Source: Promethearchaeota archaeon
GTDB lineage: Archaea > Asgardarchaeota > Lokiarchaeia > Sigyniarchaeales > SOKP01
Length of the DNA stretch: 33,721 nucleotides
Assembly (NCBI GenBank): GCA_013375475.1
Contig: JABXKD010000038.1
Coordinates: forward strand, 1-33,721
Reading direction: 5' to 3'
Below are positions 1 to 33,721 of the stretch, piece after piece (position 1 is the first letter of the stretch; each line of letters begins with the position of its first letter). The notes under the pieces are model-generated. The model was not told the origin of the DNA. It did no database searches and saw only the letters and a list, made by a program, of their open reading frames with translations. Made by a program: the position numbers and the translations under genes.

Positions 1-66
1 AAAGATGACTTAAATTTCGCCTTAGCAGCTATAGAAAAAGTAGGAAAGAAGTTAGATATTATATAA
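1..66 (+). CDS. 3' end of a gene entering the window, probably a class II PLP aminotransferase (glycine C-acetyltransferase / AON synthase family)
   Basis: Frame 1 reads KDDLNFALAAIEKVGKKLDII* (TAA 64-66), resembling the C-terminal helix of Kbl/BioF proteins, and is followed by a T-rich tract. Only 21 codons are visible. Confidence 0.5.
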   Translation, partial: KDDLNFALAAIEKVGKKLDII

Positions 67-67
67 T

Positions 68-89
68 TTATTTTTTTATTCCTTTTTTG
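68..89 (+). terminator. Oligo-T archaeal-type terminator
   Basis: T7 and T7 runs immediately after the stop at 66. Confidence 0.45.
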
Positions 90-272
90 TTTAGAATGGT
101 TTTGTAAGTGTAGCTTTAACCCTTAGATTTTTAAATTCACTTATTATTAATATATAATAAAATTTTATAGTTGGACGAAAATGTTAAAAACTTAAGAAAA
201 CATTCGTTCATATCTAACAAAAAATTAGGATCAATTTTTATAGATAAAAAAAAAAAAAAAATATGATATAAA

Positions 273-1610
273 ATGGAACCAAAAAAACAGACTATAATCA
301 TTGTATTAGTTGCAGTATTAGCTACAGCCGGAATAGCTGTAGGAGTAACTTACGTTCTTGTAGCCCCTCCTCCAGGAACAGAAGCAGAAGTGGACGCACT
401 CGAAATATACCATTGGTGGACATCAGGAGGGGAAGCAGCAGCAATAACAGCGCTTATAGATGAATTTGAAACACTATATCCAGATACAACAGTCCAAGAA
501 GTCCAAATTGCCGGTGGAGGCGGTTTTGAAATGAGAGTAAAGATTAAAACCTTGATGCTTGCAGGACAACCTCCAGATACATTCCAAATTCATAACGGTT
601 ATGAGTGGACAATATTTTACGACGCTAATTTATTAGATAATATAGATCATATCTGGACAACAGCGTTAAAAGCTGCAGTTCCTGATGTTGTAGAAGATAT
701 AAGTAAAGGCCCTGATGGTCATTACTACGCTGTCCCTGTTAACATTCATCGAAGTAATGTATTGTGGTATAATGCTAAGGTACTTCAATATAATGGAATA
801 AATCCCGCAAGTCTTACATCTTGGCCAGCTTTTTGGGCTGCTTGTGATACTTTAATAGCTAATGGAACCAGTGGTATTACAAAACCAGTCGCAATGGGAG
901 AACAATGGACTACTGCACATGCTTTTGAACAAGTTCTTGCTAGTGTAGGTATTGATACCTATGAAGCTTGGATAAATGGAGAGATTGATAGTGGTTCAGC
1001 AACCCATTACGCTGATCTACTTACTGCCTGCGAAATCTATGATAATCTTACGGATTATATTAATACGGATTGGGCTGGTTTATCATGGGATGGTGCTATA
1101 GCTGATTTAATCTCAGGAGACGCTGCATTTTCGATTATGGGGGATTGGGCAAACGGAGAATTTTACCAAGCAGGATGGGTTCATGGTGTAGACTATGGAA
1201 CTATTGGAGTTCCAGGAACAGGTAATATGTATGGTCTTGTAGTAGATTGTTTTGAAAAACCAAAAAATATTCTTCATCCAACTGCTGTAGATAATTGGTT
1301 AGGAGTGGTTGCTTCAAAAGATGGACAAGATGCCTTTAATCCTCTAAAAGGATCAATATCTGCTCGAACTGATGCAGATACTGGAAAATATGGGGCTTAT
1401 CAACAATCTGCTTTAGCAGACTTTTCTGCGGTTACCTACATGTTTCCAAGCGTAGTTCATGGTAGTGGTGCTCCAGAAGCATTTAACACTGATTTGTCTC
1501 CTTTAATCGGAGCATTAACCTCAGGTACAGCTGCCTCTACAACAGCTTTAGCTATAGCAGCCCTAGCGGCTACATATGCCAGTGATTTTATAAAAACATG
1601 GAGTTTATAA
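273..1610 (+). CDS. Sugar (glucose/mannose-type) ABC transporter substrate-binding protein with N-terminal membrane anchor
   Basis: EIYHWWTSGGE, PPDTFQIH, VPVNIHRSN, IMGDWANG and FNPLKGSI motifs of glucose-binding CUT1 proteins; N-terminal hydrophobic helix; first gene of an ABC operon. Confidence 0.93.
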   Translation: MEPKKQTIIIVLVAVLATAGIAVGVTYVLVAPPPGTEAEVDALEIYHWWTSGGEAAAITALIDEFETLYPDTTVQEVQIAGGGGFEMRVKIKTLMLAGQPPDTFQIHNGYEWTIFYDANLLDNIDHIWTTALKAAVPDVVEDISKGPDGHYYAVPVNIHRSNVLWYNAKVLQYNGINPASLTSWPAFWAACDTLIANGTSGITKPVAMGEQWTTAHAFEQVLASVGIDTYEAWINGEIDSGSATHYADLLTACEIYDNLTDYINTDWAGLSWDGAIADLISGDAAFSIMGDWANGEFYQAGWVHGVDYGTIGVPGTGNMYGLVVDCFEKPKNILHPTAVDNWLGVVASKDGQDAFNPLKGSISARTDADTGKYGAYQQSALADFSAVTYMFPSVVHGSGAPEAFNTDLSPLIGALTSGTAASTTALAIAALAATYASDFIKTWSL

Positions 1611-1624
1611 ATAAATTCTAAAAC

Positions 1625-1634
1625 TTTTTTTTTT
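1625..1634 (+). terminator. Oligo-T tract between binding-protein and permease genes
   Basis: T10 run 14 nt after the stop; could give an excess of binding-protein transcript (inference). Confidence 0.35.
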
Positions 1635-1683
1635 ATATTATTTTATAAGATTAAATTTGCTCAAAAAATAGTAAGGTGTTAAA

Positions 1684-2637
1684 ATGGAACAAGTAAGTGA
1701 AGAGATAGATAATATTGAAGATTTTAAAATTGAAAAAAAGCATAAATTTTCAAAAAATATAATAACTAGCATATTTGCTAGAGATAAGTTAATAATTCGA
1801 TTAATTTTCGTTACTTGTTGTATACTTGTAGCATATTTTGTATATTATTTTATAGCCTGGAATTTTATAGTCTCAATGACAGATTGGGAGGGATTAACAC
1901 AACCAGAAAATTTTGTAGGTTTTGAAAATTATCTCAGAATGTTTGATGATCCAATATTTTGGACTTCTTTAACAAACAATCTTGTCTTTATGCTTGTATT
2001 TATACCGTCTAGTATTGTTATTGGACTCTTCTTAGCAATACTTTTAGATCAAAAAATCAGGAAAGAGAGCGTTTTTAGGACAATATATTTATTACCTTAT
2101 GCGCTTTCGTTTGTTGTTACTGCTTATCTATGGCAATGGATGTTTGTTGAAGATGGTGTTATTAATTCTATATTAGATCTATTTGGCCTTGGATCTTTAA
2201 AGATGGCTTGGGTAAGTGATCCAGATATAGCACTTTTCAGCGTTTCATTCGCTTTAGTTTGGCAATTTTCTGGTTACGTAATGTTAATTTTTTTAGCAGC
2301 AATAAGAACAGTTCCACAAACACATATTATGGCTGCCCAAATAGATGGTGCGTCTGGTTTTAGACTATATACACGTGTTATTATCCCACAAATTAAGACA
2401 TCAACTTTTACAGCTTTTGTTATTCTCATGATATTTTCCTTAAAAGCATTTGATTTTATATGGATATTAACCGATGGAGGTCCAGGTTATGCAACTACAA
2501 TTTTGAATATTACAGTATTTAGAGAGGCCTTTAAAAAAAATCAATTTGCTTATAGCTCTGCGATTGCAACAACATTATTATTAATAGTTATGGTAATTGT
2601 AATTCCTTACCTTTATATAACATATAAAAAGAGGTAA
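1684..2637 (+). CDS. Carbohydrate ABC transporter permease (MalF/UgpA-like)
   Basis: FVGFENY motif, EAA-type loop (AAQIDGAS), TDGGPG, about 6 TM helices. Confidence 0.93.
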   Translation: MEQVSEEIDNIEDFKIEKKHKFSKNIITSIFARDKLIIRLIFVTCCILVAYFVYYFIAWNFIVSMTDWEGLTQPENFVGFENYLRMFDDPIFWTSLTNNLVFMLVFIPSSIVIGLFLAILLDQKIRKESVFRTIYLLPYALSFVVTAYLWQWMFVEDGVINSILDLFGLGSLKMAWVSDPDIALFSVSFALVWQFSGYVMLIFLAAIRTVPQTHIMAAQIDGASGFRLYTRVIIPQIKTSTFTAFVILMIFSLKAFDFIWILTDGGPGYATTILNITVFREAFKKNQFAYSSAIATTLLLIVMVIVIPYLYITYKKR

Positions 2638-2643
2638 TAAGAA

Positions 2644-3561
2644 ATGAGTTCATATGAAGTAAATCAATCTGAAGCTTTATCTGTAATAGATGATTCAAAA
2701 TGGGAAAAGATTCATGGAAGTAAAGAATTTAGATTATCAAAAATGAAGAAAATAATAAAACGTGTAATACTTTACGCCATTTTATTAGTTGCTTTAATCA
2801 TAACTATAATACCACTTTGGTCTGGTATTATGTCTGCCTTTAAAACTCAAGCAGATTTATCGTTAACATCACCACTTGCTCCACCTTCAATTCCAACATT
2901 CGAGCCTTTTATTTATGCTTGGCAAGAATTGCAAGGACCTTTAATAAATTCGGTTTTATTTACTACTCTAGCAACCATATTTTCTTGTTTACTCGGTTCT
3001 ATATGTGGTTTTGTATTGACTAAATTAAAGTTCAAGGGTTCTAATACTGTATTTCTTCTTCTTACTTTGGGAATTTTCCTTCCATATCAGTCTATTATAA
3101 TTCCTCTTTTTATTACTATAACAAATTTAGAAATATATGATACATTGTGGGCTATGGTATTAGTACATTCAGTCTATGGAATTCCTATGACGACACTTCT
3201 CTTTAGAAGTTATTATGAATCAATACCAAATAGTATAATAGACGCAGCTAAAACTGATGGAGCGGGAGTAATGGCGATATATAGAAGGCTTATATTACCT
3301 TTATCTCCTTTACCCTTTGTTGTTGCGGGAGTATTTCAGTTTACTAGTATTTGGAACGATTATCTTTTTGCTCTGATACTTACCGGGGCAAGATTCGAAC
3401 CAGCTTCATTTGCTCTATCGAATATGGCAGGAGGGACTGAAACAGCTTGGAATAATACAATGGCGGGTACTTTTTTGTATTCATTACCTATTCTACTTAT
3501 TTTTGTTTTGTTAGGTAAATATTTAATGCAAGGATTAATGGCAGGAGCAGTAAAAGGTTAG
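2644..3561 (+). CDS. Carbohydrate ABC transporter permease (MalG/UgpE-like)
   Basis: DAAKTDGA EAA loop, WNDYL, C-terminal GLMAGAVKG. Confidence 0.93.
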   Translation: MSSYEVNQSEALSVIDDSKWEKIHGSKEFRLSKMKKIIKRVILYAILLVALIITIIPLWSGIMSAFKTQADLSLTSPLAPPSIPTFEPFIYAWQELQGPLINSVLFTTLATIFSCLLGSICGFVLTKLKFKGSNTVFLLLTLGIFLPYQSIIIPLFITITNLEIYDTLWAMVLVHSVYGIPMTTLLFRSYYESIPNSIIDAAKTDGAGVMAIYRRLILPLSPLPFVVAGVFQFTSIWNDYLFALILTGARFEPASFALSNMAGGTETAWNNTMAGTFLYSLPILLIFVLLGKYLMQGLMAGAVKG

Positions 3562-3571
3562 AGGTGATATT

Positions 3572-4684
3572 ATGCCAAATGTAAAAATAAGAAATTTAGT
3601 AAAGAAATATGGAGATATTTATGCTCTGGATAAAATAAACTTAGATATAGACGATGGTGAACTTTTTATTTTGCTTGGACCATCTGGTTGCGGAAAAACA
3701 ACAACTCTCTTTAGTATCGCGGGGTTAATTAAACCTGATCAAGGTGAAATATGGTTTGGTGACCAATTGATTACTAGTGCTGAGAGGAATTACATTGAAA
3801 GACCTCAAGAGAGAAATATTGCTATGGTTTTTCAAGACTATGCTATCTACCCTCATATGACTGTTTTTAAAAATATTGCATTCCCATTACAAATTATAAA
3901 TCTAAGCAGAGAGGAAATTAAAAAAAGAGTGTTTGAAACAGCAAAAAGTCTTGGAATAGAAAAACTTCTAGAAAGGAAGCCAAAACAACTTAGTGGTGGT
4001 CAAAGACAAAGAGTAGCTTTAGCAAGAGCAATTGTTAGGGAGCCTAATGTATTTTTGATGGATGAACCTCTCTCCAATCTTGATGCTAAATTGAGAGTTT
4101 TTGCTAGAGCAGAACTAAAGAGATTACATAAAAAATTAGGAATTACATTTATTTATGTAACTCACGATCAGATAGAAGCATTATCAATGGGAACTACAAT
4201 TGCAATTTTAAACAACGGAAAAATAGAACAAGTAGGTGAACCAGATGTAATTTATAACTCTCCAAAAAATCTATTTGTTGCTGGATTTATTGGAAGCCCT
4301 CCAATGAATATGTTAGACGGTAGTTTAAAAAAAGAAAATGGAAGTTTGCATCTAGATCTTGGTTTTACGGATTACAAATTACCAAATGATATGCAAAAAT
4401 TAAATGAAGGGAAATATAAGGAAATAATATTAGGTATTCGACCAGAAGATGTTCTAATATCGAAAGAAGCTGTTAATAAATCATTTAGAGCAACAATTGA
4501 TATTATAGAACCAATGGGGAGAGAGATTGAAATTCATCTAGATGTAGGAGGAAAATCAATAATTTGTGTGGTGAGAAAAATAGAGAATTTAGAAATTGGT
4601 GAAGAAATATATATGACTTTTAATGATAAAAAAATTCATTTATTTGACAAGAATACTGAAGAAAATATATTTGCTATTAATTAA
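3572..4684 (+). CDS. Sugar ABC transporter ATP-binding protein (MalK/MsmX family)
   Basis: Walker A GPSGCGKT, LSGGQRQR signature, Walker B FLMDEP, YVTHDQ, FIGSPPMN, C-terminal TOBE region; GGTGA SD at 3563-3567. Confidence 0.96.
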   Translation: MPNVKIRNLVKKYGDIYALDKINLDIDDGELFILLGPSGCGKTTTLFSIAGLIKPDQGEIWFGDQLITSAERNYIERPQERNIAMVFQDYAIYPHMTVFKNIAFPLQIINLSREEIKKRVFETAKSLGIEKLLERKPKQLSGGQRQRVALARAIVREPNVFLMDEPLSNLDAKLRVFARAELKRLHKKLGITFIYVTHDQIEALSMGTTIAILNNGKIEQVGEPDVIYNSPKNLFVAGFIGSPPMNMLDGSLKKENGSLHLDLGFTDYKLPNDMQKLNEGKYKEIILGIRPEDVLISKEAVNKSFRATIDIIEPMGREIEIHLDVGGKSIICVVRKIENLEIGEEIYMTFNDKKIHLFDKNTEENIFAIN

Positions 4685-4740
4685 TTCTATCAATTTAAAA
4701 CCCTAAAATGCTTAAGTTTAACAAAGTTTGCAATTTACAA

Positions 4741-5130
4741 TCACTCAGTAATTTCGATTCGATTTTTTTCAGGATCTAATACCGTACTTTCGAAGTAGCC
4801 GTCCCCCGTATACCTCGGACCGTCTAAAACTTCGTAACCATCATCAGCTAAACGATTAGTCAAATTAATTACTTTCTCCTTAGATCCTACAGAAATCGCT
4901 AAATGAATAAAACCTATAAACTGTTTATATGGATTATTTAAAGACTCTGGAATTGATGGCATTTGCATAAGTTCCAATCTAGTTGCACCATCAAAGGTTA
5001 AGAAATATGAGGAGAACTTATGTTTACTATTGAAGTATCTATCATTTGATTTTGCACCAAAATAAGTTTCATAAAAAATTCTAATCTTTTCCAAATCCCT
5101 AACCCAGATTGCAATATGGTCGACTTTCAA
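4741..5130 (-). CDS. VOC / glyoxalase family protein
   Basis: HIAIWV...RLELM...HLAISVGS...DPEKNRIEI metal-ligand pattern (H, E, H, E); TTG start preceded by AGGAAGGAG. Confidence 0.9.
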   Translation of the reverse strand: MKVDHIAIWVRDLEKIRIFYETYFGAKSNDRYFNSKHKFSSYFLTFDGATRLELMQMPSIPESLNNPYKQFIGFIHLAISVGSKEKVINLTNRLADDGYEVLDGPRYTGDGYFESTVLDPEKNRIEITE

Positions 5131-5217
5131 TGGAATTTCTCCTTCCTAATTAATTTATTCTAATCTTCTTTTGAATGCTATTTCTTATTATCTTTATATT
5201 TGTTTTTTGAAATTAAA

Positions 5218-6222
5218 TTACATTATTATTTGTTCTCCGGGATATTTCAAATGCCACTGAGAACGTAAAGTATCCATAGTTTTCATTATTTCTAAAGTTT
5301 CATCTAATGGCATGATTTTACTTTCAAGTTTACCAGAATTTAAACATTGCATTACTTCCATAGCTTCATAATTATAACCAGTTGATTTAAAAGGTACTCT
5401 GATCGTTTTTTCTTGTTTACCTTCTAATTTCAGAATCATTTTTGATGGATGATAAAAGTCAGGAATTCGCAAATATCCTTTAGTTCCATAAATGAAGGCA
5501 TCGTGGGGCATAATTAATCTATGTGAAGAAGAAAGCATTGCAGTTTGTCCATTTTCATATTCAAATAAATAACAAGATTTTTCATCAACATTTGTTTTTC
5601 CAATGTATGCGCTACTTTTTATTTTTGAAGGAGGTTGTTTATAAATCATTCTCGCAAATGAAATAGGATAGATTCCTAGATCAAGTAATGCACCTCCTCC
5701 TAAATCAGGATTGAATGAACGTACTTTAGGGTCTAATTCCTTTTTAATTCCAAAGTCAGCCGTAACGTGTTGAATTTCTCCTAATAAGCCCTCGTCTAAA
5801 AATTCATTTAATTTTACGATACAAGGTATAAATCTTGTCCACATAGCTTCCATTAAAAATATATTATTGTTACGGGCTGTGTTAATTAACTGTTCAGCTT
5901 GCTTAGCATTCAATGTAATAGGTTTTTCACATAGAACTGGTTTTCCGTGATTGAGACAGAGTAAAGCATTTTTATAATGGAAATTATGAGTAGTCGCAAT
6001 ATAAATTACATCGATAGCGGGATTTTTTACTAACTCTTCATAATTATTATATGTATTTTTCACTCCAAATATTTTACCGAAATTTTCAGCTTTTCCCTCT
6101 GTTCTAGATGCAACAGCCTCTAATATCGCATCAGGAAGTACCTCTAACCCTTCAGCGAACTTATTTGCTATCTTTCCACAACCTAAAATTCCCCATTTTA
6201 TTATTTTACTCATATTATTCAT
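5218..6222 (-). CDS. Gfo/Idh/MocA family NAD(P)-dependent oxidoreductase
   Basis: WGILGCGKIA Rossmann motif, LCEKP, EAMW, GGGALLDLGIY. Confidence 0.93.
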   Translation of the reverse strand: MNNMSKIIKWGILGCGKIANKFAEGLEVLPDAILEAVASRTEGKAENFGKIFGVKNTYNNYEELVKNPAIDVIYIATTHNFHYKNALLCLNHGKPVLCEKPITLNAKQAEQLINTARNNNIFLMEAMWTRFIPCIVKLNEFLDEGLLGEIQHVTADFGIKKELDPKVRSFNPDLGGGALLDLGIYPISFARMIYKQPPSKIKSSAYIGKTNVDEKSCYLFEYENGQTAMLSSSHRLIMPHDAFIYGTKGYLRIPDFYHPSKMILKLEGKQEKTIRVPFKSTGYNYEAMEVMQCLNSGKLESKIMPLDETLEIMKTMDTLRSQWHLKYPGEQIIM

Positions 6223-6291
6223 TTATGATTTTCAACATAAAATTTTTTTTTATTCCTTTTTTATTTATGTAATTTTATCAAATAGTTCTTT

Positions 6292-7569
6292 TCAAATTAG
6301 TTTTCCCTTCTCTAATGCTTCGTAAGCCAAATTATCTATTCGGAGCCAATCGATTGGAAAAATCCAATCACTATTTTCTGGACAATATTGCGTTAAGACT
6401 ATTGAGATTATTTGATTCTTAGGATCTATATTAAAGAGTGTATTGAAAGCTCCACTCCAACTATAATCTCCAATTCCGCTTTTTGACATATTTTCTGTTA
6501 TTTTCACTAATACGCCTAATCCGAATCCATATCCTTCCATTCTTTCAATTGCTTCAGGATCTTTGTATTTAATATACTGCATATCCAAATAATTACTGTT
6601 ATTAGGTAATTGGTTAGATGTCATCAAATTAATTGTCTCTTGAGATACGATTTGTTTATCTTTATATTTTCCTCCATTCAACATCATTAGACAAAATTTC
6701 AGGTAATTTTCTAAAGTAGATACAAGTCCACCCCCACCCGATAAGTATTGTATCTCATGCTTGAATCCTTCATAAATAGCTCCTTCTACTTCGATTAGTT
6801 TGTTATTTTGATTTTTTGTGTATACTTTCGATAGTCGCCCCCAATTTTCCTTCGGAACGTAAAAATCAGTATCATTCATACCTAGTTTATCAAAAATATA
6901 TTTTTTAAAAAAAACATCTAATTTCTTTCCTGATAATACCTCAATTAAGTAACCCAAAATTTCATGACTGAAAGCATACCACCAATGTTCTCCAGGATCG
7001 AAAGTAAGGGGAAGAGTTGCTAAACGCTTACTAAAATCATCTAACGGTGGCATTATGGGGAACATCTCTAGTTTTGTCTTTAGCCTGTTTTCACCAGTAA
7101 AGCCAAATTCCTCCCCATATAACTTGTCTACTGGTATTTCATCCGGATAGTCTCCATAACTAAGTCCAGACGTATGAGTAAAAAGCTGTTTGATGGTTAT
7201 AGGTTTTTTAATTTCTTCTAATTCAGTTTCACCAGTCTTATTATCAATAGATTTCAAAACTTTTAGATTTTTAAACTCAGGAAGATACATTTCAAGTGGA
7301 TCATCCAAATCAAATTTCCCTTGTTCGTAAAGAATTAACGCAGCCAAACAAGTAATTGGTTTGGTCATCGAATAAATTCTGAAAATATCATCAAATTGAA
7401 TTGGAATCTGATTTTCTTTATCTTTCCATCCAAATTTATTACAATATACTATTTTGTTTTGATGATATATTGCACAAAGAACGCTGCCAGTTATATTATC
7501 ATTAATATAAGTCTGAAATTCAGTTGATAATTTTTTAAAAACTTCTGGATTTAATTGTGTAATTATCAT
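6292..7569 (-). CDS. Serine hydrolase, beta-lactamase class C / AmpC-like esterase or peptidase
   Basis: SxxK motif (YSMTK), LFTHTSGL, PGEHWWY, SGGGGLVST, YSWSGA; ATG at 7569 preferred over upstream TTG at 7611. Confidence 0.9.
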   Translation of the reverse strand: MIITQLNPEVFKKLSTEFQTYINDNITGSVLCAIYHQNKIVYCNKFGWKDKENQIPIQFDDIFRIYSMTKPITCLAALILYEQGKFDLDDPLEMYLPEFKNLKVLKSIDNKTGETELEEIKKPITIKQLFTHTSGLSYGDYPDEIPVDKLYGEEFGFTGENRLKTKLEMFPIMPPLDDFSKRLATLPLTFDPGEHWWYAFSHEILGYLIEVLSGKKLDVFFKKYIFDKLGMNDTDFYVPKENWGRLSKVYTKNQNNKLIEVEGAIYEGFKHEIQYLSGGGGLVSTLENYLKFCLMMLNGGKYKDKQIVSQETINLMTSNQLPNNSNYLDMQYIKYKDPEAIERMEGYGFGLGVLVKITENMSKSGIGDYSWSGAFNTLFNIDPKNQIISIVLTQYCPENSDWIFPIDWLRIDNLAYEALEKGKLI

Positions 7570-7662
7570 TAAAAGAAAAATAAGATTATCTGGTTTAAAA
7601 GACTTCTTCAAAAGCTTATAATCAGTAATAAAAAGAAAAATAAAATTTTAATTAGAAGAACA

Positions 7663-8454
7663 CTACATTTTTTTAGCTTGTGCTATCCAGCTTTTTACAT
7701 CTTCTAATTTTGGAATTTTTCGAATAACATTTGGTCTGGATTTATCAAATTCAACAATTTTATCTAAAGTTCCTTGAGGTGCTCTTTTTGCTAATTCTTT
7801 GACAGAGTCAATTCCGATCTGGTTAAGCGCGTCAGAATACTCAGGTCCAATTCCGTCGATTTTCATGAGGTTGGCGTGTTCTTGCCATTTATCTATCATT
7901 TTAGTGGAAATTTTAGTTTTTACCGATAGCTCTTTAATTTTTGCCTTAGTGAGAGTCATTAAGTCTTCAAGCTTTACGACGCCTGCTTTATTTAACTTTT
8001 TTGCGTAAGTTTCACCTATTCCTTCAATGTCGATGACATCCATTTTTGCTGTTTTCTTAACTTTTTTTACTTCATAGAGTTCCTTTGCCTGTTTAATCCA
8101 AGCGTCAACTTGAGCTTTTGTCGGTAGTTTTCTTATAATATTCGGTCTTCTTTTATCAAGAGCTTTAATTTTCTCCATAACTTTAGCGCTATTTCTTTTT
8201 GCTAATTCTTTTACAGAGTCGATTCCTATTTTGTTTAACGCTTCGGCAAATTCTGCGCCAATACCTTTTAGAGCCATTAAATCGGCTTGTTCCTGCCATT
8301 TATCAACAAGTTTTGGTGAAATTCGCGCTTTTTTCGCCACTTCATTGATCTGCTCCCATGTCAACTTCGAGAGGTCTTCAACATTAGCGAGACCAGCTCT
8401 CCCTAATTTTAGGGCGTATTTTTTTCCAATACCCTCTATTTCTATTATTTTCAT
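7663..8454 (-). CDS. Protein with two tandem helix-hairpin-helix/DUF4332-like units
   Basis: Two roughly 135-aa units, each IEGIG...KL..AG...W..ADLM..GIG.E...AL..IGIDSVKELAKR...IRK.P; ATG at 8454 (TTG 8460 alternative). Confidence 0.85.
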   Translation of the reverse strand: MKIIEIEGIGKKYALKLGRAGLANVEDLSKLTWEQINEVAKKARISPKLVDKWQEQADLMALKGIGAEFAEALNKIGIDSVKELAKRNSAKVMEKIKALDKRRPNIIRKLPTKAQVDAWIKQAKELYEVKKVKKTAKMDVIDIEGIGETYAKKLNKAGVVKLEDLMTLTKAKIKELSVKTKISTKMIDKWQEHANLMKIDGIGPEYSDALNQIGIDSVKELAKRAPQGTLDKIVEFDKSRPNVIRKIPKLEDVKSWIAQAKKM

Positions 8455-8597
8455 GATCAATTAATACCAATTTTTAATATAAAAGTATATGGTAAAAATA
8501 CAGATAGCAGTTTATAAAAATAACTCTAATTTTTTATTAAATGAAAAGCGTGAAAATAAGGAAAGGGCTTTTATGAATATTAAATTAAAAAAAAAGT

Positions 8598-9182
8598 TTA
8601 TAGGGGTTTAGCGAGAATTGCTTTAACTCTTAACTGATGAAATAAACTCGAGGTCATGGGCTTGATTAGACATACCGTATCTGCTCCTCTTCCAGTTCCA
8701 CCCACACAAATGATATCATCATCAATGTTTGAGATTAATCCCGCATCAGCTACCATAGTAGCAATTTCCATGCAAACTTTTGTACCTTGACTAAAATTTT
8801 CTCTAAGATATTTGGCCATTATCTCTACCGGTGCCCACTGTTTTAAAGACATTCGAAGACTTCTTTCGACTGAACCAAATGCGTGCGTTGCGGAAAATAC
8901 AATTAAGCCTTCCTTTCTCAAATTTTCTATTAAATCCTCAGGAAATTCTTGCCTTTTATCTTTTCCTCCAAAATAATACGAATGAGTGACTACTATTAGC
9001 TTATATTTATTAAGATCAAATATTTCTTTAGCCTTTTGAGCGGTCATACCAGTGGTACTTGCGATTACAATCTCTTTTATACCAAAATGCTCAGCGTATT
9101 TTTTCGCGATCTCCAAAGCTTTATCAGTATTTTGGGGACCTCCATTTTCGAAATATAATACTTCTAGCTTTATATCTACCAT
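8598..9182 (-). CDS. Stand-alone pyruvate kinase alpha/beta-like domain protein (conserved archaeal family)
   Basis: YFENGGPQNT, VIASTTG, VVTH, QGTKVCMEIATMVADAG, GGTGRGADT. Confidence 0.85.
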   Translation of the reverse strand: MVDIKLEVLYFENGGPQNTDKALEIAKKYAEHFGIKEIVIASTTGMTAQKAKEIFDLNKYKLIVVTHSYYFGGKDKRQEFPEDLIENLRKEGLIVFSATHAFGSVERSLRMSLKQWAPVEIMAKYLRENFSQGTKVCMEIATMVADAGLISNIDDDIICVGGTGRGADTVCLIKPMTSSLFHQLRVKAILAKPL

Positions 9183-9402
9183 TTTTCTAATTTATAATTT
9201 TGTTTTTGAATTAAATAAAAGTTTTGTGATATTAGAGCTTTTATTTCTTTAAGGATCAAAAGTTAAAAAACTGAACTAAAAGATAATTTAGTAATGTTAT
9301 ATTCTATTAGAGACTTGTCATGATCATCATTAAGCATAATTTTAAATAAAATATAATGTGATCAAATGTAATAAAATTTTATATAGAAGTTAGGGAAAAA
9401 AA

Positions 9403-10818
9403 ATGAGTGAAAGAAAATTATCTTTTAAAGAAAAGGCTTTATTTGCTACGAGTAGCTTTCCAGATCAGATGACATATCAAGCATTTACCATATACGTTTT
9501 TACTTTTTATTTCGCTGTTGTAGGTCTAAGCATGTTTGAAATGTGGATTGGTTTTATTATATGGGGAGTATGGAATATGGTTAACGATCCTATCTTAGGA
9601 GCATTGAGTGAAAGAACAAAACAAAAAGGTAAGTTAGGAAAACGGAAATTCTATTTAATTATCTCGTTTATTCCGTTATCGTTAATGATGGTGCTATTAT
9701 ATACAGTTCCTGCGGGCTTTGAGTTTATTTACTTTATCTTTATAATTTTTGTGTTTGAATTCTTTTATACTATGTTTTCAGTAAACACTAATGCTGTTTT
9801 TCCTGAGATGTTTCCAGTCGAAAAAGATAGAGGCGCAATTAATGTATTCTTAAAGAGTTTTACAATGATTGCCGTTATACTTGCTTCTCTTGTTCCAACT
9901 TTCGTAATAGCTCCTTTAGCTCCGACTCTTGATAAACTTGATCCAGGATACCCTGCAGAAGTCGCAGGTATTAGATCAATGTATATTATGGCAGGTCTAA
10001 TTTTGTTTGTGATTGTTTTAATCATGGCAATTTTGTTTGTGTTCTTTTCTGTTAAAGAAAAAGACGAAGATACTACAACTTTTGAAAAACGACCCTCCTT
10101 TATTAAATCCTTGAAAACTACCTTTTCAAATAGAACTTTCATAAAATTTACATTCGGAAACATGCTAATCTGGTACTGTTTTAATTTGTTATTAACTGTG
10201 TTTCCTTTATTCGCAATATATATTCTTGGACACATTGAGGGATCTCTTATGATTGGTGTTACATTGATGATAGCATTGCTTTCTGCTGCAGTTTTTATGC
10301 CAATACAAAGTAAAATTAGAGCTAAAGTAGGAACTCGAAAAGGATTAATGAGAGGCTTAGGAATATGGATTATTACCTTATTTCCATTGATTTTCTTATC
10401 AAATAATGAAATAAGTCGAATATTAGCTATGGTTATATTTTTTACTATTGGATTTGGTCTATCAGCAGCATTATTTTTTATCGATTTAATTCATGCTGAC
10501 ATTATAGAGGAAGATGCCCTAAAATTTGGTGTGAAGAGAGCAGCCAGTTATTACGGTGTTAACGCGTTTATCCACCGGTTTTCAACAATCCTTGGTATTA
10601 CAACAATAGCTATTATCTTTTCAGGAACTGGTTGGAGTGAATATGCACCTATCATTACTGATCCAGCTTTGAGGGATATCGGTTTGAAAGCATTAATTTT
10701 TCTATTTCCCTCGATAGCACTTGTAGGATCTATTCTTTTCTTTAAATCTTATGATTTACATGGAGAAAGACTTGAGAAAATGAGAGAAGAATTACAAAAA
10801 CATCCTGATTTAAAATAA
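9403..10818 (+). CDS. MFS transporter, glycoside-pentoside-hexuronide (MelB-like) family
   Basis: WNMVNDPILGALSER motif, ADIIEED...KRAASYYG, about 12 TM helices. Confidence 0.9.
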   Translation: MSERKLSFKEKALFATSSFPDQMTYQAFTIYVFTFYFAVVGLSMFEMWIGFIIWGVWNMVNDPILGALSERTKQKGKLGKRKFYLIISFIPLSLMMVLLYTVPAGFEFIYFIFIIFVFEFFYTMFSVNTNAVFPEMFPVEKDRGAINVFLKSFTMIAVILASLVPTFVIAPLAPTLDKLDPGYPAEVAGIRSMYIMAGLILFVIVLIMAILFVFFSVKEKDEDTTTFEKRPSFIKSLKTTFSNRTFIKFTFGNMLIWYCFNLLLTVFPLFAIYILGHIEGSLMIGVTLMIALLSAAVFMPIQSKIRAKVGTRKGLMRGLGIWIITLFPLIFLSNNEISRILAMVIFFTIGFGLSAALFFIDLIHADIIEEDALKFGVKRAASYYGVNAFIHRFSTILGITTIAIIFSGTGWSEYAPIITDPALRDIGLKALIFLFPSIALVGSILFFKSYDLHGERLEKMREELQKHPDLK

Positions 10819-10823
10819 ATATC

Positions 10824-10842
10824 CTTTTTTTTCTTTTTTTTT
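10824..10842 (+). terminator. Oligo-T terminator between convergent genes
   Basis: Two T9 runs directly after the MFS stop codon. Confidence 0.5.
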
Positions 10843-10899
10843 AATTTGAATTTAAATGATATTATAAAGTAGTATTTAAATTCTTCAATTTCAATATTT

Positions 10900-11340
10900 T
10901 TAGTATCTTATTTCTTGCCCACAATTAGTACAAAATTTCTCATTACCTTTCATTACTTTGCCACAGTTAGGACAGAATTGAGCTATAGAGGTTGGTTTTA
11001 CTTCAGTATATCGAGGAACTGGTCTCGATTCTAACACAGGATTAATTAAATCTGAGTAGTTTTTAGCAATTTTCCTAGATTGAATCAGAGAATAGAGACA
11101 CATGAAAAATGCCACAGTCAATATTAGAATATAAGGAAGCATGCTAATAATCATCTGAAAAATATAATTGTCTGGATAATAATAAGGTTCGTAATACATG
11201 AAGCTCATCATTAAGGAGGATACTAGCGTCATTAACAAAAATATTGTAATGAAAAGTCCTATAATCGATAGTATAAATATGAATACAGATTGTTTCTGGG
11301 TTATTTTAAATCCAAACCATGTAATATTTTTTCTTGTCAT
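10900..11340 (-). CDS. Two-TM membrane protein with C-terminal zinc ribbon
   Basis: Two hydrophobic helices, then CPNC-x10-CTNC; GGTGA SD 4 nt before ATG. Confidence 0.85.
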   Translation of the reverse strand: MTRKNITWFGFKITQKQSVFIFILSIIGLFITIFLLMTLVSSLMMSFMYYEPYYYPDNYIFQMIISMLPYILILTVAFFMCLYSLIQSRKIAKNYSDLINPVLESRPVPRYTEVKPTSIAQFCPNCGKVMKGNEKFCTNCGQEIRY

Positions 11341-11464
11341 TAAATCACCTATAATGGTGCTAATTATTATGATCTAACTTCAATTAATAAGTGTTAGTAT
11401 GAGAAAAAAGTAATATCCAAAAAATAAGTCATGTTGAAGAAGACATATCAATATTTGGTTTTCC

Positions 11465-12382
11465 CTAGTTCTTCATGCCTAACATCTTTTTGGCTTCATC
11501 AACGGTAGCGACTTCTCTTCCAATTTCGTTTGCGATCCTAACCATCCTCTTTACTAATTGAGCGTTACCTTGAGCAAGTTCACCTTTTTGATAATAGATT
11601 GTGTCTTCTAAACCAGTTCGAATATTTCCACCCATACACATTGCCATTACTGTGGTTCTCAAATTGAATTTACCTACAGTTACAACTTGCCATGTTGAAC
11701 CCTCTGGTATTTGATCAACCATGTGTAACAGATTAGCAGGGTTAGCTTCAGCGCCTCCTTTAATTCCTAATACTAAGCTGAAATGCAAGGGTGGTTTTAA
11801 TAATCCCGTTTCGAGAAATTCTAAAACATTGGTAATATGACTTGAATCGTATACTTCGATTTCTATTCCAAATCCTTTTTTATTACACCTTTTTATGTAT
11901 TTGCGATTAAATTCTTGGGGATTCTGAAACAAATCACCTCCGTAAGGTGTTCGAAATTCGAATGAGCCTGCGTTAATAGTGTGCATCTCTGGAGCAGTTT
12001 CTATATTAAGAAGGTTTAAGCGTTCTTCTAGGGTTGGCTGAACTATTTCAGTAGTCATCCGTTTTATACCAGATTTAGTTGTAAAATGGTGTTCAACAAC
12101 TCGTGCTCCAATACCATTTCCTATCTGTCTTATTAGTGGACATTTTTCACCAATTTTTCTTACAGTTTTACCGTAATATGTTAAATCTGGGGTATTTTGG
12201 CCATCATCCCCCCGGACGTGAATATGAACAATAGATGCTCCTGCTTCATAGCATTCTAAGGCGCTTTGTGCTTGTTCTTCAGCAGTTAAAGGTAATGCTG
12301 GATTAGCCCATTTACCATGAATACCCCCCGTAATGGCAGCAGTAATTATAACTTTCTTATCTGTTAATAAATTTGGTTTCAT
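11465..12382 (-). CDS. Beta-keto acid cleavage enzyme (BKACE / Kce family)
   Basis: AAITGG, GASIVHIH (HxH Zn ligands), IEIEVYD, RTGLED; ATG at 12382 preferred over 12424. Confidence 0.93.
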   Translation of the reverse strand: MKPNLLTDKKVIITAAITGGIHGKWANPALPLTAEEQAQSALECYEAGASIVHIHVRGDDGQNTPDLTYYGKTVRKIGEKCPLIRQIGNGIGARVVEHHFTTKSGIKRMTTEIVQPTLEERLNLLNIETAPEMHTINAGSFEFRTPYGGDLFQNPQEFNRKYIKRCNKKGFGIEIEVYDSSHITNVLEFLETGLLKPPLHFSLVLGIKGGAEANPANLLHMVDQIPEGSTWQVVTVGKFNLRTTVMAMCMGGNIRTGLEDTIYYQKGELAQGNAQLVKRMVRIANEIGREVATVDEAKKMLGMKN

Positions 12383-12492
12383 ATTTTTTTCTCTTAAATT
12401 ATGCATTTTAATACATGAAAACAAGGTAGATAATTATTTAATTGTTTTTAATATTTTATTTATCAACTAAGCAAAAGAAAAAATACAAGAGT

Positions 12493-13428
12493 ATGGCAGA
12501 TGTAAATGTAGTTTTTTTGTTATCAATTTCAATCGTAGCTATAGGGTATTTAGTTAAAAGATTAAAGATATTAAAAGAATCCGATGGCGATACAATTGCT
12601 AAAATTATCTTTAATATTACTCTTCCGGCAGTAATTCTTAAATTTACTACTACAATCCAGTTTGACTTGTCATTAGCGCTATTACCTCTAATTAGCATAG
12701 CATTTGGCTTCATTATGGCATTTATTGGTATACTAACTTTTCGAAAACATCCTTCCCACATAAAAGGAGCTATGATCATGACAATGGTAGGATTCAATGT
12801 CGCGAATTTCTTTTTTCCTTTAGTGGAAGGTATATGGGGTCAAGCTGGTATGCAATATATAACTCTTGCTGACGCAGGAAACGCCTTTACAATATTCGTA
12901 TTATGCTATATTTTAGGAACAATATATTCACCAAAAAACCAAGATAATGTCGTAAAGATTAATTTTGAATATTTATTAAAACGATTAATTAGATCCGCTC
13001 CATTATTAAGTTATATCATTGCGTTAATTATCAACTTCACCGGGATTTTAATTCCGAGTGTTATCTCTGACCTAATAGATATTATAGCGAGGGCAAACTC
13101 AGCTTTAGCGTTGTTATTGTTAGGTGTATTTCTTCACTTTAAATTCGGAAAATCAGAATGGATATCTATCATTAAAGTTTTGCTTCTAAGATATAGTGTG
13201 GGTCTCGTTGTGGGATTAAGCTTATTTTTCTTATTACCTCATAAGATTTTTAGCCCACTTTTCAGAATAATAATTTGTTTATCTCTTATTCTACCTGTGG
13301 GTCTTGCGGTTATCCCCTTCTCAGTAGAAACTGGACACGATCAAAAACTCGTGACTATGGCTGTAAATCTTACGATTCTCATTAGTTTTGGTCTTATTTG
13401 GGCTCTTATCTTAATTTTAGGTGGCTAA
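12493..13428 (+). CDS. AEC (auxin efflux carrier / malate permease) family transporter
   Basis: IIFNITLPA motif, GFNVANFFFPLVEGIWG, about 10 TM helices; ATG at 12493 preferred over TTG 12442. Confidence 0.88.
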   Translation: MADVNVVFLLSISIVAIGYLVKRLKILKESDGDTIAKIIFNITLPAVILKFTTTIQFDLSLALLPLISIAFGFIMAFIGILTFRKHPSHIKGAMIMTMVGFNVANFFFPLVEGIWGQAGMQYITLADAGNAFTIFVLCYILGTIYSPKNQDNVVKINFEYLLKRLIRSAPLLSYIIALIINFTGILIPSVISDLIDIIARANSALALLLLGVFLHFKFGKSEWISIIKVLLLRYSVGLVVGLSLFFLLPHKIFSPLFRIIICLSLILPVGLAVIPFSVETGHDQKLVTMAVNLTILISFGLIWALILILGG

Positions 13429-13434
13429 TAAAAA

Positions 13435-14280
13435 TTATTTCCTTCTACGATATTTATAAAATCCATTTCCTGTTTTCATTCCAAGATCTCCATTTTCAAC
13501 CATTTGCTTAAGAGCGTCAGGTGGTTTATCATTTGGGTCCCCGCTTTCATTGTAATAAGACATTTCTACCGCGTAAACCACATCTAAGCCAATCCCGTCC
13601 ATTGATGTAAAAGGTCCCCTTTTCATTCCAGTAAAAATCTTCCAGGCGGTATCAACAGTTTCCTTATCTGCGTATCCTCCCTCCCAAATTTTTAAGCATT
13701 CTTTTTTAACGGCGTGCCATACTCTATTAAAAACAAAGCCTAAACATTCTTTTTTTACTACGAGAGGCTCACATTTAATGTCTTCTATCCATTTTTTTCC
13801 GATCTCAAAGGTTTCTTCGCTTGTTTCTGACCCACGCATAATATCTACCATTGGGGTCATTGGAATAGGTGGATAAAAATGCAAATTTAAAAGTTTATCC
13901 TTTCTTTTAACCGCAGACTCAATTTTTGATACCGGATAAGAAGAACTGTTTGTCCCTATTATTGTATGAGCTGGTGCACTATTGTCAATTTGTGAAAAAA
14001 TAATTTTCTTTAGTTCCAAGTTCTCGGGAACTGCTTCAACTACGAGATCAACATCCTCTAGTGCTTCATCTATATCTGAATAATAAGAGACATTTTGGAT
14101 TGCTTCCGTTTTATTTTTACGTTTTAAAACTCCACTTATATATTTTTTAGCGTCTTCTAGGACCGTTGGGGTTATGTCATAAACTTTTACTATGAAGTCG
14201 TGCAAAGCTGTATGAGCAGCAATCTGTTTTCCAGTAAAGCCACTGCCGATAATTCCAACAATTTTAATCTTTTCTGCCAT
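13435..14280 (-). CDS. 3-hydroxyacyl-CoA dehydrogenase family protein
   Basis: IIGSGFTG, VEAVPENLELK, TNSSS, LHF, GFVFNR, GPF..MD.IGLD, LGMKTGNGFY. Confidence 0.92.
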   Translation of the reverse strand: MAEKIKIVGIIGSGFTGKQIAAHTALHDFIVKVYDITPTVLEDAKKYISGVLKRKNKTEAIQNVSYYSDIDEALEDVDLVVEAVPENLELKKIIFSQIDNSAPAHTIIGTNSSSYPVSKIESAVKRKDKLLNLHFYPPIPMTPMVDIMRGSETSEETFEIGKKWIEDIKCEPLVVKKECLGFVFNRVWHAVKKECLKIWEGGYADKETVDTAWKIFTGMKRGPFTSMDGIGLDVVYAVEMSYYNESGDPNDKPPDALKQMVENGDLGMKTGNGFYKYRRRK

Positions 14281-14312
14281 ATTAAATCACGCTATATTTT
14301 TTCTTTAATTTT

Positions 14313-15143
14313 TTAAAAAAACTTAGATGTTAACCAAGATTTGATATCTCGGAATGTTTCATCAGTGAATTCTACTGCATGCTTAGCACCAGGCATAATA
14401 AAGAATTTTTTATCTTCGCAAGGAATATCATCCAGTAATGATTGAGCGGATTCGATGGAAAATAATTCGTCGAGTTCTCCTACTCCAAGAAGTACAGGGC
14501 ACTGTAGTTCTTCAGAGAGGTCTAAATCTTGAAAACTTACTAACCTCATAAATCGCAATGTGTAATTAAAATTGAATAACGGATCATCCAAGCCTAAAAT
14601 GCCTTCTCGATAATAATGTATAACAGGTTTGCTAGGTCGAAAAATTGAACAAAGAAGTATTTTTAATTTCTGCAGAATGGAACTTTTTTTGTATACTCCA
14701 GGGTTTACAGTTTTACCAGCACTCATTAAAATTAACCCGTCAATTTTTTCTTTACTATTCGTTTTTGCTATTAGAGCGGTAAGGACGCCTAAACTGTGTC
14801 CAAGGATTAACAATGTTTTGAACTGTTTCTTCAGAAAAAATATTGTTTCTACAAGGTCTTTTATTAACCTCTCTTTACTTGGATAATCACCTCTTATCCC
14901 ATCAGATAACCCATGACCTCTTAGATCTAAACCGATAGCTGTAAAGCCTACTTTTGAGATTGCATTACCTAATTTCTCGTAAGGACCACTATACGCTGTA
15001 ATCCCATGCAAAATGAGTATGGCCTTATCTGAAGGACTTGTAGGAACCCATTTTCTTAAAAATAATGTTTTTCCATCAGAAGTATTAACTAAGTCGAATG
15101 GTTCTGTGAATTCTTCTCTTAACTTCTTTACATTAATTACCAT
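14313..15143 (-). CDS. Alpha/beta hydrolase, lysophospholipase / monoacylglycerol lipase-like
   Basis: LHG, DLRGHGLS.G.RG, GHSLG nucleophile elbow, catalytic D (DEL) and H (GAKH). Confidence 0.9.
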   Translation of the reverse strand: MVINVKKLREEFTEPFDLVNTSDGKTLFLRKWVPTSPSDKAILILHGITAYSGPYEKLGNAISKVGFTAIGLDLRGHGLSDGIRGDYPSKERLIKDLVETIFFLKKQFKTLLILGHSLGVLTALIAKTNSKEKIDGLILMSAGKTVNPGVYKKSSILQKLKILLCSIFRPSKPVIHYYREGILGLDDPLFNFNYTLRFMRLVSFQDLDLSEELQCPVLLGVGELDELFSIESAQSLLDDIPCEDKKFFIMPGAKHAVEFTDETFRDIKSWLTSKFF

Positions 15144-15228
15144 TAATACCACTTATTTTTTTTATAGTCATTTTGTACGTTTAATGTATTTTAAAAAGTA
15201 TAAATAGTTCTTTAATATTAGTAATAAT

Positions 15229-15924
15229 ATGGAGAAAACCGACAATACACCAAAGACGACTAGAGATTTTATTATAATTCATCTTATTTTCACAGTTCTA
15301 TGCGTAGTTGTTTTAATGATACCCATCTCTATTGCGATAGGGATTAAATTGTTTATACTTGTACTTAGTTATAATTTACTGATTCTAATAATAGGTTTGA
15401 TCCGAAAATATCGTGAATGGGTAAAACTATGGATTTTTGTGTTTTTAATAAGTCTATTCCAAATATTTCCAGATTGGTTCTTATCTGCTCAGCTAAATAT
15501 ATTAGTTTTCCCTGAAGATGGTTTTTTTAAAATTGGAACGGTTTCTGGATATATGGCCGGATTATGGGCTATTCCGTTGTTTTTATTAAGCTTTATTGGT
15601 TTAAAGGTAAAAGAAATGTATTCCCCGTTTAAAAGTTTAATTGTCGTTGGACTTCTCTCTTTTAGTATTTTTGTCTTTGCCGAACAGACTATGTGGATGC
15701 TTCAATCGTGGTACCCTCAAAATGTCACTCTGTTTCTCGATCATTTAGCAATTTATATAATAATACCTGAAGTAATACTAGGGCTAAGCACTTTTTACTA
15801 TTTCGAAAAGACAAAATCTCAACATTACTTAATATTGATAATTACTGCGTTTGCTATAATGCTTTTATATTTAGGAAGTGCATCCTTTTTCTATTTCCTA
15901 TTCGAAAAAATCATATTTATATAA
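15229..15924 (+). CDS. Multi-pass membrane protein of unknown function
   Basis: 231-aa ORF with about 7 hydrophobic segments and a conserved-looking PDWFLS...LVFP...YMAGLW.IP block. Confidence 0.8.
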   Translation: MEKTDNTPKTTRDFIIIHLIFTVLCVVVLMIPISIAIGIKLFILVLSYNLLILIIGLIRKYREWVKLWIFVFLISLFQIFPDWFLSAQLNILVFPEDGFFKIGTVSGYMAGLWAIPLFLLSFIGLKVKEMYSPFKSLIVVGLLSFSIFVFAEQTMWMLQSWYPQNVTLFLDHLAIYIIIPEVILGLSTFYYFEKTKSQHYLILIITAFAIMLLYLGSASFFYFLFEKIIFI

Positions 15925-16021
15925 AATTAATATGATAACTTTAAGTAAATTATAAATGAAGAGTACTTTTTCATTATTTAGGGTCTAAACAATAAAAAGA
16001 GTTTTTTTAAAAATATATAGA

Positions 16022-16573
16022 GTGTTAAAAATTAAAACTAAAATCAAAATTAAACTTTTAATTTGGATATTGCCATTAATTGGCGGACTTCTAACACTCG
16101 GAGCAATTTTTACCCCAGCAGCTTATTATTTTGAGAGTAGTGGGCACTTAATTTTTTGGATGTGGGGTTGGTATGATAGATTAGGTATATGGGATTATGG
16201 CATGGCAAAGGGATTAATTTCTGACCCGTTGATCCTTAATATTGGAACTCTATGTACTGTATTAATAATAGTTGGTGCATCCATCTTCATCGTTAACAGC
16301 ATTTCAGCGGCTTTTATGTTTAGGAAAGGTAATAGGTTTACCAAAACTGTATTATGGCTATGGTTTTTATGTGGAATATTACTTATTATAGCACCATTCT
16401 TTTGGATGGTAATGGTACAAATTTTTCCACCATTTTCACCAATTCCTGTTGGTAGTGACCCTCCTCTTAATTTCTGGAGCGTTTTTTTTCCATCCTGGGC
16501 AGTTATAACCCCAATTATAACTGGTGCTTTATCTTGTGGCATTATTATATACAATATATTAAAAAAGATGTGA
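16022..16573 (+). CDS. Four-TM hypothetical membrane protein
   Basis: 183-aa ORF, four hydrophobic helices, TPAAY...WMWG motif; GTG start uncertain. Confidence 0.7.
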   Translation: MLKIKTKIKIKLLIWILPLIGGLLTLGAIFTPAAYYFESSGHLIFWMWGWYDRLGIWDYGMAKGLISDPLILNIGTLCTVLIIVGASIFIVNSISAAFMFRKGNRFTKTVLWLWFLCGILLIIAPFFWMVMVQIFPPFSPIPVGSDPPLNFWSVFFPSWAVITPIITGALSCGIIIYNILKKM

Positions 16574-16641
16574 ATTAAAATACTCCTAAAAGCATTTACT
16601 CTTTTTGAAGAATAAAGATTGTAATTCACATCTACAATATA

Positions 16642-17571
16642 TTATGTGAGTAATTTTAGTAGATCACTATGTTTCAATGCCATTAATAATCCGTTGGTAC
16701 ATTTTCCTGTCCATTCTTGTTCTACTTGCTTCCATAATTCATCCTCGCCCCATTTCCAGTTAGGATGTGAACCTCCATCCTCTCCCAATCGGTTTACTTC
16801 ATTTTTTAATAGCTTGTATACCTTGTCAAAATAATTCTCAAAGAGATAGGACGATTTTTCTGTAACAAACCACTGTATTTTAACATCCTCAAATCTTTGT
16901 TCTTCCAAGAGATCAGTATCGGTTATGGTCCTATCTATCATCGCAAAAATTTTCTTTTGTAATTTTTCAGGCACATTGGGAATGAGACGCTTAAAACAAA
17001 GAAATTTGTATTGGACAAATCCTGTGAGTTTGGATTCTAATTTTAGAAAATTCTCCAAATCACTCAATAATTCATCGAGTAGCGATTGTGGGACGAATTG
17101 TGAGTACTTTAGGAGATAACTTATAACCTCGATACTTGGGTTCGGCCAATCTTCAACCTTAGGGGGTTTCAATTTTTCTATGTGCCACCATGGTGCATGT
17201 GGTGATTGACTTTGCTCTTTTGTGTGGGAATACCAGAAATTTTTGAGAGAGAATCCTTCTGTATAACGTTGTGTTTCTTTAACAAGATAAGATATCGCCT
17301 TTTCAACCATTTCATCCGGTTTTGAAAGGTTTAAATTAGTTATATATTGTAAAGCCACGGTAGTAGCCAGAACTGAAGATTCATTCATACGAAGATCGGA
17401 TTCTAGAGCCTTTCCAAAACCTCCATCGTCATTTTGATAAGTTTTCAATATCTCAAGGACCTTTTGAGGGGAATTATCACTGAAAACAAATTCAAAAAGA
17501 GCTATATCCAATGGTCTAGCATTGGTTATGATATACTGTTTTGCTTTAGCAAATTTGTTTTTGGGGGTCAT
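16642..17571 (-). CDS. Hypothetical protein with prenyltransferase/terpene-cyclase-like alpha-alpha barrel repeats
   Basis: ARPLD, YQNDDGGFGKALESD (QW-like repeat), PHAPWW, EDGG..PNWKW; GTGA SD before ATG at 17571. Confidence 0.75.
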   Translation of the reverse strand: MTPKNKFAKAKQYIITNARPLDIALFEFVFSDNSPQKVLEILKTYQNDDGGFGKALESDLRMNESSVLATTVALQYITNLNLSKPDEMVEKAISYLVKETQRYTEGFSLKNFWYSHTKEQSQSPHAPWWHIEKLKPPKVEDWPNPSIEVISYLLKYSQFVPQSLLDELLSDLENFLKLESKLTGFVQYKFLCFKRLIPNVPEKLQKKIFAMIDRTITDTDLLEEQRFEDVKIQWFVTEKSSYLFENYFDKVYKLLKNEVNRLGEDGGSHPNWKWGEDELWKQVEQEWTGKCTNGLLMALKHSDLLKLLT

Positions 17572-17608
17572 ATTCTTCACAAATTGATAGTAATTTAAAA
17601 AAAAATGT

Positions 17609-18439
17609 TTATAATTCTCTTATAAACGATTCTATTGCTTTATTATACCCATCTGTTGCCTCATATTGGATCATATGTCCAATCTTTGGTGTTAAAATTA
17701 CTAATGTGGAGTTAGGAATTTTCTGGGCCATCGATTTTGAGTCGTCTGGAAGGATAAAAATATCCTTATCCCCCGTTAATATCAAAGTTGGAACGCTAAT
17801 ATCTTTTAGTTTATTTTCCACATTGAAGTTATTTAAAATAGATTCCATCGTTCGGAGTCCTACATATTCTTCGTTTTGAAGAGTTAAATCTACGAATTCT
17901 TTAATTAACTCCGTTTGTTCTTTCCTAGCTTTTCGTTGGAAACAGAGTCCTATAAAAATCGTTTCGATCGTTTCCCTATCTTTGAGAGACATTTCACCAG
18001 ATTTTAAGTCTTTAATATATTGGACTAAACCGGGATTATTAAGTTTGGGTGCTGTTGACATTAAAATTAATCCCTCTAATCTTTTTGCCAAATTGGGATT
18101 TGTAGCGTAGATCAAACTAATCATGCCGCCCATCGAATGACCTACAAGAATAACTTTTTCATCGCCTATTAATTTTGAAAGAGTTTCCTCTAAATATTGT
18201 GCTAATTCTGCTAATTCATATAACTCCGATTCTGGTTTATCGCTTTTTCCATGACCTAAATGGTCTATTGCAATCGTTCGATAGTTACTCGAGAACAGTT
18301 CTACTTGTGCTTCAAATAACCATGAAGAGCCTAAAAAGCCATGGATGAAAACTAAATTCTTCCCTTTTCCTTTTTCTATGTAGTGAATCTTATAACCTTT
18401 ATCAAGTTCTATATATGGCATAATAATCGTATTATTCAT
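17609..18439 (-). CDS. Alpha/beta fold hydrolase (MhpC/PcaD-like)
   Basis: FIHGF, DHLGHGKS, GHSMGG, GDKD, GH; alternative ATG at 18421. Confidence 0.92.
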   Translation of the reverse strand: MNNTIIMPYIELDKGYKIHYIEKGKGKNLVFIHGFLGSSWLFEAQVELFSSNYRTIAIDHLGHGKSDKPESELYELAELAQYLEETLSKLIGDEKVILVGHSMGGMISLIYATNPNLAKRLEGLILMSTAPKLNNPGLVQYIKDLKSGEMSLKDRETIETIFIGLCFQRKARKEQTELIKEFVDLTLQNEEYVGLRTMESILNNFNVENKLKDISVPTLILTGDKDIFILPDDSKSMAQKIPNSTLVILTPKIGHMIQYEATDGYNKAIESFIREL

Positions 18440-18580
18440 TATTATATTTATAATTTAAGAATAATCTTCCGTAATTATACCATTTTTTTTAAGATTACAT
18501 GTATTAATTATACTAACTAAAATAATTCGTGTGGAAATGGTAGTTCAGATACCATTTTACTACATCTTATTGAGGAGTTG

Positions 18581-19552
18581 ATGGACATTTTTAAGAGCAT
18601 CAAAAACGCTTATACAATAATATCTCGTGTAGCAAACGTCACACCTGTAATGACAAGTAGAACCTTAGATTCGATTACAGGAGCAAAACGTGTGATTATA
18701 AAATGTGAAAATTTTCAGCGAACTGGATCCTTTAAGTTTAGAGGGGCTTGGAATTGTATTAGCCATATTCCAATAGTTGAAAGAGAGAGAGGAATTATTG
18801 CTCACTCATCAGGAAATTTTGCTCAAGCAGTTGCTTTGGTGGCAACAATACTCCAATTAAAAGCCACAATCGTAATGCCTAATAATGCAACTCCTTCCAA
18901 GATTCAAGCTACAAAAGGGTACGGCGCAGAAGTTGTTTTGTGTGGAAACGAGCCCGGTGATCGAGCTAAAAAAGCAGAAGAATTGATACAAAAATATAAT
19001 TACAGACTAATACACCCATTTGACGATAATAGTGTAATTGTTGGTGCGGGGACAACTGCTTATGAACTGATGAATTCCATTGATCTAATTGATTTACTGT
19101 TTGTTCCAATTGGTGGCGGTGGTTTAATTAGTGGATGTTCGATAGCTGCAAAAGGAATAGATCCAAGAGTAAAAGTTATTGGGGTTGAACCTAAAAACGC
19201 AGATGACGCATTCCGATCGTTTCAACTTGGTAAACGAGTGCCTGTGGAAAACCCAAATACTATAGCTGATGGCTTGAGAACTTCCGTAGGGGAATTAACT
19301 TTCCCTATAATACAAGAAAATGTAGACAAAATTATTACGGTGACTGAAGAGCAAATTATTGACGCTATGAGGTTCTATTGGGAACGCATGAAACTTATCG
19401 TTGAACCATCTGGAGCAGTATCTTTAGCAGGGCTATTATCAGGTAATATAGATCCTTCGCTTATCAAAAACAGAAGAATTGGCATAATTATAAGCGGTGG
19501 GAACATCGATTTATCAGACTTTTTTGCAACTTTGAAGCTAAAACTTGCTTAA
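18581..19552 (+). CDS. PLP-dependent serine racemase / serine-threonine dehydratase family enzyme (fold type II)
   Basis: TGSFKFRG (PLP lysine), HSSGN, PIGGGGL, VEPKNADD, VEPSGA, SGGN; no C-terminal ACT domain; GAGGAG SD. Confidence 0.93.
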   Translation: MDIFKSIKNAYTIISRVANVTPVMTSRTLDSITGAKRVIIKCENFQRTGSFKFRGAWNCISHIPIVERERGIIAHSSGNFAQAVALVATILQLKATIVMPNNATPSKIQATKGYGAEVVLCGNEPGDRAKKAEELIQKYNYRLIHPFDDNSVIVGAGTTAYELMNSIDLIDLLFVPIGGGGLISGCSIAAKGIDPRVKVIGVEPKNADDAFRSFQLGKRVPVENPNTIADGLRTSVGELTFPIIQENVDKIITVTEEQIIDAMRFYWERMKLIVEPSGAVSLAGLLSGNIDPSLIKNRRIGIIISGGNIDLSDFFATLKLKLA

Positions 19553-19665
19553 TCAAGTTAAGTGATAAAATGTTAGATTAAACCTCGAGACGCCAAAAAT
19601 TTAATACGAAACGCACTGTGATTGAATCTGCTTTTTCAAATAAAAAGTAAAAAAAAAGAATAAAT

Positions 19666-20025
19666 TTAATCATCGATATTTGGAATGTCCCTAATACAAT
19701 TAAAATCGCCATCCATGGTTTGAACGAGCAAATCTACGGCGTTATCAAACAGAGTTTCTAAAATTTTCTCAATTTTTTTAAAGTCTTCTTCATTTTGAAA
19801 TTTTAGAGTAATAATCTGTGTTACGTTATCGACATTTATTTCCATTGGGATTTCCTCTCTTAATCCTCCATACATTTTTAACATTACGATGATTTCTTCG
19901 GAATCAGCGACAATTCCTTCGATGTCATTTTTTACAGTCATCGAAATCGTTAAGTTTAACGCATTAATCTTAATATCTATCGCTTCTCGCAACATGCTCT
20001 TTAAACTTGGTATTATATCTTCCAT
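19666..20025 (-). CDS. Acidic hypothetical protein
   Basis: 119-aa ORF with GGTGA SD, 10 nt downstream of the CocE-family gene on the same strand. Confidence 0.75.
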   Translation of the reverse strand: MEDIIPSLKSMLREAIDIKINALNLTISMTVKNDIEGIVADSEEIIVMLKMYGGLREEIPMEINVDNVTQIITLKFQNEEDFKKIEKILETLFDNAVDLLVQTMDGDFNCIRDIPNIDD

Positions 20026-20035
20026 TATTTTTCAC

Positions 20036-21865
20036 CTATTTTTTCTCTTTTTTTATAATTGGAATATCAAGATAAGAAGAATTTAAACTATTTCTTGAAA
20101 TTGTTATAATCGGTTTTCCTTCAGAAGGATATCGTAAGAATGTATCTTTATCAGCTCCAGCTATAGCAATTTTAATTTTGTGCCCTTTTTTAATGAGAAC
20201 TGAAGTTACGTGTAATCCGAATTTGACTTCTGTAATTTCTCCTGGAATAAGAGGAGCAGAATCTTCTTTTTTATAACTATGGTAAGGAATTAGGATTTTG
20301 TATGGGGGCTCTTCAGACAAAACTTTTCTATGAATAAGTCGAAATTCTCCATCAGTTATGTAGGTAATATTCCCCCCTTCGTCTACATCTTCAAAATAAG
20401 CAAAAATTGCTCCGTCTTCGTGTGTCGACGCTAAATATAGGCATAAAATTATTTGTCCTGTAATCTCAGTGTCTTCTTCAAATGGTTGGCTAGTGTAGCA
20501 TATTAATTTTTCGTCGACTTTAGCCCTATTTTCGTATATAATTGGAAGCCCTAATAAAGCCCACCAGCGATTATTTCGTCCCGTAGAAACCCGAAAATTA
20601 ATTTTGTATTTATCGTCTCCGACATCGTTCTCAGGTTTTTTTCTCGTTAAAGTAAAATTCTCGGAAAAATACCATTTCTGATAATCGTGTCCTATTGGAG
20701 GCCAGACCTTAGATTTTTTCCATTGTTCTTCGACTAATGTATAATAATATATAACTTGTTCTTGTATTCCATCACTATAAATGCATTTGTCAAAGAAATT
20801 CATCCAAGCATTTACTTTATCTTTAGGCGATGGTGTTACTGAAGTTCGATTTGGGAAAAAATGATTTGCGGGTAGAACTGCTCCGTGAGTCCAATCTCCT
20901 AAAATTGCAATTTGGGGATTAGATAAATTCATGAAACGATGAATAATAGCATCACAATACCCAGAATCTAACCACGAACACCAAGCTAATACTGGTATCT
21001 TAGACTTTTCAATTTCATCTGTTCGATCAAAAATACTGAAATCATCAAATGAAGAACCGTCTAGGATTTGATCATCCCGAAAATTTTCTTCTAAGGTATG
21101 TTCATAAACATATTTATTAGCACCATGTTGTTCTAATGCGGTATTCAAAATTTCTAAATTCTTATCAGATTTTACGGGTTTTACACCTTTCGTAAGCAAC
21201 CAAGCTTCTGGCTTTATTTGTCTAAAGACTTTAGGATTATTTAGATCTAAATTTTTACCAAGAAATGACCATAACTGAATAAAAGCGTGATCAAAACACC
21301 CTCCTGGAAAAGCTACATCAGTGTATGGATCCCAAAATCCGTGTCCTGGTATCACAGCTTTTATTGCTTGATGATTATTCCTAGCAAATAACTCAGCTGT
21401 TGTCCCCGTATATGAAATACCTTTGGAAACAACATTACCATCAGACCAAGGTTGATCAATAATCCAATTAACTATATCATAGCCGTCCTTAACTTCTTCT
21501 TCGGAGAATGGTGTAATTCTTGAACCAAAGGATGCTCCACACCCCCTGACATCGGTATAAATGAGCGCGTAACCTCGACTAGTTACAACTTCAGGATTTG
21601 GGGCGTTTGTTGCCATACTATCAAGAATCCATCTGAAAGGAATTCGTAATTCCATCGCTCTCCAATACCTTGTTTGCGTTATCACTGTAGGAATTTTACT
21701 ACCTGGAGAAAGTCCCTTCGGAAGACAAATAGTAGCGGCAATTTTGACACCATCTCTTACTGGTATGTATGTTGAATCAACCGTGTATCCATCAGGGTAT
21801 TTTTTTTCTGGAATTTCACCTAATTCTTTAAATGGGTTATTTTTTATAGCATTTGGGTCTGTCAT
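20036..21865 (-). CDS. CocE/NonD family hydrolase (S15 peptidase-like acyl esterase)
   Basis: RDGVKI, DVRGCGASFG, QPWSDG, GISYTG nucleophile, GDWTHG, C-terminal jelly-roll. Confidence 0.93.
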   Translation of the reverse strand: MTDPNAIKNNPFKELGEIPEKKYPDGYTVDSTYIPVRDGVKIAATICLPKGLSPGSKIPTVITQTRYWRAMELRIPFRWILDSMATNAPNPEVVTSRGYALIYTDVRGCGASFGSRITPFSEEEVKDGYDIVNWIIDQPWSDGNVVSKGISYTGTTAELFARNNHQAIKAVIPGHGFWDPYTDVAFPGGCFDHAFIQLWSFLGKNLDLNNPKVFRQIKPEAWLLTKGVKPVKSDKNLEILNTALEQHGANKYVYEHTLEENFRDDQILDGSSFDDFSIFDRTDEIEKSKIPVLAWCSWLDSGYCDAIIHRFMNLSNPQIAILGDWTHGAVLPANHFFPNRTSVTPSPKDKVNAWMNFFDKCIYSDGIQEQVIYYYTLVEEQWKKSKVWPPIGHDYQKWYFSENFTLTRKKPENDVGDDKYKINFRVSTGRNNRWWALLGLPIIYENRAKVDEKLICYTSQPFEEDTEITGQIILCLYLASTHEDGAIFAYFEDVDEGGNITYITDGEFRLIHRKVLSEEPPYKILIPYHSYKKEDSAPLIPGEITEVKFGLHVTSVLIKKGHKIKIAIAGADKDTFLRYPSEGKPIITISRNSLNSSYLDIPIIKKEKK

Positions 21866-21998
21866 TTTTATGTGACCAATAATTTTTAGAATTAATTTAA
21901 TTTAGATATTAGTATTTTTATAGTTTTTAGTAAGCTCGTAAAGATTTATTAAATGTGATAAATTTTGCTAAAAAAACTAATACAACTTTGGTGAAAGA

Positions 21999-22721
21999 AT
22001 TATTTTTTATGAAATAGATGGAAAGCAAATCCCCCGAGTTACAACAGGAACATCACCATTCTTAGGGGCGGCTCAATTTGGTAAAAACGCTCGAATATAC
22101 CGTAAAAAATTCTTGAATGATATAGAAGCCATCTTAGAGATACTAGAAGCGTGTTATGACGCAGGAGGGCGCGGAATAGAATTGATACCTGCGGGAAAAG
22201 TCGGTGAAGCAGCTAAAATTATGGCAGAAACCCACGATGACTTTATTATTACAGGTTCCACTTTTCCTGGACCTGATCCGTTAATCGATGAGTTAGCCAA
22301 TCTTAATGCTAAATTAATTTTTGCTCATGGAATGGTTTCAGATAAGAAAGATGAGAAATTAGAAAAACTTGTAGACGAAATTGAATCATTAGGAATAATA
22401 CCTGGAATAGCTGCTCATAATCCCGTTTCTACGTTAGAATACGCGTTCGAAAATCTTCCCTCTGTGAAAGCTTTTTTAATCCCATTTAACGCTCAAGGAA
22501 TGTTTATGGGAGATCAAAATAAGTTAGAGAATATTGTAGACAACCATAAAGACAAGTATTTTATAGGAATGAAAACGTTAGCAGCGGGGAAATTAGATAT
22601 AAATCAAGCTTACGATTACATTTCGCAACATAATATAAGTTGTGTTACTATAGGCATGGTTACTATTGAGGAAGCAAAGGTTTCTACAGAAGTAGCTTTA
22701 AAAGTTCTTCAAACATCATAA
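21999..22721 (+). CDS. Conserved archaeal TIM-barrel protein, aldo/keto reductase-like; true start probably upstream of the track ORF
   Basis: The frame is open upstream of TTG 22113 and encodes YEIDGKQIPRVTTGTSPFLGAAQFG; GMKTLAAG motif near the C-terminus; in-frame ATT at 21999 lies 4 nt after GGTGA. Confidence 0.75.
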   Translation: MIFYEIDGKQIPRVTTGTSPFLGAAQFGKNARIYRKKFLNDIEAILEILEACYDAGGRGIELIPAGKVGEAAKIMAETHDDFIITGSTFPGPDPLIDELANLNAKLIFAHGMVSDKKDEKLEKLVDEIESLGIIPGIAAHNPVSTLEYAFENLPSVKAFLIPFNAQGMFMGDQNKLENIVDNHKDKYFIGMKTLAAGKLDINQAYDYISQHNISCVTIGMVTIEEAKVSTEVALKVLQTS

Positions 22722-22749
22722 GTTAAGTGAAAACATTTATCCTTTTTTT

Positions 22750-23472
22750 TCAATCTAATTCCTTACCAAAACTCTTGTAAATTAAAAAGGCTGATGTAGT
22801 AGATATTATCAGTGCTGACACCATGTAGATAGTGCGGTATATTTGGTTTTCAAACAAAAAATGATACAAAAAGAATGCAAAAACCACCGCGAGTTGGAAA
22901 AATGAGCTAATAATAAACATATTAATCCTACGTTTTAGGATAACTCCTTCAAATATTTTTGAAAGCTTTAATGAGAAATAAATTTGGGGAATTAATAAAA
23001 AGGCTGCTAACAAAGCCCAACTGAAAACGAGAAAAAACCAGCTAAATCTAGGTACCCAGTTTGTAATCGAATCATACTGTATCCCATTGAAGAAATATCC
23101 TATCCAGAATACATAAGTAGATGTGATCCCATAAAGGATAATTATTAGACGAAACTTCCAATAGGGAGTTTTTTCTTCAAGCTTTACAAGCACCCAACTA
23201 AAAATAATAAAAAAACAATGATCGAAAAAGAAGAAATACATTGCTAATATATAAAAAAAGTATGCTAAAGGAGTAAATAGAAACAAAATTGAAAAATTAG
23301 CAAGGACATCTGTAAGAGCATACAAAATAAAGAAGCAACTCAGGGTATAAGTTGACCTATTTTTAGCTCGTTTGAGTAATTTGTAAGAGAAATAAGAGCT
23401 ATAGATTATCGGCCAAATTTGAGCCATTAAAACAAAGATAATTCTCTGAGTAAAAATACTTTGAAGTAGCAT
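22750..23472 (-). CDS. Seven-TM membrane protein, paralogue A
   Basis: 240 aa, seven hydrophobic helices separated by basic loops (KRAKNRS, KRR); colinear with 23635..24357. Confidence 0.88.
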   Translation of the reverse strand: MLLQSIFTQRIIFVLMAQIWPIIYSSYFSYKLLKRAKNRSTYTLSCFFILYALTDVLANFSILFLFTPLAYFFYILAMYFFFFDHCFFIIFSWVLVKLEEKTPYWKFRLIIILYGITSTYVFWIGYFFNGIQYDSITNWVPRFSWFFLVFSWALLAAFLLIPQIYFSLKLSKIFEGVILKRRINMFIISSFFQLAVVFAFFLYHFLFENQIYRTIYMVSALIISTTSAFLIYKSFGKELD

Positions 23473-23508
23473 CGTGTTTATTTTGCATATTTTAAGGATA
23501 TATACTCT

Positions 23509-23546
23509 AAAGTTAACTTTTTTAGGATTATAAAGAATTTGCTTTT
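23509..23546 (-). promoter_or_regulatory. Promoter of 7-TM paralogue A: BRE-like and TATA elements plus palindrome AAAGTTAACTTT
   Basis: Minus strand AAAAGCAAATTC-TTTATAA (23546-23528), then a perfect 12-bp palindrome at 23509-23520; conserved upstream of paralogue B. Confidence 0.65.
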
Positions 23547-23634
23547 GAAACTAAGCTCGTTTTATTTTATCCGAAATCGTTTTATCCTATGTACTTCAAT
23601 CATTTTAAGCTAGAAGAGAACATTTAGATTTTTT

Positions 23635-24357
23635 TCATTCTAACTTCTTGCCAAAGCTCTTGTAGAGTAAATAAGCGGCAATGGTCGAAGTTTCTGGCAC
23701 CAAAAGAATATAAATTAATCTAAATATCTCGTTTTCAACCCAGGTATTATATAAGAATAATGAAAATACTACGGTGAGCTCTAGAAATGCGCTAACTATA
23801 AACATGTTAATCCTGCGTCTTAGTTTAATTCCTCCAAATATTTTATAAAGTTTAAACGAAAAATATATTTGCGGCATAAGTAAAAAGACTGCTAAAATGC
23901 CCCAACTGAAAATGAGAAAAACTACAGTAAAAGCAGGTATCCAGTTTGAACTTGCGTCATAGATTATTCCATTAAAAAAAAATCCTATAATGAGAACATA
24001 AGTCGATATGACTCCATAAAATGTAATAATTAAATAATACTTCCAATTAGGAGATTTTGTATCAAGTTTTACAAGCACCCAACTAATAATTATAAAAAAA
24101 CTATGGCTAAAAACGAAGAAATATATTCCAAATATGTAAAAAAAGTATGCGAAGGGTGTATCAAGAAAAAATATTGAGATTGTAGCAAGGAAATATGTGA
24201 GAGAAATCAAAAAAAAGAAGCTACTCAGAGTTAAAGTCGACCTACTTTTAGTTCGCTTTAGTAATTTATAACCAAAATACGAACCGTAGAATATTGGCCA
24301 CACTTGAACAATTAAAATAATGATAATTCTTTGAGTAAGAACGCTTTGAAGTAGCAT
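23635..24357 (-). CDS. Seven-TM membrane protein, paralogue B
   Basis: 240 aa, gap-free alignment to paralogue A, about 62% identity by manual count. Confidence 0.88.
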   Translation of the reverse strand: MLLQSVLTQRIIIILIVQVWPIFYGSYFGYKLLKRTKSRSTLTLSSFFFLISLTYFLATISIFFLDTPFAYFFYIFGIYFFVFSHSFFIIISWVLVKLDTKSPNWKYYLIITFYGVISTYVLIIGFFFNGIIYDASSNWIPAFTVVFLIFSWGILAVFLLMPQIYFSFKLYKIFGGIKLRRRINMFIVSAFLELTVVFSLFLYNTWVENEIFRLIYILLVPETSTIAAYLLYKSFGKKLE

Positions 24358-24391
24358 TTTGTCTCGATATTATTTCAACGATATATAATTT

Positions 24392-24429
24392 AAAGTTAAC
24401 TTCTCAAGAGTTATAAAAAATTTGCTTTT
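24392..24429 (-). promoter_or_regulatory. Promoter of 7-TM paralogue B: BRE-like and TATA elements plus palindrome AAGTTAACTT
   Basis: Minus strand AAAAGCAAATTT-TTTATAA (24429-24411); 10-bp palindrome at 24393-24402 with the same spacing as in copy A. Confidence 0.65.
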
Positions 24430-24460
24430 AAAACTTCTACTGCTAATATGAATTTACCAC

Positions 24461-25039
24461 TTATTTTGAAAACACTTCGTATTTCAAAATTTCAGCTCTA
24501 AAATATCTCCAAATTGTATTATACATCTTTTTTTGAAAACGTTGACTGCTCAAATTCTTAGTAGATTTATCTAATAGTAGGTCATTAAGTGCAAGAATAA
24601 TAGTTTCTGTGTACGCTTTAAATTTATCACGAATTTTCTCTTCTACTTTAATACCTTCGATGTATTCTTTAATGATATCATTTAATGAATCATCTAAATT
24701 CTTTATCGTTGGAAGGATAAACTTCTGGTAGTTTTTCTGTATAGTTGATCTTACATATATTCTTATTACATTTTTTCCCTTTACAGTGGTTTTCTTTTTA
24801 TATGCAAATCCTTTTTTACATAAATTGTTAATATAATCATATCCTTTAGTTGGACTTTTATGATCAAACTCTAAATCAATTAAATGCTTCAGAATTGATT
24901 GTTCTACTCCATCATGAATTAAAAGTATCATAAATGCTTCAAATTCGCGCATCGATAAATCTCTTATATTAAAGGTATTATCTTTTGAACGAGTGATTTT
25001 TCCAGTTGTTTTTATTTTGAGAGAATTGTCTTCTACCAT
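24461..25039 (-). CDS. Hypothetical protein, probable winged-helix DNA-binding domain
   Basis: LSMREFEAFMILL...SPTKGYDYINNLCKKGFAYKK...RIYV matches the helix-helix-helix-wing pattern of MarR/TrmB-type wHTH; helical C-terminal half. Confidence 0.6.
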   Translation of the reverse strand: MVEDNSLKIKTTGKITRSKDNTFNIRDLSMREFEAFMILLIHDGVEQSILKHLIDLEFDHKSPTKGYDYINNLCKKGFAYKKKTTVKGKNVIRIYVRSTIQKNYQKFILPTIKNLDDSLNDIIKEYIEGIKVEEKIRDKFKAYTETIILALNDLLLDKSTKNLSSQRFQKKMYNTIWRYFRAEILKYEVFSK

Positions 25040-25477
25040 AATTAAAATACCATCTTTTGTCGATGTTTTTTATCTGCTTTTTAAATTATAAATTAAATTT
25101 GTTGATATTTTTAAATCTCTAAAGCATAAAAATTATTAATTTTATAAAAATATATGTATACAGAGTGTGAATGTTTCCTTATGAATGTATGAATTCTCTA
25201 CTAAATTAAGGAACTGAGCTCAAAAATTAGAGTTTTTAACGAGATTTCTCCAAGATTGAGGAGGTACTTTAAATACTCTATAAACTTTTCCTCAATTCTG
25301 GGGAATAAAGCTTAAATCTAATATTAATGATAGATTATTTAGATAGTTTGACATTTTAATTAAGTTCAAGATTACAGATAAAAATCTAGGGCGGGGTTAG
25401 GTTATATTTTTCTATTGAATAATCATTCTGATTATTTCAGTAGATAGAGAGAATTTTTTGAGGGCAAAATTTTACTA

Positions 25478-26050
25478 TCACAAAACCTTAAAGATTACAT
25501 CGTCCAATGTTCGCTTAGGTACGTGCATCTCGTTTCCTTCTTTCCAGTACTTAAAAGAACCCTCAAAAGGTTCCATTTTGGAGGTTTCGTCCGGATAACC
25601 TAAACTAATTACATGTTTAATTTCGTAATTTTCAGGCACTTCGAGTAAAGATCTAATCTTAGGCCCATTAATGTTACCCATCCAACAACATCCGATTCCA
25701 AAACTAACTGCTCCAAGTAAAATATTCTCAACAGCAGCCCCAATATCATAGTCAAAGTAAGATTTCTTAATATCCGTGTTAACAAGAACTACAATGTACG
25801 CTGTTGGTTCTCTTCCACTTTCAGGTGTTCTTTCCTCCTTAGGAAGAGAGGATGCCCATTTTACTAGTGGGAACATTTTTTCTGTCATCGGTGGACTTTT
25901 GACGATAACATATTCAACGCATTGAATATTGCTACCTGCAGGTGCTACTCGAGCGTAATCGATTAGTTTTTTTAGAGTTTCGCTTGGGATAGGATCCTGT
26001 TTAAATCTTCTAATTGTTCTTCTTTTATTAATCGCTTCTTCTATATCCAT
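25478..26050 (-). CDS. Nitroreductase family protein
   Basis: RRTIRRF, APAGSNIQ, D.GAAVENILL.A...GIGCCW, ISLGYP. Confidence 0.93.
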   Translation of the reverse strand: MDIEEAINKRRTIRRFKQDPIPSETLKKLIDYARVAPAGSNIQCVEYVIVKSPPMTEKMFPLVKWASSLPKEERTPESGREPTAYIVVLVNTDIKKSYFDYDIGAAVENILLGAVSFGIGCCWMGNINGPKIRSLLEVPENYEIKHVISLGYPDETSKMEPFEGSFKYWKEGNEMHVPKRTLDDVIFKVL

Positions 26051-26061
26051 GGTTAATACCT

Positions 26062-27111
26062 TTACTGTTTTTCTAATCTTGATTGTACTACAGACTCTGC
26101 TATATCATAGAAAGCATATTCTACATTTTTTCCCGTCATAGCAGAGGTTTCAATATATTTTAGATTTAATTCCTTAGCTAATGCTAACGCTTCAACTAAT
26201 TTAACTTTTCGCACATCAGTAAGATCTGTTTTATTACCAAAAATATATCCTATCATTTGATGGTGATGTTTATCCATGTTTTTCAACACATCGTCATACC
26301 AATTTTTTATGTTGGTAAAGGAAGTTCTGTTAGTTAAATCAAAAATGAGTAATATAGCCTCTGAACCCTGATAAAAGTGTCTTCTCATTGTTTGGAATTT
26401 ATTTTGCCCTGCAATATCCCACAATATAGTTTCTATTACTTTATTATTAGCTTGAATGATTTTTTCAGTAATGCTGACACCTAATGTGGGAACATATGTC
26501 CTTAGAAATGCGTTATCTGTAAAGCGTAAAATAGTAGAAGTTTTTCCGACTCCAGGATCACCTACCACTACGAGCTTGAATCTATAATCAACGATTTTTT
26601 CGTCTCTTATTATTTTTTCAGGAAATTCTATTGAAGGAGGAAAAGAAATTTCTTTAGCTCTAAAATCGTCTAATAATTGACCTACACTATTTCTTAGGTA
26701 ATTAATTTCTTCAAAAATGGTTTCCTTATCAGCATTCTGTTCTTCTAAATTAATGATTTTTCTTGTTGTCTCGTCAAATGGAGCCTTTAAATAGCTCATA
26801 TATTTATAAAAGACAACATCATCGGCTTCTTTAAACAAAAAAGTGATCGCTGAACGCGCAAATCCTCCTCTCTTGCTTCTATCTTTTCTTTCTATGTACC
26901 TTATTAATCCTTTAAGTTTTAAAGATGGGAAAGGAATTATTAATAAAGAATCTGGCACAGAACCTTGGTCTCCTGTGAGAATCGTAACAGATTTAATAGC
27001 AACAAGCATTCTTATCGATTCGGGCAAATCTGGGGGTGTCCAATGGATTGGGTCTGGACCTAACTCATCGTGAATATCGGTATAAATTACAGCATCAATT
27101 AGTTTCTTCAT
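26062..27111 (-). CDS. Rab-like small GTPase fused to an N-terminal uDENN/longin-like domain
   Basis: G1 GDPGVGKT, G2 YVPTLG, G3 WDIAGQ, G4 NKTD, G5 ETSA; about 170-aa N-terminal extension starting AVIYTDIHDELGPDP. Confidence 0.9.
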   Translation of the reverse strand: MKKLIDAVIYTDIHDELGPDPIHWTPPDLPESIRMLVAIKSVTILTGDQGSVPDSLLIIPFPSLKLKGLIRYIERKDRSKRGGFARSAITFLFKEADDVVFYKYMSYLKAPFDETTRKIINLEEQNADKETIFEEINYLRNSVGQLLDDFRAKEISFPPSIEFPEKIIRDEKIVDYRFKLVVVGDPGVGKTSTILRFTDNAFLRTYVPTLGVSITEKIIQANNKVIETILWDIAGQNKFQTMRRHFYQGSEAILLIFDLTNRTSFTNIKNWYDDVLKNMDKHHHQMIGYIFGNKTDLTDVRKVKLVEALALAKELNLKYIETSAMTGKNVEYAFYDIAESVVQSRLEKQ

Positions 27112-27401
27112 TTCATTTATTCTTCCTAATAGAAGTTTGTTAAATTCCCTTTATTTTCCTTTTAAAAGACAATATATATTTAAAAAATTAAAATTATTTA
27201 TATTTGAGTTTATAGAAATATAACCCCGAATTTTTAGATTTTTAAAATTACTAAAACTATATTCATTCAGTGGGTTTATCCTTTTATAGTTTCATTTAAT
27301 ATGTTCTTTAGTCACGAAATTGTAAAATAATCTTGCAATTTTTAAATTTCGAATTATTTCTTAATTTAACAGGTTAATAGTAAATGGTGTAAGAATAAGC
27401 T

Positions 27402-27674
27402 ATGACAAAAGAAGATATTGTATACGAATCAACTAAAAAGGCTCTTAATAACTTTGAAAACATCAAAGAATGCATTCAAGGCCTTTATGAAATTCTACAA
27501 ATTACTCTCACTTCTGAAAACACATATTTCAATATGGGACAAGATAATATTGAAGCATTGTACGAAAATCTATTGGAACTAATGGTTAACGAATTAGGAA
27601 CGGTAGAATTCATGAAAAAACTTAAAAGCGCTGAAGTCGATTTGGATTTACCTTTAGATAATTTATTAAAGTAA
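27402..27674 (+). CDS. Small acidic helical hypothetical protein
   Basis: 90-aa ORF with ATG and GGTG upstream, divergent from the GTPase gene, not overlapping other genes. Confidence 0.75.
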   Translation: MTKEDIVYESTKKALNNFENIKECIQGLYEILQITLTSENTYFNMGQDNIEALYENLLELMVNELGTVEFMKKLKSAEVDLDLPLDNLLK

Positions 27675-27683
27675 TTACATTTC

Positions 27684-28310
27684 TTATTTTAGTACTTCAT
27701 TTGTTTCCATGTACCATAAATATAGATCTAACTTATCCAAATCAAGATCTATCTTATCTCCAATTTCTTTAAGAATGATTTCGATTTCTAAATATTTCTT
27801 CTTTGTAAGGGTTTTAGGCTTTTCAATAATATTGTATTTCACCAGAAGATCGATAATATGAAAGTCTATAATCGCGTAATTTGGGTAACCTATATTTCTT
27901 AAAAAATGACTTGCTTCCTTGTAGCCTAATCCCTTAATATTTTTCACTATCCAATCTCTTAAATCATTTCCATCAATATTTGAAGCTAATTTATTCTCTA
28001 ACTCCGATAAATACGACCTAGCTTCAAGAATATATTTAGCTCTAATATTTGGAAAGCGATAGCCAAATTCTTTAAATTTGTTTTTTAAATCGTCTTCAGA
28101 ACATGTTAAAAAACCATTATTTATCCGTTGTTGTACTTCTATACATTTTTTAGCTCCACAGTTAGCCGTCATTACACAAAAACAAAGTTCTTTAAAGATT
28201 TCGTCTATTCCTGATTCGGATACAGAGGAAAATTGGTCAATCCGCTCATTTACTGTATTAGAGATTTCGCCATTTTTCAAGGATTCAATTGAATTAATGA
28301 GTTCTCTCAT
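27684..28310 (-). CDS. ogg: 8-oxoguanine DNA glycosylase / AP lyase (archaeal Ogg2 type)
   Basis: ELCFCVMTAN, GYRFPN.RA.YI, HhH GLGYKEASHFLRNIG, AIIDFH, DLYLWY, terminal Lys (VLK*). Confidence 0.93.
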   Translation of the reverse strand: MRELINSIESLKNGEISNTVNERIDQFSSVSESGIDEIFKELCFCVMTANCGAKKCIEVQQRINNGFLTCSEDDLKNKFKEFGYRFPNIRAKYILEARSYLSELENKLASNIDGNDLRDWIVKNIKGLGYKEASHFLRNIGYPNYAIIDFHIIDLLVKYNIIEKPKTLTKKKYLEIEIILKEIGDKIDLDLDKLDLYLWYMETNEVLK

Positions 28311-28447
28311 ATATTTTAAAGAAAATTTGATATTTTAAAAGCAAAACTCTTTAATTTAATAAGTTAAATTATTCACAAAATCTTTATTGAATGCTTAAAA
28401 TTATATAAATATAGCTTTATTAAGGTTTAATTAAGGTTAATGTCATT

Positions 28448-29446
28448 ATGATACGGGATAAGATCATCGTTTTGGGCTCACTTGCATTTGACTATATTAT
28501 GAGTTTCGAAGAAAATTTTGTAAATGCTGTTTCTATAGATCACGAGAAAGAAGAATACCAAAGTACTGTTACTGCTAATAGTCGCGTCCAACGATTCGGC
28601 GGTACAGCCGGAAATATTGCGTACAATCTTGGATTACTTAATACATCAACGGTCTTGTTGCTTGGTTCTGTAGGAAATGACTTTAATACTCTGGGTTATA
28701 GAGATCATATAACAAAATTCCCCAACATTGATTTAAATGTTGATGTACAAGCCGATCTGTTTACCGCAGCATGTTATATAGTAAACGATAAGAAATCAAA
28801 TCAAATGATAATTTTTCATGGCGGTGCTTTAGATGAGAATAAGAACATAGATTTACGGCTGAAAATTAAAGACCCAGAACAATACGCTTACGCCATAAAT
28901 TCAACCCAAAGTGTTGATGCAATGAAAAAATTTGCAGATCAATTGAGTGATTTAAAAATACCAATGATATTTGATCCCGGACAAGTTACACCACTCTTTT
29001 CCAAAAGTGATTTATTAGATATATTAGAAAAATCTGAAATTTTAATAGGAAATTCATTTGAAATAAATCAAGTATTAAATAAAACAGATTTAGACGAACA
29101 GAACATTCTTAAACTTGCCAATACAATAATTAAAACCAAAGGCTCTAAAGGATCCGAATTGATATATAAAGCGGATTCTGGTGAATTAAAGCGCGTAGAG
29201 ATTCCTATTGCAATACCTGAGAAAAATGTCGACGCTACGGGTGCAGGAGATGCTTATCGCGCAGGATTTTTAACCGGATTAATATTAGATATGAAGTTAT
29301 TAGACGCTTGTAGATTAGGTTCCATATTAGGATCTTTTGTTGTTGAGACTAGCGGTGCTCAAACGCAAACTTATGACATTGCAAGCGTCAAAAAGCGGTT
29401 TCACAAAACTTATGAGTATATTCCTCCCGAATTAGAAAAAGTCTAA
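28448..29446 (+). CDS. PfkB family kinase, probably nucleoside/adenosine kinase
   Basis: GSLAFDYIM, FGGTAGNIAYNL, FDPGQ, DATGAGDAYRAG. Confidence 0.9.
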   Translation: MIRDKIIVLGSLAFDYIMSFEENFVNAVSIDHEKEEYQSTVTANSRVQRFGGTAGNIAYNLGLLNTSTVLLLGSVGNDFNTLGYRDHITKFPNIDLNVDVQADLFTAACYIVNDKKSNQMIIFHGGALDENKNIDLRLKIKDPEQYAYAINSTQSVDAMKKFADQLSDLKIPMIFDPGQVTPLFSKSDLLDILEKSEILIGNSFEINQVLNKTDLDEQNILKLANTIIKTKGSKGSELIYKADSGELKRVEIPIAIPEKNVDATGAGDAYRAGFLTGLILDMKLLDACRLGSILGSFVVETSGAQTQTYDIASVKKRFHKTYEYIPPELEKV

Positions 29447-29687
29447 TTTTCTAACTCCTTCGCTAAAAAAATTAGATGTGATATGATATCTAAATATCAC
29501 ATAAGCAAATAAAACGCCCTTACGAATTTTTAAATTGAACATTGTAAGGTTTGTTTTCCTAATAAGCAAGAATTAAGTAGACTAATAAAAAGAAAACATG
29601 CGCAATATAGTAACAAAAAACTAAGATTCTCCACTAATTTAAAAACAAAATATAAGATTATATAATTAAGAATACGGTTTAAGGATA

Positions 29688-30011
29688 ATGAACATGTCAA
29701 CTAACAACGAGAACTATGAACTTGATTATTATCTGAGTATAATTGAATTCTTTCAAAATCAAGACACAAACAGAGAAACAGTAGAGATTTGGAAAAATAA
29801 ATCGTTTATTCAACTAATGAAAGTATTGAAACGAACAGGAAACAAAGAGTTCGTAAAAAATGCCATTATCCTCATACTTTCCCTATTTGATAAAATGCCT
29901 CCAGATTTTTATTCAAGTAGGGGAATTCAAGTAAACTCGTTAACTAATAGCGAGAAGCTTACATATGTTAATCTACTTAAATCAGAAATTGCAAACGATA
30001 TTCCTAACTAA
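29688..30011 (+). CDS. Hypothetical protein
   Basis: 107-aa ORF with upstream TATA-like TTATATAA; alternative ATG at 29694. Confidence 0.7.
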   Translation: MNMSTNNENYELDYYLSIIEFFQNQDTNRETVEIWKNKSFIQLMKVLKRTGNKEFVKNAIILILSLFDKMPPDFYSSRGIQVNSLTNSEKLTYVNLLKSEIANDIPN

Positions 30012-30180
30012 GTATCGGATATAATAATTATCTAATTTAGCATTTCAATCATCACTTTTTAGGTTTAAACTTGTCAAAAAAACATCTTTCTACATTTCTT
30101 TCTTCTAACTTAAAACTTAAATTTATTAATTTTAGCTTTTATAAATTTTATAATTATTTTAATCGTTAACAGGGGATATT

Positions 30181-33100
30181 ATGAAAAAAGTTCCAAATAA
30201 TGTACTTTTAAAAAAAGCTTCAGCTCTAAGATTGGTAAGTCTTATAATAATATTAACTATATTCCTATCAAGTAGTCTTCTCATTCCAAATTTCAATAAT
30301 ATCACGGGGATAGATAGAAACTATGATAATTTTTCCCAAATACCCTCAATTGCAGATACTGATTCAGTATTATTTGAAGGTAATGAAATATCTTTAAATA
30401 TAACTGACTATGGAAATTTATATGAAACTGATCAGCAGATTGATGTAACTAATCAAGAAACCTTAAATCTTACTTATTACTTAGATAATGTTCATAATTG
30501 GGAAGTCTCAGAAGTTGAAACGCAGATTAACAATATTCAAGATGAGAGAGACTGGGTCGATAATGGGGTTATTGGAAGTGATACAGAACTTACGCCGACT
30601 TCTCAAGTTTCCCAATCTGAAGACTCAGGTCCTAGTTATGGAAAGAATTTAAATCCAAATAATTATTTGGCTACCTTTGACGGTAATGATTGTGATTATA
30701 TGCGAATTCATTTCGTACTCCTTGAAGTTGAATATTATTATGATGAATTATATATTTCTAACCAAGATAATACCGTTTTAGATAATTTTGCCGGATATTA
30801 CACCGATTTCTACACTCCCTGGTATAGTGCAACAGAACTAAAAATTTCCATGGCTTCCGATACTTCAGTAGAACTTTATGGCTATTCTGTAGACTTTTTT
30901 GAAACATATAATGGGAGTATGTTTACTCTTGATAGCACAAGTTGGAATTATTTCGAAGATACTATTAATGATCCATCTCGATTATATGGTGGAACTGCAG
31001 AAATTGGAAATCGATCAGCTCTTAGAACAGTGATTGAGGGGATTGATAATTCTCCTTCCTATTCATATGAAGACGGGGATATCGCCGGTTTCTATCAAGA
31101 CTTTACAATTCCAAGGGGGGAACTTATTGACGCTTGGGTGTCAATGGACTATAATCTTCTCAGAGGGATTACAACAAATGATAATTATGCATATATTAAA
31201 GTAAATGGAGAAACTGTTTACACTCGAGGATTTAGAACTATTACAAACGCTGGATTAGGACAATGGCACAGTACAGGTTTAATAAATTTGGACTTATGGG
31301 AAAATAGTTCGAGTATTTTCGATGAAGTACTCATTGGACAGAGTATCAATTTATCTGTTGGAATCGAGATTGGAAATGGAGTTGAATATACAGGATTCGA
31401 CCATTTAGATATTCAAGAGGCATATTTTGACAATATTCAATTAATCCTCAAAACAAGTGCAAATTCAACACAATCAGGAATAAATCTACAATTTAATAAT
31501 AGCATTTTAAATGATGATAATACTTGGGGTGTTTCTTATTTAAATTTAACAAGTAATTGGAATTCAAATCCGTTAACTTTAACAGTTACTACAAATTCAC
31601 CCTCCTTAACGTTCGATCTTGATACTTCCCTCTATGGGTATCATGAAACCAAATCACGAGTAGGCCAAACTACTTTAGAGGGTGTTTCTTATGAAATATT
31701 AGAAAATGGGACAATAATTTGGACCTTCCTTCATAACTTCTATATGCCATCACAATATTCTGACTTCGAGTTTACAATCTATAAACCCACAAACTGGAAT
31801 TTTATATCAGTTTTAGATTCAACATTACAATCTCGTCCATACGAATACGGCGGAGAGGGAGACTCTATCTTGCAAATAAGTAAAGACAATGCTCTCTTTC
31901 CTGGTTGGTGGACATTTAAGGCAACATCTCCTAATTACTTAAGTCTCACTAATACTAAATTGTCAAATCAAGAACCTTTTACAACAGGTGACTCTACTAG
32001 AATAAAAACGCAAGTAAATAATAGTAATGACATCCCTGGTAATATTGCTTCGACAGAAGTGAATTTGACGATATACGATCCAGAAGGAAATCAGTGGTAT
32101 TCAGAAGTAAATTCACCTCTATCAAATGGAACGGTTTTCTTTTCAGAAATTACTTTTTCTGCTTTAAACACGACCGGAGGTCAATTTGAGTATATATTAT
32201 TCTGGAGTAATGGAACTGCATTAGGTGGGCTTAAATCAAGCTTTATTGTAAATCATCTGAGCCAACTTAAACTGCTAAAACCTAACGACGCAAAAAGTGA
32301 CCTAAGAACTGATGGTTTCGTTGGTGACATAATCCCAGTAAGAGTTTTTCTAACAGACTTTGAAAATAATTTAACAATTTCAGATGCGATTGTTTCTTAT
32401 AATTGGACGGGTGGATCAACTCTTAACTTTACTGAAGCTGCTCTTGGAGTCTATGAGGCTATTCTTTATACTGAAGATTTAGCTTCGAGAGGCTTATACG
32501 AGATAGCAATAAGCTCGTCGAAACTAGGTTTTATTAATAGTAATCTTACGCTTAAAGTAAATTTAGGTGAAGAAACTGGCTTACAAAGGCTTGAATCTGA
32601 ATATAATATAGAGCTACACGCAAATAGTACTATTAAGTTCAAGTTTACCGATTTTAGTGGCGATGGCATTGATGGAGCAATAGTTAACATTAGTATAAGT
32701 AATCCATCGCATTATTCAATTGATAATGTTGGTAATGGGACTTATGATATTGAATTTAGTACGTCTTATATTACTAATATCGGAATATACCAACTGAACT
32801 TTAGCTTTTCGGCGACCGGGTATGAACCTCAGTATTACGTTTACCAATTTCAAATTATAGAACAATCAGTAAATCTTTCGGTTTTTATTAATTCGGTTCA
32901 AATTCAAGATAATTCTCTCCACGAAGTGACGTTTTTTGACATGATTAATGTTTCTGCTAAAGCGATGTCAATTATAGATGAAGAAGATATATCAGGAGGG
33001 AACTTTACTTGGATTAGTGCATCATACAACAAAGATTTGACAGAGCTCGCAAACTTCTGGTATAACACTTCGATTGAATGTCTACCAGGATCTTTTTCAT

Positions 33101-33721
33101 CGGGAATCAATTTTATTTATTTGAAGTTCGAACATTCGAATTATAGAACGCAAACGTTTGGCTTCGAAATCTTGATAGATCGAATTGAGTTTGAAGTCGA
33201 TATAGTTGATCACGAGGACTCAAACCCAACCATAAAAGCGGAAATAGGAGGGTCTTTAGTGCTTCAAATCGAATTGTTAGATATTGAAACTAGTCTCCCT
33301 ATCGAAAATGCATCGGTATTATACGAGTGGACTTATGGAGTTGGTGAATTGGAGGAAATATCTCCAGGTACATATCAACTAACAGTATCTCTCCCCGAAA
33401 ATTTACAGGGCAACTTTATATTCAATTTAATCATCTCAAAAGAGGGAACAGTATATAAAACAACACAAGCTTCATTTCTTTTAGTTATTGGTGAACCTCA
33501 ATTTCCCATATTTATCATATGGATTATTGTCGTAATCTCAGCTGTAATAATTGGTGTTCTAGGCGTACTCAGCTTGAGATCTTATGTAATTTTACCAAGA
33601 AGAAGAAAAAGAGAAGCAGAATTATTATCTCGAACCCAAAGGTTTAAAGATATCGAAAACATTCAAGCAATTGTAGCGATTCATAAAGACAGTGGAATAC
33701 CACTCTATACTAAAAGTTATT
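30181..33721 (+). CDS. Large type I membrane glycoprotein (signal peptide, CUB-like domain, Ig-like repeats, TM helix, cytoplasmic longin-like domain); runs off the window end
   Basis: Translated manually: 1180 stop-free codons from ATG 30181 (AGGGG upstream). MKKVPNN...LVSLIIILTIFLSSSLLIP signal; TM FPIFIIWIIVVISAVIIGVLGVLSL at 33502-33576; then PRRRKR and NIQAIVAIHKDSGIPLYTKSY. Absent from the ORF track because it has no stop in the window. Confidence 0.92.
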   Translation, partial: MKKVPNNVLLKKASALRLVSLIIILTIFLSSSLLIPNFNNITGIDRNYDNFSQIPSIADTDSVLFEGNEISLNITDYGNLYETDQQIDVTNQETLNLTYYLDNVHNWEVSEVETQINNIQDERDWVDNGVIGSDTELTPTSQVSQSEDSGPSYGKNLNPNNYLATFDGNDCDYMRIHFVLLEVEYYYDELYISNQDNTVLDNFAGYYTDFYTPWYSATELKISMASDTSVELYGYSVDFFETYNGSMFTLDSTSWNYFEDTINDPSRLYGGTAEIGNRSALRTVIEGIDNSPSYSYEDGDIAGFYQDFTIPRGELIDAWVSMDYNLLRGITTNDNYAYIKVNGETVYTRGFRTITNAGLGQWHSTGLINLDLWENSSSIFDEVLIGQSINLSVGIEIGNGVEYTGFDHLDIQEAYFDNIQLILKTSANSTQSGINLQFNNSILNDDNTWGVSYLNLTSNWNSNPLTLTVTTNSPSLTFDLDTSLYGYHETKSRVGQTTLEGVSYEILENGTIIWTFLHNFYMPSQYSDFEFTIYKPTNWNFISVLDSTLQSRPYEYGGEGDSILQISKDNALFPGWWTFKATSPNYLSLTNTKLSNQEPFTTGDSTRIKTQVNNSNDIPGNIASTEVNLTIYDPEGNQWYSEVNSPLSNGTVFFSEITFSALNTTGGQFEYILFWSNGTALGGLKSSFIVNHLSQLKLLKPNDAKSDLRTDGFVGDIIPVRVFLTDFENNLTISDAIVSYNWTGGSTLNFTEAALGVYEAILYTEDLASRGLYEIAISSSKLGFINSNLTLKVNLGEETGLQRLESEYNIELHANSTIKFKFTDFSGDGIDGAIVNISISNPSHYSIDNVGNGTYDIEFSTSYITNIGIYQLNFSFSATGYEPQYYVYQFQIIEQSVNLSVFINSVQIQDNSLHEVTFFDMINVSAKAMSIIDEEDISGGNFTWISASYNKDLTELANFWYNTSIECLPGSFSSGINFIYLKFEHSNYRTQTFGFEILIDRIEFEVDIVDHEDSNPTIKAEIGGSLVLQIELLDIETSLPIENASVLYEWTYGVGELEEISPGTYQLTVSLPENLQGNFIFNLIISKEGTVYKTTQASFLLVIGEPQFPIFIIWIIVVISAVIIGVLGVLSLRSYVILPRRRKREAELLSRTQRFKDIENIQAIVAIHKDSGIPLYTKSY

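Follow-up and report, generated by a model that had tools for sequence, protein, structure and literature searches.

A putative lokiarchaeal surface glycoprotein with a predicted longin-family cytoplasmic tail, and the recurrence of that tail at the ends of Asgard membrane proteins

Asgard genomes carry expanded sets of small GTPases and of longin and roadblock proteins, the longin being a domain through which eukaryotes control small GTPases. In the longin SNAREs (VAMP7, Sec22, Ykt6) the order is longin, SNARE motif, transmembrane (TM) helix. The actinobacterial conservon combines a membrane sensor with roadblock, DUF742 and GTPase components, while plexins and other eukaryotic single-pass receptors carry a cytoplasmic domain that regulates small GTPases, RasGAP-like in the case of plexins. 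The closest described systems are the Asgard longin proteins and longin-Arf-like/Rag-like fusions (Klinger et al., 2016, as cited in PMC4917890, which also mentions the longin SNAREs; Liu et al., preprint 10.1101/2020.10.19.343400; Tran et al., 2024, PMC10933270). In the parts of these sources available to us, such longins are either soluble or fused to a GTPase, to TRAPPC3 or to two-component domains, and the word ‘transmembrane’ does not occur in the available text of PMC10933270. Longin/roadblock dimers act as GTPase platforms, and longin-GTPase fusions have been described in Lokiarchaea (PMC10933270, PMC4917890). In Ragulator, LAMTOR1-anchored roadblock dimers recruit Rag GTPases to the lysosome, and in MglA/MglB, a prokaryotic precedent, a roadblock-superfamily protein regulates a Ras-like GTPase (both PMC10933270).

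The window analysed here, a stretch of 33,721 nt, is an entire contig (C220) and ends within a gene for what we call the receptor. By profile-profile homology its tail appears to belong to the same domain family as the Asgard longin proteins and fusions, and its genome shares with those systems small soluble members passing Pfam PF19036 and one longin-Arf-like fusion (L013); it differs in that the longin would form the cytoplasmic tail of a single-pass glycoprotein of ~1400 aa, with an extra ~80-aa domain. As in Ragulator, a platform of the longin/roadblock type would be tethered to a membrane and could bring a small GTPase there, but the tether here is the TM helix of the same chain, which bears a huge ectodomain; the platform is longin-type, it would sit in the plasma membrane and its partner GTPase is only hypothesised. 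Like the longin SNAREs, the receptor is a membrane-anchored protein with a longin facing the cytoplasm, although in the reversed order of ectodomain, TM helix and longin and without a SNARE motif; PF13774 had no match in this genome at E ≤ 0.01. MglB/MglA and the conservon follow a comparable prokaryotic roadblock-superfamily/GTPase logic, in the conservon downstream of a membrane sensor, but use separate proteins of the roadblock type encoded in one operon, whereas the receptor has ectodomain and longin in one chain and no GTPase in its operon. The logic hypothesised here, of extracellular recognition, one TM helix and a cytoplasmic domain acting on a small GTPase, resembles that of plexins; there is no sequence or fold relationship (RasGAP-like versus longin), and the analogy is functional speculation only.

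Table 1. Features of the receptor gene and its upstream neighbour (positions in the window; residue numbers refer to the receptor).
Feature	Position	Strand	Basis or remarks
107-aa ORF	29688..30011	+	170 nt upstream of receptor, same strand
Receptor gene	30181..33720	+	ATG start, 1180 codons, truncated at contig end; full-length orthologues 1381-1398 aa
N-terminal hydrophobic segment (residues 12-39): signal peptide or N-terminal anchor	30214..30297	+	KD ≥ 1.8
Hypervariable distal ‘head’ of ectodomain (residues ~121-480)	30541..31620	+	Identity comparison, head classes
Conserved ectodomain stalk (residues ~481-1105), N/S/T-rich, sequon-rich	31621..33495	+	
TM helix (residues 1108-1138)	33502..33594	+	Hydropathy
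Basic stop-transfer PRRRKR (residues 1139-1144), marking the cytoplasmic side	33595..33612	+	K+R asymmetry
Juxtamembrane linker (residues 1145-1160)	33613..33660	+	Helical periodicity, crude analysis; conserved in orthologues
First beta-hairpin of putative longin-family core (residues 1161-1180)	33661..33720	+	Orthologue and profile comparison

Judged from these predicted features, the receptor is very probably a type I surface glycoprotein whose ectodomain has a variable head and a conserved stalk and whose longin-family cytoplasmic tail of ~240 aa follows a single TM helix (Table 1). The ~1070-aa ectodomain, single TM helix and PRRRKR motif given in a preliminary description were all located by hydropathy and residue counts. 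Hydrophobic 19-mers with KD ≥ 1.8 fall into two stretches only, residues 12-39 and 1098-1139; the first had been called a signal peptide, and while the hydrophobic segment is present, a signal peptide and an N-terminal anchor both fit it. K and R together number one in the 15 residues leading up to the TM helix and six in the 15 that follow it. Residues 37-1105, the ectodomain, contain 30 N-x-S/T sequons, where 1000 shuffles gave 18.1 ± 3.7 and at most 31; the 243-aa tail of an orthologue has none. The charge asymmetry and the distribution of sequons support an ectodomain-out, tail-in topology and, with the one TM helix, the single-pass receptor- or adhesin-like surface protein proposed earlier. 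The stalk returned weak Pfam hints only, to Invasin_D3 (E 0.0029) and PKD-like (E 0.14), and Pfam detected no two-component transmitter (HisKA/HATPase or other known) in the window protein or the full orthologue tail.

The head is decoupled from the conserved stalk and tail. Its identity to the G014 orthologue is just 25-42%, even though the flanking genes in G014 are 94-98% identical, and 43 orthologues fall into 16 head classes as opposed to one dominant stalk class. Such hypervariability, in organisms that live by cell-cell contact without an S-layer, fits a recognition role at the cell surface; from the published account available to us, “Ca. L. ossiferum” has numerous surface proteins and no ordered S-layer (PMC9834061).

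Full-length orthologues place the remaining ~110 aa of the core beyond the contig end, so that the complete tail appears to comprise a longin-family core of ~130 aa and then an ~80-aa C-terminal domain without a family match. In the L021 orthologue, Pfam found no longin family in the tail at E ≤ 1 and the curated score cut-off was not reached; likewise, PF19036 searched over G014 at E ≤ 10 gave no match at the receptor tail (G014:C70). The longin-family assignment of the core comes from a homology chain that closes from orthologues through paralogues to PF19036-passing proteins. The orthologue tail matches an HMM of five paralogues of this genome, built without that tail, at E 5.7e-22, and the orthologue-only and paralogue-only profiles match each other with Prob 100 (E 2.7e-38). 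The paralogue-only profile in turn matches curated longins (Prob 97.9, E 4.9e-13). The tail profile aligned in hhalign to 28 proteins passing PF19036, the FUZ/MON1/HPS1 (Fuz_longin_1-type) longin family, with Prob 98.0 and E 2.5e-13 over 114 columns, this set covering 28 of 30 loci with the two below cut-off left out. The orthologue-only profile gave a modest match to longins (Prob 58.1, 42 columns), and negative-control comparisons gave 0.3-0.5%.

Weak Pfam matches of tail-family members are nearly all to longin-type models, namely Fuz_longin_1 (8.8e-4 and 3.3e-3), Intu_longin_1 (5.1e-4), Sybindin (0.008) and Longin (0.036). Two weak Longin and two weak Intu_longin_1 matches occur among 62 aligned family members, and precomputed PF13774 is present in one of 105 short relatives. 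A crude analysis of hydrophobic periodicity in the 62 aligned tails suggests the order beta-beta-alpha-beta-(beta)-beta-alpha-alpha, with strand 4 not called and the juxtamembrane helix preceding. In a longin, which folds as an alpha-beta-alpha sandwich, the elements run beta-beta-alpha-beta-beta-beta-alpha-alpha, closing with two helices and with no N-terminal helix belonging to the domain. The GP motif with which strand 2 begins defines the GAP-type longins (FLCN/NPRL2/SMCR8-C9orf72; PMC12290439); this motif is absent from the tails, orthologues having S-G-I-P and only the G being kept family-wide (G34, nearly invariant).

Across the phylum the tail module is abundant as the cytoplasmic end of membrane proteins, both single-pass and polytopic. 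Of the 201 genomes sampled from the phylum, 189 have it, and in 139 of the 150 best matches it comes immediately after a TM helix. This genome has 37 tail-family members, 11-12 of them membrane proteins. The preliminary description had suggested a survey of Asgard genomes for the same tail on different ectodomains, and it is indeed found on varied membrane proteins: it also ends polytopic ones without a large ectodomain, in forms with up to seven TM helices, besides occurring in soluble proteins. On these counts, many Asgard longin-family domains appear to be fixed parts of surface and polytopic membrane proteins, at the end that faces the cytoplasm.

We infer coupling of this receptor to a GTPase from the family rather than from the locus. 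Paralogue L013 joins the tail module to an Arf/Ras GTPase (Arf 1.7e-16), the sole such fusion noted in this genome. Tail-family genes lie near GTPase genes about three times as often as background in this genome: a GTPase gene is found within 2 kb of 9 of 36 non-fused family genes versus 203 of 2465 ORFs in the background (Fisher p 0.0024, or 0.006 when each tandem pair counts once), and within 5 kb of 16 of 36 versus 370 of 2465, in a comparison that draws on one fragmented genome, takes stop-to-stop ORFs as background and includes non-independent paralogues. This enrichment and the family-level fusion make GTPase coupling a reasonable hypothesis. At the receptor locus there is no operonic GTPase, the nearest being 3013 nt away on the other strand. 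The partner first proposed, an N-domain plus GTPase at 26062..27111, is encoded on the opposite strand 3.0 kb away, beyond Ogg and PfkB genes, and hhalign showed no relationship between its N-domain and the tail family (0.3%). This pairing finds no support; of the earlier interpretation, the single-pass surface protein, the longin-family tail and the reuse of that tail stand. One operon-like receptor-GTPase pair was found, in G010, but it is not conserved, with a tail-family gene in the 1.5-kb flanks of none of six other full-length orthologues of that GTPase. In MK-D1, GTPase genes are generally outside operons with longin genes, and longin/GTPase partners are hard to predict because they are not paired by operons, according to the available text of Tran et al. 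(2024; PMC10933270).

Under the mechanism we favour, the head would recognise a partner outside the cell (another cell, a surface or a virus, for example), and the longin module, tethered to the membrane, would offer a site at which a small GTPase docks or is regulated, in the manner of a GEF, a GAP or a scaffold. Alternatively, the protein docking there would be another longin/roadblock protein, encoded in trans. This would place GTPase activity where the cell surface makes contact. Longin and roadblock platforms act in this way elsewhere. Taken whole, surface glycoprotein architecture plus contact-to-GTPase mechanism, this is the best explanation we can offer, held tentatively and at slightly less than even odds. 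Its extension to a phylum-wide Asgard receptor class, single-pass with diversifying heads or polytopic with up to seven TM helices, whose longin output would recruit or regulate small GTPases by a pre-eukaryotic route distinct from two-component systems, is conceivable but rather unlikely.

A large glycosylated ectodomain with a variable head would also suit a structural envelope or adhesion protein of the S-layer-less Lokiarchaea, in which the longin tail only dimerises, sorts or anchors, without GTPase signalling; the cytoskeleton, ESCRT or another longin/roadblock protein would be possible anchors. The receptor family is multi-copy, with tandem arrays of paralogues of ~750-790 aa, which is consistent with such a role, as are the missing operonic GTPase, the numerous surface proteins of “Ca. 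L. ossiferum” noted above and the GTPase-unrelated roles of some longin domains (PMC10933270). However, this tail module also occurs fused to an Arf-like GTPase and is enriched near GTPase genes, and its place at the end of polytopic proteins lacking a large ectodomain fits a signalling or adaptor function better than structural anchoring. We consider a purely structural role somewhat unlikely.

Longin and roadblock folds share a core (PMC10933270), and the tail core could alternatively be a Roadblock/LC7 domain (MglB-like), the juxtamembrane helix serving as the roadblock N-terminal helix, with a GAP or GEF role like that of MglB. Against 11 roadblock proteins of this genome the tail gave Prob 54.7 and E 1.2e-4 in hhalign, over 79 columns spanning the linker helix, hairpin and first helix, and one paralogue has a weak LAMTOR5 match (E 0.046). 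The longin scores are nonetheless higher in each comparison (98.0 versus 54.7 for the tail, 97.9 versus 37.2 paralogue-only, 58.1 versus 6.5 orthologue-only), even if the roadblock score may be lowered somewhat by the control profile, which leaves out two of 13 over-threshold ORFs (the 345-aa C222 protein and that of C277, recruited by iteration). Moreover, none of the 17 PF03259 matches in this genome (13 over cut-off) falls at a tail-family gene, the iterated core HMM recruits five of five PF19036-type ORFs versus one of 13 of the roadblock type, and soluble relatives begin at strand 1 and end in two helices, the longin arrangement. A roadblock identity is thus improbable, and the longin tail of the preliminary description holds for the core at the level of profile-profile homology.

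The second domain, of ~80 aa after the longin core, had not been foreseen. It might bind DNA as a winged helix once the tail is released, making the receptor a membrane-tethered regulator, or the core, longin- or GAF-like, might bind a small ligand. The C-terminal region of the soluble paralogue L010 matches MarR_2 (3.8e-5), HTH_47 and TrmB, and periodicity suggests three helices in the last 60 residues of the tail. However, 59 tail C-domains compared with 10 L010-type C-termini gave Prob 0.2 (hhalign, with a shallow template of Neff 1.5), Pfam found no HTH family in the L021 tail, and no protease site or partner is evident. A regulator of either kind is very unlikely.

The unbroken frame of at least 1180 aa described earlier was recovered by an ORF listing with open ends, which found no stop codon up to the window end; its absence from the earlier ORF track is probably due to a lister that skips open-ended frames. 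A protein homology search found 130 proteins matching the receptor at E ≤ 1e-3, so this is no chance frame. Among the best 120 of these 130, many have E = 0, with identities of 43-86%. Full-length orthologues come from Lokiarchaeota/Promethearchaeota MAGs, and all are annotated as ‘hypothetical’. The L021 orthologue differs from the last ~180 window residues by a single mismatch, orthologues carry ~200 residues beyond the receptor's end in the window and a public contig extends 878 nt past it, which excludes the possibility, raised at the outset, that the frame ends soon after the window. In all four same-genus loci examined, synteny is kept around intact full-length orthologues and includes the upstream 107-aa ORF, which matches no Pfam family and may be co-transcribed with the receptor; the gene downstream in orthologues encodes a CxxCxxCC protein. 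The truncation, and a 3′ end found nowhere among this genome's contigs, could suggest a non-functional gene (chance frame, pseudogene or assembly artefact), but this is effectively refuted, and its likelihood negligible, given the homologues, the conserved synteny and public contigs that continue past the break, the truncation being simply the contig end.

A membrane protein shows where its longin sits, and thus offers a concrete, testable entry to the inputs of the Asgard GTPase and longin sets. Should the coupling not be real, Asgard archaea still have in this family a large class of envelope proteins without annotation. If it is real, receptor-to-small-GTPase logic would predate eukaryotes, and such a route could steer cytoskeleton or membrane remodelling at cell-cell contacts in syntrophic partnerships.

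The preliminary description had placed an unbroken frame of at least 1180 residues at the end of the window, and an ORF listing with open ends allowed bore this out: the frame opens with an ATG at 30181 and stays free of stops through its last full codon (33720; 1180 aa) to the contig end. Because it runs off the contig, it is left out by ORF listers that skip open-ended frames, which probably explains, mechanically, its ‘unannotated’ status. The window is an entire contig (33,721 nt, G+C 27–35%) of an assembly of 3.92 Mb in 288 contigs, with 100% completeness and 6.41% contamination. A 151 nt contig from an RNA library was identical to 32577–32727 and a second such contig matched partly; this is too little for a claim of expression of the receptor, as we call the encoded protein, since such libraries can contain DNA.

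A protein database search returned 130 homologues at E ≤ 1e-3. Among the best 120 of these, which were listed, full-length orthologues measured 1381–1398 aa, were all named ‘hypothetical protein’ and came from MAGs labelled Lokiarchaeota/Promethearchaeota, with some labelled Thor-, Heimdall-, Hod- or Hermodarchaeota. The frame does not end soon after the window: the orthologue tails extend ~200 aa past its last residue, and a 3,078 nt contig from public runs, the first 2,200 bases of which correspond to 31522–33721, continues for 878 nt beyond it, with another such contig reaching 304 nt beyond. The missing 3′ end is not in the assembly itself, where no contig end overlaps that of the window and a tblastn search with the tail of the orthologue P0002 found only the window's own 42 residues and paralogues. 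Two further contigs, C52 and C266, are both open at their edges and were rejected as the missing end, as they carry different paralogues. The missing tail was therefore represented by a proxy, the 243-aa tail of the orthologue L021, which has a single mismatch to the window protein over the last ~180 residues.

Coordinates of the receptor features, neighbouring genes and related loci. G000 is the window's own genome, G010 and G014 are other Asgard genomes; C numbers are contigs and L numbers loci.
Feature	Location	Strand	Remarks
107-aa ORF	window 29688–30011	+	No known family; upstream of the receptor, same strand
CxxCxxCC protein	L059:7270–7887	−	PF03692, 1.4e-13; ~40 nt downstream of the receptor in orthologues, on the receptor strand, past the window end
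TM helix of receptor	residues 1108–1138	+	Followed by PRRRKR; K+R rises from 1 in the preceding 15 residues to 6 in the following 15
Distal head of receptor	window 30541–31620		Residues ~121–480
Proxy tail (G014)	L021:1495–2223	−	243 aa
Acidic variable insert	L021 tail residues ~75–87		Past the window end; in the longin core, after the first helix and ahead of strand 3
Nearest GTPase to receptor	window 26062–27111	−	Ras, 3.3e-48; 170-aa N-extension; 3013 nt off, behind Ogg and PfkB genes
Module–GTPase fusion (L013)	G000:C199:27670–28641	−	324 aa; module, then Arf/Ras-type GTPase (Arf, 1.7e-16)
Ras-family GTPase (G010:C98)	L066:615–1850	−	412 aa
470-aa protein (G014:C70)	L059:25–1437	+	~6.5 kb downstream of the receptor
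Polytopic members ending in the module (L080, L081, L079, L015, L082, L008)	C66:37440–39796, C144:27845–30023, C238:23061–24203, C266:1–1386		Two tandem pairs
L006	G000:C52:2831–4149	−	TPR or coiled-coil after the module; TPR match weak (best E 0.007)
L004	G000:C211:23943–25319	+	TPR or coiled-coil after the module; no TPR match there

Strongly hydrophobic segments are confined to residues 12–39 and 1098–1139 of the 1180-aa frame, and positive charge is concentrated after the TM helix. Residues 37–1105 are rich in N, S and T; they hold 30 N-x-S/T sequons, where 1,000 shuffles gave 18.1 ± 3.7 (maximum 31), and the complete orthologous tail lacks them altogether. The hydrophobic segments, the charge bias and the distribution of sequons therefore point to a signal or anchor, an extracellular domain of ~1070 aa, a TM helix and a cytoplasmic tail, the very topology first proposed for this protein. 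No Pfam family matched the window protein significantly (Invasin_D3, at E 0.0029, fell below the cut-off), nor did the full-length profile find a significant match among PDB sequences, the best (E 0.14) being a PKD domain near the membrane.

The layout of TM helix, basic stretch, linker and hairpin recurs in other proteins found in the window's own genome by tblastn with the last 90 residues, and in the complete ORFs of these paralogues the module spans ~215–240 aa. An HMM built from five paralogous tails recovered 17 ORFs in this genome, and an iterated HMM of the ~120-aa core converged on 36. Single-sequence Pfam scans of the window protein and the tails were silent or weak, with nothing over threshold, and the tail profile had no match among PDB sequences. 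Two curated families, the first longin domain of FUZ/MON1/HPS1 (PF19036) and Roadblock/LC7 (PF03259), were nonetheless clearly set apart. PF19036 has five matches in the genome, one of them, on C50, being a tail-family member, and PF03259 has 17, none at a tail-family member; iteration of the core HMM took in 5/5 PF19036-type ORFs versus 1/13 of the PF03259 type. As iteration can drift, an independent longin profile was made from 28 proteins of the genus (130–160 aa) that pass the Pfam cut-off for PF19036, representing 28 of 30 loci, with two below the cut-off omitted; PF19036 matched in 24 of 26 genomes and in none of 14 control genomes.

Aligned with hhalign, the tail profile (62 rows) matched this longin set with Prob 98.0 and E 2.5e-13 over 114 columns (tail residues 31–164), taking in a common W-x-G-x-x-x-x-F helix, versus Prob 54.7 and E 1.2e-4 over 79 columns for 11 roadblock proteins of the same genome, two of the 13 over-threshold ORFs (a 345-aa protein on C222 and one on C277, the latter being the ORF taken in by the iteration) having been left out of the roadblock profile, an omission that may have brought its score down a little. 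The orthologue tails alone (Neff 2.6) gave the same order, with Prob 58.1 for the longin set, 6.5 for roadblock and 0.5 for a GTPase negative control. The five-paralogue HMM, from which the L021 tail was absent, matched that tail at E 5.7e-22 over its residues 6–242; orthologue-only and paralogue-only profiles aligned with each other at Prob 100 (E 2.7e-38, 220 columns); and the paralogue-only profile matched the curated longins at Prob 97.9 (E 4.9e-13), with roadblock at Prob 37.2. By these profile comparisons, the chain of homology from orthologue tail to paralogues to curated longins is closed. Weak Pfam matches over the members were nearly all of longin type (Fuz_longin_1, Intu_longin_1, Longin, Sybindin), LAMTOR5 being the one exception, and PF13774 is precomputed on one short relative. 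We conclude that the tail core is, by homology, a longin-family domain, as the preliminary description had suspected from some 20 visible residues, though one under the Pfam membership threshold.

Read from the alignment by a crude analysis of periodicity, the order of elements is a juxtamembrane helix, two betas and one alpha, a lineage-specific acidic insert, beta, (beta), beta, two alphas and, at the end, three helices. The insert is found in the receptor orthologues, and most paralogues are without it (alignment occupancy 10–30%). A winged helix for the unassigned last ~80 residues, an idea taken from the MarR-like C-terminus of the paralogue L010, was unsupported (hhalign Prob 0.2). A GP motif, tied to GAP-type longins in the available part of a 2025 paper (PMC12290439), is absent from the tails of the receptor orthologues and of the family.

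The ectodomain, in turn, is far from uniformly conserved. Genes flanking the receptor in G014 are 94–98% identical to those of the window, and the receptor itself only 64%; in 60-residue bins, identity is 25–42% across residues 121–480 and 83–100% across residues 781–1180. Three orthologues (P0002, P0003 and P0004) show the converse, with heads 92–100% and the rest 57–95% identical. Pairwise comparison of 43 full-length orthologues (903 pairs) put median identity at 44% in the head, 61% in the stalk and 55% in the tail. Where stalks are at least 75% identical (112 pairs), heads fall below 45% in 71 pairs and reach at least 75% in six, and single linkage at 60% yields 16 head classes, with 38 of the 43 stalks in one class. 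The distal head behaves as an exchangeable allele. At the level of sequence, the pattern is that of a recognition domain that is exposed and either exchanged or fast-diversifying, and it fits a receptor or adhesin and equally a target of viruses.

A survey of Asgard genomes for the same tail on different ectodomains had been suggested, and the tail was found on single-pass, polytopic, GTPase-fused and soluble proteins. An exhaustive profile search returned 9,855 cluster representatives at E ≤ 1e-3, matches that carry no taxonomy, with 3,485 at ≤ 1e-10 and 352 at ≤ 1e-30. All named relatives come from Asgard MAGs and are ‘hypothetical’, and the 120 long relatives listed have no precomputed Pfam domain. 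In the best 150, a hydrophobic helix lies immediately upstream of the module in 139, with the module also starting past residue 200 in 118, and more than 100 aa follow the module in 52. At E ≤ 1e-10 the module turns up in 189 of the 201 genomes taken from across the Asgard phylum, in 85/85 high-quality Asgard genomes and in 56 of the 59 genera; genomes of the window's own family usually have at least 13 matches each.

The window's genome has 37 members, the window included: five or six single-pass proteins with ectodomains, six polytopic proteins with 3–7 predicted helices, one GTPase fusion and two in which the module follows TPR arrays, the remainder being small and soluble. The membrane parts of the six polytopic members fall outside any Pfam family, and the one with seven helices has a weak Intu_longin_1 match (E 5.1e-4). 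TPR_12 precedes the module in L077 and L078 (E 2.5e-17 and 7e-17). Elsewhere, three to five paralogous receptors of ~750–790 aa with the module (the type of L002 on C236) stand in tandem arrays, as at G195:C71, G045:C30, G150:C83 and G113:C13.

The evidence for a link to small GTPases lies with the family as a whole. The Rosetta-stone fusion L013 agrees with the longin–GTPase fusions reported in Lokiarchaea in the available parts of two papers (PMC4917890; PMC10933270). The window's genome has 83 GTPase-like ORFs, and one lies within 2 kb of 9/36 non-fused family genes versus 203/2,465 background ORFs (p 0.0024; 8/34 and p 0.006 with tandem pairs collapsed) and within 5 kb of 16/36 versus 370/2,465 (p 2.9e-5), in a test confined to a single, fragmented genome and based on a crude background. 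A conserved receptor–GTPase operon was rejected: a distant paralogous receptor in G010 has a Ras-family GTPase 69 nt downstream, but none of six other full-length orthologues of that GTPase is flanked by a tail-family gene. Given the fusion and the neighbour enrichment, a functional tie of the tail family to small GTPases is plausible at the family level.

The GTPase nearest the receptor keeps its arrangement with it in 4/4 same-genus loci, as do the 107-aa ORF and the CxxCxxCC protein; for the GTPase, such synteny is expected from descent. Its N-extension, which the preliminary description had put forward, with the GTPase itself, for modelling or pull-down with the tail, proved by profile comparison to be unrelated to the tail family, to roadblocks and to the longin set, and Pfam found nothing in it. 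After its first strand it carries an invariant L-G-P-x-P-I-x-W in 5/5 orthologues, a GP motif that may correspond in place to that of GAP-type longins, and it has three paralogues in the genome (on C252, C155 and C62). Two other GTPases deserve mention. The C-terminal ~165 aa of L066 (residues ~183–350) make up a highly conserved domain that has no Pfam name and is widely shuffled: they match several hundred open frames of 160–1600 aa at 46–66% identity, spread over 60 of the 61 genomes of the family. The 470-aa protein of G014 has a weak Folliculin-type match (E 0.0017–0.003, residues 79–140) and then a Gtr1/RagA-Arf-type GTPase (1e-24), making it a predicted longin–Rag-like fusion; no such protein was seen at the corresponding position in the three remaining same-genus loci.

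The longin domain family is already known in Asgard archaea, according to the parts available of the literature searched. Those same parts hold no description of a receptor architecture with a membrane-anchored Asgard longin, its abundance or its variable head, though supplementary tables (the asCOG lists of Liu et al., the domain tables of Klinger et al., Tran et al.) may list such proteins. The original interpretation is partly supported: it holds for the surface protein and its longin-family tail, and finds no support for the GTPase at 26062–27111 and its N-domain as the specific partner. We regard it as highly probable that the window encodes a receptor- or adhesin-like surface glycoprotein with a cytoplasmic longin-family tail; that this tail is coupled to a small GTPase is a more tentative proposal, to which we give somewhat less than even chances. 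On this favoured reading, the tail would be a platform tethered to the membrane for the docking or regulation of other proteins, probably of a small GTPase.
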